A stretch of DNA of 64,000 nucleotides. Source: Eledone cirrhosa (taxonomy: Eukaryota). Positions 1 through 64,000 of the stretch are shown in pieces; positions within the stretch are counted from its first letter, which is position 1; each line of letters starts with the position of its first letter. Location: positions 17,174,001 to 17,238,000 of the forward strand of contig OZ024743.1 of the NCBI GenBank assembly GCA_964016885.1, given 5' to 3'. A program made the translations under genes and the position numbers. Below the pieces are notes generated by a model. That model was not told the DNA's origin and ran no database searches. It saw nothing but the letters and a program-made list of their open reading frames with translations.

Positions 1-587
1 AACGGTAACATATGTTCAATATTCAAATATAAGTAACAATATCATTGCTAATAATCTTACAAGAGCGATGTGCCTCAAGTGTCGACAAGCGAACGAAAAA
101 ATAATAATAATATCAACAATAGCAATAAAAACAATATTATTTAAAATAAGAAAACATGTCGTCGGATTATACTGAAGAGAAAGAGAAGAAAGAGAAAAAT
201 TACATTTTAAGTATTGGGATTGTTACAGAATAAATATTATCAACGTTTCTCAACAGTACTTGGAGTGTCTGAAGCATGAATAGAGATGTTATACATAAAA
301 ATCATAGAGCCCACTAGTAAAAGCGTAATATCATTCTACATCAAACCATCTTTAATAAAGTATTCTAAAAATTCTCACTATTAACTATTAAATTGAGCGC
401 ACTCCTTATGTAAGAATAATAAATAATACAAATATAAACCAACTATCGTAACAAACACAATTACTTGGGATATGTAAACCAATATATATATATATATATA
501 TATATATGATAAAATGGGTAGAAAAATACTGCTGGTAGCACATGGATAACATGTAATAAAATAAGTCCCTCATCAGTGATTTGCCGA

Positions 588-675
<88 letters not shown>

Positions 676-699
676 TAAAAAGGACGATTGATTATTCCT

Positions 700-1611
700 T
701 CATTGCATTTATTGATAGGTGACGCGCGTTTCGCCACTAATCAGCTCAAGGTTCGATCTATATCGATCCTACCCGACTCAATAATCGGCAACTCGACGGA
801 CCCTCTTAAAATGCTATAAGAAAATGAAATACATGCTATGTGGTAAAGTCAGAGTTTCAAGAGTTTGACAAAATGAGTTGTTTTGATTGGTGGGAAGGAT
901 CAAGGCGATGTACTGGCCTGTAGTGTATATGGGGGTGGGTGTGATGGTGAGTTGTTAGTGACGGTCGGTGGATGAGGTGGGCTGTGGTGTGGTGGTGGTG
1001 GTGGGTTGGCCTTGGCGTGTAGAGTATGTGGGGCTAGATGTGATGATATGGTGGTGGTTATGGTTATTTAGTGGGATGGGCTGTGGTATGAGGTTAGTGG
1101 ATTGTCAGTAGACTGGTTGGCGTGTTGGTGGGGGTGTGGTAGTGGTGCTGTTGTCTGTGGTAGCGGCGTTTGTGGTGGTGTGGTGGATGTATTGGTGCGT
1201 CAAGGTCCTTACATAGCTACATAGCAAGACGCTCTTCGTCTGACAGATACTTTGTATATACGTATACGCACACACACATATATGTATATATGTGCACATA
1301 TATTGTTGTATAAACACACACAACACAAAACACATACGCACATCCTTGCCCACACATATCGATACACGCTCACACTCAGCCGTATGTATATGTACACACA
1401 TGTATGTGCATGCGCGGATGCGGACACGAATATGGAGAGTGGGGGGAGGATCGGTGGGGGTGGCGAACGACAGAGATGGGGGGGAAGGTGAGAGGCAATG
1501 TAGAAGGTGTTTTACATATATACATACACATACATACATATGGGTATGGGCACATGGACTCACATTCATGTATGCAAAATATACACATACACACTCACAC
1601 ACACGTATACT

Positions 1612-1665
<54 letters not shown>

Positions 1666-2650
1666 TGTACAGACAACACACACATACACGCACATATACA
1701 CATACATGCACATATATGACCTCACCTACACATACAGTCAGATTCACCCATATACATACATGTAGACGTACACATACACACACATACATACACATACATA
1801 TATACACACACATACACATACGCATACACATACATACATATATACAGATATATATATATACACGCATACAGATATATGTATACACATGTGTTCACATACA
1901 CGCACATACATATAAATATGCGTACACGCAAGCACACTTAAACGCCCGTATGTGTAAAAATACTTACACACAGACACACACGCTATTGTTGGTTGGGGAG
2001 TGGAGGTATGTGTTGTCGGTGTTGATGAAGTATGGAGTTGTGTTTTGTGGTGGTGGTGGTGGAGTTGTGATGGACAAAAATATATATACCGGATCGAATA
2101 CCGGTTAAAAGGTGACATAGGGAACGCGGGGGAAAAGCGTTTATGGACGTACGGTGATGTGTGTTGTGGACATGGTGATGGTGGTGGTGCTGGAGTGATA
2201 TGTTCGACAAGATGATTACATGATCAGAGGTTACAGTGTGTTATAGGGTAGGCAGACGGCGGTGGGGGATATATAATACAGTCGATCTGGGAGCGAGGGG
2301 TGATATGTGTTGATGATGTTAATGATAATGATTGTTGAGGTATTTGGATGTATCTAGTGGTGGCGGTATTTGTGTGTGCGTGCGACAATACAATTACAGG
2401 GTCGTATTTAGCGTGGGGTTGTAGGTTAGGGTAGATAGAGGAGAACATGGGGGGATGAGGTTTTAGGCGTGTATGGTAGGCATATGACGATGTGTGGTGT
2501 GGTGGTGGTGGTGGCGATGGTGTGATATGATCGACATTGTATTTACAAGGTCCCTTGTCATTGTGGATTGCAAGGTAGAACGTATCATCGGATACCGATC
2601 TAATACGATGTTGCAACGATGAGGTGTGTATGTTGATGTGAATTTTGGTG
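700..2650 (-). mobile_element. Highly degenerate Penelope-like element remnant invaded by simple repeats
   Basis: Minus-strand peptides QHRIRSVSDDTFY (~2600) and VHKRFSPAFPMSPFNRYSIRYIY (~2100) resemble IRISRLSSN..TF and INKHF...IFNSRTIRLSY of the PLE at 47-49 kb. An HHR 3' half (GGCGAAACGCGCGTC-ACCTATC-AATAAA) lies at ~708-736. Confidence 0.4.
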
Positions 2651-2741
2651 GTGGTGATGGTGATGTGTGCGGCATGATATATATATATATTATGTTTTAC
2701 ATATATATATGTTATGTTTTACATATATATATATTACATTT

Positions 2742-2807
<66 letters not shown>

Positions 2808-2836
2808 GTTTTACATATATATATATTACATTTTAC

Positions 2837-2870
<34 letters not shown>

Positions 2871-2879
2871 AAAAGGTAA

Positions 2880-5800
2880 ACAGAAGTAACAACACAATCG
2901 GTACAGTATATGGAAGGGATATATTAGCTTAACGGTTGGTATAGCAGGAAGAGGGTCTTAATGTTTCGGACGCTAGTCCTTCGTCAGAAGAAATAATGAG
3001 AAATAAGATAGATTGAGGGGACAGGCGGGTTTTAATTGGCAAAAATGTCTTTAGATAACAGGTCCATTCATGTTGACATCTCTTGCAAATCTTATGGTGC
3101 TGGCGTTTTGTGTATGATTTATATTTTAGAAAAGTGCATGATGGAGCGCGTCTACCTGAAATGGGAAAGAAAAACGTTTTGTAAAAAGAGCTATACTTGT
3201 GCACGTGTGTAAGCATGTTTTTGTGTGAGTGTGAGTGTGTGGGTGTGTGTGTGTGTGTGTGTGGCTGCATCTGTGTGGGTGTGTGTGTATTATACGTCCG
3301 TACGAAGCTAAGAAGAAAAGTGTGTATATGTGATTAAAAGAGGCTGTGTGCTTGTAAATACGAAGCTATGAGCAAAAGTATGTTAATATAAGTGTGTGTA
3401 TGTCTGTAAACAGAGCACTGAAGTGAAAAGTGGAGTGAGCTATGTAGTCGGCACGTTTTCGTTGCCGACCACATAGAGAAAGCGATAGGAATGGGATAGG
3501 AATCTAGGGGTGTGATAATGGTCGGGCATTAGAGAAATTGAGGAGGTGAGTTGAGTCCAAGTGGGGAATAGGACACAAGGCGGTGAGTCAGACTTTGTTC
3601 AGTCCTGGTGCGCGAGGCCTGTGATCCATGATGTAAAAGGACAGCCAGCACATGTAGGGAAGAATGACCAGGAGAACAGAAGTGACGGGAGACAGGATAT
3701 CTAAACCGAGTCGTATGTCTCTCAAATGTTCGGCAAAACGGTCCGCCATACGGCTTCCCGTTTGTCCGATATATAAAGCCCTCAAAGGCAACACCGAAGG
3801 GCATAGACAACGTGCGTGGATGTGCAGCTGAAGGAATGGCGGATACGGAAAGACCCTTTAGGTCCTGTAAGAGTGCTGAGGGTGGAAATAAAGGGACAAG
3901 TGTTGCAGCGGGAACGGGAACAAGGATGAGAGCCGGATGGTGTCGTGGGAGAGGACGAAAAGGAACTGCGAACCAGGACGTCGCGGAGGTTGCGGGCGCG
4001 CTTGAAAGCAGTAATGGGTGGTTTGGAAAAAAGCAAGAAGTGACGGGGTCAGAAGAGAGCATACGGAAGGAACGGAGGATATGTCGCCAGAGTGGTAGGG
4101 GGGTGGTGTGGTAGAAAAGGAACACATTTGTGAGGTGAGATGGCGGGGGTGAGAGCATCTTGGGGGATATCCACGCTGGATGAAGCAGGAAGCCATGCGA
4201 AGGGTGTCGTTTCGAAATCTTCGTCCTGTCTACAGTGTCGATGAAGACGGAAGAATTGGGAATCGGGTATGGAGTGTTTGGTATGTGTTGGATTGGAGGA
4301 GATGAAGTCGAGGTAAGATTGGGAGTGATTATAGATAGAGAGATATCTAGAAAAGCGACAGAAGAATCGGAGACGGAGGCGTTGAAATTGAGAGTAGGAT
4401 GGAAAGATTGGACGAAAGAAATAAAACAGTCGAGCTGTTATCGTGACAGAGAGGTGGCGCCAATACAGTCGTCGATATAACGACCGTATAGCTCAGGAAT
4501 CGGTCCAGCTTACTGGGAGAAGATATGGGCGTCGACGTAGCCATAAATAAGTTGCCATAGTTTGGACCCATTCTGGTTCTCATCGCTACCCCAGAGACAT
4601 GTTGATAAAATTAACCCGAAAAACAAAATCCATTGTGGATGAAATCAAGCTCACCCAGATGGAGAAGAGTAGTAGTGTTGGGGTAAAGGGTAGGGCGTAA
4701 TTCAAAAAAATGTTGGAGAGCGTGGAGGCCGTCATCATGAGGGATGGCGGTATAGAGAGAGGTGACGTCCAGGGTAAAGAGTAGGTGGGAGGGACATTGA
4801 GGGAAGGAGAAAGAGTTGAAGAGTCTAAGGGCATGATTTGTATCGTGGATATGGGAGGGGAAATTGCCGAGCCTCCGGGCGAAGATGGTGTCTAAATATT
4901 CAGAAATTATCTCGGTGGGGCAGTTGCACGCAGAAACGATAGGACGGCCAGGGTTATAATGTTTGTGTATTTTGGGGAAGAAGTAGATGGTTGGTGTGCG
5001 TACAATAAGGTTGGGGATGTGGGGGTAGGGAAGAGGCGGAGATGGGCTCGTGGATGGAGGAGGACACGAGTTGTTGGTAGCAACGAGTAGGGTCGGAGGA
5101 TAAAGGGCGGTAAAAAAGGTTATTGTGAAACTGGCGGAGGGCCTCATCCCTATAGAGGTCAGCGATCCAAACCACCACAGTGCCCCCTTTGTCAGCAGGG
5201 TTTGATGACAATGACATCGTGACGCCGAAGGTTGCGAAGGGCGGAGAGCTCAGTCCGCGTGATGTTAGAGCGCCGAGAATGCTGGTGGAAACGGAACCAA
5301 TTCACTGTACGACGGCAAGTATCGGCAAAGGACTCGAGGGTGCTGACTGGCCAGAGCATGGCGTCCAATGTGCTTGACCGCGACTGAGACGAGTGAAGTC
5401 ATCCGTCTGTGTCGATGATTGCGTGTCGTGAAAAAAAGCTTTCAGCTTTAATCGACGGAAGAACCCTTCAATCTAGGCACGTGTGCGGAACTCGTTGCAG
5501 GTAGATGTGGTTGGTATAAAACCCAAACCACGGGCGAGGAGGGACTGCTCAGCTTCAGGGAGTGGTAGGTCCTGGAGTATGGCGACTACAGTGCAGGGAC
5601 GTGTGGAAGTGAAAGAGGCGGAGGCAGAGGGGTCAAGCTGGTTGGGCAAAGCGAGTGCAGATTCAGTGGTGGGGGGAGGAAAGCGGGTGTTAGGTGACGG
5701 GATAGAGGGGTTTGGGTTGGAGGTGATATGATTATGGCTGGTGACGGCAGACGGAGAGGGGAGAGAATCGAGTTTATGTTTTTTTACGGAAGTGAGGAAA

Positions 5801-6060
5801 TTGTAAAGGAGGCGATTGCGGTAAAGGATGAATTGCATAAGGGATTGGGCGAAGAAATAGTGGCAACAGGAGAGATGGAGGTAAGCCGTGGGGAGATCTC
5901 GGTCGAGAGAACGGATTTGGGCGAGAGTTGATCGAACGGTCGCCCGCATAAGCTGGCGAGGGGAGCGGGTAAGGATGGTCTCAGTGATGGGAGCAGAGTT
6001 AGAGGTGGGGTGAAACTTGAGGCAGAATCCGCGGGGAATGAGGTGGTGGTGGAGACCGAC
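2880..6060 (-). mobile_element. Degenerate Penelope-like retroelement (Neptune-like), RT + C-terminal GIY-YIG, multiple frameshifts
   Basis: RT motifs PADKGG, PKIHK..NPGRPIVSACNCPTE, TLDVTSLYTAIPH, MRTRMGPNYGNLFM, RYIDD; Cys linker CSRSRCNTC; endonuclease VVYALRC...YIGQTGSRMADRFAEHLRDIR. Confidence 0.85.
2956..2991 (-). ncRNA. Minimal type I hammerhead ribozyme motif in PLE 3' pseudo-LTR
   Basis: TCTT-CTGACGA-A-GGAC-TAGC-GTCC-GAAA-CA-TT-AAGA. Stems I and II pair; stem III looks decayed from ACGT. Confidence 0.65.
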
Positions 6061-6072
6061 TTAAAAATTATG

Positions 6073-6108
<36 letters not shown>

Positions 6109-7400
6109 AAATATATAGCGACGATGAAGCTACAATAGGACAGATGAGCAGGTACCAGTCAAATTAATTGAGGCAACTACAGAGTCCTCAATGTTGTGCA
6201 AAGTTTATAAATTTCTCGAATAGATTTAACACATAGTTTTATATGAGTGATACCATGGATATAACGTCTAGGTGTATGTAGACATTGTTTTTACCCACAA
6301 CAACGACAATCGCCAATATCTAAAATAATCAACGCCCCTCAACTAATTAGCATTCTAGAACTCCGAAAATACACGAGCGTTCGTTTATTATTGTTGCCAT
6401 TATTGTTGTCTTTATTGCGTTCTAGATAATCATTTCTGGTGTGGTGTGATGATCGAGTTTAACCCAATATTCGTTCCTTCCTGCGGATTGCATGGTGAAA
6501 GCTAAGTATTTATATTCGGAATATGAATACTTCTGAGAAAATTAAATTCTCCTATATTATCAAAATAATTTAATGCACACCATTATAGTGTTATACCACG
6601 AAAATGGCTAAATACTTCTCAATCCATTCTGTTAAAAAATGGATTTAAATCCATCATATAAAGATATATATATGCCCTAAAATTATGTAACTCAACCTTT
6701 TCACGCAACTATGTTATCTTATACTCACACATATGTATTTTCATTTTAAGCATCTTTCCCTGAAGCATATTAATTGATAGCTTTTATAATTACATCAGAA
6801 GAGAGTTATTTATAGTATCAGTATATTATATCACTGATTTCAATAAATAAGACAAAAGATACGTCGGAAAGGAAGGGACAATAAAATAACTTCAAATATT
6901 CTGTATATTGTATGAAACAATATTTTACATTTATCCAATATTTTTCTGTCTTTTCGGATTGGATTTAACTAGAATTTTGAAGAAATGTTTTCGACAAACA
7001 ACTTTGCTTTCAATACAAATTAATATTATTCACACATATTATAATTCCAGACAAACCGATATTCAATAATATAATTTTGTTTCTTTATATTCACTTCAAA
7101 ATTTGAATTATGAGAATATTTCTCATGTATTGCTCAAATAAACTTAAAAGTTATTTAAATATATGTAGGATATCCAATACAATTTTGATTGTTCTAGTAT
7201 AGTATGTATACGCACATACATATATGTATACAGACGTACAGTAGTAAGTACATACATGTACACATATATATATATATGTACGTATGGGTTTACCGAACAT
7301 TTATTATAATGTTCGGTTTGTTTGTAAACAAACAGCCCGAATTGAGCCGTAAAGTGTTCGACAACCATCGTTGCCCTTTTGTTCAACATTGACAAAGGAA

Positions 7401-7441
7401 CGATGAACTAGTTTCTAGCTTATTAGCTGTCATCAGCACCG
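7401..7441 (-). ncRNA. Type I hammerhead ribozyme, intact core
   Basis: CGGTG-CTGATGA-C-AGCT-AATA-AGCT-A-GAAA-CTAG-TT-CATCG; palindromic stem III ACTAGT; GUU site. Confidence 0.8.
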
Positions 7442-8229
7442 TATACCTTCCTGTCAGTCGATTGAAAGTTTGAAAGTATATACTTTCTTTATGCATATTA
7501 ACGGCTGAGCAGCCTAATTTGCCTATCGAGTGAGTTAGTCGGTCGGGCGTACCGAAAACGATAAATAGAAAAAAAATGTAATTTCTCCCTCTTAGTACGG
7601 CTGATACTTAAATATAAGTATGTATACGTACATACATATATGTATACAGACATACATGCACACATAAGTATATATATATATGTAGGTATGGGTTTACCGA
7701 ATATGTATTATAATGTTCGGCTTGTTTCTAAAAAACAGCCCGAATTAAGGCGTATAGTGTTCTGCAACCATAGTTGCCCTTTTGTTCAACACTGACAAAG
7801 GAACGATGAACTAGTTTCTAGCTCATTAGCTGTGACCAGCACCGTATACCTTCCTGTCAGTCGATTGAAAGTTAAAGTATATACTTTCCTTATGCATATT
7901 AACGGTTGAGCAGCCTAAATTACAACAAACCGACCATTATAATAAATGTTCGGTAAACCCATACGTACACATATTTATATATGTGCATGTATGTATGAAT
8001 ATGCATACTACTGTACGTCCGTATACATATATGTATGTACGTATACATAATTATATTTAAGTATCAGCCGTACTAAGTGTGAGAAATGAAATTTCATGTT
8101 TTCCATTTATCATTTTCGGTACGCCCGGCCGACTAACTCACTCGATATGCAAATTAAGCTGCTCAGCCGTTAATATTCATAACGAAAGTATATACTTTCA
8201 AACGTTCAATCGACTGACAGGAAGGTAAA

Positions 8230-8270
8230 TGGTGCCGATGACAGCTAATAAGCTAGAAACTAGTTCATCG
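8230..8270 (+). ncRNA. Hammerhead motif copy with CCGATGA core
   Basis: TGGTG-CCGATGA-CAGCTAATAAGCTA-GAAA-CTAG-TT-CATCG; inverted paralogue of 7401-7441. Confidence 0.65.
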
Positions 8271-8807
8271 TTCCTTTGTCAGTGATGAACAAAGGGGCGA
8301 CGATGGTTGCCGAACAATGTACGGCTTAATTCGGGCTGTTTGTTTAGAAACAAACCGAACATTATAATAAATGTTCGGTAAACCCATACGTACATATATA
8401 AATACGTGTGCATGTATGTATGTATATACATACTACTATACGTCTGTATACATATATGTATGTACCTATACATACTTATATTTAAGTAACAGCCGTACTA
8501 AGAGTGAGAAATAACATTTCATTTTTTCCATGTTTTAGTATTATTATCAGAAAATAAAATTGTTTTAATCTAGACAAATAGATGACATTTAAATACATAT
8601 TTTCTAAGGAACACCATACAGTCAATTGATTTATTTTGCCATTTCATCAATATCAAAGTACTGTTTTTAGTTCTAGTTTTTAAAATTGATCACAGAATGG
8701 TAGCTTTATATTTCAACAGATCAGGGAATAACATATTTTATTTCTTCTTAATTCTAAGCAGAGTTATATTCATGAAATCGTTCCGAACATGTCTGCAATA
8801 TATGGTT

Positions 8808-8910
<103 letters not shown>

Positions 8911-10210
8911 AACTTTCTCGGCAAATTAATCATCGTTAGAACGACATCGCTGAACGGGCATTGAAATATATTTTTTGTAGTCGAATTGTTATGCTCATTA
9001 ATGAATACGCGTTCATGAATACATACCTGACCCAATCTAAAGAGCTTGCAGATGTAAGAAATAATAATTGCATACCGACATAGTAACAATAGACACCCTA
9101 CGGATATTAATATTCAGAAGAATTAATGGCAATTGCTGGCTTCACACAGAATACATTTAATATATTGTCGTGCAGTCATATGACTGACGAATTGATACAT
9201 TTTCATTCAGAAGAATTATACTTTCTGTAGACACTCCATTGTCTGAAAGGAAATTCCAATTTAATAACTTTTACTTTATATATTAAAAGCCATTCTTTTT
9301 CTCGTGATCCTGTACTTAAATTGAGGCAATCGGTACGAGGCTATGTGCTGGTCTCTGTTTCGAGAGAGACAGACGACTGAATGAATCCAATTCATCTTTT
9401 ATCATGATTATGCATTGTGTTAAATTATTATTATTATTACATATAAACTCTATATTATCAGCTGATTAATACGTCTATCATGAATATTTTCCCTCCCAAC
9501 ATAGAACATTAACAATAATTGACGCAATATAATATATTTGAGAATAGATATCATTAAATATGACCCAATATATAACTGATATCTGTTGAAATTAAACATA
9601 ATAATGCCGACTTCGATAGAGATATATATGTACATGATGCATACGTATATAAAGGATGGGATATCATACGACATACGTATATAAATGATACATTACTTTC
9701 TATGAATGTTCTTACAGCTTAAATAACACTATCATAGATTCGATTTGAATACCTGATAAACACAAAATGTTGATTTATAGTAATTGATAAAAAAACAACC
9801 AGTTAAGCATTAGTTTAATAGGAATTCATTTGTGTAACACACAGAATGAATTTAATTTTAGTAAATATATGTATCAATAGAAAAACAAAACAATAAACAA
9901 TTAACACAGCATATGAAATAAAGAGCAGCATTCGAAAAATATTGGGAAATATATTGTGAAATAATTTTGTAAATAAATTTATTTCTGTGTCCACATTAAA
10001 CCACGGTGATTGTTGTAAATATTATTAACCTGGTAATACTGTAGAGGCATTTAATAATCAGTACTCTTTATAAATATCGTAAGTTTCAGATTAGGTTAGA
10101 CTTGACTATTATCGCTATAATTTGTTGTGGTTGTATATATTAAAAGCAGTCTATATGTGTTTCAACAACTAGTGATTTGCATCATATTAATTAACACATT
10201 ATATATTATA

Positions 10211-10798
10211 CTAGCAGTGGTATCCGGCGTTGCACGGGATAAGATATTGTGAAATATATAACCGCCTTAGCTAAGCTTAGTGTTAACACAACCACGGTTG
10301 GCAAAGAAATAAGACTCTGGTCGTACGTAAGTATGCAACACTGTGGCTTAAAATGTGAGGAAGAAGTTGTGTGCACTTACCAACTATTTTGAGGAATGAG
10401 TGTGATATTTGTCTTGAGCAAGGGTGGCGAATAACCGGAGGCAAGAGACAGCAGACATACATACATATTATAAGGGCGCGTTCTGGACGCAGAGCGAATT
10501 GTAGGAAGTGACGTAATGCAGACAACGAGACATACAGGCAGATATTATAAGGGCGCAACGTTATATGCATGTATCTATCTAAAAAGAGAAAAACTAATAA
10601 TTATAGATAGAGATCGCTAGATCGTCTAATGCGGTCCCTAGGGCATTGACAATTCGAAATGTTTTTGCTCAGAACATTCCCTGAAACATAAGTATTACAT
10701 GTGTAAAGTTTGAAAACAGTCGATTGGGTGTTTCTCTGGCTTTAGGGTTTTAAACTCACACACACACAGACATACATCCTCAGTTTTATATATAGAGA
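10211..10798 (-). mobile_element. Non-autonomous Helitron-like element
   Basis: Minus strand starts a|TCTCTATATATAAAA and ends CTAG|t, with subterminal GC-rich hairpin-like CCCGTGCAACGCCGGA; AT target, no TSD. Confidence 0.7.
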
Positions 10799-11296
10799 TA
10801 TTATAGATCAGCTCGAGAAACGGTCCAGTATTGATCGAACCTGACTCGGGAATCGAAATATGCAAGCGCATCTCTGATGGTGTATGAATACCTCCTTATA
10901 TTTACCACATTCCTTCAACGAGGTATTCAGCGGTAACGCTCGTTGGTTTGCTATAATTTGTTTATTTACAAAACGACTTCTATCCTTCATTCGGTGAAAT
11001 CGTCATATGCATTCATGCGCATTGGATATGTGCCTATTTTCCACAGCCACAATTGTTTGAAGTCCTTCTTAGGTGATAAGCCAAAACGAGGATGCGTTAT
11101 CGGTGACAAGCAAGGGGAAAGCAGAACATTATACTATGGATATGATAAATAAAGAAGACATGTACGAACGTACCCACACATGCTGGCACTCACGTAGTCA
11201 TATACACATGTGTACTCATGTGCACACACCTATACACACACACATACACACACACATACACACACACACACACGTAAACACACACACACACGCGCG

Positions 11297-11384
<88 letters not shown>

Positions 11385-11387
11385 AAT

Positions 11388-12480
11388 CTAGAGCGGGTAA
11401 AATTCCCGAGATCCATGACGAGTTCTGTCCAGCTGTCTCTGTCCGTCACCTTCGCCGCCGTTGCCCCGCGTCTCCAAGAGACATGTGTCTGCTCTTAGGG
11501 CGTCAACATATGTCAACCTCAGTCGTTCTGTTCTATTGTATTTGTGCAGTGGCTCCCATAGGAACACTGAGTGCAGTGTCAACTCTCAATGACGGTGACC
11601 ATGACCAGCTGACATCAGGCTTCTCTGCATTACTTTCGAACTCACTTTTGGGAGGCACCCGTATATGTCTGAGATCTTCATCCTCAAATTATACTGATTA
11701 ATGTTCAGAGCCATCCTCAGCACATGAGTGATTTGTTGGTCAGTGTCCAAGTGTCAGACCCGTACAGTAGCACAGAATCCACTGTAGCAATAAAGAGACG
11801 TATCTTCAGCTTTTTACGATGTCCGACCTCCACACCGATCTCAAACTGTGGCACGCTTCCAAGGATTTGCACTTCCTCTGAACTACATCCTCCTCTGTGT
11901 TCCCAATATTTGCTCCCAGATACAGGAAATCCTCAACCAATTCTAGTGGCTTCCCGCCTACATTCATAATCTTCTCTGTCTTCTTAATGTTCTCTTCCAG
12001 ATACTGCGTTGGAAATGGAAGACTACTGAGTGGCACCCTGCTGGGGGCGAACTTAACAGCAACCAACCTCGGGATTACTAAGTGTATGGGGAAAATGTAG
12101 ACTTGTATCTCTGATATTCCCCTGTCCATGTCCCATATTGATTTCATTCTGGTGTGGAAAAGCGGCGTAATAGTGTTCTGAACACAGAACCATACAACTA
12201 TTTTAGTACACTGGGCAGTAACCATCGCCTTGCTGTGAGTCAGTTCCGGGTGAGCGAAAGAAAGAGTAACGCTCAGCCCCAGAGAGCAATCAATGAGTGT
12301 GGAGATTTCAAAGAAGATGATAAGATACAGGTGAGGTATAGTAAAAGTGAAGAATAGGTAGAGTGTTCTCTGTAGAGGGGCAAAGGAGAGATAGATTGCA
12401 GGGACTGAGGAGAGCGTGAAGAGGGGATACTGGTACTTCACAAATGCAGTGCAGAAGTAAGTGCTCCTGAAAGATACATT
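11388..12480. mobile_element. RTE-type LINE remnant: 3' RT end on minus (11388-~12030) joined to an inverted APE fragment on plus (~12060-12480)
   Basis: Minus: GKPLELVEDFLYLGANI, LLYGSDTW, same 3' end as 55500-56781. Plus: HIDFILV..KRRNSVLNTEPYNYFSTLGSNHRL (APE C-terminus). Confidence 0.7.
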
Positions 12481-12539
12481 GGCCTGTAAAGCCCTCCAAA
12501 ATAGCAGTTTTAGCGAACCGATTAAATACATGCCCAACT

Positions 12540-13261
12540 ATACTAACTCTATATAAACATAAAAACAGGAAAGAAAAATAATCTGGTTCACCCCCCCCCC
12601 CTACTCTCTAGCAGTTAAAACTAATGTAGGAAAAACATTCCTAGAGCTCCTAGATGAACATTTCCCTAGAACACATAGATACTATAAGATCTTTAATAGA
12701 AACTGTGTCAAAATTAGCTATTCCTGCGGTCCCCCTATTAAGTCCTATATCATCAACAAAAAATCACCTAGAGAACATCAAAATTGCTCCTGTAGAATCA
12801 AAGGTGAATGCCCATTGCAAGGTAAATGCAACACCAAAGCCATTGTATATGCGGTTAAAGTGACAATAATCAGCAACAACCATCCAGCCACCAGTGAACG
12901 ATATGTGGGTATGACGCAAGACAAATTCAAAACGCGTTATTACTCACATGTCGCATCCTTTCGACATGCAGAAAAAAGATTTACAACAGCTCTGGCTAGC
13001 AGAATATGGGATTTGAAAGACCAAGGTATCCAATATAAATTGGATTGGTCAATTTTGAACCAACCTAAAGAATATGCAAGAGGAACAAGAAAATGCACGC
13101 TCTGCATAAATGAAAAATATTGGATGTTGCAAAATCTTAAATCACCAAAGACCTGCCTGAACCCAAAGACGGAAATTTTCACCAGTTGCCCACACATGAA
13201 ATCACACCAGCTTTCCAGCTCATATAAATTTAACACACTTTCAGATACTTATCCTCCATAA
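12540..13261 (+). pseudogene. 5'-truncated PLE ORF fragment: thumb/linker + GIY-YIG endonuclease
   Basis: PPYSLAVKTNVGKTFLELLDEHFP...IFNRNCVKISYSC; IVYAVKV...YVGMTQDKFKTRYYSH...CTLCINEK...CPH; frameshifted. Confidence 0.85.
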
Positions 13262-13725
13262 ACTCTTATTATTCTCTTTATAACTACCCTTTCTGATTTA
13301 ATTTCATTTTTATCCTTATTATTAATTTCATTTTTATTTTTATTTTTATTTTTATTTTTTATTTTTATTTTTATTTTTATTTTTATTTTTATTTTTATTT
13401 TTATTTTTATTTTTATATTTTTTATTTTTACTTCACATCCACCAATACCCCCCCCCCCTTTATTCTACGATTCACTTACCTAATATCTTCACTTTCCACT
13501 TTTTACTTACCTATTTTCTTCAGAAACTGATTAAACATTCACTTGCGTTTTCCACTCCAGATATTTTTTATTTTTATTTTTTATTTTTTCGCAGCAAAAT
13601 CTTATAATTTTATTTTTGTACTTACTTATCCACAAGTTTTTTACACCCTGTATACTTTCTATATATGTACACGAGCGCCTCCGTATGTGCGCGCGCGTGC
13701 CTGTATATATATATATATATATATA

Positions 13726-13777
13726 CAGAATTAGCCGTCGAAACGGCTTGAGCTCAGCTGTCGGGGTCTTACTGGTT

Positions 13778-13780
<3 letters not shown>
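13726..13780 (+). repeat. 55-bp terminal fragment of the 23.3-26.1 kb PLE family (HHR 3' half) in (TA)n
   Basis: CAGAATTAGCCGTCGAAACGGCTTGAGCTCAGCTGTCGGGGTCTTACTGGTTCCT, matching 26045-26099. Confidence 0.85.
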
Positions 13781-13822
<42 letters not shown>

Positions 13823-14730
13823 ATGTATAGGTGTCTTTATATCCGTGTTTTTACATCTATGTTTTTTGTTTTGTTTTTTTCTTCTTCCTTTTTTTACATC
13901 CTCATTTTTATGCGTGTGCATGCAAACAGGTCAATATGGGTGAGTGTATGTATGTGTGTGTGTGTGTGTGTACGTACCGAATGTATGGATGTGTAAGTGT
14001 CCGTGTGTATATAAGCATGTATATTTTTGTGTGTGTGTGTGTGCGAGTGTGTATACAGTCGCGTGCGTGCGCTTGATTAGATATGCATGGGGCGAGGCGT
14101 ATATGCGTATATATGTGCATCCTGTGTGTGTAGATGTGCTTGCATACGCTTTTGTCTGCACGTTTTTTGCGTGTATATATATATATTTCTTATAGATATA
14201 CGTTTCTTGTAGATATACGTGTGTGTGTACGCGTGTACCTTGTTTGTCTTCTTTTCTTTAATTTTTTCTTTCTAAATTATTGTTCCATTTTTATAAATAT
14301 ATCGAGAATGATACTTTCTTTTAATTATTACACTCCCTTACCTCTTTTACTTCCGCATATAAGTGTACGTGCGTGTGGGTGTGTTTATACGCGTGCCTTC
14401 ATATTCTTATAATGTATCTATTACCCTATTTTTTCTGTGTACCTGCCAAACAGAAACCACATCATGTCTGTCTGTAGTTTACAGATACATAGATACACTT
14501 GCCCTAACACATATATTTACGCACACAGTTTCACTATACGTATACATTTGTACATACACATATATGTACATCTGTGAGCGTATATACATACATATACACA
14601 CACCTAACTATATTTCTTGAAATATTTTTATATATTTCATATGGCTATTGTAATTCATTTGTCTATATTTATATAATGTTTTTTGCTTTTCTTGATGAGA
14701 CTTTCCAAGTATTTAGCCATGTTTTATATT

Positions 14731-14802
14731 GCCTCGTATGACGAACGAATGAAGACGTTTCTTTCGTATTCGCCTCATTCGGGAAACCTCTGGTAATGAG
14801 GT
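14731..14802 (+). ncRNA. Hammerhead-like motif with ATGACGA core (C3A), probably the pLTR of the 12.5 kb PLE
   Basis: GCCTCGT-ATGACGA-A-CGAATGA-(22 nt)-TCATTCG-G-GAAA-CC-TCT-GG-TA-ATGAGGT; 7-bp stems I and II. Confidence 0.65.
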
Positions 14803-14827
14803 AATTATATTGTATTGATTTTTATAC

Positions 14828-14914
<87 letters not shown>

Positions 14915-15909
14915 ATAAAATTGAAAAGGTGGAGAATAACATGGTCAACAGTACAAAAGTAGTGGCACTCAATTTAAAACACATGTTGGCCCATTAAATC
15001 TTCAGAGACTGTCAAAAAATATAAATATATGCGTAACCCGGCAAATTTACAAATTCAAATTACCACATCAATAATAATAGTAATAATAAAGATATAGAGA
15101 GAGGGATAGATATAGTAAAGAGAGAAAGGAAGGGAAGAAGAAAGACGAAGAAGGAAGAAGATAAAGAGATAGAGAAAGAAGAAAAAGAGGAGAACATTTG
15201 TACAGCTAACAAATAAGATGTATAGAATATCATAGAAAAACACAAGTAGAGATATCGTAGGATAGAGAGAATAATGATGAGGGACAAACAGACGAGTATG
15301 ATAGATAAACACAAGTAAAAATAAGATAGAGAGAAGAATGTAGAGGGGCAAATAGATGAATAAACGTTAATACATGAATAAATGAATAAATGTAAGTAAA
15401 CAAAGATAGATATGTAGAAATATATGAGAAAATGAATGAAGAAATATATAAAAAATATATATATAAAACATTGATAGATAAATAAATTAAGTGAATAAAT
15501 AAATAAATAAATATATAAATAAATAAATAAATAAATTACATCTAATGTAATATAAAATAGCATAATATGTGAAAAGTGAAGATGAAAATAAATAAATAAA
15601 TCTGTAAAAAAGTACGGAGAATATTTAAACATGTTAAGATTATTGAGAATAGTTTTTGATAATTGTTAAATATTTGGATTGTTATTAAGTGGAAAATATC
15701 ATAATGTTAAATATATTTATGTGTGTATTGGTTATTTTAATAAGTAAATTAACTAGTTTTAAGATATCTTATATGATAAGATAAAATGACCGAGATGAAA
15801 TAAGTTTAGGGAGAGAAATGCAAAGATAGAGTGTGAAATATAGAGATATATAAAATACGAATGTCAATCAATATAAGAGGTGTTGATGCTGTTCTTTGGT
15901 AATTATAAT

Positions 15910-16094
15910 TGTTTTTTACTTTTGGCACAAGGCCAGCTATTATCCAGTGTATTACTGGTACTTCATTTTATCGACCGCGTAAGGATGAAAGGCAAAGTTA
16001 ACCTCGGCGGGATTTGAACTCAGAATGAGAAGGGTGTAACTCCTTGCGTCAAAGCATGGCATCCGACCCTCTACCGATACTGCCAACCCACCGC
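15910..16094 (-). mobile_element. tRNA-derived SINE, full length, with 17-bp TSD
   Basis: A box TGGCAGTATCGG, B box GAGTTCAAATCC, core GCCTTTCATCCTTACGCGGTCGATAAAA (Meta/MESC-like, inference); TSD TCTTTGGTAATTATAAT at 15893-15909 and 16095-16111. Confidence 0.9.
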
Positions 16095-16662
16095 TCTTTG
16101 GTAATTATAATGTTATATATTTATTATATATATTATATTTATTTATTTACTTATTTATTTATCTATCAATTTTTTATATATATATATTTTTATATATTTT
16201 TCATTCATTTCCTCTTATATTTCTATATATCTATCTTTATTTTTACTTACATTTATTCATGTATAAACGTTTATTCATCTATTTGTCCCTCAACCTTCTT
16301 CTCTCTATCTTATTTCTACTTGTGTTTGTCTATCATACTCGTCTGTTTGTCCCTCATCATTATTCTCTCTATCCTACGATATCTCTACTTGTATTTTTCT
16401 ATCATATTTTATACATCTTATTTTTAGCTGTAATAATTCTCTCCTCTTCTTCTTTCTCTATCTCTTTTTCTTTTTCCTTCTTCGTCTTCCTCAATCTCTT
16501 TTTCTTTTTTCTACTTCGTCGTTCTTCTTCCCTTCCTTTCTATCTTTACTATATCTATCCCCCTTTCTTTTTTTCTCTCTATATCTTTATTATTAATATT
16601 ATTATTGATGTGGTAATTTGAATTTGTAAATTTGCCGGTTACGCATATATTTATATTTTTTG

Positions 16663-16772
16663 ACAGTCTCTGAAGATATGATGGGCCAACATGTATTTTA
16701 AATTGAGTGGCACTACTTTCATTGTTTAGCAATTTTAAGACAACTCTATCAGTGAAACAATTGTTAGACTGT
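16663..16772 (+). ncRNA. Type I hammerhead with 77-nt stem II region
   Basis: ACAGTCT-CTGAAGA-TA-TGATGGG...TCTATCA-GT-GAAA-CAATTG-TT-AGACTGT-AAATAAA; perfect 7-bp stem I. Confidence 0.8.
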
Positions 16773-16999
16773 AAATAAATCTCATTTTGTCGTACTGTTT
16801 ACCATATTATTCTCCACTTTTTCATGTTCATTAACTCCAGGATAAACTTACATAGTCATAGAAGTGAAATCATAAACTCGTCATCTACGTGGAGCTCTTG
16901 TTGAGTCATATAACGACGTACGCTAAAACTATCCATGTTAAGAAGATAAGAAATATTCACAACCTCTAATTGGATTACCTATAACACTATATTGTTATA

Positions 17000-17033
<34 letters not shown>

Positions 17034-17381
17034 GGAGGGAGAGAGAGAGAGATAGGGAGAGAGATATATATAAAGATATACCTGGGTGGCCCCCTGCGGA
17101 GGCATACGTACACCCAGACATAGTGATACGTACACATGTCTACAACTGCCCCTCACACATAAGTGTATATATGCATGTACACACACATATTCATACATAT
17201 GAAATACTATCACATACATATAAATATACACGCAAATATATACATATATACATGTATGTATATGCACACATACATATGTACATACACCTACATATACATA
17301 TAGATACACGTACATATACACCCGTATATAACTATACACAAATAGATAAACATACAATATCGATATATATATAGATATATA

Positions 17382-18992
17382 CAGTGCCCCGCAAAAGTTT
17401 ACAACACATTAGGAAAAATGCGGTTTTAGGTATTTTTCATGAAGTTAGGGTAATGAAAATTTAACTACCGATAGAACATATAATGAGGCATTTAATGATG
17501 CAATCATAGTTTAAAAAAAAAACAAGGAAATAACTCATGAAGAAAAGTCAATATTTTTATAACGCAAAAGTTTACAACATATTTATTAAATCATCTCTTA
17601 ATATTTCGTAGCGTAACCCTTGTTGCTAATTACAGCCTGTAGGGCGTTTGGAGTAGCCTCCTACAAATTTCTTGCATGTTTCTTGGCTAATATTTATCCA
17701 TTCTTCACAACAAATTTTCTTTAGTTCAGGGATATTTTTGGGTTTCCTTTTTTGAATTCTCTCCACAAATTTTTGATCGGGTTAAGATCTGGAGACTGAC
17801 ATGGTCATTTTAGAACATTTATTCCATTCGTACTTAACCAAGATTGTGTTAGCTTTGCAGTATGCTTTGGATTGTTATCTTGTTGAAAAAAACAACCTGG
17901 CTTTAAGCTGAGCGAATGTGCACTTTGATGTAAATTCCTTTGGAAAATACCTCTATAATAAGTGCCACCCATTCTTCCTTCTATTATTTCAATATTTCCT
18001 ACTCCTGTGGCACTAAAGCAACCCCAGACCATGATTGATCCACCTCCAAATTATACAGTTGGAATAGTATTCTTCGGCGAATATTCAGTACCTTTCTTTC
18101 TCCAGACTTTTGCCACAGCATTTCGACCAAAATGTTCAATTTTTGTTTCGTGCGACTAAAGTACATCTTCCCAAAATGACGCAGGTTTGATGAGATGCTC
18201 ATTTGCAAAGTTTTAATCGACGAAGAACATGTTTCCTCGTAAGAAGTGATGTTTTTCTTGGAGACCTCGAGAAGATATTATATCAACGAAGTGAACGACT
18301 AATTGTATCTGTGCTCACTTTTACTCCACTTTCTTCTAGGTCATCCTGAAGATTTTTAAGAGTACACAGTGGGTTCGTTGCCAACCTTTCTCGTCAATAA
18401 CCGAGCTGCACGTTCCGTTATCTTTCTTTCTAGGACAACCAGAACTAATTAGAGGACAGATGAAATGATGAGTTTTCCAGTGACGAATTATTGTACCAAC
18501 TGAACTCAATGGCACATTTAACTGACAAGATATCTTTCTATAACCAATACCATTTGTATGAAGGTCTACAATGCGTTTACAGAGGTCTTGATCAATCAGT
18601 TTATTTTTTCCCCATATTGTCCATGTTTACAGGACGGTTGTCAATGTTTACAGGATGGTTGTCAGACAAATAATGATGTAATATTTTTAATAGTCCTTAG
18701 AAGTTACCTTAAACCTAATCTAGAACATTCTACTGAATTCTAAATCTGAAAATTTAAGAATTTTCTTGAAAAAAAGCGATAAATATAAAATGTGTTGTAA
18801 ACGTTTGCGTTATAAAAATATAGATTTTTCTTCATGTGTTATTTCCTTGTTATTTTTTTAAAAATATGATTGTATCATTAAATGCCTCATTATATGTTCT
18901 ATCAGTAGTTAAATTTTCATTACCCTAACTTTATTAAAAAATACCTAAAACTGCATTTTTCCTAATGTGTTGTAAACTTTTGCGGGGCACTG
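17382..18992 (-). mobile_element. Tc1/mariner DNA transposon, IR/DR type, inactive transposase
   Basis: TA|CAGTGCCCCGCAAAAGTTTACAACAC ... GGGGCACTG|TA; ~200-bp TIRs with inner direct repeats (17561-17584, 18788-18811); MVWGCFS, QQDNNPKHTAK and QSPDLNPI motifs with frameshifts. Confidence 0.95.
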
Positions 18993-19039
18993 TATATATA
19001 TATATATATATATATGTATTTTAATTTCTTATTTATTTG

Positions 19040-19077
<38 letters not shown>

Positions 19078-19094
19078 CAAATAAATAAGAAATT

Positions 19095-19500
19095 AAAATA
19101 CATTGTGGCTGTGGAAGACAGAAAGACAGTCCGGCACGCATGAATGCACGCGACGGTTTGACCTGATGAAGGATAGACGTTGTTTTCTAAATAAATCACT
19201 TCCTGCAGCCGCAACCTGGTGCAGCCTGCGACTAACCCAGGTTCGGGCTGAGGAGGCCAAACTCTGCAAATACAGGTCGCTCTCCTACAGTTTTGTGGTC
19301 GTACCTTTGGCAGTGGAGACGTCTGTGGTCGTCGGCTCTACTGCTACCCCCCGACTCACCACCATAGGCGCTGAGCTGGCCAGCCACAGGTGTGAGTCTC
19401 GCTAGTTGGAATGGCTTTTCGAGCGCGTCTCCCTTGCCGTACTCCGGGGAAACACCTTCTCCATTCTGTCCGCCGGGGCTGTGGGGAGGCCCTCAATATG
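19095..19500 (+). mobile_element. 3' fragment of a CRE-like non-LTR element (restriction-like endonuclease domain)
   Basis: AEEAKLCKYRSL...VPLAVETS...WLFERVSLAVLRGN with an internal stop. Confidence 0.7.
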
Positions 19501-19704
19501 ATTGACTGATATGTCATTTTATCAGTCAACTGTTGCTATCGTTAACATCTGCAGTCTTTTATACCCTATCCCAATAAATCAATTATATGACCGATGACAA
19601 ACCAATAAGCGAATACCGCTTAATTCCACGTTGAAGAAATATGGTAAAAATAAGGAGGAATTGGGAGGTATTCATACACCATGAGAGACAAGCTTGAATA
19701 ATGA

Positions 19705-19798
19705 AACATATCTGAGGAACTTACGATTGGAGAGTCAGTTTTGATCAATAACAGATCGTTCCTCGAGGTGATCGACAGCGAAACATATGTACTATTTT
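19705..19798 (+). ncRNA. Hammerhead-like motif with ~61-nt stem II, partly decayed stem I
   Basis: AACATAT-CTGAGGA-A-CT-TA-CGATT...GATCG-AC-AG-C-GAAA-CATATG-TA-CTATTTT. Confidence 0.55.
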
Positions 19799-19843
19799 AT
19801 TAAATATGTTATGATGCAACACTGATACGGTGATCCTTATAAT

Positions 19844-19942
<99 letters not shown>

Positions 19943-20228
19943 ATTATTAAAAACACCTGTCCATTTTTTGGAAAGTTCACCATCATTTAACAGAACCTGT
20001 TTATACAGCTTCTTGACGAAAACCCTATGTTTGCTTAGAATAAATGACCCTTTAAAATTAGGAGTGTTTGCATTTCTATCATTTTGTATCTCTACGTATT
20101 GTTTTGCCTACTCCTACTTTTATTCCATCACCCAATGACCACCACCCATCCCAATCACCTACATTGCCTGGCGGCTTTCTTGATGACTTCCTTCGAATTA
20201 AAGAGTTCTAGTCCTGTCGTAGCTATTT

Positions 20229-20278
<50 letters not shown>

Positions 20279-20387
20279 GTATATATTTATACATAATAAA
20301 TGAGTCAAGAATAAGGTGGATCTGTTGTACAATAGAGTTTATTAAAAGTATTAACAATTGTTTCATTAGTCCGATGCGTCTAATAAC

Positions 20388-20615
<228 letters not shown>

Positions 20616-21585
20616 AATATAATTGTTTCAACTTTTAGCACAGGGTCAGCAAATACATTATGCTCAGGTCTACCACGTCGCAGGAGTGTATTATAAATTA
20701 GTTTGTGAAATAGCGATAGTATATACCCCAACTATATGGAATTCAGACCTTAGAAGGTTTGTACATCATTTATTCGTATGATTGAATTCCCAAAGAAAGA
20801 AACTATCACATTCTGATACATTCGGCTGAAAACACTTTGCTGGATTCGCGTTAAAACGACAGGTCAAACAATTAACTTTAATGATTCTTTGTTTATAAAT
20901 ATTTATTTTATGTATATAGGAAGGCGCCAAGATATTGAACGAAGGATTTAAAACAAAAGAACCAACAGTGATGCAATATTTAGAACAATTTCCGATTTTA
21001 CGTTTACATAAGTGATGTTATATGCATTATATTGATGCCGTTATATCGTAAGACCAGAAATATTACTTATATGTAGCAGTACGTGCAGTATACGACTTGA
21101 ATATTTGATTACTGTATTTTCTATTGTGTCTCTTTGAATAAGCAACATAATGATGGAAACCTTTGAACATTACAATGAGTGATCAATATTATCAGGGTAC
21201 CTTGTGAAATTTAAGTTGTTAGTATAATCAATCTAAAAGTGAATTGTAAGGGATGATGATAACATATTGAGTGAGAAGTTGTAATTGCAAATATTGCAGT
21301 GAATGCATCTGATATTGAGTGACATCTTCTAGCGTAAACCTCGACCTAACAGAAGTTAGAACACAAACAAAATACAGAGAGCTTATAAACCAACAATTCT
21401 GAAAAAATAATATATGTATATTTATAACTCAAATAAACATATGTTTCCTATATCAAAACTTTATGAAATAGGGTCAATAAAATATTTCATATACATATTT
21501 GGATAAACGACATTCAATAATAAATACAAGTTAATGTTGGTCACAAAATATGAATTGCCACATTACAAATATGATCCCCTTTATG

Positions 21586-21636
<51 letters not shown>

Positions 21637-21639
<3 letters not shown>

Positions 21640-21826
21640 AACAAGTAAGACCCCGACGGCTGAGCTCAAGCCGCTTCGACGGCTAATTCTGGACTGAATT
21701 AGCCGTCGAAACGGCTTGAGCTCAGCCGTTGGGGTCTTACTTGTTCCTATTACCCACTCTACTACCCTAAGTATTGAGTACTTTGGTGCATTATGGTCCA
21801 CCTGGTTCCTTACCACATTTCCTTCG

Positions 21827-21828
<2 letters not shown>
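21637..21828 (+). mobile_element. ~190-bp fold-back mini-element from the 3' end of the 23.3-26.1 kb PLE family
   Basis: Inverted ~58-bp arm + forward arm + ~80-bp tail ending CCTTCGTT, inserted in (TA)n. Confidence 0.85.
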
Positions 21829-21868
<40 letters not shown>

Positions 21869-21907
21869 ATGTGTGTATATGTGCATGTCTGCTTGTCCCA
21901 ATCCCCC

Positions 21908-21959
<52 letters not shown>

Positions 21960-22136
21960 GTAATATAAAATCAAATGATGGTTAAAAGAGTTCCATGTAT
22001 TTTATTATGCGCATTTCAAAAACAAATATCATCAGGCGATGATATTTGCGTTCTCGTGAGATCAAATAGGGAGACATGATATGAAGGTTAAAAAACACTT
22101 GCGAGCAGTGAAGTGTTAAGTCAACATACCTCACCT

Positions 22137-22195
<59 letters not shown>

Positions 22196-22199
<4 letters not shown>

Positions 22200-22987
22200 T
22201 ACACAATAATCAAGTTATGTTCAAATTATTTTATTGCTGCCAATCGTTTCTTCCAAATTTTCGTTTGGATTCATCGGAGCATTATAAATGATTGTACATA
22301 TAGTTAACCTCCTATTCAACTGAATAATCATATAGATACATGGATATTAATGCTGTCACCAACAGTTTCGTACTTACCGAGTGAAATGCATGCGGGAGAT
22401 ATCACAAGGGAATACTCTCAACACATACACATTTGAACATTACAGAAACAATCGTTGCATTACATCCACCATGAACTGGTCATTTTAATACACAAACACC
22501 TTTCACTGCTTGATATGCTTGTAAACCTATGTTAATTTATATGATACATTTGCCATACAGTAATTATATATGCCTTGTACCATTGCTTGTCTCCTTCCTA
22601 TATATGCCGAACGCATTTGCACTCCCTACACACTTGCATATGTACTGCTGGTGTCCTCCTTCTACAATTACCTTTTCTCCTTAATGCCTCTTTGATTATT
22701 ATAGTGTTCCCTTGTGATATATGTCGCATGCATTCCATTCTGTGCTTTTTAATTTTAATTATTGTACAATTCTCTTGTAATATATGTCGCATCCATTCCA
22801 CTCTGTAAATACGGAATTGTTGTTGACAGCATTAATATCCCTGTATATACATGATTGTTCAGTTGAATAGGAGGTTAACTATATATACAAACATTGCTAG
22901 TGCACCGATGACTCCAAACGAAAGTTTGGAAGAATCGATTGTCAGCAATAAAATGATTTAAACATAACTTTGATTATTGTGTAATTT
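22196..22987. mobile_element. Fold-back non-coding element with a hammerhead motif on each arm (22235-22281 minus; 22901-22947 plus)
   Basis: Arms of ~220 bp. Consensus TGCT-CCGATGA-(C/A)-TCCAAAC-GAAA-GTTTGGA-A-GAAA-CGATTG-TC-AGCA-ATAAA; each arm carries one further core lesion. Confidence 0.7.
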
Positions 22988-23139
22988 AAATTCCTACTCT
23001 GTAAAACATCTGATGTATCTGTATTGACTTATTTTTCTTACTGGTAATAAGGTTGTAATAAATTACTGACCTTTCCTGTTTATACTTGTATAGTGTATAC
23101 AATACCATAAATAGTATCGCATAGTTACGTCCATTTACG

Positions 23140-23256
23140 GTTTGAGTTCAAATCCAGCCGAGGTTAACTTTGCCTTTCATCCTTACGGGGTTGTTACAAT
23201 AATGTGCCAGTAATGTACTGGGTAATTGCTGGCCTTGTGTCTAAAGTAGAAACACT

Positions 23257-23260
<4 letters not shown>
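23140..23260 (+). mobile_element. SINE, 5'-decayed
   Basis: B box GAGTTCAAATCC and the same core/tail as 26518-26711. Confidence 0.8.
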
Positions 23261-23342
<82 letters not shown>

Positions 23343-23421
23343 CGAAGGAAATGTGGTAAGGAACCAGGTGGACCATAACGCACCAAAGTACTCAATACTT
23401 GAGGTAGTAGAGTGGGTAATA

Positions 23422-23533
23422 GGAACCAGTAAGACACCGACAGCTGAGCTCAAGCCGTTTCGACGGCTAATTCTGGACTAAATGAAAATTTATCCTGGTA
23501 TTTAAATAGCCGATCTTCTCAAGGGGTAATTCC
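23422..23533 (-). ncRNA. Hammerhead U3-A8 variant, left-arm copy (one stem I mismatch)
   Basis: Reverse complement of 25987-26098 with GGGGT changed to GGTGT. Confidence 0.7.
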
Positions 23534-25986
23534 ATATATGGTCAAAGTGATTGTCAAAAATCAGTAGTAATTCTGTGGTTGCAAATTAGTAGGGGAGATG
23601 GTGGCTAAACCTGCCAGTAGGAGAAAGAGGGGAGGGGGTGGAGTAGACCCAATCAAGCGTTGGTAGTGCCAGCTACAGCTGGGCATGAGGTCAAAGAAGA
23701 TACAGGGGAGGGGGAGGGGGAGGAAGTCGGAACGGTAGGTAGAACAATGGGGGGTAGAAATAGGAAAGAAAAAAAAAAAAAAAATACTGAGAGTGAAGAA
23801 AGGCAAATAAGTGTAAAGAAAAGTAAAGTAAATTAAATTCTACGACCTAGGTGTCAGGCTATTGTTAGGCGAGAATAAAATAAAGAAAGAAAGAAAGAAG
23901 TAAAAAAATAAATAAATGAATAAATAAGGAAATAAGTAAGAGAACTAGGTGGGACGGATAAGGCAAGGACCCTTTTAAGAGGTATAAGTACGTAAATGAT
24001 ACGGTGACGGGTCAACAAAAGGGGCCAAAATACTAAAGAGACTACCACGAAATAAACAATAAAGGTTTCCATCCCGGGCCAGCAACGACCCAGTGCAGCA
24101 AAGTGAACTTGTACGAGATAATAATTCTGAGTCCCGAGAAAAATATATACTAATGCTAACTCTAAAAGATCTAAAACAAGCTACATGAAAGTTCGTACGA
24201 AATAAAGGTAGAATACGGAGAAATAAATTCAGAATCCACCCCGCCCAGAAGAAGAGCGAAGCAAGAAATACTGAAACGAAAAAATAAGGCATGTGCCACT
24301 AAGAAATATAGAGGGCACAGAGAATAGTGGGAGCGGTCGGAAAAAGGGGGAAAGTATCCGGGGTCTAAGCCAGCTGCTATAAAGGGCGGAGTCCGCCAAA
24401 TCTATCAAAGACTAGGGGAGGGGGGGTGGGGGTACTAAGGCTACATGGGGCCAAAGGGCAGCCTCGGGTGGGCGAGAAAAGACGCCGACAAAGGAGAAGA
24501 GCTGGGGTAGAAGGACAAAGGGGAGAGGGGGGAAGGAAATAAAGGAAGCGATAAAAGAATACAAAGAAGATCTTACGTCTTCCTTGGCAAGCAGGGGTTA
24601 CCTATTGCAAAATCGGCAACTGGGGTGTTATAGCCCTAGTCTACCCCCCCGGGTCATTATGGGGTTTGAGGGCGAGGTAAGTCCTACGCAATCTATGTTT
24701 ACATGCAGTAACCAGTTCATCTTTCTTGTTTAGGAGTTGGTCCGTCGAAACAGCATTACAAATGCGCTGTTTTCGACGGACCAACTCCTAAACAAGAAAG
24801 ATGAACTGGTTACTGCATGTAAACATAGATTGCGTAGGACTTACCTCGCCCTCAAACCCCATAATGACCCGGGGGGGTAGACTAGGGCTATAACACCCCA
24901 GTTGCCGATTTTGCAATAGGTAACCCCTGCTTGCCAAGGAAGACGTAAGATCTTCTTTGTATTCTTTTATCGCTTCCTTTATTTCCTTCCCCCCTCTCCC
25001 CTTTGTCCTTCTACCCCAGCTCTTCTCCTTTGTCGGCGTCTTTTCTCGCCCACCCGAGGCTGCCCTTTGGCCCCATGTAGCCTTAGTACCCCCACCCCCC
25101 CTCCCCTAGTCTTTGATAGATTTGGCGGACTCCGCCCTTTATAGCAGCTGGCTTAGACCCCGGATACTTTCCCCCTTTTTCCGACCGCTCCCACTATTCT
25201 CTGTGCCCTCTATATTTCTTAGTGGCACATGCCTTATTTTTTCGTTTCAGTATTTCTTGCTTCGCTCTTCTTCTGGGCGGGGTGGATTCTGAATTTATTT
25301 CTCCGTATTCTACCTTTATTTCGTACGAACTTTCATGTAGCTTGTTTTAGATCTTTTAGAGTTAGCATTAGTATATATTTTTCTCGGGACTCAGAATTAT
25401 TATCTCGTACAAGTTCACTTTGCTGCACTGGGTCGTTGCTGGCCCGGGATGGAAACCTTTATTGTTTATTTCGTGGTAGTCTCTTTAGTATTTTGGCCCC
25501 TTTTGTTGACCCGTCACCGTATCATTTACGTACTTATACCTCTTAAAAGGGTCCTTGCCTTATCCGTCCCACCTAGTTCTCTTACTTATTTCCTTATTTA
25601 TTCATTTATTTATTTTTTTACTTCTTTCTTTCTTTCTTTATTTTATTCTCGCCTAACAATAGCCTGACACCTAGGTCGTAGAATTTAATTTACTTTACTT
25701 TTCTTTACACTTATTTGCCTTTCTTCACTCTCAGTATTTTTTTTTTTTTTTCTTTCCTATTTCTACCCCCCATTGTTCTACCTACCGTTCCGACTTCCTC
25801 CCCCCCCCCCTCCCCTGTATCTTCTTTGACCTCATGCCCAGCTGTAGCTGGCACTACCAACGCTTGATTGGGTCTACTCCACCCCCTCCCCTCTTTCTCC
25901 TACTGGCAGGTTTAGCCACCATCTCCCCTACTAATTTGCAACCACAGAATTACTACTGATTTTTGACAATCACTTTGACCATATAT

Positions 25987-26098
25987 GGAATTACCCCTTG
26001 AGAAGATCGGCTATTTAAATACCAGGATAAATTTTCATTTAGTCCAGAATTAGCCGTCGAAACGGCTTGAGCTCAGCTGTCGGGGTCTTACTGGTTCC
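25987..26098 (+). ncRNA. Type I hammerhead with U3-A8 compensatory core and extended stems
   Basis: GGAATT-ACCCC-TTGAGAA-GATCGGCTA-(37 nt)-TAGCCGTC-GAAA-CGGCT-TGAGCTC-AGCTG-TC-GGGGT-CTTACT-GGTTCC. Confidence 0.78.
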
Positions 26099-26112
26099 TA
26101 TATATATATACC

Positions 26113-26517
<405 letters not shown>

Positions 26518-26711
26518 GGCGGAGGATTGGCAGTATCGGTACAGAGTCGGACGCCATGGTTTGACATATAGAGTTTCGGCCCTTGCCATTCTGAGTTCAA
26601 ATCCCGCCGAGTTTAACTTTGCCTTTCATCCTTACGGGTCGATAAAATAAAGTACCAGTAATACACTGGATAATTTCTGGCCTTGTGCCAAAAGTAGAAA
26701 CAATTATTATT
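26518..26711 (+). mobile_element. tRNA-derived SINE, full length
   Basis: GGCGGAGGATTGGCAGTATCGG head, B box, conserved core, (ATT)n tail. Confidence 0.9.
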
Positions 26712-27386
26712 ATATATATATATATATATATATGAAGATACATAGATATATTGATAGACACATGCTTACGCACACACATACATATTTATAAACGTATTAT
26801 ACTCTAGATATCAACTTGGCTCTCATCTATTTACAAAAGTACAAAAGTATCAGTGTCGTACAGGTGACTATTCTTCTCTCACACTTTATCCTTTTCAGAA
26901 AGAAATCTACTGTTTTCAAACATGGTTTTAAAATACCGTATATCAATATTTTGCCCCTAACTCTCCCTCGTGATTTACGGTTCTATACATAAATATCAAT
27001 TTTCATTGCCGAGAAAGGTGTCACAGTATTTCAAACTTACCTCATGTAAATGCTAAGCAACTGCATGGGTGTTGAGGCGTCAGCAAATGTAATAAGCTTG
27101 GGAATACAAGCATAACATATATAAAATAAATAAATGATGATTTATATTTAGAAATAGCAACGTTCGACGTACCGGCAATTCTGTAATTGAATATTCATTG
27201 TATAATAACATTTAATTTTGTTTTAACTTTCTAATATTCTTCACGTGTATGTAAATGTGGATAATTAATCAACAGTTGATTTGTCTCACATATTCCTTCG
27301 TGAAAAGAATAAAAGAGGTTCCAGATCAGCTTGATGTTTTTATTTAGAGTATATCATATCTTCTCTGTTATAACTAGTGTATGGCG

Positions 27387-27444
<58 letters not shown>

Positions 27445-27469
27445 ATATATGTATATATAAATATATATA

Positions 27470-27554
<85 letters not shown>

Positions 27555-27921
27555 GTAGGAGGTGAGTTTTATTGTAGTACAATAAAGCAATGCAGATATC
27601 GGATAAGTAGCACTCTACAGTTTGTAGGACTGGAGTATAAATAATATATAAGATCAATGTTGATATGTTAATTTAAAACTGCACTATTCACAAGTGTTTT
27701 TTAAGATTCACATCATGTCTCCTTATTTTATCTGACGAAAATGCAAATGTCATCGCATGATGTTATTTGTTTATTTGTCGGAGATTTCTTCATAGAAGCC
27801 TCATTCGTATAGCCTGGTCTATTCGATTTCTTATATAGTTGTTTATGGTAATTGGGAGAGGAAATAGTTTATATTTTATCTTGTGATTCTATAGACATGT
27901 TTTATGATATATATATGTATG

Positions 27922-28033
<112 letters not shown>

Positions 28034-28216
28034 GTAGTGGTAGACCACTAGAAGGCAATATCCATAGTGGTATAGCACCTCAGCCCTTGGGACGAGTTAG
28101 GTAGAAGTGGTTACACAACAGTTAGTTCGCCATACCGAGGACAATTGTTTCAACTTAGCGGATCCTCACCTCGTAATGGGCATGATTATAGGGATCTAAT
28201 TGTTGTGTAACCACTT

Positions 28217-28281
<65 letters not shown>

Positions 28282-28286
<5 letters not shown>

Positions 28287-30924
28287 AGGATGAATATAAA
28301 ATGAAAGTGCTTTTGTTAAAAAAGGAATTTATTAGGTATTGACATATGTTTCTGTAACAGACCGAATACCTATGTATCGCTGCTTGCGTAATCATATAAT
28401 GTTAGCAAGTATTCGAAAGCAAATGTATAATCAGTTGTCACTTCTTCAGAGATTTTGGATAAACTGGATAAAATCAGAAAAATTGAAGTATTTATATTAG
28501 TAAAAGAGGAAGGAACAGAGGGGATAGAATATGACAGATGGTAAAATAATTTACTGCTAGACAAGTATATAATGGGTTTTTAATGAGAATACCATGAGTA
28601 AATCTAAATAAGAATTTTGCGGGTGCCAATTTTAATCTCTACTTGACCAACTGGACAGTGGACAGGGCTGGTCATTTGGTGCAGTAGTATTAATTATAAA
28701 GTGTCAATTGGGGAAGGGGGAGATTTCGATTGCTACTAAATAACATCAAAGCTAGTAGCCAGCTGGTATATGCACTAGGGAATTGAATCAAGAAATCAGA
28801 AATCTCATTTTATCTATAGCAGTTTGTATTAAAAGGTAAATAATAGAAGAGTTGATAGAATTAAGACTAATAAAGAATGTTCATATCTATTTTGACAATC
28901 GAACGGGGATAGAGACAGGCCTTCAATCCTGGTAGTATTTATAATATGAAAATGTAGATTTTAGGCGATGGTTACAGTATAACGATCGCTCTATTCTGTT
29001 ATTCAATAAAATGTTTTTGGATTTCATAATACAAAATAATTCTACATTACATAATTTACAAAATTCCTGTCCATTGGATATGGGGGAGGCAGTCGCTATT
29101 ATATCCCATTTTAGGTGAAATTGTTGGTTATTTTCACGCAGCTGCCAAGCCTTGTCTGCGAGTGTTGTTACATAACGCTGGTTTTCATGTTTTATCGAAT
29201 AACGATGTCTATAAAGGCGTGATTTGAAGGAGGTGGCTGTAGATCCCACATAGTACCACTTCTGTCTATCCGATTCGATAGTACATTTGTATACGATGTT
29301 GCGTTCAAGACACTGATTGTTCAACGGACACATTCCTGGTTGGATACAGTTACAATTACAATTTTGCGTTGTTGTATTGCCATGGATGGGTTGATGAGGT
29401 TGCTTATGTAGGACAGGATGTTGTTTGTTGTTTTGTGATGTTATAGCTAATGTTTTACGTGTATTGTTATGTGTTGGAAGGCGTTTATACAACCGTTTTG
29501 CGTTAAGCTTTTTTATATGTTGTTCAATATTAGGGGCGGTTGAATATGAAAGTCGAATGGTGTTAGGGTTTAAGATTTTATTATATTTATGTGATGTTGG
29601 AAAGTGTTTTCTAACTAATCGAAAGAAATTTGAGGGTAGATTGGTTTTAATAGATTTGTTATAGACCGGGTTGTACCAGATATACTCCTTACATCGCCTT
29701 CTGTTTGGTGGTGTGCGACTATTGTTGTGTCTATTGCGGTAGTGTATGTATGGTGGTGATTCTGTGCTATTTCTACTCATATGTGATTTATTTTGGGTGT
29801 TTTGGTGTTCATTGACTATATACTCTATATTATCTAGGTGACCGGCTTTTCTAAGTGCATCATCATAATACTCGGCACGTTCTTTGAAGGTTTGTTAGTT
29901 GGACGATAGGCGGGAGATTCTAAGAGAAACATTTCCAGGGATGGATTTAATTATAGAGAGTGGATGGTTAGAACTCGTATTTACATATTTAAGGTTCTCA
30001 TTTAGTTTATGGAACGGTTTAATCGTATCTGTATTGAGATTGAAAGTAACATCAAGGAAATTGACCTCTTTGAGGTTATATTCAAATGTAATATTTAATC
30101 CTAGTTCTTTAAAAAGTTTTCTGATATTTTTACGCATCCTTTCTAAATTCTGGTTATTCATATGCTTAACTAATAGGAGCGCATCGTCACGGTAAATTCC
30201 GCCGTGGGATCCTTGAATGTTCCTTGTAATCTGTGGGTGATATAAATTCCCACAAGATCTGTTACTTCCACCGAATCATTAGAACCCATAGTGATATCAA
30301 AATTAGAAGGTCTATCTATGCGAACCCAGTAGCTATCATCGAATTTAACTATAGTTTTTCTCGCTTCCATAATAATTTTAATTTCAGCATCCGTAAGGTC
30401 GGAATTATCCTTAGCGAACGAAAGAGCTTCATGTAGAGTATCAGGTGAAATTGAGGAATAATATTCATCAATATCAAACTGAATAAATTTTGATTTTTTC
30501 TTATCAGTAATGTTGTTAAACCATCTTATTGCTTCATGGGTGTTACCCCATAGTCTAACCTCTACTTTAACCTTAACTTGGGGGATAATTCTGTCTAGTA
30601 TATATTTGCTAATTTTACCTATATCAGATTTAGTGGGGCATATAAGTCTAATATTAGGGTTAGTATCGAAGTTTACCTTGTGGTCCTTCAGGTTGAAGGA
30701 TGGTATAGCTGGTGTTAAGGGTTGCGTTCTATCGTCAATACAAAGTTTTTTAACAATATCACATGCCGAGTTGTTGATGTTTTTAAGTGTGGCTTCATTA
30801 GTTTTCCTGTATTTTTTATGCAATTCCTTACGGATGAAGTTATTGTAAGTGTCCACATCCATGGTATATACGTTTGATGTTTTGTCTGCTCTAACAATAA
30901 TTCCATTGGCGTTTTTTAGATTAT
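28282..30924 (-). mobile_element. 5'-truncated degenerate PLE, paralogous family of the 46-55 kb element
   Basis: VRADKTSN, QFDIDEYYSSIS, ITMGSNDS, YRDD, IWYNPVY, NIVYKC...YYVG; stop at ~29895, frameshift at ~30200; pLTR with HHR. Confidence 0.9.
28333..28450 (-). ncRNA. Hammerhead-like motif with 88-nt stem II
   Basis: CTGAAGA-A-GTGACA...TAGGTATT-CGGTC-TGTTAC-A-GAAA-CATATG-TC-AATACCTA-ATAAA. Canonical stem I is only 1 bp. Confidence 0.65.
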
Positions 30925-31023
30925 AAATAAATTTGAGATAGAGCGCCCGTGATGTTTGCTCTAAATTCTCTCTCTCTATATATACATATATCTATCTATA
31001 TATATATATATACATATATGTCT

Positions 31024-31104
<81 letters not shown>

Positions 31105-31200
31105 TATATGTCTATATATATATATATGGATAGATATATGTATAGAGAGAGAGAGAGAGTTTAGAGCAAACATCACGGGCGCTCTATCTCAAATTTATTT
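30925..31200. repeat. 276-bp palindrome centred on (TA)n at the PLE 5' junction
   Basis: Perfect 41-bp inverted repeat 30925-30965 / 31160-31200 plus mirrored microsatellite interruptions. Confidence 0.9.
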
Positions 31201-31380
31201 TTGAAAAGCATTAGAAATGCGCAACCGGTAAAACTTAAAACCAAAACGGAATACTAATCAATACTATTACTAAGTTTTACTTATTCCTAATTAAACTATT
31301 TTTCACTGGGAACAATTTGTCAGCATTTTCTTTTCCGTTTACCAATATATCACAACTTGCGTGTTAAACTTCTATTCTTT

Positions 31381-31509
<129 letters not shown>

Positions 31510-31566
31510 CTTTCACCATATTTTTGACTAAATAAATTTTAGTCTGATAATGGGGTTTAGAACCCT

Positions 31567-31621
31567 CAGATAAATGGAAAAAGATGAGTATTGACAATAC
31601 TCATCTTTTTCCATTTATCTG
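31567..31621. repeat. Perfect hairpin, 27-bp arms, 1-nt spacer
   Basis: CAGATAAATGGAAAAAGATGAGTATTG-A-CAATACTCATCTTTTTCCATTTATCTG. Confidence 0.95.
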
Positions 31622-31675
31622 CTATACTATTTTCTAATTTCAAACCTTCTCACTGTTTCAAAACATACTTACTTG

Positions 31676-31750
<75 letters not shown>

Positions 31751-32128
31751 TATAAGATGAACTCTGCTCGTTCATCATTGGGTAGATTTGGTTTTTCCTC
31801 GAAGTAAATCGTGATGTAACATTATGAAAGCACTCGACGTTATGCAACTCATTCTTCTTTACTGTGGAATCATGTTGGCGGTGCGGTAAAGGATTTGAAT
31901 TATATCATAGGTTAGAATGACAGGAGGCTGGATAGGTTGTATTCCTTTCGATGTTATAACTGCAAACAATATGCACAGTTCAGTAGCCAGAAAAAAATCA
32001 TTGGTGCCGAAATAAAATTGTAAACACCACCTTTCGAATGATTCCATTTGAATATCACATAGTTACTTCTAGTTTCAGAATACTCAGATTTTTATTCAAA
32101 AGACATTCTCATTCTCCATCTCTTTGTA

Positions 32129-32162
<34 letters not shown>

Positions 32163-35039
32163 CATATATATAAATATATATATGCGTGTGTGTGTGTGTG
32201 TGTATGCTTGCCATCTAGAAGTTTTTCTCAAGTTCCCGACTATTACAATTATATAATCACCTTAAAAAAATATTTTGTCAGGGTTTTTACAAATTAATTA
32301 AAACGATTAATATGTGAAATTATGCTGCTCTCTCTACCTTGCAATCAGGAATGTTATATATAACGACATGTGCGAAAATCGAAACAAATATATAGTTTTA
32401 CTATGTTATAATGCCCATCAAATCTTCCGAGGTTTTATGTAACTCATCGCTAGATCCATGACCTTATAAAACACTACGATTCGCTCGCATATATGAAGCT
32501 TATATGATAGAAGGAACTTAAGATTCATATAATTTTATTGAGCTCTACTTTATTCCTTAGAATAAAGGAAGATGCAATAATTAAGAAATGTCCTCTTATC
32601 CTGCTAACATACAGTGTGTCAATAAATACAAATACTACGTGGAATGTATTTGGATTTGCACACAGCTGATGAGCTATATCAATTCCAAACAAAGGCATCA
32701 CCATGTTCAAAATAATAGTATTATTACATGTGGGGTATGGAAAACTACTATCTGCACTCGATACTCAATCATTCACCTCTGTTCGTTGATTGTTTCCACA
32801 TCTCCCTTCCCGCTCTTAAAGACAATAGTCCAACATTTTAATATATTCCTCACATCATCTGTGATGTTTAATTTATGTTTTTTCTACTTGCTCGATTTTA
32901 ATTTTCTTCATCATTGTTCCAACTCTTTGGCAAAACAATTTTATCATCATCTTAATTATACTAATATCTTTGCAGATATCATAAAATCCAACATGACTAT
33001 TTGCGTTTATATTCAGTTTTATCACTGAATTAAAGTAGCCCCATCAAATCGACTTTGTGATCACATACATATTTAGTAACCTCAATGTTTCAGGCATAAC
33101 TGGTTAGCACTCGAGATTAATAGTTCTGAAAATTGCTGATTCATTGAAAACACTGAACAGTCGTTAACTGAAATAGGTCAATCTAATATTAGTATCACAA
33201 TGATTGAACCAATTATTGTAGAAATCCTTTTTATATCTTTTTCCCTACGATTTTCGACTCTCCTGAATTCATGCAATGCATCCCTTCTTTACGTTTGGAT
33301 TTACATAGTTTGCATTACAATACATTTACCTCATTCATTGTTATAGAATGAATACACCCAACGGGTCTTTGTTCCATTCTCAAATCTGTTATTCTGCAGC
33401 AATATTCTAATTTTCTCCAAACGCTACATGCGTCATATATCGTTTATTCAATAAGGATCTGAATTATTTTTATTTAATAGTTCTGTTACTTTATTAATGC
33501 TTTTATTGGATTTCCTTTGAAACACTTACATTTCCAGCACACATTCCAGTAGCTACCTTTTAAAAGTTTCATTTATTCAGGTTCAGACAATTTGTTTACA
33601 ATCAAATTACCAATAACCTTTTCTTCATTTCATTAAATGTTTTGAATTCTAACCGATGTATTTCCTTTGTATATTATGTCATTGAAAATCTAATATATTT
33701 GTATCTCTTAATTCGCAGACATATTTGGCTGACGTAGAATATATTAATCCCGACATATATTATTTGTTCTGTAAATCATTATTTTCGTATATGTTATTTA
33801 TACTTCATTATATCATCATAATTGAATACGCTATCTACGAAATCAACTCATTCTCATGTCTGGCAATAACCTTTTTGGTTTGAACTGAATCTTTAAATTT
33901 CCACGCTATATTTTTAATGCTTTCTTTTAATGGATATATTTGTTTATATGATACAAAACCCACGACTTCATGGGGCACCTAAATATTTCCCAATTTTGTA
34001 TTTACTGATTGTTGTTCAGGTGTATTCTATGTTGTTCAGGTGTATTCTGTACTTCTTTAAAATCATCTGTTCAGATACATTTAATAGTTAATTCCCAAAC
34101 AATATTTAGGACATTCACCTTTCCTCACCCTTCTTAAAATTATAGCAAATACTATACTATTTATTTTCCCTAGATTTTTGACAATATCTTCACTCAATTA
34201 CTACATCATATTGTTTATTGAATTCTTTGCAAGAATGATATTCACTCAGTCCAACTGTCTCGGGGAATTATTGACATTTTCTCCATAATCCATTTTCGAT
34301 TGCATTCATTCTAGAATATAACATTTAAAAATGTTTTTGCATTTACTTTATGACATTTCTCGTGTTTGATTTATTGCAAGAGAATTGGGATTTAGTTAGC
34401 AAGATCTCAATGGGAATAATTAAAAGAAATATAAAAGGATTTAAAACTCTCTCAGCTATATGATAGGGCAATACAGGCTAATAGGATGGTAACCTTCCAA
34501 ACCCAAAATCCTTTCACATAGCAACATAATTATGTGATCTGTTTACAAAAATAAACATTGACATATACAAGTGGACTTTGGCACAACAGATGGAACTTAA
34601 TTTCAGATAACTAGAGGTTTAAGTTTGAGGGTCAATAAATTAAAATGTATGGGGGAATACGACAATAATGATGGAAGTAACAAGAAATATATAGTTTGAT
34701 CTGTATCATGTTCCAATATTAAAAGTGAAAAAAAAGAAAATACTGAAAAAACAGGTAATATTTAATAAGTGCAATGTAAAAAATATAATAATTATTACTG
34801 CATTTGGTGCTTTATTTTGATGAAAGGCAAAGTTAACCACGGATGAAAAAATATAATAATATAATCCTTACAGAACGAAAACACAAACACATATAATATA
34901 TACAATGGAAAGCGAAAGGAAAAGAGCAAAGAGAAAAGCAGACACAAGCAGGTAATAGTCACATCTAAGAACGCATACAACAAAAGGAAGTTGAAAGGGG
35001 TGGACAAACGGGCCGCTACCAGAGCAAAGGTTAAGAATA

Positions 35040-35480
35040 AAGCGATGAGCACTGGAAATCCTCTCTAAAAATGTTGGGGCAAGCCAGCGGGTGAATGCAA
35101 GGTTTAGGTGCCGCAGCACAAGTGCTTTCACGAGCATCACCATTTACCCCTGTCAGGTGAGCCGCCAGTGAAGATAAGTATCTCGCAGTAAGTGGGCCGA
35201 CTCCCCCAAACGTCTCGAACGCCACAGCCTGGAAAATGTAGTTAGCGAAGAGATCACAGTATTTTAGGATTTTGTTCCTTTCATGCTGTAAGTCTCGCCC
35301 TTATCGCTGCTTCCAGGATGCTGGTAGAATCAAAAGAGTCACTAACAGTGACGCCTCAGATAATGCGCCTGCCACTTGACCAGGGGTCAGGGTAAGCCCG
35401 TCAGGTCTTTTCGCATCAAATCTGGAAACGCCAGGCGGTTCTAAAATTGAGGGGATATTTTCCCAGACCAAAGCTCTTAA
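35040..35480 (-). mobile_element. CRE-like non-LTR 3' fragment (restriction-like endonuclease)
   Basis: EPPGVSRFDAKRPDG, PWSSGRRII, AVAFETFGGVGP...GDARES; frameshifted. Confidence 0.75.
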
Positions 35481-35839
35481 GTGGTAACAGGACAGTGTGT
35501 GTATGTGCGCGCGCGTGAAATTGTCGGCGTTCTTAAATTAGAGACGTGTGTGTGTCACCGTTTTTAAGTTAGATATATATATGTGTAACCACTTCCTTCC
35601 TTTTACACACACATACATTCACACAAATACACTGTGAGACGGTCGGATGGATAGAAGTCGCTCAAATGTATATACATGTGAAGGGGGTTCCACTGATGCA
35701 GCTGGAGTAGTTCTAGTATCTCGGGACCGTATCCATGATTGATGGAAGGTAGGAGGCTGAATTAAGTACAATAATTGCAAAAGCTGATGAAGTAATGCGC
35801 CAGCTTCAGCATACTGTAATAATAAAAAGAGAGGTTGGT

Positions 35840-36270
35840 GTAAAAGCCAAACTCGTTGTCTTACTGGTATTCCTGCCAACCATTACCGAGTGCCATAAAT
35901 CTCGGGTAATGGCTGAAAGAATACAATTGTATACACAAGCCGCCAAAATAGCGTTCCTCCGAAGGGAGTTTGTAGTAACGTTACTCGATAAAGTGCATAG
36001 TTAGGTGATCAGAGAGTCACTGCTGTTAGAGACGCAAATTCTCCGGATTGAAAGATCACATCTGCGATACGATGGTCATATGGTTAGAAAGCCTCAACCC
36101 AGAGGTAGACCCTGAGCAATATAGTTGGATAACATCAATCAGCTTTGCTGATCACGCTTTGGAATCCACCGGGATCAGTTAGAGATGTTTCCTTCTGACA
36201 GACTCGCTGGAGGAGTGTTTCAAAAGTACTCACCCCCCACAACCCTCTCAGAAATAAGTGGTCGAAGAAA
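35840..36270 (+). mobile_element. RTE-type LINE 3' fragment
   Basis: QAAKIAFLRR...TLLDKVHS*VIRESL...IERSHLRYDGHMVR..PRGRP. Confidence 0.65.
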
Positions 36271-36593
36271 AAACGTTGTAAATTCACTTTTCAATTTACG
36301 CGTCATATCTAGTTGCGTATAATGCCATTATGCACACTAAATATGCTAGCAGAAAACCGCCTTTGTGGCGGTTCTTTTGCTAATATATATAATTACTTAG
36401 TAAACATTTACTGGCCTGAAACCTCCGGAAATGTAATAATCATATTGTGTTGTTTATTATGTAATTACATAGCTCTGTAGAATACATAGAACACTCTTTT
36501 TCATTTATCTTTTCTACGGAAATACTTTACGCACACACGCACACATACACACACATATAAAGCGCAAGCGCGCGCACAAAAACACACACACAC

Positions 36594-36641
<48 letters not shown>

Positions 36642-36658
36642 GTGTGTGTATATATGTA

Positions 36659-36754
<96 letters not shown>

Positions 36755-36755
<1 letters not shown>

Positions 36756-36946
36756 GGAACCAGTAAGACCACGACGGCTGAGCTCAAGCCGTTTCGACGG
36801 CTAATTCTGAGTCCAGAATTAGCCGTCGAAACGGCTTGAGCTCAGCCGTCGGCGTCTTACTGGTTCCTATTACCCACTCTACTACCCTAAGTATTGAGTA
36901 CTTTGGTGCGTTATGGTCCATCTGGTTCCTTACCACATTTCCTTCG

Positions 36947-36948
<2 letters not shown>
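36755..36948 (+). mobile_element. Second ~190-bp fold-back mini-element (same family as 21637-21828)
   Basis: Same arm/arm/tail layout, in (TA)n. Confidence 0.85.
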
Positions 36949-36993
<45 letters not shown>

Positions 36994-37094
36994 TTTTTGT
37001 CTTTATTTGTTAATTTTTCATTCGCACTGTTTCCTTTCGCTATATGTCTCTCCACCACTCTCCTACACACCTTTTGAACTCTGTTCCCACACAC

Positions 37095-37135
37095 TTCTCA
37101 CCTGAAGAAGGGCTTATGCCCGAAACTTCGTCCCA
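37095..37135 (+). ncRNA. Minimal hammerhead-like core in a solitary pLTR fragment; stem I not evident
   Basis: CTGAAGA-A-GGGC-TTAT-GCCC-GAAA-CTTCG-TC; AATAAA ~35 nt downstream; (TA)n flanks. Confidence 0.5.
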
Positions 37136-37218
37136 CACCTACCCCCCACTCTCCTGACCGTGAATTTAATAAACATTTATTGTACTGCCTCTCTGTTCTG
37201 TCCCTGTTCAAATTTTTC

Positions 37219-37253
<35 letters not shown>

Positions 37254-38646
37254 CACAAGAATGTATGACTGTTATTTAATATAATGTAAACAGTCTGAAT
37301 GAGCTACTCATTACGTTAAAGTCATAATGGATCAAGTTTTACATAAACAATTTTATTCTAACTGAATGTACTTTACCATGTTATGTTATTTCTTCTTTCA
37401 CCCAAAGTCTCTTCCTATCTCTCTCTATACCTTTCTCTCTCTTTATGTCTCTCTCTCCCTCTCTTTCTCTCTCTCTCTGTTGATAGGTTTTCTTATTGTT
37501 TTCTTGAATACCAAGTAATTCATGAATCCAGTCGGAGTGGACGACACCTCTACCCAATAGGGATACATAAAAGCATGATCACCTGTTTTCGAGTCTTTTA
37601 AACACAATAAAATGACATTAACGTGAGCAGTTTTTGTGAATTTATGTGGAGGAAGAAGACAATGTTAGCAATGATGGATAGGAAGATACTTCGAATTTTC
37701 TTTTTTTATCTTTTGGAATCTACTTATTCTCGTGCAAAGTGTAAATGACATTACGGATGAGAATGTTAGCGATTATTCAATGGCGGTATACTTTGCGTTG
37801 GTGTCGGTGCTTATGTATTTGGTGGAAATTGTCACATATCTATAGAAGAGAGTCTGGGGACACATCAGACTCTCAGTATAAACATATCCGATCGTGTGAG
37901 AGATAATGATGCTATATGGCATGATGATATATTTTAGTTGTATAAAAATGTCTGGTAATACAGGCAAAGTATATACAGGATTCACATATATTTATGGCTA
38001 CAACTTATTTTCATCTTGAACTATTTACTAAGTGTACACACTTCGAATTTTGTTTTATTTTAGTCTTATTGATTGCACCCTTTAATCTTATTGATTGCAC
38101 CTTTCACTTTCAGTGGCGTCAAAAGTTGAAAATCAGAATATCGATATTCACGTGTTTCGAATTATATTACATCATGTATATTCAATATACCTTTTGCTAC
38201 ATGATTGGAGTATAAAGAAATGTCATAAAAGATAATTTTATTGTAGTATTTGGTGAGTTATATGTCTAGTTATTGTTTCTATTTTACGATTATTCTGGAA
38301 TTTTCTTACAATTTACATTCACTACCCATCACAATGGTTTTGCGATAGCATGAGCACTAGTAAGTCGAATATGAATAAATGCAAGAATAATATACTGTAT
38401 CAGAAAATTAGATTTAATATTAACTAATTTTACCACTATTAGCAAAATATTGAAATACTCTAACAAACATGGGTGCTACCTGATTTAGTGAAGTTAGATC
38501 ATTAATGAAGAGTATCATTAATGAATATTTTATCGCAGCCTATTCATGACACTGATTATAGCAATAAACCTGCAGTTTATATGTTTTAATGTTTATATGT
38601 TTATATGTTTTAACATGATTTTTCTCTCACAAATAAAACGAATTAG

Positions 38647-38754
<108 letters not shown>

Positions 38755-38761
38755 TATATAT

Positions 38762-38889
38762 ATAAACACAGAGCTGGCATATCTAAGAACTGACTAACTG
38801 CCTGATGAGGTCATAGCCAGTCAATGGCTATCATCGAAATATATATACCAGGATTATGAGTTCATCTAATTGACTTATCTTTCGTCACT
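38762..38889 (+). mobile_element. ~130-bp HHR mini-element in (TA)n; stem I 3' strand deleted
   Basis: ACTGC-CTGATGA-GGTC-ATAGCCA-GTCAA-TGGCTAT-CATC-GAAA-TATATA-TA; homologous to 55291-55430. Confidence 0.75.
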
Positions 38890-38918
38890 ATATATATATA
38901 TATATATGTGTATATATG

Positions 38919-38954
<36 letters not shown>

Positions 38955-38956
<2 letters not shown>

Positions 38957-40012
38957 AAGATTTACATATATATATAAAGTCATAGATATATATATGTTTT
39001 GCAACCGGTCACGTTGTGGCTCAATGATAAATTAATAATTTAAATAAAATAATCAGAGCTATATATCATAAAATATGTCTTTAGTATCACTACATATAAT
39101 ATATACCATTACCTCTCCCAATTAGTATAATTAACCATATAAAAAATCAATTAGACCAAGCTATAAGAAATCTCCGACAAATAACCGAAAGCAGCCCCTT
39201 CGCGGTGGCTACAATAGATTATTTATCTAACATTTCGTCAGCTTGTAAAAATCGACCAGATATACAGTCAACTAAACACAATTAGGTGTAAAATTGAACT
39301 TAGAAGAATTGTGTACATACCTAATTACCTCTTCCATGGTTTCATCCGTATTTTAAGACATCCGATAACAAGAAATTCCAGAGCTTCGGAATCATCAGTT
39401 GCGAGCTCAAAATAAGACATTTAATTTTCCAAAGTGATCGCGCCAAAAATACATTCAAAAATAGTTAAGAATCGTGTCGTGGCAGCGGTCAAGTTAGAAA
39501 GGATGTGATTAGTTGCTTACGCAAGCAGGCTTATTGCTAGAAAGCGCAGCCTAATACCGCCAAATTGTATCTCAACCTAACGGGAGATTAGTACATATAA
39601 AGATTTACATATATATATAAAGTCATAGATATATATGTGTTTTGCAACCGGTCACGTTGTGGCTCAATGAGAAATTAATAAATTAAATAAAATAATCAGA
39701 GCTATATATCATAAAATTTGTCTTTGGAATCACTAGATATAATATACACCATTTCCTTTTCAAATAGTATAATTAACCATATAAAAAAATCAATTAGGCC
39801 AAGCTATAAGAATAAAGGCTCCTATGAAGAAATCTCCAACAAATAACCGAAAGCAGCCCCTGTTATTGCAGCCCCGGTTATTTGTCGGAGATTTCTTCAT
39901 AGGAGCCTTTATTCTTATAGCTTGATCTAATTATTTTTTTATATGGTTAATTATACTAATTGGGAGAGGAAATGGTATATATTATATCTAGTGAATCTAA
40001 AGACATATTTTA

Positions 40013-40018
<6 letters not shown>
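38955..40018. mobile_element. Non-coding ~640-bp unit: partial tandem then fold-back, in (TA)n
   Basis: 38957 repeats at ~39599; inversion at ~39865; related fragment at 27772-27910. Confidence 0.7.
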
Positions 40019-40068
<50 letters not shown>

Positions 40069-40691
40069 AGAAGCAAAAAAATTGCTTGTTGTGATCCAGT
40101 TTTTGGATAAGAAAGCCAGTTTCATGGATGGTTTCAACGCACGGTTAGGGGTAACTCCACAAGTTTGTAAGAATTCCGTTCAATCTTGGAGTATAAAGTA
40201 TAAAAGGGAAAACACAGGTAAGCATTAAGAGAAGGATTTAATCCAGGTATTTACGACCGTTTCATTGGTAAGTGCAACCTTATATTGCTATGCTGCAAAT
40301 AGCACCCACTCAATTATAATTGTTGTTCACAGTCCAAATTTTCAAAATAGTGAGTTACTTTTGAAATAATTCTTAATATATAGAGAAAAACAGTTATTTG
40401 GAATTGTATTTACTAGTATAGAGAGAGAGGAATCAGGAGGTGAGGGGACAGACGGCATAGTATATATAGAGAGAGAGGAAGGGGGAGGAGGTAGGAAGTA
40501 TAATGACAAACTGAGGTGGAGGTAGGGGTAGAGGTGGAAGGACTCTTTGGTCAGTTTTGATAGCAGACATCATGTCGTTGAGTGTAGTGAGTTAAAGAGA
40601 ATTAAATAGATAATAGTGGGAGGGATGGATAGAGAGGGAGAGAGAGAGAGTGTGGGGGGGGGGAGATATAAAGAGATAAATATATATATAT

Positions 40692-40751
40692 ATGATGGTT
40701 GTCCCCTCGTTATCGAGTATGGCCATTGCACGAGAAGAAAAAAAATAATAC

Positions 40752-40803
<52 letters not shown>

Positions 40804-40898
40804 AATAAATAAAAAAAAAAATATATATATATATATACATACATACATATATACATACACATATACATACACATACACACACACATATACACACACAT

Positions 40899-40964
<66 letters not shown>

Positions 40965-43900
40965 GCAATAATAATAATAACGACAACAACAATAATAATA
41001 TAAATATTCATATATATATACACACACACGCACGCACATAAGCATATCTACACACACACACACACGATAGCAACTAACAGTGCTGCGATCGAATGTGGAT
41101 TTTTAGCCCAGCCAATGATATAAATGTCTTGCACAGAGTCGGCAACCAAAACATCCACTGGGAATAGTCGGCTGTGGTTGGAGTTCGTGTACTTTTGCAT
41201 GTCGCTTGAGCCCTCCTGCTGATTTACATTCTCTACCACATGTTTGGCAAGCATGATGAGTAGCATCTCCAACAGCAGCCTGGTAGTCAACCACTGGTCT
41301 TACTTTATGACTGCGAAGATGACTTTCGAGTCCAGCTTTGCTTAGGCAGAGTCTCGCACAGACGCTGCATGTCAGCACCATAGGAGGACCCTCGCCGTCT
41401 GGAAGTACAACAGCAATGCCCTTCCTCACATCCCGCTTTACTTTCTCGTGTGCGATTCGAGATGCCTCAAAGGCAACTTTTCCCTAATATACAGTCTTTC
41501 TCCATTTATTACGATCAGCAGCAATATTTTCCCATGTATCAGCAGAGATGTTAGCGTCTTTCAGAGAGGCTTTCAAGGAATCCTTATACCTCTTTTTTGG
41601 TTATGTGTCGGTCGTTTTCGTTTAACCAACTCTCCATAGAAGAGTTGTTTTGGTATTCTAGAATCCTTCATCCTTGCAAGGTGACCACTCGAACGGAGTC
41701 GTTGCTTTTGAGCACAAGAGCTTCTATACTGTCACACATAGAGCTTTCCAAAATCTCGACATCAATGATGTGGTCCCTCCAGTGAACGCCATGGATCCGT
41801 CTGAGACACATCTGATGGAAACGCTCCAATTGCTTAAGGTGGCGTCGATATGTGACCCAGGTCTCGCAGGCATAAAGAAGACAAGAGAGTACACATGCCC
41901 TGTACACCTTTACCTTTGTCCTCCTGCATATGTCTCGCCGACCCCAGAGTCGCCTTTCTAGCTTTCCGAAAGCATCACTTGCTTTCCTAATCCTAAGTGA
42001 GATTTCACTGTCAAGGTTGCCGTATCGATTGACAGTGCTTCCCAGGTAGACAAACTGATCAACCACTCCAAGTCGTTTGCCATACACATAGATGTTTGGT
42101 TCAGTGTACTGCTTACTAGGGGCAGGTTGGTACATGACGACGGTTTTCTTGAGACTGACAGTCAAACCCAGGGCAGTGCAAGCGTCAGAAAATGCATTCA
42201 ATATGTGGTGCATATCACTCTCTGTGTGCGCTACAAGATCGCAATCCTCTGCATACAAGAGGTCTCTTATGATTGATGTAAATACTTTTGTCTTCGCAGC
42301 AAAGCGCCTGATGTTAAATATGCTGCCTGAGGTTCGATATCAGATGTAAACACCATGCTCGCAATTCCTGAATGCAATACATAAAACCATTGCAAAGTAT
42401 ATGGCAAACAGAGTCGGTGCTGGAATATCCCCGTTTCACTCCATTTTTTACTGAGATAGGCTCCGACATGTTACCTCCGACATTAACCCAAGCCTTCATG
42501 TCGCCATGGAAAGACCTAACTAAAGCAAGGAACTTATCAGGGCAACCAATTTTCTGGAGAACCTTCCATAATGCATCTCTGTTGACAGTATCGAAAGTCT
42601 TTGTCAGATCGACAAAAACCTGATACAGATCCAAGCCTTGTTCAATGCACTTCTCCTGGAGCTGTCTAGCTGAGAAGATCATATCAGTAGTGCCACGTCC
42701 AGTACGAAAACCAGATTGACTTTCAGGAAGAACACAATTTGCAATGTGTGTCAGCAGACGGTCCAGAAGCACCCTACATAAAACTTTCCCTACGACAGAA
42801 AACAATGATATACCTCTGTAGTTCCCACAATCATTCCTGTTGCCCTTTCCCTTGTACAAGACCACCATTACTGCATCTCTCCAGTCCTCAGGCACGGATT
42901 CATTAGCCCATATCCTTCCAAACAAAGAGTGAAGATGTTGCAGGAGTCTTTCACCACCATATTGTAGGAGCTCAGCATGTATGCCATCCATACCTGGAGA
43001 TCTTCCACTGTTCAGCTTCGAAATAGCCACTGCAACCTCCACAAGAGTCGGAGGTTCTGCGAGAGCTACTTTCACAGGACTCTCTGGAATGAGATCGAAG
43101 AAATCTTCACTGACGACAGACGGCTGATTCAAAAGATCATCAAAGTGCTCTCGCCACCTTCGTAGAATTCCCTGTGAGTCACGAAGAAGTTCTTTGCCAT
43201 CCTTGCTGCGAAGCGGTGTCACCAGAGAAGAAGACGGTCCATAAACCTCACGCAAGAGACTGTACAACAGCTTTGTGTTATTGGAATCAGACGCAGTTTG
43301 TATCTCACCAGCCTTCTCACTCCACCACTGATCCTTCATCTGAGAAAGACTCCGCCTAACACGTGATTTTACATCCCTGAGCTCCTCATGCAACGTATTC
43401 CTCTCCTGTGGTTTTGCCGTCAAGTAGCGTGACAGAGCACGCCTCTTATCAGCCAACAAGTCCTCTATATGTACATCATTCTCATTAAACCAGTCCTGAT
43501 GTTTTCTCTGCACCAATCCCAGAACACGCCTGCCTACATCATAAACCGACTTTTTAAGGGTCGGCCAATCCTCACCAAGATCTGCAGCCTGCATCTCTTC
43601 TTCCAATGTCCTCTTCACATTTTTATCCTTAAGACGAGCAGCATTCAATCATTTGGGCAGGGTAACTAACACCAGGAGCCCGGATTTTAGGTTTGGTGAT
43701 TAGTTTCACTTTTGCGCATACCAGGCGGTGGTCCGTCCAGCACTCAGCTCCACGAAGAACACGAACACACTGCACATCCTGTCTGTCAAGCATCCTGACT
43801 AGGACGTAGTCCAAAAGATGCCATTCCTTAGATGCAGGATGCATCCATGTGGTCTTGAATTTGTTCTTTTGTTGGAACATGGTGTTGGTAACACACAGAT

Positions 43901-45176
43901 CCAGCTCCTCACACATCTGCAGCAGGAGCATACCATTGCTGTTACACTTTCCCACCCCATGCCTTCTGATTACATTCCATGTGTTAAAATCCCTACCCAC
44001 TCTAGCATTAAAGTCGCCAAGCACGATGACTTTGTCTGCCTGAGGGATATTTCTTAGAACACCTTTCAAGGCATGGTAAAAGGACAGTTTTTCTTCATCG
44101 ACAGAATTCATAGTTGGAGCATACACACTCACCAGGGTAGCATATCTTCCCTTGTCCAGCGGAACTCTCATGGACATAAGACGCTCACTAATCCCTAATG
44201 GGAATTCTTCTAATTTATTCACAAGTACAGTCTTAACAGCAAATCCAACCCCAGCCTCTCTTCTGGTTCCTTCATCTCTTCCTTTCCAGAAGAATGTATA
44301 TTCTCCATAAAATTCCGTAAGATGACCATCTCCAGCTAACCTCGTCTCAGATAAAGCCACGATGTCAAGATCGTAACGTCGAAGCTCCTTTGCAACAAGA
44401 GCGGTCCTCCGTTCAGGACGCTCCAAAGAATCCCTGTCAAGCAGCGTCCGTACGTTCCAGCAGCCAAGACTAAATGCCCTGTTTGGCTCTATTACAATGG
44501 CACGATGACGAGCGGGCCCAGGCTGTGATAACTTGGGGCCCCTGCCCTTATTGCCAATGATCTTTTTTGTTCCAGAACCTAAATTGCCAATTATCTCTTT
44601 TACATTGTTCTGGAACATCATTGAATTGGAAAAAAAAAAAAAAAAAAGTAATAATAATAGTAATAATAATTGTTTCTACGTTTGGCACAAGGCCAGCAAT
44701 TACCCAGTGCATTACTGGTACTTTATTTTATCGACCCCGTAAGGATGAAAGGCAAAGTTAACCTCGACGGGATTTGAACTCAGATCGTAAAGGGACGTAA
44801 CTATGCTGGAAAGCATGGCGTCCGACCTTCTACCGATACTGCCAAATCACCGAATAATAATATTAATAATAGTACACTATTAATAATTATTAATGCACTC
44901 GTGCAATGCCTGTGCGTGACGAATATTTTTAAAGTGAGGAAAGACTGTGCACTGAGCCAATCCCACTCTCTGAGCGACAGTAGCTATAACCCGAAAAGAA
45001 GAAAAGATCAACATCATCGGTAACTACTGAGCCGCAGGTTTTATATCGAAGTTAACCCAGTTTCCTGAGATGCCTTCTCCTAGAAGAATGCCCTGACAAG
45101 GGCTAGGGGTTCTTAACTCCCAGTGGTTTAACTGCGCGATCGGGCATCCAGCCCGATTATTTCTATGTCCCCGCGC
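40692..45176 (-). mobile_element. Near full-length RTE (RTE-1/BovB-like) LINE, frameshifted; APE + RT + C-terminal C2H2 fingers
   Basis: WNVRTLLD..PERRTALVAKEL, SETRL, GDFNARVG, TDHRLV; NYRGISL, ESQSGFR, FVDLTKTFDTV, YAEDCDL, YLGS; CxxC..HxxxH fingers at 41100-41375. UTR limits are approximate. Confidence 0.9.
44665..44852 (-). mobile_element. tRNA-derived SINE inserted upstream of the RTE ORF
   Basis: A/B boxes and core as in 15910-16094; flanked by AATAATAATA(G/T)TAATAAT. Confidence 0.9.
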
Positions 45177-45303
45177 AAAAAAAAAAAAAAAATCACTTAT
45201 TGACACTGATACGTACGACATACACACACACGCATACATATGCGCGCACACAACAACACTCATACATACAAACAAACACACACAGACGCTACTCTACTCA
45301 CTT

Positions 45304-45337
<34 letters not shown>

Positions 45338-46075
45338 TACCGTCATTACTGATACAAGATTACAAGATTATGTCAACTGTCGACTTTCAAGAGTTTGTAT
45401 AGTTTAAGCCGATCGTATTACAGTCCAGTATTACTATAATTGCTTTACAGCATAGAGTTATGGCTTTCCACGGAGTCAACAAAAGAGAGTACCAGTGATG
45501 CGCTGGACAGTCGCTGGATCCGTGCCAAAAGCAGAAAAAATTCTTAAAGTTGTTTTCTTAACGCCCGGTCGCTGGTGATGGTGATGGCGGCGGCGGTGGG
45601 GGTGGTGGTGGCAGTTGATGTTGTTGTTGTGTTGTGTGTGTGTGTGTGTTTTGTTATTTTGAGTTGTTTTTTTTTCCCTTCCCCTTTTCTTTTCTTTTCT
45701 TTTCCCTTCCTTTTTTTGTTTTGATGCCGCTGTTGTTGTTGTTGTAAATGTTCATTTCAGTTCATTCTGAAGCTGTTGTTGCTGTAAACATTAGTGCCGG
45801 TGTTGTTGTTGTTGTAGATGTTGGGGTTGAAATCTGGTCGTTTGACTGAGTGATGTATATACACACATATACATACACACACATATATATATAGACATTC
45901 AACATAGAGTAGAGAGTTTGACAACAGGTCGATGACTTTAGTCTAGATAGGGTATGGTATGGTAATGACATGTGATGGTGGGGAGAGATGTAGACGTTAT
46001 TGTGGTGGTGGGGACAGTGAGATGTATCTATCTATATACACACATACATACACATACATATATATACACACACAT

Positions 46076-46109
<34 letters not shown>

Positions 46110-46435
46110 ATACATACATACACACACACACACATATACACATATATATATATATATATATATATAAAATAAAAATAAAGATAATAATGACAAAAATAAA
46201 AGCAAAGAAGGTGGTGAGAAGGAAGAAAAGAAAAGATACCCAACAAGGGGGAAGGAAGGAAGAAAACGAAGAAATAGAAGAGGAATGAGGGAGAAGGGGG
46301 GATATATGTATTGGTTTTATGGGTAATTAAAGGGTCTAGATATAAGAGGGTATAAAGACTAAGTATATGCAGTTTGTCAGTTGGTAGTAAGAGGTTAAGT
46401 GTTCGATTTGTAGTGCGAACATTTCTCTTTGAGTC

Positions 46436-46538
<103 letters not shown>

Positions 46539-47221
46539 AAGTTAATTTGTATTCCAATGTTACTAAGTAGTTGCATTGGATGTAGTCAACTGACGTCAGA
46601 GATTGCTCAACGTATAATAAAGTGTGTTTTAAAATCCGGAGAAATTATGGAGAAAAAATTTACGAAATGGAAATGCGGGTATATAGAATTTATTATGTAA
46701 CAATTGTTTCTATAGTGTATGAGTTACCTATACCTCGCTACTTGAATAATACACAAATATTATCAAAAACCGAAAGTACACTGTAAGCCAACACACCATG
46801 TCGTCAGACCTTTGTATTAGAATGATATGAAAATATTTTATACACTAGATAAAAGATAAAGAAGGAGGTAGGAAGAAAAGGGGAAGAGGGAAGTGAGTAA
46901 GGTGGAGGGAGTCTTAGGGTTTAAGACTGTCAGACTAGTAGAGATTGTGAAGAGAGAATGTTTTGGCAGCAGTTAGCTAAATGAGGCGTGCTAAGGGTGG
47001 CTGGGAAGTAGATTCTTCTAGTGGTGTTGTTCGGACAAAATTTAGTTAGAGGGGTCAAAGTAGTACAGTGTCACAGACAAGTTATTAGGGCTATTATAGT
47101 AGCAGGTTATTTCTAAAGGGGTCCAGAAAAACAGTGTTTAGTACTATTATTATAGAAAGCCATATCTAGTGTATAAACATATAAGACAGAAATTTGCAAA
47201 CGTTGGTGTAAAAAGGTAACA

Positions 47222-49504
47222 TTATATGCATTTAAAAAAAGAAAAAGTCGTTTTCAAACGATGGTTACAATATAGAGAACGTTCAATTTTGCTGTTCAAA
47301 AGTTTGTTTACCGACGTTAAAATGCAGTATATCTCTAAATTGCATAACTTGCAGAATCGATGATTTTGCTGATATGCAGGCGCAGCTGCAATAATTTGCC
47401 AATCAAGGGAGAACGCTTGATTGTTCCTCCGAAGCTGCCAGGCTTTATCAGCGAGGGTTGTTACGGAGCGCATTTTCTCGTGCCTGATCGAAGATCGATG
47501 TTGGTATAGGCGAGCCTTGAAAGAAGTTGCGGTACATCCGACGTAATACCATTTGTTGGTCCCGGAATTTATTGTACACCGGTAGACAATATTGCGTGCT
47601 AGGCACTGGTTATTCAGTCGGCACGTACCTGGTTTGGTGCAGTTACAACTATTTTTATGTTTTGCAGTAGAATCCTGGATAGTTTGGTGGGGTTGTGGTT
47701 GCGTGTTAGTGCGTTGTATGTTGCTATGCTGGTGCGCTGAGTCATTAGGGATGTACTTATTCAGTATTGCTGAGTTGAGTTTTCTAATTAGTTGTTCTAT
47801 GTTAGGTGCAGTGGAGTATGAGAGTCTAATGGTGCGCGAGTTAAAGATTTTATAGTATTTATGTGAAGTTGTAAAGTGTTTATTGATTAGTGTATAGAAT
47901 TGTGAGATAATCTTAGTGCTAATAGAAGAATTGTACACGGGGTTATACCATATGTACTCTCTACGTCTGACTCTATTTGCTGGTTTGCACCTGTTAGTAT
48001 GCCTATTGATGTGTGTGTGTGGTGCAATACTAGTTCGACTTAGATGTGTTTTATTCATAGTACTTATGTGGTTATCGTCTAGATATTCAATTTTCTCGCA
48101 GTAACCAGCTTTTCTAAGTGCGTCATTATAATATTCAGCATGCTCGTTGAAGGTCTGCAAATTAGACGACAGTCGGGAGATCCTTATGGATATATTTTTA
48201 GGGATAGATTTAATAATGGGATGAGGATGGTTCGATTTTACATTAACGTACTTAAGATTTTCATTAAGTTTGTGAAATGGCTCTATATTACCGTTATTAA
48301 GGTTGAAGGTGACATCCAAGAAGTTGACCACCTTTAGATTGTGTTCAAAGGTAATATTAAGCCCTAGTTCTAAGAAAAGTTTCCTAATGTTTTTACGTCG
48401 CCTTTCTAGGTTTTGTTTGTTCATATTCTTGACTAATAGAAGTGTATCGTCGCGGTATATTCCGCCGTGGAGGTCCGTAAATTCGCTCTGGAGTCTATGG
48501 GCTATATAGATCCCAACCAAATCGGTGACCTCCGCCGAATCATTAGAACCCATCGTAATGTCGAATTCCGCGGGTCTATCCCTGCGGACCCAATAACTAT
48601 TTTCAAAGTGCACTACTGTGCGTCTAGCTTCAAGTATAATATTAATTTCCTCGTTTGTGAGGTCCGAGTTAGTCCTAGCGAAAGAGAGGGCCTTATGCGG
48701 GGTTTCAGGTGAAATAGAGGAATAGTATTCATCTATATCGAATTGAATAAAAGAAGATTTGTTTTTGTCCCTAATGTTATTGAACCATCTTATTGACTGA
48801 TGAGTATTACCCCATAATTTAATATCTACCTTAGCCTTAACTTGGGGGATAATACGATCTAATATGTACTTACTAATCCTACCTATATCGGACTTTGAAG
48901 GACATATTAATCTAATTTTAGGGTTAGTATCGAAGTTATCCTTATGGTCCTTCAGATTAAAAGTCGGTGTAGCTGGGGATAGGGGTACTGTTCTGTCGTC
49001 AATTTTCAGTTTCCTAACAATATCACATGCTGCGTTATTAATGTTGGTTAGTGTAGTTGCGTTTGTTTTTTTGTACTTCCTATGTAATTCCTTACGTATA
49101 AAATTGTTATATGTTTCTACATCCAGGGTGTATAGATTCGAAGTTTTGTCTGCCTTTATGATAATTCCTTTGGTATTCCTTAGGTTGTTGAGTAGAGTTT
49201 TAATATCTCGTTGCAGTTCGTTTTTCCTTCCGTTTGTAAATTTGATTCCGGTTATCATTTTCATTAAGTCCTGTTCGAAAGAATCCAAAAGAGGGTTAGA
49301 GGGTGGGTTTTTGTAGGAGTTGAAACCAAACTTCTCGTTGTTGGTGTCCGAAGTTTGTGTAATTCTTTTCCTATCGAAGTGGAAGGCCTTCCATCTAATC
49401 CGCCGAATAAATTCGTTGGTCCTTTGTATCATACCAAGAATGTAATCCTTTTTACCCTGAATTGGTATGTTTTTTAAGGACATACCACAATGATGTTTCT
49501 CCAT
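47222..49504 (-). CDS. Penelope-like reverse transcriptase / GIY-YIG endonuclease, 760 aa, uninterrupted
   Basis: SLKNIP N-terminus, KADKT, QFDIDEYYSSI, ITMGSNDS, GIYRDD, NFLDVTF, WYNP, CNC..GTCRL..QC, NIVY...YYVG, CKLC, CNH. Confidence 0.93.
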   Translation of the reverse strand: MEKHHCGMSLKNIPIQGKKDYILGMIQRTNEFIRRIRWKAFHFDRKRITQTSDTNNEKFGFNSYKNPPSNPLLDSFEQDLMKMITGIKFTNGRKNELQRDIKTLLNNLRNTKGIIIKADKTSNLYTLDVETYNNFIRKELHRKYKKTNATTLTNINNAACDIVRKLKIDDRTVPLSPATPTFNLKDHKDNFDTNPKIRLICPSKSDIGRISKYILDRIIPQVKAKVDIKLWGNTHQSIRWFNNIRDKNKSSFIQFDIDEYYSSISPETPHKALSFARTNSDLTNEEINIILEARRTVVHFENSYWVRRDRPAEFDITMGSNDSAEVTDLVGIYIAHRLQSEFTDLHGGIYRDDTLLLVKNMNKQNLERRRKNIRKLFLELGLNITFEHNLKVVNFLDVTFNLNNGNIEPFHKLNENLKYVNVKSNHPHPIIKSIPKNISIRISRLSSNLQTFNEHAEYYNDALRKAGYCEKIEYLDDNHISTMNKTHLSRTSIAPHTHINRHTNRCKPANRVRRREYIWYNPVYNSSISTKIISQFYTLINKHFTTSHKYYKIFNSRTIRLSYSTAPNIEQLIRKLNSAILNKYIPNDSAHQHSNIQRTNTQPQPHQTIQDSTAKHKNSCNCTKPGTCRLNNQCLARNIVYRCTINSGTNKWYYVGCTATSFKARLYQHRSSIRHEKMRSVTTLADKAWQLRRNNQAFSLDWQIIAAAPAYQQNHRFCKLCNLEIYCILTSVNKLLNSKIERSLYCNHRLKTTFSFFKCI

Positions 49505-49711
49505 TTCAAAGACGCGGGTTGATAGGTTGCTCGACTGTAAAGGAGTGTGAAGAATTAGTTAATTTGTATTCCAATGTTACTAAGTAGTTGCATTGGATGT
49601 ATTCAACTGACGTCAGAGATTGCTCAACGTATAATAAAGTGTGTTTTAAAATCCGGAGAAAATATGAAGAAAAAATTTACGAAATGGAAATGCGGGTATA
49701 TAGAATTTATT

Positions 49712-49828
49712 AGGTAACAATTGTTTCTATAGTGTATGAGTTACCTACACCTCGCTACTTGAATAATACACAAATATTATCAAAAACCGAAAGTACACTG
49801 TAAGCCAACACACCATGTCGTCAGACCT
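49712..49828 (-). ncRNA. pLTR hammerhead with 88-nt stem II, intact core
   Basis: Reverse complement of 54870-54986. The copies at 46695-46811 (stem I ACCT to ACAT) and 51853-51969 (core CTGATGG) are mutated. Confidence 0.72.
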
Positions 49829-50238
49829 TTGTATTAGAATGATATGAAAATATTTTATACACTAGATAAAAGATAAAGAAGGAGGTAGGAAGAAAAGGGG
49901 AAGAGGGAAGTGAGTAAGGTGGAGGGAGTCTTAGGGTTTAAGACTGTCAGACTAGTAGAGATTGTGAAGAGAGAATGTTTTGGCAGCAGTTAGCTTAATG
50001 AGGCGTGCTAAGGTTGGCTGGGAAGTAGATTCTTCTAGTGGTGTTGTTCGGACAAAATTTAGTTAGAGGGGTCAAAGTAGTACAGTGTCACAGACAAGTT
50101 ATTAGGGCTATTATAGTAGCAGGTTATTTCTAAAGGGGTCCAGAAAAACAGTGTTTAGTACTATTATTATAGAAAGCCATATCTAGTGTATAAACATATA
50201 AGACAGAAATTTGCAAACGTTGGTGTAAAAAGGTAACA

Positions 50239-51306
50239 TTATATGCATTTAAAAAAAGAAAAAGTCGTTTTCAAACGATGGTTACAATATAGAGAACGTT
50301 CAATTTTGCTGTTCAAAAGTTTGTTTACCGACGTTAAAATGCAGTATATCTCTAAATTGCATAACTTGCAGAATCGATGATTTTGCTGATATGCAGGCGC
50401 AGCTGCAATAATTTGCCAATCAAGGGAGAACGCTTGATTGTTCCTCCGAAGCTGCCAGGCTTTATCAGCGAGGGTTGTTACGGAGCGCATTTTCTCGTGC
50501 CTGATCGAAGATCGATGTTGGTATAGGCGAGCCTTGAAAGAAGTTGCGGTACATCCGACGTAATGCCATTTGTTGGTCCTGGAATTTATTGTACACCGGT
50601 AGACAATATTGCGTGCTAGGCACTGGTTATTCAGTCGGCACGTACCTGGTTTGGTGCAGTTACAACTATTTTTATGTTTTGCAGTAGAATCCTGGATAGT
50701 TTGGTGGGGTTGTGGTTGCGTGTTAGTGCGTTGTATGTTGCTATGCTGGTGCGCTGAGTCATTAGGGATGTACTTATTCAGTATTGCTGAGTTGAGTTTT
50801 CTAATTAGTTGTTCTATGTTAGGTGCAGTGGAGTATGAGAGTCTAATGGTGCGCGAGTTAAAGATTTTATAGTATTTATGTGAAGTTGTAAAGTGTTTAT
50901 TGATTAGTGAATAGAATTGTGAGATAATCTTAGTGCTAATAGAAGAATTGTACACGGGGTTATACCATATGTACTCTCTACGTCTGACTCTATTTGCTGG
51001 TTTGCACCTGTTAGTATGCCTATTGATGTGTGTGTGTGGTGCAATACTAGTTCGACTTAGATGTGTTTTATTCATAGTACTTATGTGGTTATCGTCTAGA
51101 TATTCAATTTTCTCGCAGTAACCAGCTTTTCTAAGTGCGTCATTATAATATTCAGCATGCTCGTTGAAGGTCTGCAAATTAGACGACAGTCGGGAGATCC
51201 TTATGGATATATTTTTAAGGATAGATTTAATAATGGAATGAGGATGGTTCGATTTTACATTAACGTACTTAAGATTTTCATTAAGTTTGTGAAATGGCTC
51301 TATATT
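50239..51306 (-). pseudogene. 5'-truncated second copy of the PLE ORF (thumb + endonuclease)
   Basis: Matches 47222-48289 and ends at the inversion junction. Confidence 0.9.
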
Positions 51307-52176
51307 ATTCTGCAAGTTATGCAATTTAGAGATATACTGCATTTTAACGTCGGTAAACAAACTTTTGAACAGCAAAATTGAACGTTCTCTATATTGTAAC
51401 CATCGTTTGAAAACGACTTTTTCTTTTTTTAAATGCATATAATGTTACCTTTTTACACCAACGTTTGCAAATTTCTGTCTTATATGTTTATACACTAGAT
51501 ATGGCTTTCTATAATAATAGTACTAAACACTGTTTTTCTGGACCCCTTTAGAAATAACCTGCTACTATAATAGCCCTAATAACTTGTCTGTGACACTGTA
51601 CTACTTTGACCCCTCTAACTAAATTTTGTCCGAACAACACCACTAGAAGAATCTACTTCCCAGCCAACCTTAGCACGCCTCATTAAGCTAACTGCTGCCA
51701 AAACATTCTCTCTTCACAATCTCTACTTGTCTGACAGTCTTAAAGCCTAAGACTCCCTCCACCTTACTCACTTCCCTCTTCCCCTTTTCTTCCTACCTCC
51801 TTCTTTATCTTTTATCTAGTGTATAAAATATTTTCATATCATTCTAATACAAAGGTCTGATGGCATGTTGTGTTGGCTTACAGTGTACTTTCGGTTTTTG
51901 ATAATATTTGTGTATTATTCAAGTAGCGAGGTATAGGTAACTCATACACTATAGAAACAATTGTTACCTAATAAATTCTATATACCCGCATTTCCATTTC
52001 GTAAATTTTTTCTCCATATTTTCTCCGGATTTTAAAACACACTTTATTATACGTTGAGCAATCTCTGACGTCAGTTGACTACATCCAATGCAACTACTTA
52101 GTAACATTGGAATACAAATTAACTAATTCTTCACACTCCTTTACAGTCGAGCAACCTATCAACCCGCGTCTTTGAA

Positions 52177-54461
52177 ATGGAAAAACATCATTGTGGTATG
52201 TCCTTAAAAAACATACCAATTCAGGGTAAAAAGGATTACATTCTTGGTATGATACAAAGGACCAACGAATTTATTCGGCGGATTAGATGGCAGGCCTTCC
52301 ACTTCGATAGGAAAAGAATTACACAAACTTCGGACACCAACAACGAGAAGTTTGGTTTCAACTCCTACAAAAACCCACCCTCTAACCCTCTTTTGGATTC
52401 TTTCGAACAGGACTTAATGAAAATGATAACCGGAATCAAATTTACAAACGGAAGGAAAAACGAACTGCAACGAGATATTAAAACTCTACTCAACAACCTA
52501 AGGAATACCAAAGGAATTATCATAAAGGCAGACAAAACTTCGAATCTATACACCCTGGATGTAGAAACATATAGCAATTTTATACGTAAGGAATTACATA
52601 GGAAGTACAAAAAAACAAACGCAACTACACTAACCAACATTAATAACGCAGCATGTGATATTAGGAAACTGAAATTTGACGACAGAACAGTACCCCTATC
52701 CCCAGCTACACCGACTTTTAATCTGAAGGACCATAAGGATAACTTCGATACTAACCCTAAAATTAGATTAATATGTCCTTCAAAGTCCGATATAGGTAGG
52801 ATTAGTAAGTACATATTAGATCGTATTATCCCCCAAGTTAAGGCTAAGGTAGATATTAAATTATGGTGTAATACTCATCAGTCAATAAGATGGTTCAATA
52901 ACATTAGGGACAAAAACAAATCTTCTTTTATTCAATTCGATATAGATGAATACTATTCCTCTATTTCACCTGAAACCCCGCATAAGGCCCTCTCTTTCGC
53001 TAGGACTAACTCGGACCTCACAAACGAGGAAATTAATATTATACTTGAAGCTAGACGCACAGTAGTGCACTTTGAAAATAGTTATTGTGTCCGCAGGGAT
53101 AGACCCTCGGAATTCGACATTACGATGGGTTCTAATGATTCGGCGGAGGTCACGGATTTGGTTGGGATCTATATAGCCCATAGACTCCAGAGCGAATTTA
53201 CGGACCTCCACGGCGGAATATACCGCGACGATACACTTCTATTAGTCAAGAATATGAACAAACAAAACCTAGAAAGGCGACGTAAAAACATTAGGAAACT
53301 TTTCTTAGAACTAGGGCTTAATATTACCTTTGAACACAATCTAAAGGTGGTCAACTTCTTGGATGTCACCTTCAACCTTAATAACGGTAATATAAAAAAG
53401 AGCCATTTCACAAACTTAATGAAAATCTTAAGTACGTTAATGTAAAATCGAACCATCCTCATCCCATTATTAAATCTATCCCTAAAAATATATCCATAAG
53501 GATCTCCCGACTGTCGTCTAATTTGCAGACCTTCAACGAGCATGCTGAATATTATAATGACGCACTTAGAAAAGCTGGTTACTGCGAGAAAATTGAATAT
53601 CTAGACGATAACCACATAAGTACTATGAATAAAACACATCTAAGTCGAACTAGTATTGCACCACACACACACATCAATAGGCATACTAACAGGTGCAAAC
53701 CAGCAAATAGAGTCAGACGTAGAGAGTACATATGGTATAACCCCGTGTACAATTCTTCTATTAGCACTAAGATTATCTCACAATTCTATACACTAATCAA
53801 TAAACACTTTACAACTTCACATAGATACTATAAAATCTTTAACTCGCGCACCATTAGACTCTCATACTCCACTGCACCTAACATAGAACAACTAATTAGA
53901 AAACTCAACTCAGCAATACTGAATAAGTACACCCCTAATGACTCAGCGCACCAGCATAGCAACATACAACGCACTAACACGCAACCACAACCCCACCAAA
54001 CTATCCAGGATTCTACTGCAAAACATAAAAATAGTTGTAACTGCACCAAACCAGGTACGTGCCGACTGAATAACCAGTGCCTAGCACGCAATATTGTCTA
54101 CCGGTGTACAATAAATTCCGGGACCAACACATGGTATTACGTCGGATGTACCGCAACTTCTTTCAAGGCTCGCCTATACCAACATCGATCTTCGATCAGG
54201 CACGAGAAAATGCCCTCCGTAACAACCCTCGCTGATAAAGCCTGGCAGCTTCGGAGGAACAATCAAGCGTTCTCCCTTGATTGGCAAATTATTGCAGCTG
54301 CGCCTGCATATCAGCAAAATCATCGATTCTGCAAGTTATGCAATTTAGAGATATACTGCATTTTAACGTCGGTAAACAAACTTTTGAACAGCAAAATTGA
54401 ACGTTCTCTATATTGTAACCATCGTTTGAAAACGACTTTTTCTTTTTTTAAATGCATATAA
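52177..54461 (+). pseudogene. Full-length PLE ORF copy with a frameshift at the A-run near 53395
   Basis: AATATAGAGCC became AATATAAAAAAGAGCC (+5 nt); one codon deleted near 52660; ORF split into 422 + 312 aa. Confidence 0.9.
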
Positions 54462-54869
54462 TGTTACCTTTTTACACCAACGTTTGCAAATTTCTGTCAT
54501 ATGTTTATACACTAGATATGGCTTTCTATAATAATAGTACTAAACACTGTTTTTCTGGACCCCTTTAGAAATAACCTGCTACTATAATAGCCCTAATAAC
54601 TTGTCTGTGACACTGTACTACTTTAACCCCTCTAACTAAATTTTGTTCGAACAACACCACTAGAAGAATCTACTTCCCAGCCAACCTTAGCACGCCTCAT
54701 TAAGCTAACTGCTGCCAAAACATTCTCTCTTCACAATCTCTACTAGTCTGACAGTCTTAAACCCTAAGACTCCCTCCACCTTACTCACTTCCCTCTTCCC
54801 CTTTTCTTCCTACCTCCTTCTTTATCTTTTATCTAGTGTATAAAATATTTTCATATCATTCTAATACAA

Positions 54870-54986
54870 AGGTCTGACGACATGGTGTGTTGGCTTACAG
54901 TGTACTTTCGGTTTTTGATAATATTTGTGTATTATTCAAGTAGCGAGGTATAGGTAACTCATACACTATAGAAACAATTGTTACCT
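54870..54986 (+). ncRNA. pLTR hammerhead with 88-nt stem II, intact core
   Basis: AGGT-CTGACGA-C-ATGGTGTGT-(70 nt hairpin)-ATACACTAT-A-GAAA-CAATTG-TT-ACCT-AATAAA. Confidence 0.75.
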
Positions 54987-55023
54987 AATAAATTCTATAT
55001 ACCCGCATTTCCATTTCGTAAAT

Positions 55024-55166
<143 letters not shown>

Positions 55167-55174
55167 GTACATAC

Positions 55175-55430
<256 letters not shown>

Positions 55431-55499
55431 GGCGAACCAGAGCCATGGGGCATATATGTAAATATAAATATATGTATCTATATATATATATATATCAGT

Positions 55500-56780
55500 A
55501 ACAAGTGCTAAAGAGGGGATATCTCTCTAACACCAACAACTACAGAGGGATCTCACTAATGTCACCTGCGGCAAAGACCTTGAACAGGATGATTCTTAGC
55601 AGGATCTCAGAAGAATCTCAAGGGCAACCAGAACGGCTTCAGAGAGGGAAAATCAACCAGCTGTCACATCCTGATTCTGAGGAGGATATTGCAGGGAACT
55701 AGAGCAAAGAGCCATCCTGCTGTCATGGTTTTCATTGACATTAGGAAGGCCGTGGATTATGTGGACTGACACTGTCTGATGTAGATCTTACAGGCTTATG
55801 GAATCCCCATAAGATACTGGACATGATATCACTGCTGTACACCAAAACCACATCCCGATTCGTTACACCTGATGGGATGACGGAGTTATTTGTGATACTG
55901 GCTGAAGTGTTCCAGTTAGTTACATTGGCTCTGCCTTTTTATCATCGCAGTGGACTGTTGTATACGCCCTGCACTGGAGAAACACCAGGACTCTAGGTTT
56001 ATTGTAGCACTCATTCGGAGCATGCTGAATTTGCTGACGAGATAGTTCTGGTGACAAACACAGTGAAGGAGGCAGAGGTTGATGCAGGAGGTGGGTACTG
56101 TGTCGATGAGTGTAGGATTGAGAATATATGAGATTAAGACGCAGTATCTGGTAGAGAATATCAAGAAGCCAGAGAAGACTAGGAACATAGGCAGGAAGCC
56201 GCTAGAATTGATTGAGGACTTCCTGTATCTAGGAGCAAAGATTGGGATCACAGAGTAGAATGTGGTTGAGAGTAAGAACATGGCCTGGGCGGCGTGCCAC
56301 AGTTTGAGATCTTTGTGGAATCCGTTCTTCGTAAAGACCTGAAGATCAATCTCTTCCTTGCTACAGTGGAGTATGTGCTGCTATACGGGTCTGAGACATG
56401 GATACTGACCGAGAAGCTCACTCAGATGGTGGATGGGTGTTACACGAGTATATTGAAGATGGCTTTGAACATTAATCAGTATACACTATGGATGAAGGAC
56501 TCAGATCTGTACGGGAGCCTCCCAAAATTCGGCTCAAAAGTAACACAAAGTAAACTGAAGTTAGCTGGACATGCTCCATACATTCATAGTTGACACTGCA
56601 TTTCGTGCTCCTCTGGGAACCCCTGCAGGGTCACACAAGAAGAGGGAGACCGGGGTTGACATATGCTGATGTCCTAAGGACATACACCGGCTACTTGGCG
56701 ACGCAGGACATGGCAGCAATGATCAGAGACAGAGACCGCTGCACGGAACTCGTCCATGGATCTTGGCAATTTTACCCGCC

Positions 56781-56781
<1 letters not shown>
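55500..56781 (+). mobile_element. 5'-truncated degenerate RTE-type LINE (RT 3' half)
   Basis: NNYRGISLMSPAAK, QNGFREGKST, FIDIRKA, FLYLGAKI, LLYGSETW, RRGRP. Confidence 0.85.
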
Positions 56782-56821
<40 letters not shown>

Positions 56822-56923
56822 CACACAATCTAATTCGTATTATATATATTGTGCCTATAACTGATTTAGAAATTAGAGAAGTTATTTCATTTAATTAAGC
56901 TACATTGCAACTCTTTCAAAGCT

Positions 56924-57109
56924 AATAATTGTTTCTACTTTTGGTACAAAGCCAGCAATTACCCCAGTGTATTACTGGTACTTTATTTTATCGACTCCGT
57001 AAGGATGAAAGGCAAAGTTAACCTCGGTGGGATTTGAACTCAGTCCGTAAAGGGCCGTAACTGTGCTGCAAAACTTGGCGTCCTACTCTCTACCGATACT
57101 GCCAATCCA
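56924..57109 (-). mobile_element. tRNA-derived SINE
   Basis: Same family; A/B boxes and core present. Confidence 0.88.
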
Positions 57110-57163
57110 AAATAACCAGTTTCATGAAATTCAAAAATTTTAAATTTAAACAATTCTGTCATT

Positions 57164-57353
57164 AATAATTGTTTCTACGTTTGGCAAAAGGCCGGCAAAT
57201 ACTCAGTACATTACTGGTACTTTATTTTATCAACTCCGTAAGGATGAAAGGTAAAGTTAACCTCGACGGGATTGGATCTCAGACCATAAAGGAACGTAAC
57301 TATGCTTGAAATCATGGCGTCCAACCCTCTACCGCTACAGCCAATCCACCGCC
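57164..57353 (-). mobile_element. tRNA-derived SINE (adjacent second copy)
   Basis: Same family. Confidence 0.88.
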
Positions 57354-57879
57354 CTAGTTCGGTCATTAATATGAGAACAATTGTTTAGAATTGCAACACA
57401 ATATTCGGTTTAAATATTATCCTTGAAATGCACCTTTTAGTTCCATACCTCTCTGTGTCACCTTACGATAAATTATTTACGTGTTTACTAGCTGATTAAT
57501 ATATTAAGATATATAATATATTTCAGATATATAATGTGGAAACATTTCCAAATGTTTTCAATTGCTTATTTCCCATTAGGATTTAAACATCCAAAACAAA
57601 ATAATTGTCATTACGGTGATAGTAAATGTAATACAAGTAATATATTTACACATGGCAATAATATTTCTATTGGCAAACCAGTCAGAGTTAATATGGCAAA
57701 CAAAAGAAATAATGAAAGAATGAGCATAATATTTTGCGGAAAATATAAAATATCATATTTTACCTAATGTATGGAATAATTAATTATACATTAAAGATAT
57801 GATTTACAAAAGTCCGTACATTTGTGTGAAAGAATTACACACTTTTATGACATTTGCTCATACATATACATGAAATAAT

Positions 57880-58606
57880 GGTTTCAGATTTTGACATAGG
57901 ACCATTAATTTTTGGGGAACGGAAAAGTCGATTAAATCAGCAAAAGTGCGTTAATTGTACTTTATTTCATACATTGTGCAAGGATAAAAAACAGCTAAAT
58001 TTGGCAGGATTTAGACTGATACCCTTAAATGACGTAACTATATGGCACAAAGCATGCCCATCGCTCTATTATTACTGACAATCCATCGCCTTTATATACA
58101 AGCATAATGAAGATAAATATCACATGTCCAGTAGAGGTTCAAAGGTATGTTTAACTAATGTATAAAAGAGAAACACGTATTTTATTTTAAATGTCACTAC
58201 AGCACTTGTTTACTGCATATCTTATTTAATTTAGATACAAAATGTTGCGAATTAGATTGTTTATCGATATGTATATTATATCTAAAATGATTCATAAAAT
58301 AAATACAGATTACTGGCAAAAGGAAAACATATTTAACGCAACCAACATGTCACATACAGCTCAGTAGGATATATAACACACATATGTTAAGTTCAAAATA
58401 ATGGTTACTTATTTAGGCACAAGGCCAACAGTTTTGGGGAAGGGAAAAGTCGAAAAATTTGACCTAGTGCATTTCTGGTACTTTATTTCATCGACTCTGT
58501 AAGGATGAAAGGCAAAGCTAACTTCGGCGGTATTTCAACTCAGAATTTAAAGGGCCATAATTATGCTGCAAAGCTTGGTGTCAGACGCTCTACAGATTCT
58601 GCCAAT
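57880..58606 (-). mobile_element. Two older SINE copies (~57880-58090 and ~58400-58606)
   Basis: Diverged heads and cores; variant tail TTTTGGGGAAGGGAAAAGTCGA as read on the plus strand. Confidence 0.65.
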
Positions 58607-59155
58607 ACCTGTCTCTCTTGATTGAGCAGTTTGTGTGAAAATGGAAATGAAATGCGACGTCATTGTCAAAGGATTCATTTATGCATACGTATGAAGTGGT
58701 TCATATAGGCTTGGCACACAGTTGATTAAAATATATAGCTAAACGCGCGTAATTCCGGTAAAAATTCTTTGGTGATTCCGATTTGATGGAGAAGAAAAGT
58801 TACCGGGTCGCATACCTCCGAAATTCTCAATTATGGAATCGGAAAATTAATTTGGTACTTACTACTACAAAAATAAATACATAAATATTTAAATAGGTAC
58901 ACGAAAAAGCAAAAGAAAAAAAAAACGTTTTAACAGAAGTAACATTAATTTATGGACCTAAAGAAACCTTCACAACATAAATGGGAATGAAATGTAAATC
59001 AAATGTGACATTCTATTTACTGCAGGGATTAAAATACAGGGGAACACTATTTCCTTATATACCTACGATACATACATACGCATAAACATATATGTATATA
59101 TATTGATATTTCTAAAGAAATATGTTTATAGATAAATATTTAGAAAGCCGCAGCT

Positions 59156-59316
59156 ATGCAGACCACCGGGGATATCAACCTCTGGAGTTGTCCAGTAGCC
59201 GCAAGAGTAGGCGGGATCGTCCTGATGTGAAGCAGTTAAGTTCGAGATGCATCGACGATTGTCCCACTTGCTTCTGCTGGATACCGCCAGAAGGTAAGAT
59301 CCCCGGTGTTTTGCAT
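59156..59316 (+). ncRNA. GC-rich rod-like hairpin capped by a degenerate hammerhead (59217-59258)
   Basis: Nested helices CACCGGGGAT/ATCCCCGGTG, TGTCCAGTAG/CTGCTGGATA, AGTAGGCGGGA/TCCCACTTGCT, TCGTC/GACGA; tip CTGATGT-GAA..TTC-GAGA-TGCA-TC. Confidence 0.6.
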
Positions 59317-59329
59317 TCAAATTAATAAC

Positions 59330-59399
59330 TGATGTTAATGTAATGGTAGCACACTGCTCTGGATAACCGAAGAGGTTGGTTCGACTCCCATGTACGTCA
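59330..59399 (+). pseudogene. Degenerate tRNA-like sequence (A and B boxes)
   Basis: TAATGTAATGGTAGCAC D-arm, GGTTCGACTCC T-loop, TGATGT/ACGTCA ends; anticodon arm does not pair. Confidence 0.5.
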
Positions 59400-59510
59400 A
59401 TACTCACATTTTTTTCATTTCAGTGCTCTATCAAGCTAAATTTCTTTAGAAAATAGAAGCTTCTCTTTCTAATTTCAAAGACACTCGCTGTTTCAAAGCA
59501 TACTTATTGT

Positions 59511-59625
<115 letters not shown>

Positions 59626-59627
59626 AT

Positions 59628-59659
<32 letters not shown>

Positions 59660-59663
<4 letters not shown>

Positions 59664-60650
59664 TCCAGTAGGTATTACGTACCCACGGAAATATATATGG
59701 TGTCTATAATAGTGGTTGTTCTGTGGTACTAATATGAGATACCAGAACTGTAAATATGAGCGGAACAAGTAAGCATTAAACAATCTTTTAAATAAATTAA
59801 AATACGATTTAAATATTTACCTCTTCTGTTGCTATGACCGACGGTTTCGCTTATCAAAAGATTGGAAATTCAGAGAATGTCCAATGGAAAGATATAGCAT
59901 TTCAGATAGCTTTTCCAAACTTAGTAGATATAAATCCAAGTAAGTAGATATATCGCTTTCTGCCCTGTGAATGAATCAAGCCATTAAAATAACCCACACA
60001 CAAATAGACCGTAAGAAAAGCGGGAACTATAGACTCATTGATATTTCATATTACTAGAAATAGCGGCAAGATACACCCTTTTTTTCTCAACATTAAGGAG
60101 ATTACAGATAAATGATATAGATATTCCAGTAGGTATTAAGTACCCACGGAAATATATATGGTGTCTATAATAGTGGTTGTTCTGTGGTACTAATTTGAGA
60201 TACCAGAACTGTAAATATGAGCGGAACAAGTAAGCATTAAAAGATCTTTTAAATAAATTAAAATACGATTTAAATATTTACCTCTTCTATTACCATGACC
60301 GACAGTTTCACTTATTAAAAGATTGGAAAATCAGAGAATTTCCAATGGAGAGATATAGCTCTTCAGATAGCTTTCCCAAACTTACTAGATATAAATACAA
60401 GTAAGTAGATGGGTCATTTTAACGGCTTGATTATTTCACCGGGCAGGAAGCGATACATCTACTTACTTGGATTTATATCTAGTAAGTTTGGAAAAGCTAT
60501 CTGAAGTGCTATATCTTTCCATTGGAAATTCTCCGAATGTCCAATCTTTTGATAAGCGAAACCGTCGGTCATGGCAATAGAAGAGGTAAATATTTAAATC
60601 GTATTTTAATTTATTTAAAAGATTGCTTGATGTTTACTTGTTCCACTCAT
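59660..60650. mobile_element. Retrozyme-like element: 461-bp unit in partial tandem + fold-back, three HHR motifs
   Basis: HHRs at 59831-59910 (-), 60292-60371 (-, intact CTGAAGA) and 60496-60575 (+): GCTAT-CTGAAGA-GCT..AGC-GAAA-CCGTCGG-TC-ATGGC. Confidence 0.8.
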
Positions 60651-60659
60651 ATATATATA

Positions 60660-60764
<105 letters not shown>

Positions 60765-62013
60765 TATGTATACGTACATACATATATGTATACAGACGTA
60801 CAGTAGTATGTATATATATACATACATGCACACATATATATATATATATAAGTGTCGATTTACCGAACATTTATTATGATGCTCGGTGTGTTTGTAAGCA
60901 AACATCCCGAATTAAACCATCGTTGCCCCTTTGTTAAACACTGACAAAGGAACGATGTACTAGTTTCAAGCTTATTAAAGGTTAAAATTAATTAGAAGGC
61001 AGTTAGGTTAAATTTTAGGAATTCAAAATTAAAATTGAATGTTTAAAAATGCAGGTGAAGTACCGTAAGCAAGGCAATCACCAATTATAAAGACCAATTC
61101 CGTTAATAATTCTAATTTTAGAGTTGTGTAAACAAATAACATAATTTAGTTAAGCTGAGTCACTACACGCTTTGGGTTCCTCTCGTGTTCAATGTTTTAT
61201 TCCTATGGAATATATAAGTAATATGGTACGATGGTTAACAACAACTGAAACAGATCTACCTCAATAAATCCAGGGCCTAAATACCTACTGACTTCGAGCG
61301 CAGCTAGAAGTGTCTTCACTGTCAGGTGATGTCGTAATGTATGCCTAGTTATCCACACTAGTGTAGTTAATTATAAACTCGAGAATTATCCAAACTGAAG
61401 CCAGGCAGGATTTAATGAGCCATGCAAACCTATACAAAATACCTAGCTTCCTCTAGGTTCGACCAGACGGTCATTCTTGGATTCCTATTGGATGTAATCA
61501 ACACAGACAAGATAAATACATTCAAACCAGGCTATCACTATACTATGAAAATCGTATCGTATTTTATACAGCAAGTGTATTTTATTGAATAAATATAGAT
61601 ATAATTAATGGTAAATATGCGAAAGAGATCGCGAAACGTATTTAAATGAAAGTAAAATATATCGGGGATATAGAGAGTAAAAGTATCTAGGTAAAAGATG
61701 AGTAAAATATCTAGAAAAAAGCTAATCGCAAGCATATGCAGTATGGGAGTTAAATATATGAAATTCAAAAATATATAAAAAATAATATATAGGAATACAT
61801 AACAACAAATTATGTGTAACATATAAACAAAAACACAGCAAAGATTAAAAATATGTAAAGTTTAAAAAGAGTGAAGTTTAAAAATAAAAAATTAAGTTTA
61901 AAACAATATAGTTTGAAATACAAGTAGAAGAGATATTTAATTTGTTGGAAATCCAACAAATATAAGTACTTATAACGGATTTAGAGCATTCGATAGATTT
62001 CTGGAGTAAATAT

Positions 62014-62369
62014 TCAATGATATTAAATAACTGGAAACTATATTTATAAAACCATATTTATTCTATTATATATATTTCAAGGGTACCAAACAGCTTTGGT
62101 ACGCTTTCATCAGATAACATAGAAAGAGTGTTTTATAAAGGTTGACATAGCCAAAGAAAACCATACCTTATCAGTTGAATAATCCTTGGGTAGTCAAGGA
62201 TTATTCAACTGATAAGGTATGATTTTCCATGGCTAAGCCGAAATTTATAAAACACTGTTTGTATTTTATCTGATGAAAGTGTACGAAATTTTTTTGGTAC
62301 CCTTGAAATATATATAATAGAATAAATATGGTTTTATGAATATAGTTTCCATTTATTTAATATCATTGA
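62014..62369. mobile_element. 356-bp palindrome with two divergent intact-core hammerheads (62059-62121 minus; 62262-62324 plus)
   Basis: TATTTTAT-CTGATGA-AAG-T-GTAC..GTAC-C-CTT-GAAA-TATATA-TA-ATAGAATA; centre 62189-62194. Confidence 0.85.
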
Positions 62370-62571
62370 TTAGTTTGACATACATATAGTTTAATGAATA
62401 TAGTTTGAAAAGAATACCATACAATAAAAGGATATAGCAATAAAGGTGATACCAGGGAGATGGTACGAGCAGTGAACGTTTACGTACGTACCTAGAAGCC
62501 AAAAGCTATAATTGTAAAATTCATTCAGCATAAGGTATAAGGCATAATGATGTATATATATATATATACAT

Positions 62572-62635
<64 letters not shown>

Positions 62636-62818
62636 AAATGAAGTAATTCCGTCGGAAAAGTCCAGGAAAAAAGAGTGCTCTATGTAAGCAACAGAGCTTA
62701 ATTATTATTATGTAATAAACAACATAAGGCAATTATTCCATTTACCAGTGGTTTATTACATAATAATATATATATATATAATACATGTTTATATATATAT
62801 AATACATGTTTATTACAT

Positions 62819-62876
<58 letters not shown>

Positions 62877-64000
62877 GTGGGGGCGGTGTATGTGTGTGTG
62901 CACGCACGCGTATGCGTGTACATATAAGCTTATATGTGTGTAATGTGTAATCATGTATGCATCTTCATTATAATAATTTTAATTCATATTCCAAGCAAAT
63001 ACATGAAATTGTGTTGCTTCGGTGAGAATTACAAACTGTTCCATACCTTCTTTGGTCTTCTCTTATTATAGGAATTATTTTTGATTTTAATACCGCAATA
63101 AACGAACATGTCAATAATTTGTAAAATACAAAGACGTCAGCGTGGACGATAAGCACTTTTATTACTATAGGAGTGTGTTATAATGGAATGTGCTCTAACA
63201 TTAATATTAAGGTAGAATGGAATTAATGAATTGTAAATCACTTTCAACTATTATTAAAATTTTGTTTAAATTTTCATAATTTTTAAAAACTTACAATTAT
63301 GTATAGAACAATTGTTACAGTGTTGTCAATAACAAAATACTCAATATGATACTTTCTTCTGTGTAGAAGTAATTGATTGTTGTATTGTCCGGTTCTATTT
63401 ATAGGAAAATGTCTGTGTAGTCACTAATTTCGCAAAAGAGCAGATGTGCAGCCGTTTATAATGACGTCATTGATATCTTCTCTAGGAGCTGTTTGAAATT
63501 GTTGAGATGTTGTACGTGAAATACATTAAAGTAATGCCTCTGGTGTGAATCAAGGATAAATCAAATGAAAAAAATTAAATGTATGTCATTACAAAACTTT
63601 GCTGATACCAAGCATAACAAGGATTCATGTATACGTTTAATAATATGTTATTGATTTATTTTTTCTCTATTTATATTAGCAAGGAAGATAATTCTCAACC
63701 CCAACTTTAATTAAACATCAATATTTTCAAATGTGTTAGAAAAAACATTTCCAGGTATTGTGAATAAAAAAGATGTATTAGAAATATTTGCCCTGTATAT
63801 AAAAAGTGCAGTCCTTCGAATGAATATATTCATATTTTATCAAAACCGTACACGCTTGATAAAGCAGCAACTAAATAACAACTATTTAAAGGTAAATTCA
63901 TTTGAATGACGTTTAATTAAATTATATATTTATATATATAAATATATTTAAGGTAAGTAGGATTAAAGTCATTTTAACAGCATATACACCATTGGCATAT

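Follow-up and report, generated by a model that had tools for sequence, protein, structure and literature searches.

A type I hammerhead motif with U3 and A8 in the 3' pLTR of an inverted Penelope-like element insertion of Eledone cirrhosa

The question whether the hammerhead motifs of Penelope-like elements (PLEs) are under selection for cutting is raised here by a locus of Eledone cirrhosa (contig OZ024743.1, positions 17,174,001 to 17,238,000; this whole stretch of 64,000 nucleotides is referred to as the window) in which the core TTGAGAA stands in place of CTGANGA. An earlier sequence-only reading had taken this replacement of C3-G8 by U3-A8 as a rare compensation that argues for selection on catalysis. 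We asked what the motif belongs to, whether it is a genuine hammerhead, and what the related copies say about positions 3 and 8.

The motif lies at the 3' end of an endonuclease-bearing PLE, inserted in (TA)n as an inverted pair of copies of which one carries a tail:

23419..26101, no single strand: insertion in which two 5'-truncated copies of the same PLE stand inverted, head to head, between (TA)n runs; centre at 24755-24765
23341..23418, minus strand: tail of about 78 nt, on one arm only
23422..23533, minus strand: left-arm hammerhead with the same U3-A8 core, in whose stem I a private G to T change at 23436 disrupts the pairing
24755..24877, plus strand: last codons of the endonuclease ORF (LN-x3-E-x4-C-x-H), with a mirror copy on the minus strand up to 24754
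25987..26098, plus strand: right-arm type I hammerhead motif, the sole intact full copy in the window

The two arms differ by two substitutions and two one-base gaps over 1337 nt (99.7% alike); they are one insertion and count once as evidence. Position 23436 of the left arm corresponds to 26084 of the right arm and is G in 11505 of 12378 reads (93%), so that the three intact stems previously ascribed to both arms are found on the right arm only. An endonuclease HMM built from 118 C-termini, taken from 150 relatives of the window ORF at 12563, matched both arms at the palindrome centre (E values of 6.9e-6 and 1.6e-6). Because this C-terminus is matched on both strands, each arm consists of the last PLE endonuclease codons, then a 3' UTR of about 1.1 kb and then the hammerhead, and the motif terminates the 3' pLTR of a 5'-truncated element. 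A weak Pfam GIY-YIG match was obtained for one of eight tested relatives of the ORF at 12563, a Pfam search with three window ORFs gave no informative match, none of the four candidates in a protein search with the 40-aa endonuclease remnant was scored, and no reverse transcriptase ORF was present in the truncated copies.

The element is probably Hydra-like or Nematis/Neptune, the remnant of about 25 codons being too short to fix the clade: the N, E and CxH end alone is left in the insertion copy, and the region that would show the other Hydra-clade features (a CxCX5C linker, no CCHH, a DKT motif) is absent from it. The N, E and CxH end, insertion at (TA)n, inverted 5'-truncated copies, a tail at one end and a hammerhead in the pLTR are all shared with the Hydra-clade or Nematis/Neptune PLEs described by Craig et al. 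2021 (PMC8557442), whereas the tail here is about 78 nt instead of 30-40 nt and the core is non-canonical. Inverted 5'-truncated copies with a one-end tail and a microsatellite target are an arrangement described for PLEs (PMC8557442, PMC3846280). All three inverted pairs have the tail on a single arm and adjoin (TA)n, in agreement with the reads, and the tail measures about 78 nt where its end was reached. The one-arm tail probably reflects a second reverse-transcription start, following the tail model of Frangieh et al. 2024 (PMC11167929), in which two internal starts were shown for PAc, a Poseidon element of Anolis; the two copy ends here, with and without tail, match those starts. The family had been called young, which suits this insertion and not the wider family, a diverse one with only 1329 of 22696 placed reads at least 99% alike.

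The right-arm motif is composed of the following parts:

25987-25992 with 26093-26098, plus strand: stem I extension of four Watson-Crick and two U.G pairs
25993..25997, plus strand: 5' strand of stem I, 5 bp with 26082-26086
25998..26004, plus strand: core UUGAGAA, read as U3 U4 G5 A6 G7 A8 A9, with no additional base ahead of G10.1
26005..26058, plus strand: helix II, with G10.1-C11.1, an A-U pair at the variable position 10.2, a bulged U and 6 bp of CGGCUA/UAGCCG
26059..26081, plus strand: G12 A13 A14 A15.1 (GAAA at 26059-62), helix III, U16.1 and C17

All other elements of the core (U4 G5 A6 N7, A9, G12 A13 A14, A15.1-U16.1, H17 and G10.1-C11.1) are present, and a U-A pair is possible at positions 3-8. 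A 6-nt bulge (26087-26092) separates stem I from its extension, and both the bulge and the two U.G positions of the extension vary among reads. Loop II is 37 nt long; helix III has 6 bp including one G.U, with the palindromic TGAGCTCA in loop III; C17 at 26081 belongs to a GUC site, and the cut is predicted after it. The core TTGAGAA, the bulged extension and the self-complementary loop III were thus seen as first described, with the same core on the left arm. The minimum free energy structure of the 112-nt piece 25987-26098 is a three-way junction (-26.3 kcal/mol) with pair probabilities of 0.48-0.99, and three helices around the core with helix I open were obtained for the right arm only. 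The hammerhead fold makes up 0.44 of the ensemble for the isolated piece and falls to 0.003 when at least 107 upstream bases are included. Folding stability itself was set aside as evidence, as the 112 nt are unexceptional (z -0.23; 72 of 200 shuffles equally stable).

The scan for such motifs used a purpose-made descriptor, relaxed to admit the right-arm motif, with 300 block dinucleotide shuffles as the null. A Watson-Crick 3-8 pair together with a stem sum of at least 19 arose in none of the 300 shuffles; with any bases allowed at 3 and 8, three matches reached that stem sum. One descriptor match scoring 20 with A3.G8, probably ATGACGA at 14738, arose in microsatellite-deleted sequence and was set aside. 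Rfam returned no hammerhead match for the window (E<=1) or for 25900-26105 (E<=10) and also missed the C3-G8 motifs elsewhere in the window; its microRNA matches in the window were sub-threshold, driven by microsatellites, and were rejected. The motif is accordingly a type I hammerhead with U3-A8 in a Penelope-like pLTR that, as had been predicted, a CTGA search misses, as does Rfam, and CUGA-anchored and Rfam searches undercount motifs of this kind.

Helices II and III share CGGCU/AGCCG, at 26008-12, 26052-56, 26063-67 and 26075-79, and the middle two strands can pair as a hairpin that hides GAAA, with a probability of 0.24; the repeated sequence may reflect a duplication or a switch. A dimer through the palindromic loop III is favoured in silico, at -69.1 vs -52.6 kcal/mol, a gap of 16 kcal/mol. 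As a separate observation, ACCAG at 26021-26025 in loop II is complementary to 26091-26095 over 5 bp, which is within chance expectation; it is retained in a related contig with C at position 7, described below, and recurs in the loop II of two PLE hammerheads from Schistosoma, and both recurrence and complementarity are possibly chance.

The U3-A8 core itself is already published, and 25987-26098 is a real motif that provides a further example. Calling U3-A8 rare was an overstatement, given about 1,300 matches in the Cercyon PLEs of Schistosoma mansoni (Cervera and De la Pena, PMC4209133). The same U3-A8 covariation was described as compensatory and active in vitro by Perreault et al. 2011 (PMC3088659), with several examples that section 8 of that paper does not tie to PLEs. 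A full double-mutant scan of another hammerhead found activity rescued only by the G3-C8 swap (PMC9901934). Background on the C3-G8 pair and core variants is given in PMC3884650 and PMC7151607, and PMC6765202 and a 2026 preprint (10.64898/2026.07.22.740005) contributed nothing on a U3-A8 variant.

The Cercyon hammerheads resemble the present motif in being type I, lying in pLTRs, carrying U3-A8 mostly in solo truncated copies, and having a long helix II with G10.1-C11.1 (PMC4209133). In them helix III has 1-2 bp and A9 is followed by an extra base (UUGANAAA), whereas the motif here has 6 bp in helix III, no such base and a loop II of 37 nt. It therefore departs from the minimal metazoan PLE type, an obligate dimer with 1-2 bp in helix III, and also from the extra base of that type between A9 and G10.1, which is likewise absent from two published examples (PMC4209133 supplement). 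A large helix III is known from PLE hammerheads of fungi and protists (PMC4209133 Fig. 3), of which the Serpula motif is active as a monomer; like the motif here, these have a stable helix III, apparently no recognisable loop-loop contact and a predicted monomer fold, but they sit in endonuclease-deficient elements, whereas the present element is endonuclease-bearing, (TA)n-targeting and U3-A8. Two features are unusual for an animal element: a helix III of 6 bp in which the sequence of helix II recurs, and short copies that start inside loop II. A literature search, outside which two key papers lay, returned no animal PLE motif in which U3-A8 occurs together with a helix III of 6 bp and a long loop II, which only tentatively suggests that the combination is new.

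Variation across the family was followed in reads of four of the 20 listed public runs placed on the left arm (23341-23700), for which the best 40 of 135 variant rows were available; the RAD library cuts at AATT, so that read shares are biased and lineages without AATT sites are likely inflated. C occupies position 3 in 60 of 354 covering raw reads of organism A (17%), and U3 is the majority base, with at most 294 of 354 core-covering reads. No change at A8/G8 is present among the best 40 of 135 variant rows of the four runs, and no T>C change at all on the read-placement strand occurs in runs X2, X7 and X11. Organism B yielded one 246-nt contig identical to the window type at depth 26 and, in run X2, a sister contig at depth 22 with six substitutions and a 2-base insertion, including C3, these changes being assigned to variant rows through their common depth. 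The sister contig keeps A8, because run X2 has no T>C change anywhere. A third contig (X2, loose end at 23491) has C at position 7 and retains A8 and A9, its position 3 lying outside the visible part. Organisms B and D have U3-A8 in contigs that are identical to the window type or nearly so; the reads of organism H do not cover the core. A8 thus appears fixed, N7 free and position 3 variable alone, and no 3-8 covariation is seen within the element family. The U3C revertant that the sequence-only reading proposed as an in vitro control therefore appears to exist naturally, in a sister subfamily that has apparently spread with the 3-8 pair broken. This subfamily and the non-independence of the arms weaken the selection argument, and the double change does not demonstrate selection on catalysis: it counts once, G8 is absent among the rows listed, and C3 with A8 stands in a multicopy contig.

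No major variant of U4, G5, A6, A9, GAAA, U16.1 or H17 is among the rows listed, and the lone C17 change in the window, to U, preserves NUH. Loops, the bulge and wobble pairs account for most of the listed variation, and of the 13 variable positions listed for the span, three alter a core base or break a Watson-Crick pair, vs 56 of 112 positions of this kind in all (P 0.04), a suggestive sparing of paired and core positions among the best 40 of 135 rows. Three lineages differ at position 10.2, with A, C or U. A change of AGCTG to AGCCG, which turns the G.U of helix III into G-C, occurs in four of five short copies and in 10514 of 12700 reads (83%), bearing out what had been noted of other copies. 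Among the rows listed, copy ends do not pile up at the cut site (23438 on the read-placement strand). Neither the depth drop of run X18 at 23472 nor the 81% share of the 23470 variant was accepted as evidence, since both reflect library cut sites; molecule ends at 23472, 23487 and 23528-31 coincide with AATT. Loose ends at 23425 (2522 reads of X18, seven contigs of X7) mark more divergent sister families, which have the tail and palindromic loop III in common with this one and differ in the stem I bulge and in the region near the cut site. Pattern scans for relatives gave no match in metagenome contigs and none in viral and genome contigs, and nine viral matches to a 16-mer were discarded for their unrelated flanks.

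Combined with the anatomy above, we consider it somewhat probable (about 0.58) that the RNA folds the junction, with U3-A8 standing in for C3-G8, and cleaves itself slowly after GUC at 26081. Read-through RNA would fold the junction as a monomer, through the 6-bp helix III, or as a dimer, through the palindromic loop III, and the weaker U-A pair, together with competition from a hairpin of the identical helix II and III halves, would keep its cut rate low. The otherwise intact core, the minimum free energy fold, the absence of comparable matches in 300 shuffles and the endonuclease upstream in the same unit speak for such a slow cutter, as do the suggestive sparing of paired and core positions, the G-C pair of helix III in most reads, the retention of A8 and A9 where position 7 varies, U3-A8 in organisms B and D, and the published U3-A8 cores in PLEs and with activity in vitro; the C3 lineage with A8, the loss of the fold in upstream context, the rescue by G3-C8 only in another hammerhead, the want of a pile-up of ends at the cut site among the rows listed and the dispensable PAc hammerhead speak against it. 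Copying probably does not depend on the cut: the start of reverse transcription lies 17 or about 100 nt downstream of 26081, and since all seven window copies span the site uncut, their template was uncut or rejoined RNA. An optional cut agrees with PAc, whose copies likewise span the cut site uncut and whose hammerhead needs protein for cleavage and is dispensable for insertion, mutants leaving in vitro insertion unaffected (PMC11167929); the PAc hammerhead is C3-G8 and overlaps the ORF start, whereas this one is U3-A8 and no ORF start was seen.

The PAc mutants also suit a second interpretation, which we regard as tentative and on the whole unlikely, namely that the motif is a catalytically relaxed relic: G8 would have been lost in an ancestor, position 3 would drift between C and U, and the helices would be kept as a promoter or protein-binding structure. 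The multicopy C3.A8 contig, at a depth of 22 vs 26, and the 17% of reads with C3 are as expected under such drift, as are the want of G8 among the rows listed and the three bases at 10.2, and Naiads are described as spreading without canonical hammerheads (PMC8557442). A relaxed relic accounts less well for the core positions without major variant among the rows listed and for U3 as the majority base, present in organisms A, B and D, and the read shares on which it draws are biased by the AATT-cutting library. The slow U3-A8 cutter and the relic can be compared within this family, which offers natural U3-A8 and C3.A8 alleles on one scaffold with a helix III stable enough for a monomer assay, making the question of selection directly testable; this allele series and the copy boundary inside loop II are the main remaining interest of the locus.

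That boundary is defined by the short copies:

13726..13782, plus strand: short copy of the 3' half, lacking core and tail and embedded in (TA)n
21631..21828, no single strand: inverted pair of short 3'-half copies, with the tail on the right copy
36752..36930, no single strand: inverted pair of short 3'-half copies, with the tail on the right copy, read to 36930
26037..26047, plus strand: loop II segment with the 5' boundary common to the short copies, covering initiator-like TTAGT/TCAGT

All five short copies begin at about 26037-26047 and have no core, so that they say nothing about positions 3 and 8. One side of seven of the eight listed inversion joints also falls at 26037-26047, five of them at 26041-26042, and in organism B (X2) the core half has about a tenth of the depth of the 3' half (about 50 vs 582). 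TTAGT/TCAGT at the boundary resembles an initiator consensus. The promoter and initiator of Penelope are reported to lie in its pLTR (PMC2377424), and an RNA start inside loop II would fit these positions, with a reverse-transcriptase stop as the alternative.

Two further accounts build on such a start. The broader one, which we hold to be quite improbable, joins a split, self-switching hammerhead to a stepwise origin of U3-A8: the cut site at the RNA 5' end would be completed only by the core half of the downstream repeat, the identical helix II and III sequences would act as an on/off switch, and the core would have arisen by loss of one base from the CUGANGAAG consensus and then a change of C3 to U, the broken C3.A8 intermediate persisting as the multicopy sister subfamily. 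The split hammerhead taken by itself, which we likewise hold to be quite improbable, has transcription starting in loop II (about 26041), so that the 5' end holds the cut-site half only and would be cut solely after pairing with a 5' half from a downstream pLTR, which could cut and circularise unit-length RNA. The shared boundary of short copies and inversion joints, the fall in depth and the position of the Penelope promoter are in its favour, and the two halves are predicted to co-fold into the full junction (-26.5 vs -15.8 kcal/mol apart). However, any hammerhead opened in loop II would co-fold when modelled, the weak loop II hairpin could have stopped the reverse transcriptase at this boundary, and copies starting at the cut site are absent among the rows listed.

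Loss of N7 is not known to be tolerated in the hammerhead core, and a reading of the register in which N7 is lost, G26002 is G8 and A26004 is an extra base, making the window copy a likely inactive U3.G8 single mutant of a CUGA-GA-A-G core, is scarcely tenable: the animal PLE consensus CUGANGAH-G does have an additional base after A9, a single deletion from it yields exactly the C3 sister core, and a natural U3.G8 PLE motif is on record (Saccoglossus 1), but cores without the extra base exist as well (Marsupenaeus, Saccoglossus 2; all PMC4209133 supplement), as in the window motifs at 55387 and 60366, and C at 26002 in the third contig, whose position 3 lies outside the visible part, suits a free N7 and not G8.

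Several further motifs and elements were observed in the window. A canonical C3-G8 type I hammerhead-like motif at 16663-16775 (plus strand; core CTGAAGA at 16670) was top-scoring in the descriptor alongside 25987-26098; its stem I has 7 bp, its loop II is long, and its short helix III is palindromic (CAATTG). C3-G8 hammerhead-like motifs also occur in the 3' UTRs of Hydra-like ORFs, at 54874 (plus strand), 46807, 49824 (minus strand) and 28449 (minus strand). In these, loop II is about 80 nt long, GAAA is preceded by an additional A and helix III is palindromic; a long loop II seems common to the PLE families of this genome. Canonical-core minimal hammerheads are present at 55387 (minus strand), 62113 (minus strand), 62270 (plus strand) and 60366 (minus strand), and in three of them helix III is a TATA-type palindrome. 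Those at 62113 and 62270 are arranged as an inverted pair, and the one at 60366 is contained in the inverted block 59654-60655. In the region 46534-55031, units of a 99%-identical PLE form a complex array, both tandem and inverted; the 778-aa frame of this PLE has DKT, RWK and CxCX5C motifs and fits the Hydra-clade description in PMC8557442. In the neighbouring ORF 47222-49558, CxCX5C and DKT are present. A LINE-type element at 42314-44675 (minus strand), with endonuclease and reverse transcriptase broken into several frames, is presumably RTE-like, judging by its motifs. A decayed reverse transcriptase and GIY-YIG region in several frames, which we take to be Penelope/Poseidon-like, lies at 3529-6060 (minus strand).

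Follow-up and report, generated by a model that had tools for sequence, protein, structure and literature searches.

Penelope-like retroelements (PLEs) are known to carry hammerhead ribozymes. The minimal hammerheads described from metazoan PLEs (Cervera and de la Pena, 2014; PMC4209133) are of type I, with the hammerhead core, a palindromic stem III, an extra base after position 9, a short stem I and a helix II of 7-8 bp closed by a small loop. They lie in the terminal repeats of elements encoding a reverse transcriptase (RT) and a GIY-YIG endonuclease, and occur in thousands of copies and many families. PLE hammerheads cut poorly in vitro and one requires the protein of its element; Frangieh (2024; PMC11167929) reported a PLE hammerhead that is cut only with the PLE protein, the uncut RNA being the template for insertion. 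In the pseudoknotted hammerheads (Perreault et al., 2011; PMC3088659), a stem of 1 bp can be supported by base pairs that a loop forms with the adjacent tail, an interaction backed by mutation and rescue.

We analysed a window of 64,000 nt from Eledone cirrhosa (contig OZ024743.1, positions 17,174,001 to 17,238,000), which is microsatellite-rich and part of a 3.0-Gb animal genome, and in which a motif scan found 12 hammerhead-like candidates. At three loci the initial annotation had proposed that the strand following the cut has a second partner inside stem II, forming a switch or a pseudoknot. These loci, labelled family A (28.4 kb), family B (54.9 kb) and family N (14.7 kb), are predicted type-I minimal hammerheads in the terminal repeats (3' ends) of Hydra-clade PLEs. 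The reading we favour, at a probability of roughly 60%, is that the proposed internal partner is one side of a covarying loop in a long stem II arm of these Hydra-clade terminal-repeat hammerheads, likely a binding site for the element's own RT-endonuclease. The relevant features are as follows.

28341..28449, minus strand: family A hammerhead, predicted type-I minimal; stem II of 90 nt, stem I of 1 bp
28443-28449, minus strand: family A core, CTGAAGA
28341-28352, minus strand: family A GAAAC-ATAT-GTC, with the predicted cut between 28341 and 28340
28422..28426, minus strand: family A internal loop 1, 5' side (AC + ATT)
28368..28372, minus strand: family A internal loop 1, 3' side (TAG + GT), which begins the proposed internal partner TAGGTATT (28365-28372)
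28411..28415, minus strand: family A internal loop 2, 5' side (CG + AAT)
28378..28382, minus strand: family A internal loop 2, 3' side (CAG + CG)
28333..28340, minus strand: family A post-cleavage strand AATACCTA, the alternative partner of 28365-28372
28328..28333, minus strand: family A AATAAA, 7 nt past the cut site; the element ends 44 nt beyond, at a (TA)n run
28923..29894, minus strand: family A GIY-YIG endonuclease half of the ORF (CxCx5C linker, CxxC, CxH)
30170..30991, minus strand: family A reverse-transcriptase fragment with the DKT motif, a broken copy
54870..54992, plus strand: family B hammerhead; stem I AGGT/ACCT, core 54874-54880, cut after 54982, AATAAA at 54987
54897 (ACAGT) and 54951 (TAGGT), plus strand: family B loop 1; 54909 (CGGTT) and 54941 (TAGCG), plus strand: family B loop 2
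46699..49824, minus strand: family B unit; 778-aa RT and GIY-YIG frame at 47222-49558, flanked by two hammerheads
49716-49824 and 46699-46807, minus strand: hammerheads of the family B unit; the inverted/tandem insertion spans 46534-55030
14731..14802, plus strand: family N hammerhead; stem II of 38 nt, without twin loops and without AATAAA; this copy has A in place of core C3
16663..16779, plus strand: family G hammerhead of the long-arm group, not named in the initial annotation; stem I of 7 bp, twin loops

The window copies of A and B have the conserved core (CUGANGA ... GAAA ... UH) in type I order, a short palindromic stem III (ACATATGT in A, ACAATTGT in B) and an unpaired base between position 9 and stem II. 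They resemble the hammerheads of PMC4209133 in these traits and in their short stem I, their place in the terminal repeats of an RT and GIY-YIG element, and their many families and thousands of copies. Helix I, which is 4-5 bp in the definition of PLE minimal hammerheads, has 4 bp in B, 5 bp in a further family, J, and 1 bp in A. The place of the described helix II is taken here by an arm of 77-97 nt with two conserved loops; the G10.1-C11.1 pair of the described hammerheads is not kept in B, which opens with A-U, and the portions of PMC4209133 considered here make no mention of an AATAAA beside the cut. We therefore class the putative A and B hammerheads as a variant, not as the typical PLE minimal hammerhead.

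In the encoded proteins, a motif check placed RWK at 55 and DKT at 137 of the RT of B and identified DKT in A, and the CxCx5C linker, the CxxC and CxH motifs near the end and the C-terminal GIY-YIG domain are present in A, B and N. The same RWK, DKT, CxCx5C, CxxC, CxH and C-terminal endonuclease occur in Hydra-clade PLEs (Craig et al., 2021; PMC8557442), which are also alike in (TA)n targets, a short ORF and inverted or tandem insertions. The A, B and N proteins fit this definition, and copies of the elements terminate in (TA)n; the Hydra-clade label rests on these protein motifs and (TA)n targets. A Neptune label was dropped, as its CX2-5CxxC linker is unmatched in the A, B and N frames. A Pfam search of four frames gave nothing above the cutoff, and an Rfam scan (E up to 1) gave 121 matches that were nearly all simple repeats, with no hammerhead and no credible family. 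Among the 26 Hydra rows of File S2 of PMC8557442, stems II have 3-7 bp and loops 3-10 nt, and none has the long arm; the descriptor used there may exclude long arms. In the literature searched, no report of a long twin-loop arm or of AATAAA adjacency was found, though long-stem variants may already be described elsewhere.

The long-arm group has 8,504 pattern matches in this genome, compared with 19 for the reversed control, and the evidence on the arm, the pairing and the copy ends comes from this one genome. From the matches to this pattern, which combines a long stem II hammerhead with a following AATAAA, 79 distinct sequences were extracted, 49 of which were aligned with MAFFT (alignment A1) after omission of near-duplicates and of four unrelated or chance rows (L118, L119, L163, L165); the family I row is misaligned in A1 and was re-read separately. 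The stem II region carries two A-N-U/Y-A-G internal loops, and the TAGGT of the proposed internal partner is the 3' side of loop 1, where TAGRY lies opposite RYANT. Judged from covariation, the arm very probably consists, in order, of a proximal helix, loop 1 (RY-ANU / UAG-RY), a middle helix of 6-7 bp, loop 2 (YG-RNU / YAG-C) and a tip hairpin that varies. The core and loop 1 are 12-21 nt apart, with loop 2 farther out.

Within the arm, the loop bases are fixed while the paired bases change together. Over the 49 rows, the loop 1 bases are A in 49, T in 48, T in 48, A in 47 and G in 48. The two pairs closing loop 1 are formed in 93.9% of 98 cells with 27 changes on both sides, a level reached by none of 500 shuffles, and slid controls reach at most 52%. 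When arms were permuted over 12 family groups, the middle helix kept 39 of 48 pairs, compared with 27.4 for permuted arms, and the closing pairs 24 of 24, compared with 18.8 (p at most 0.0001). All 13 hand-picked intact lineage representatives match the twin-loop pattern once each, with four types of closing pair (AC/GT, GC/GC, GT/AC and AT/AT); the absence of the pattern from 26,000 shuffles is partly built in, because the pattern was drawn from the same sequences. Family J, which was found from the 3' side alone, carries the predicted 5' side AC-ATT. Among 156 cells there are 14 G-U and 4 A-C oppositions, which favours the sense RNA as the pairing strand. RNAalifold gave no consensus structure on A1 owing to register shifts in the alignment, and folds of single sequences often leave out the loops or the proximal helix, so that covariation is what supports the structure. 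In other long-arm families the arm has other shapes without the twin loops, which are thus not required by all long-arm elements, and a metagenome scan returned 47 matches, three of them with an upstream core and none of this architecture. On these data, the real feature at A and B is a conserved twin-loop arm, as predicted from covarying sequence, added to a known pairing of ribozyme and retroelement.

The alternative pairings themselves were confirmed as stretches of complementarity. At 28.4 kb, TAGGTATT on the minus strand is exactly complementary to AATACCTA, and the canonical stem I is 1 bp; at 54.9 kb, TAGGTAAC (54951-54958) complements GTTACCTA (54980-54987) over 8 bp, one more than proposed, in rivalry with the 4-bp AGGT/ACCT stem I; and at 14.7 kb, ATGAGGT (14796) can pair with GCCTCGT (14731) or with GCCTCAT (14772). 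These amount to 8 Watson-Crick pairs in A, 8 in B with the GUU triplet included, and 7 plus a G-U in N. Against dinucleotide-shuffled stems II, the match at each locus has p=0.009 (A), 0.034 (B) and 0.011 (N, for the 7-bp run). Eight Watson-Crick pairs are reached in 3 of 22 family representatives, with 0.32 expected, the third being an unrelated AT-rich family (p=0.11). The window copy of family G, whose loop 1 is AAG, has no 8-bp alternative.

The three loci had been described as three families with different sequences, which does not apply to A and B: they are homologous, with endonucleases 58-59% identical, and share TAGGTA and TACCTAATAAATTC, so that one inherited event lies behind 6 of their 8 pairs. 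At the last two pairs, A has changed relative to B on both strands in a way that keeps the pairing (TT/AA and AC/GT). An endonuclease tree of 25 rows, drawn from copies in this genome and including three rows that are probably neighbouring unrelated elements, does not settle the branching order of A, B, C, D and E/F, a sister relation of A and B included. The post-cleavage strand is the partner in A as proposed; the B helix cannot be assigned to that strand alone because it includes the GUU cleavage triplet. As for the contact with AATAAA, the helix covers only its first A, and the 14.7 kb locus has no AATAAA.

Family N (3,144 matches) presents a separate case. The C3-to-A core change of its window copy is private (1 of 34 rows), and the family itself keeps C3. 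Its alternative partner is the 3' strand of the proximal stem II, as the stem II 5' strand resembles the tail. The alternative is strong only within one subfamily: among 34 rows, the 11 that carry GCCTCAT give it a modelled probability of 0.11-0.71, and the remaining 23 at most 0.02. As modelled, it is a mutually exclusive misfold and involves no pseudoknot.

Across relatives, the complementarity is restricted to A and B. In A1, where B rows are off register, the proposed helix is paired in 41.0% of 356 cells compared with 42.9% after shuffling; the anticipated covariation of the internal segment with the 3' strand is thus not observed, and the covarying partner lies instead inside stem II. 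Given the register problem of B, the pairing test was repeated free of register. At the TAG site, all 9 A/B rows have an 8-nt match to the cleavage-site strand, in one case by way of a G-U, and the other 40 of 40 rows have 3-4 Watson-Crick pairs. When tails were exchanged among 18 groups, the whole stem II gave p=0.15, the TAG site p=0.0011, a value carried by the four A/B groups, and the stem I control p=0.0065. A 3'-side search for TAGGT families recovered family J (2,272 matches; 5 in the control), which keeps TAGGT and has lost the pairing partner, its tail opening directly with AATAAA. The first 100 of 2,965 ACCTAATAAA matches all belong to A or B, both TAGGTA families. Maintenance in other families, which the initial annotation had named as its own refutation test, therefore does not extend beyond 9 of 49 rows, all A/B. 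The conserved and covarying loop-tail helix by which pseudoknotted hammerheads are recognised is missing from the group, and family A shows no variation from which to judge it. A clade-wide switch or pseudoknot is not supported by these alignments; what stands of the bistable proposal is a predicted alternative fold in A and B lying no more than about 2 kcal/mol away from the ribozyme-compatible fold, its place as main predicted fold in the A majority subfamily, and the 1-bp stem I that A combines with an intact core.

Two other ideas were rejected: a GTATT 5' motif as the partner of the tail, since the motif is fixed while stem I changes, and weakness of stem I as a predictor of alternative pairing, on the evidence of family I, which is no second case because stem I has 3-4 bp in two of its three readable copies. 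The extra pairing in A and B would most likely be a single inherited coincidence between the loop TAG-GT and the ACCT before AATAAA, each separately constrained, and would be dispensable for spread of the elements.

The closeness of the cut site to AATAAA, also pointed out in the initial annotation, is real and widespread. AATAAA occurs within 3-10 nt past the hammerhead 3' half at 28,491 places (123 in the control), and in 13 representatives the spacing from cut to AATAAA is 0-9 nt, with an ATTAAA variant in one subfamily. AATAAA presumably acts as a polyadenylation signal. Ends were read in 89 copies from families A, B, J and D that had been chosen for their intact 3' half: 53 stop 34-53 nt past AATAAA, 31 stop 149-184 nt past it, 5 continue farther, and poly(A) is present at none of the ends. 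Copies ending at the cut are rare, with 210 matches over all families, compared with 99 in the control; in family A there are none, and 6 end 4 nt later, against about 1,850 matches. Copy ends beyond both signals mean that the templates were neither cut nor ended at AATAAA, and this holds alike for families with and without the alternative helix. The two fixed ends downstream of AATAAA lie about 110-145 nt apart in A, B, J and D, and all four families have CTCCGGA after the short copy end and a CGTTGAG-like sequence farther on. The Poseidon element PAc of Anole (PMC11167929) likewise has two discrete copy ends past its hammerhead and an uncut template, there with a protein-assisted hammerhead; it belongs to another clade, and its ORF starts inside stem II, whereas the ORF starts about 200 nt past the cut site here.

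In family J (L171:1432-1560, plus strand), AATAAA follows the cut immediately and provides the 3' strand of the 5-bp stem I, so that folding of the ribozyme would hide five of its six bases. By eye, AATAAA also overlaps the end of stem I in the Penelope-4_HM row of PMC8557442 File S2, where several sister rows have A-rich look-alikes.

The two similar loops, fixed while stem I varies, would most likely bind the protein of the element itself, in keeping with the protein-dependent PLE hammerhead and its uncut template; docking of this protein as the role of the arm has a little under an even chance when taken by itself. The palindromic stem III would make cutting depend on the meeting of two ribozymes, leaving single ribozymes off by default. 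Protein on both loops would then mark the RNA as template, and the loop-bound protein would govern cutting versus 3' processing. A structured stem II domain offers a mutable handle on how a telomerase-related enzyme chooses its RNA and on whether this enzyme controls the ribozyme. Since over 28,000 copies have AATAAA only 0-9 nt past the cut, the relation of cutting to 3' processing is directly testable, and a natural contrast is offered by family A, with its 1-bp stem I, and family J, whose stem I includes AATAAA itself.

The main rival for the role of the loops is that they make protein-free RNA-RNA contacts, docking stem I or a dimer partner and so speeding cleavage. Contacts that loop II makes with stem I activate natural hammerheads (PMC3088659, PMC4209133), stem III, as in dimer-cleaving motifs, is short and palindromic, and fixed loop bases would suit such docking. 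We regard it as unlikely, because the loops are far from the core, and stem I varies from 1 to 7 bp with free sequence and shows no conserved acceptor.

A second alternative concerns family A only (1,850 matches), in which the loop 1 strand and the 3' tail could pair as a pseudoknot, filling out the 1-bp stem I and turning the ribozyme on, in alternation with an inactive twin-loop rod. Family A would then mirror the natural hammerhead in which a 1-bp stem II is rescued by a 6-bp pseudoknot (Perreault et al., 2011), with the difference that the pairing here is predicted, is confined to two related families and competes with a conserved loop. Of the 16 A copies whose core was detected by the script, 15 have a 1-bp stem I; the upstream strand varies across subfamilies while the core and the GUC triplet are intact. 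Among the matches listed, TAGGTATT is unchanged in 100 of 100 family A copies and AATACCT in 94 of 100, and half of the 6 variants retain a G-U pair; that 15 positions do not vary means little, as only about four sites differ among the subfamilies, and this young family shows no covariation. Before a penalty for the pseudoknot is applied, its helices sum to -27 to -28 kcal/mol, compared with -21.5 for the rod, but a nested inactive fold using the same helix also lies below the rod in the majority subfamily (-23.4). The partner segment is 12 nt from the core, a stem I of 1 bp, a bulge and 2-3 bp is also possible, Penelope of Drosophila virilis is reported to have a helix I of 2 bp (PMC4209133), and the held-out TAGGT family J lost the tail. 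We consider a family A pseudoknot unlikely. Its extension to a two-state ribozyme is rather improbable; here a stem II strand would either close the protein-binding loop (off, template) or pseudoknot with the tail (on, AATAAA cut away), and the protein of the element would decide between copying and cutting.

Nor do we favour the bistable proposal in the form of an evolved off-switch, in which the alternative helix of A and B masks the cleavage site and lets full-length RNA persist. In both families the nested alternative and the core-free fold differ by at most 2.2 kcal/mol, and the alternative is the predicted main fold of the A majority subfamily (P=0.93), but P is 0.07 in the A subfamily of the window and 0.01-0.06 in B. 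The helix covers the GUU triplet in B, and the restriction of those first 100 ACCTAATAAA matches to A and B, together with the apparent 2-bp compensation, would fit such a switch. Against this, the helix is absent from the 40 of 40 non-A/B rows and from J, whose copies likewise derive from uncut RNA; similar competing folds arise at unrelated places in E1, E3 and N1; and the helix hides one base of AATAAA only. Such a switch is quite unlikely. Least probable is that the conserved letters act as DNA, in promoter or endonuclease recognition within a terminal repeat, with the RNA pairing incidental: PLE terminal repeats do carry promoters (PMC6765202), but the compensatory closing and middle pairs and the excess of G-U over A-C on the sense strand oppose this.

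Several further hammerhead-like elements were observed. L288, L306 and L296 form a separate long-arm lineage with, by eye, one A-N-T / TAG loop near the arm tip; in L299 and L305, stem II has a three-way junction with two hairpins; L090:1436 (plus strand) and L123:1686 (minus strand) have a stem II of 58-60 nt and an internal loop reading AGT / GAG, which may be a remote version of the motif; and the metagenome contigs L205, L213 and L238 carry a hammerhead-like motif that is unrelated and whose stem II is about 105 nt long. CCGANGA replaces the CTGANGA core in many families (L071, L114, L254 and others), often being the common one. In the window, a fourth family B hammerhead with an altered core lies at 51857-51965 (plus strand), and a short hammerhead of another element (28140-28169, minus strand; core C3 changed to G) sits beside the A insertion. 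Motifs of other families, several of them decayed, occur at 7406-7436 (minus), 19712-19791 (plus), 37102-37132 (plus), 39326-39398 (minus) and 60297-60366 (minus). Broken LINE-type elements with endonuclease and reverse-transcriptase frames are located at 41668-44675 and 11806-12537 (both minus strand), and a near-perfect inverted repeat with arms of about 1.3 kb and a 20-nt spacer occupies 23419-26101.

Follow-up and report, generated by a model that had tools for sequence, protein, structure and literature searches.

A long-armed stem II variant of the Penelope-like element hammerhead with a recurring internal loop

The window, that is, the whole 64-kb stretch of DNA analysed here, contains an inverted tandem array of one family, termed family A, that covers 46.5-55.0 kb. 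Family A is young, its copies being 99% identical, and at 46534-55031 it forms two partial tandems with a head-to-head junction at about 51307. The array carries an open ORF of 778 codons on the minus strand (47222..49558) with RWK, DKT, YRDD, CxCX5C, CxxC-E and CxH motifs, and a frameshifted Hydra-clade RT-GIY-YIG ORF on the plus strand (52123..54461), located upstream of the pseudo-LTR that contains the hammerhead at 54870-54986. The open ORF was not recognised in a Pfam search. When it was compared with the Hydra-clade feature list taken from section 11 of PMC8557442, it displayed RWK at residue 55, DKT at 137, CNCTKPGTC at 638, YVG at 672, CKLCNLE at 736 and CNH at 764. The element itself has a 3.0-kb unit, a single ORF, pseudo-LTRs and ends in (TA)n or (CT)n, and the corresponding expectation for Hydra-clade Penelope-like elements (PLEs) is a unit of about 3 kb or less, tandem or inverted copies and insertion at (TA)n (PMC8557442, in the parts used here). 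Judged from these sequence features, family A is a Hydra-clade PLE with a hammerhead in its pseudo-LTR, and its ORF begins about 210 nt past the cleavage site. The window also contains, at 41668-44675(-), a LINE-type element that is frameshifted and gave Pfam matches to an endonuclease and an RT.

The plus strand of 54870-54986 reads aggt CTGACGA, a 90-nt spacer, GAAA CAATTG TT / acct AATAAA, and constitutes a type I hammerhead motif in which CUGANGA, GAAA and NUH occur in order alongside stems I, II and III. The 5' strand of stem I (54870..54873) forms 4 bp with 54983-54986, at a predicted pair probability of about 0.5, and is followed by the core CUGACGA (C3-A9, 54874..54880). The 90-nt stem II arm (54881..54970) has unpaired end bases, a 9-bp proximal helix (54882-54890/54961-54969) and then an irregular rod, and it was more stable than shuffled sequences in a folding test (z -4.6). 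Within the rod, the outer internal-loop module (54899..54953) places AGUG at 54899-54902 opposite UAG at 54951-54953 (A.G, bulged N, U.A, G.U) between covarying closing pairs; at the inner module position (54911..54943), the ANUK/YAG loop that is intact in most relatives is degenerate in family A (G.G, U-A, U.U, without a bulge). GAAA (54971-54974) and the palindromic stem III ACAAUUGU occupy 54971..54982, with cleavage predicted after U54982 (GTT). This stem III is an 8-nt palindrome and is predicted to pair only as a dimer (monomer unfolded; dimer -10.2 kcal/mol). The 3' strand of stem I and AAUAAA follow at 54983..54992, and the 3' extension runs from 54983 to 55031, the element end, which belongs to the nearer of two clusters of termini (+48 to +57); (CT)n/(TA)n comes next. 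An upstream frame of 23 codons (54882-54953, +) opens within stem II and is closed by the outer-loop TAG; family B, described below, does not have it. TATA-like boxes, possibly a promoter, lie about 35-45 nt 5' of the core in both families (54839-54846(+) in A and 28490-28496(-) in B). No hammerhead family was among the 121 Rfam matches in the window at E<=1; both long and short hammerheads were missed, so the failure of Rfam is not specific to long arms.

Further family A copies lie on the minus strand at 49724..49824, a long-arm hammerhead, and at 46707..46807, a long-arm hammerhead in which the 3' strand of stem I is mutated, and on the plus strand at 51857..51957, where the core is mutated to CTGATGG. 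The 28 kb family (family B; 28349..28449, -) is homologous to A and has a 90-nt arm that folds at z -3.1, a 1-bp stem I with a predicted pair probability of 0, and an ORF remnant at 28938-30922. The first-pass annotation had described the arms of these two families as equally long, at 88 nt, but different in sequence, and had taken the shared length as conserved across divergent PLE families. The equality of length was borne out, and both of the pairings it named, ATGGTGTGT/ATACACTAT and GTGACA/TGTTAC, are present. The value is 90 nt between CTGANGA and GAAA in both; 88 nt is obtained only by dropping two unpaired end bases, which were not dropped for the other families. The sequences also proved to be related, as the arms are identical at 44 of 90 ungapped positions (shuffle mean 24.7, maximum 43 in 20,000) and the RTs are 76% identical over 241 aa. 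Equal arm length in A and B thus results from homology and not convergence, and reflects common descent inside one clade.

The remaining arms of the window are shorter. A decayed copy of the two-module type (16670..16757, +) has a 77-nt arm and a 7-bp stem I, both as first described, and a decayed copy of the one-module (AGUC/GAG) type (19712..19783, +) has a 61-nt arm and no stem I; the arms of these two copies failed to beat shuffles (z +0.9 and +1.2, respectively). The 26 kb family (25998..26062, +) combines a 54-nt arm with a U3-A8 core variant (TTGAGAA) and a long stem III. The measured 61 and 54 nt agreed with the earlier estimates, while the hammerhead at 60306..60366(-), put at about 42 nt before, has an arm of 50 nt. 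The 54- and 50-nt arms fall outside the module scan, for which a 59-nt cut-off was set. The U3-A8 variant with a 54-nt spacer and long stem III was also seen at 23458-23522(-) and at 6238-6320(+) of a fetched locus (L133), where it follows a Hydra-type ORF at a distance of 1.1 kb. Type I motifs with short spacers (13-28 nt) occur in the window at 2987(-), 7436(-), 37102(+), 38802(+), 55387(-), 62113(-) and 62270(+), and a covariance model detected decayed or partial long-arm copies at 40235-40353(-) (36.8 bits) and 20336-20399(-) (26.8 bits).

Comparison with published PLE hammerheads, drawn from parts of the cited papers, showed both shared features and differences. Canonical hammerheads are described as "readily detected" in the Hydra clade (Craig et al. 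2021, PMC8557442), and those in its File S2 have stems II of 3-7 bp and loops of 3-10 nt, with a spacer of about 23 nt in Hydra-1_oBim; the longest spacers in that file are about 50-55 nt, in the spike-moss PLE-X1. The hammerheads described here share with them the pseudo-LTR position, the sense strand, the core, a near-palindromic stem III, a short stem I, an often unpaired base beside the core, the same protein motifs and (TA)n targets, but differ in a stem II of 60-116 nt with a recurring internal loop. Minimal PLE hammerheads were characterised by Cervera and de la Pena (2014, PMC4209133) as having a larger-than-usual helix II of 7-8 bp, which corrects the initial statement that PLE hammerheads typically have a short stem II. 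The present motifs resemble them in a dimer-dependent stem III, a short helix I, an unpaired base starting helix II and, in the 26 kb family, the U3-A8 core variant. Unlike them, the arm is about ten times longer; the first position of stem II (10.1-11.1) is paired in 10 of the 34 families defined below, and PLE hammerheads were already known to have an additional unpaired base where helix II begins (PMC4209133).

To estimate abundance, the 3.0-Gb genome was searched by pattern, with reversed patterns as controls; the counts given here are matches and not copy numbers, and some matches falsely pair an outer core with an inner hammerhead. Spacers of 60-118 nt gave about 32,000 matches against about 670 in the control, made up of 8,739 against 78 for 60-87 nt (with a narrower stem III pattern) and 23,357 against 593 for 88-118 nt. 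Shorter spacers gave 11,799 against 2,409 (8-38 nt) and 7,721 against 663 (39-59 nt), so that spacer lengths are continuous from 8 to 118 nt, and the pattern for the two 90-nt families gave 2,275 matches against 0. A metagenome pattern scan, in which 80 of 118 loci were scored with the model, yielded nothing convincing (best 28 bits, compared with 62-92 for true members). A literature search covering few subscription papers found no account of 60-116-nt stem II arms in PLE hammerheads. The long-armed stem II variant, many sites of which lie in PLEs, is thus real, abundant and apparently undescribed, and in a single animal genome standard descriptors overlook hammerhead motifs by the tens of thousands. 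In seven loci (L057, L064, L075, L100, L108, L142, L159), two copies stand head to head and each is cut off no more than about 60 nt upstream of the core, for which either ascertainment or a preferred break point could account.

We next asked whether the arm behaves as a selected RNA structure, as the first-pass annotation had proposed. Fetched loci provided 128 distinct spacers, which formed 45 clusters at 80% identity, and 34 families were kept. Excluded were three clusters below 59 nt, single matches judged to be chance or unrelated (L079, L085, L110-464, L140, L160), L139 and L068, which have an inner short core, and L137, a homologue of L068; some loop counts (n=36) retain L068 and L137. 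The covariation check that the annotation had suggested, carried out across the 34 families, was positive for the proximal stem: at positions 2-7, 162 of 204 cells were paired, compared with 99.7±5.8 when strands were swapped between families. For 31 arms of 77-92 nt that were aligned by sequence only, a 12-pair middle helix was 81.6% paired, compared with 69.1±1.3 in shuffles and 31-47% when slid, and showed 56 doubly changed cells against 20; two type-counting measures of the five used were not above shuffles (255/500 and 100/500). The structure was named by eye, and both it and the loop scan were defined after inspection of the same sequences, so that these covariation tests lean towards the structure. 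RNAalifold on a MAFFT alignment of the 31 arms returned no consensus pairs. Separately, an RNAalifold fold of the 60-62-nt group was set aside as weak and incompatible with the hammerhead core. G.U was preferred over A.C by 26 to 8 and the sense strand was more stable in 24 of 34 families, both of which point to sense RNA. Taken together with the recurring internal loop described next, these sequence comparisons indicate that the long arm is very probably a selected RNA structure.

The recurring element is a 4x3 loop in which 5'-ANUK-3' faces 5'-YAG-3', present at both ends of the middle helix. In the outer loop, A was found in 29/31, U in 31/31, A in 31/31 and G in 30/31 arms, with a variable bulge N (U 22, A 7, G 2), whereas the inner loop retained AG in 30/31 and ANU in 21/31 in strict register. 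Its arrangement differs by group: the 77-92-nt clade has a pair of copies separated by 10-11 nt, the 60-62-nt group a single copy as AGUC/GAG, and the 99-116-nt group a single copy near the arm tip. A loop scan, written after the motif had been noticed, was positive in 20 of 34 representatives, compared with 1 antisense and 1 reversed, and dinucleotide shuffles would lead to 2.5 positives out of 36. Counting any member, 26 of the 34 families contain the loop and 8 lack it in every member; arms without it include lengths of 93-96, 98 and 102 nt. In family A the outer loop is intact and the inner one degenerate; most family B members are negative in the strict scan because of flanking mismatches, with only 1 of 12 positive.

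The order of this loop recalls the sarcin-ricin (bulged-G) loop (PMC8450098, in the part compared), which likewise is a 4x3 loop with a purine.purine pair, a bulged base and an invariant U.A; as read from the sequences, U and A after the bulge are invariant here too. It differs in having A.G where A.A or A.C is usual, a bulge that is mostly U, and a last pair of G.U, U.U or G-C, with G.U or U.U in the outer loop, instead of a sheared A.G. As both the bulged G and the upper sheared A.G are missing, the loop was not classed as a true sarcin-ricin motif. It is a small, repeated mutational target bounded by covariation and located next to the open ORF of a young family, and it bears on the recognition of PLE RNA by the element's own protein and on what PLE hammerheads do.

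A tree built on 140 columns from 26 endonuclease fragments, all of this genome, joined the two-loop families and one unlinked row in a clade (100/100), and placed the 99-116-nt group with one unlinked row as its sister with weak support (75/90). Families with 10-11-nt and 18-20-nt spacers formed separate starred clades. The endonuclease clades that contain the loop are deeply diverged, with 32-65% identity to family A. Comparison of single and multiple origins of long arms gave AU values of 0.39 and 0.11, and an earlier topology rejection on this point was confounded by two unlabelled nested rows. No ORF was found in 30 loci of the 60-62-nt group, which is possibly non-autonomous. In three of its loci (L166, L173, L176; within 1.4 kb upstream of 1532), this group has in common a long upstream stretch that is non-coding and rich in microsatellites.

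The surroundings of the arm suggest a weak ribozyme. Stem I, with a median of 4 bp, was not present in every long-arm family, being 0-2 bp in 11 of 34, and stem III was palindromic in 30 of 34. AAUAAA occurs downstream of the cleavage site in 21 of 34 families, at 0-9 nt, and also trails short-arm (20-nt-spacer) hammerheads. The ends of 35 family A copies fell at +48..57 (19 copies) and +156..166 (11 copies), with 5 running into the ORF; the hammerhead is kept intact in genomic copies, and the two clusters suggested uncleaved RNA as the template and two favoured start sites. A comparable situation has been described for the Anolis Poseidon element PAc (Frangieh et al. 2024, PMC11167929, in the part consulted), where RT starts at two internal sites, the hammerhead is cleaved only with protein and the template is uncleaved RNA. 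Both systems thus have a hammerhead intact in the template and two clustered 3' termini downstream of it. PAc belongs to another clade, its termini are 30-40 nt apart as opposed to about 110 nt here, and its ORF starts in stem II, whereas that of family A starts well after the cleavage site.

From these sequence patterns, the best of the explanations considered, which we hold to be possible, if somewhat short of probable, is that the stem II loop is a docking site for the element's own RT-endonuclease. The element protein would bind the arm on an uncleaved tandem transcript, so selecting the template, and the bound protein would start reverse transcription downstream of the cleavage site at two places, near +50 and +160. 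It might also assist folding of the weak, dimer-dependent ribozyme, in which case cleavage would be slow or conditional. Docking is favoured by the covarying arm and its recurring loop, by the variable position of the loop, by a stem I of 0-2 bp in 11 of 34 families, by the two clusters of copy ends and by the tracking of two-module arms with one endonuclease clade (100/100). Against it, insertion in the Anolis system survived a 5' truncation to +20 that takes away most of stem II (PMC11167929, same part), and stem I is weak or absent; this genome also abounds in Hydra-type families whose spacers measure 10-20 nt, so that the arm is not needed in general. The degenerate inner loop of family A, the mostly negative strict scan of family B, the 8 families without a loop and the negative RNAalifold result count against docking as well.

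An RNA-RNA tertiary role, in which the loop docks on stem I, on the strand with AAUAAA or on the other hammerhead of a dimer and so offsets the weak stem I, appeared unlikely. Natural hammerheads do need helix I-II contacts for efficient cleavage (PMC4209133, in the part used), and the short stem I, palindromic stem III and frequent AAUAAA described above would suit such a contact. However, the loop lies about 15, 16-24 or 34-41 nt into the spacer, depending on the group, and a distance from the core that varies between 15 and 41 nt is more in keeping with an independent ligand site than with a fixed contact to stem I; AAUAAA is found 0-9 nt from the cleavage site, and after 20-nt-spacer hammerheads too. 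An apparent UAGGU/ACCUA pairing with the post-cleavage strand is limited to families A and B, and its bases covary inside the arm. As a pseudoknot between UAGGU of the arm and the post-cleavage ACCUA, it was rejected, with a predicted probability of about 0.09 in A and 0.47 in B and no equivalent in other families; it was retained solely as a possible inactive fold of family B.

We attached a low probability to a role of the arm in serving a host factor or RNA stability, through export, decay or translation. The arm would become the 3'-terminal hairpin of the upstream RNA after cleavage, or would lie in the 5' leader of the next ORF if uncleaved, and sarcin-ricin-like loops act as protein sites; cleavage would, however, leave the arm and the ORF on different products. 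Type I hammerheads located in the 5' UTRs of viruses promote cap-independent translation, yet their "long helix II" is just 6-8 bp (PMC13725137, in the part covered). Similarly improbable is a merely tolerated insertion, in which selection would keep the arm folded clear of the core and the loop would be inherited ancestry. The continuum of spacer lengths, the several long arms that lack the loop and the possibility that the loop-bearing, ORF-linked families are one lineage (the weak 75/90 node) would agree with it, but the unpaired loop bases are near-invariant while the adjoining pairs change on both sides, and the loop is duplicated, occurs in three arm architectures and spans the diverged endonuclease clades. 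That YAG is instead the 3' splice site of a PLE leader intron is highly improbable: the Penelope intron ends inside its hammerhead (PMC4209133) and YAG is found in both loop copies, but the 60-62-nt group has GAG, and YAG covaries with the ANUK strand facing it and with the flanking pairs.

Docking of the element's protein on the loop also forms part of a wider proposal, which we regard as rather doubtful as a whole. It holds that PLE hammerheads have been rebuilt as protein platforms, the Hydra stem II having gained one or two new sarcin-ricin-like loops that are bound by the telomerase-related RT for template choice, and that Naiads carry an active, non-circularly permuted hammerhead, which would be the first in a eukaryotic genome. 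The Naiad part arose from the suggestion in the first-pass annotation that PLE clades scored as lacking hammerheads may have been missed because of a long stem II. This explanation does not apply to Hydra, whose hammerheads are already known; the idea of hidden, non-canonical hammerheads found support in Naiads, through a permuted order and not a long stem II.

Naiads are scored as lacking canonical hammerheads (PMC8557442, in the part covered). Inspection by eye of 31 of the 54 consensus 3' ends in File S5 of that paper revealed the permuted order cleavage site-GAAA-CUGAUGA in 7 of the 31 (Bfor, Amil, Aacu, Anas, Obim, Ovul and Esco), from four lineages. The stems I and III of these ends differ yet are complementary; stem I has 2 bp in Bfor and 6 bp in the other six, and stem III has 5-13 bp. 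By eye, an upstream strand also pairs with the strands flanking stem II. Type-SGC hammerheads (Eckert et al. 2023, PMC10085705, in the part compared), which come from metatranscriptomes, have this same order of cleavage site, GAAA and CUGANGA; the Naiad motif shares the S-G-C order with covarying stems I and III, but it is located at retrotransposon 3' ends and a direct stem II is unsupported. A literature search covering few subscription papers found no account of permuted hammerheads in Naiads.

The permuted-order pattern gave 152 matches in the present genome against 25 in the control. Among the first 20 matches listed, stem I covaried (71 against 52.4±4.3), while a direct stem II, between the strand after CUGANGA and that before GAAA, did not (42 against 43.5±2.3), and pairing with an upstream strand was not above permutation in these 20 unselected matches. 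No Naiad ORF was detected upstream of 40 permuted-motif matches, and an exact 15-mer of the octopus Naiad motif gave 1 match against 6 in the control. The putative permuted hammerhead of Naiads, which by these comparisons would not be a member of the type-SGC class, is put forward as a strong lead. If true, it would overturn the view that Naiads lack hammerheads and provide a genomic host for permuted hammerheads. Two further observations were made. Several old repeat families in this genome display the permuted order (L191-L210 and L212-L231, around position 1500 or near the locus end), and the bivalve Naiads CGi, Sglo, Olur, Tgra and Pmar of File S5 (PMC8557442) share a structured-looking 3' motif, without the hammerhead core boxes.
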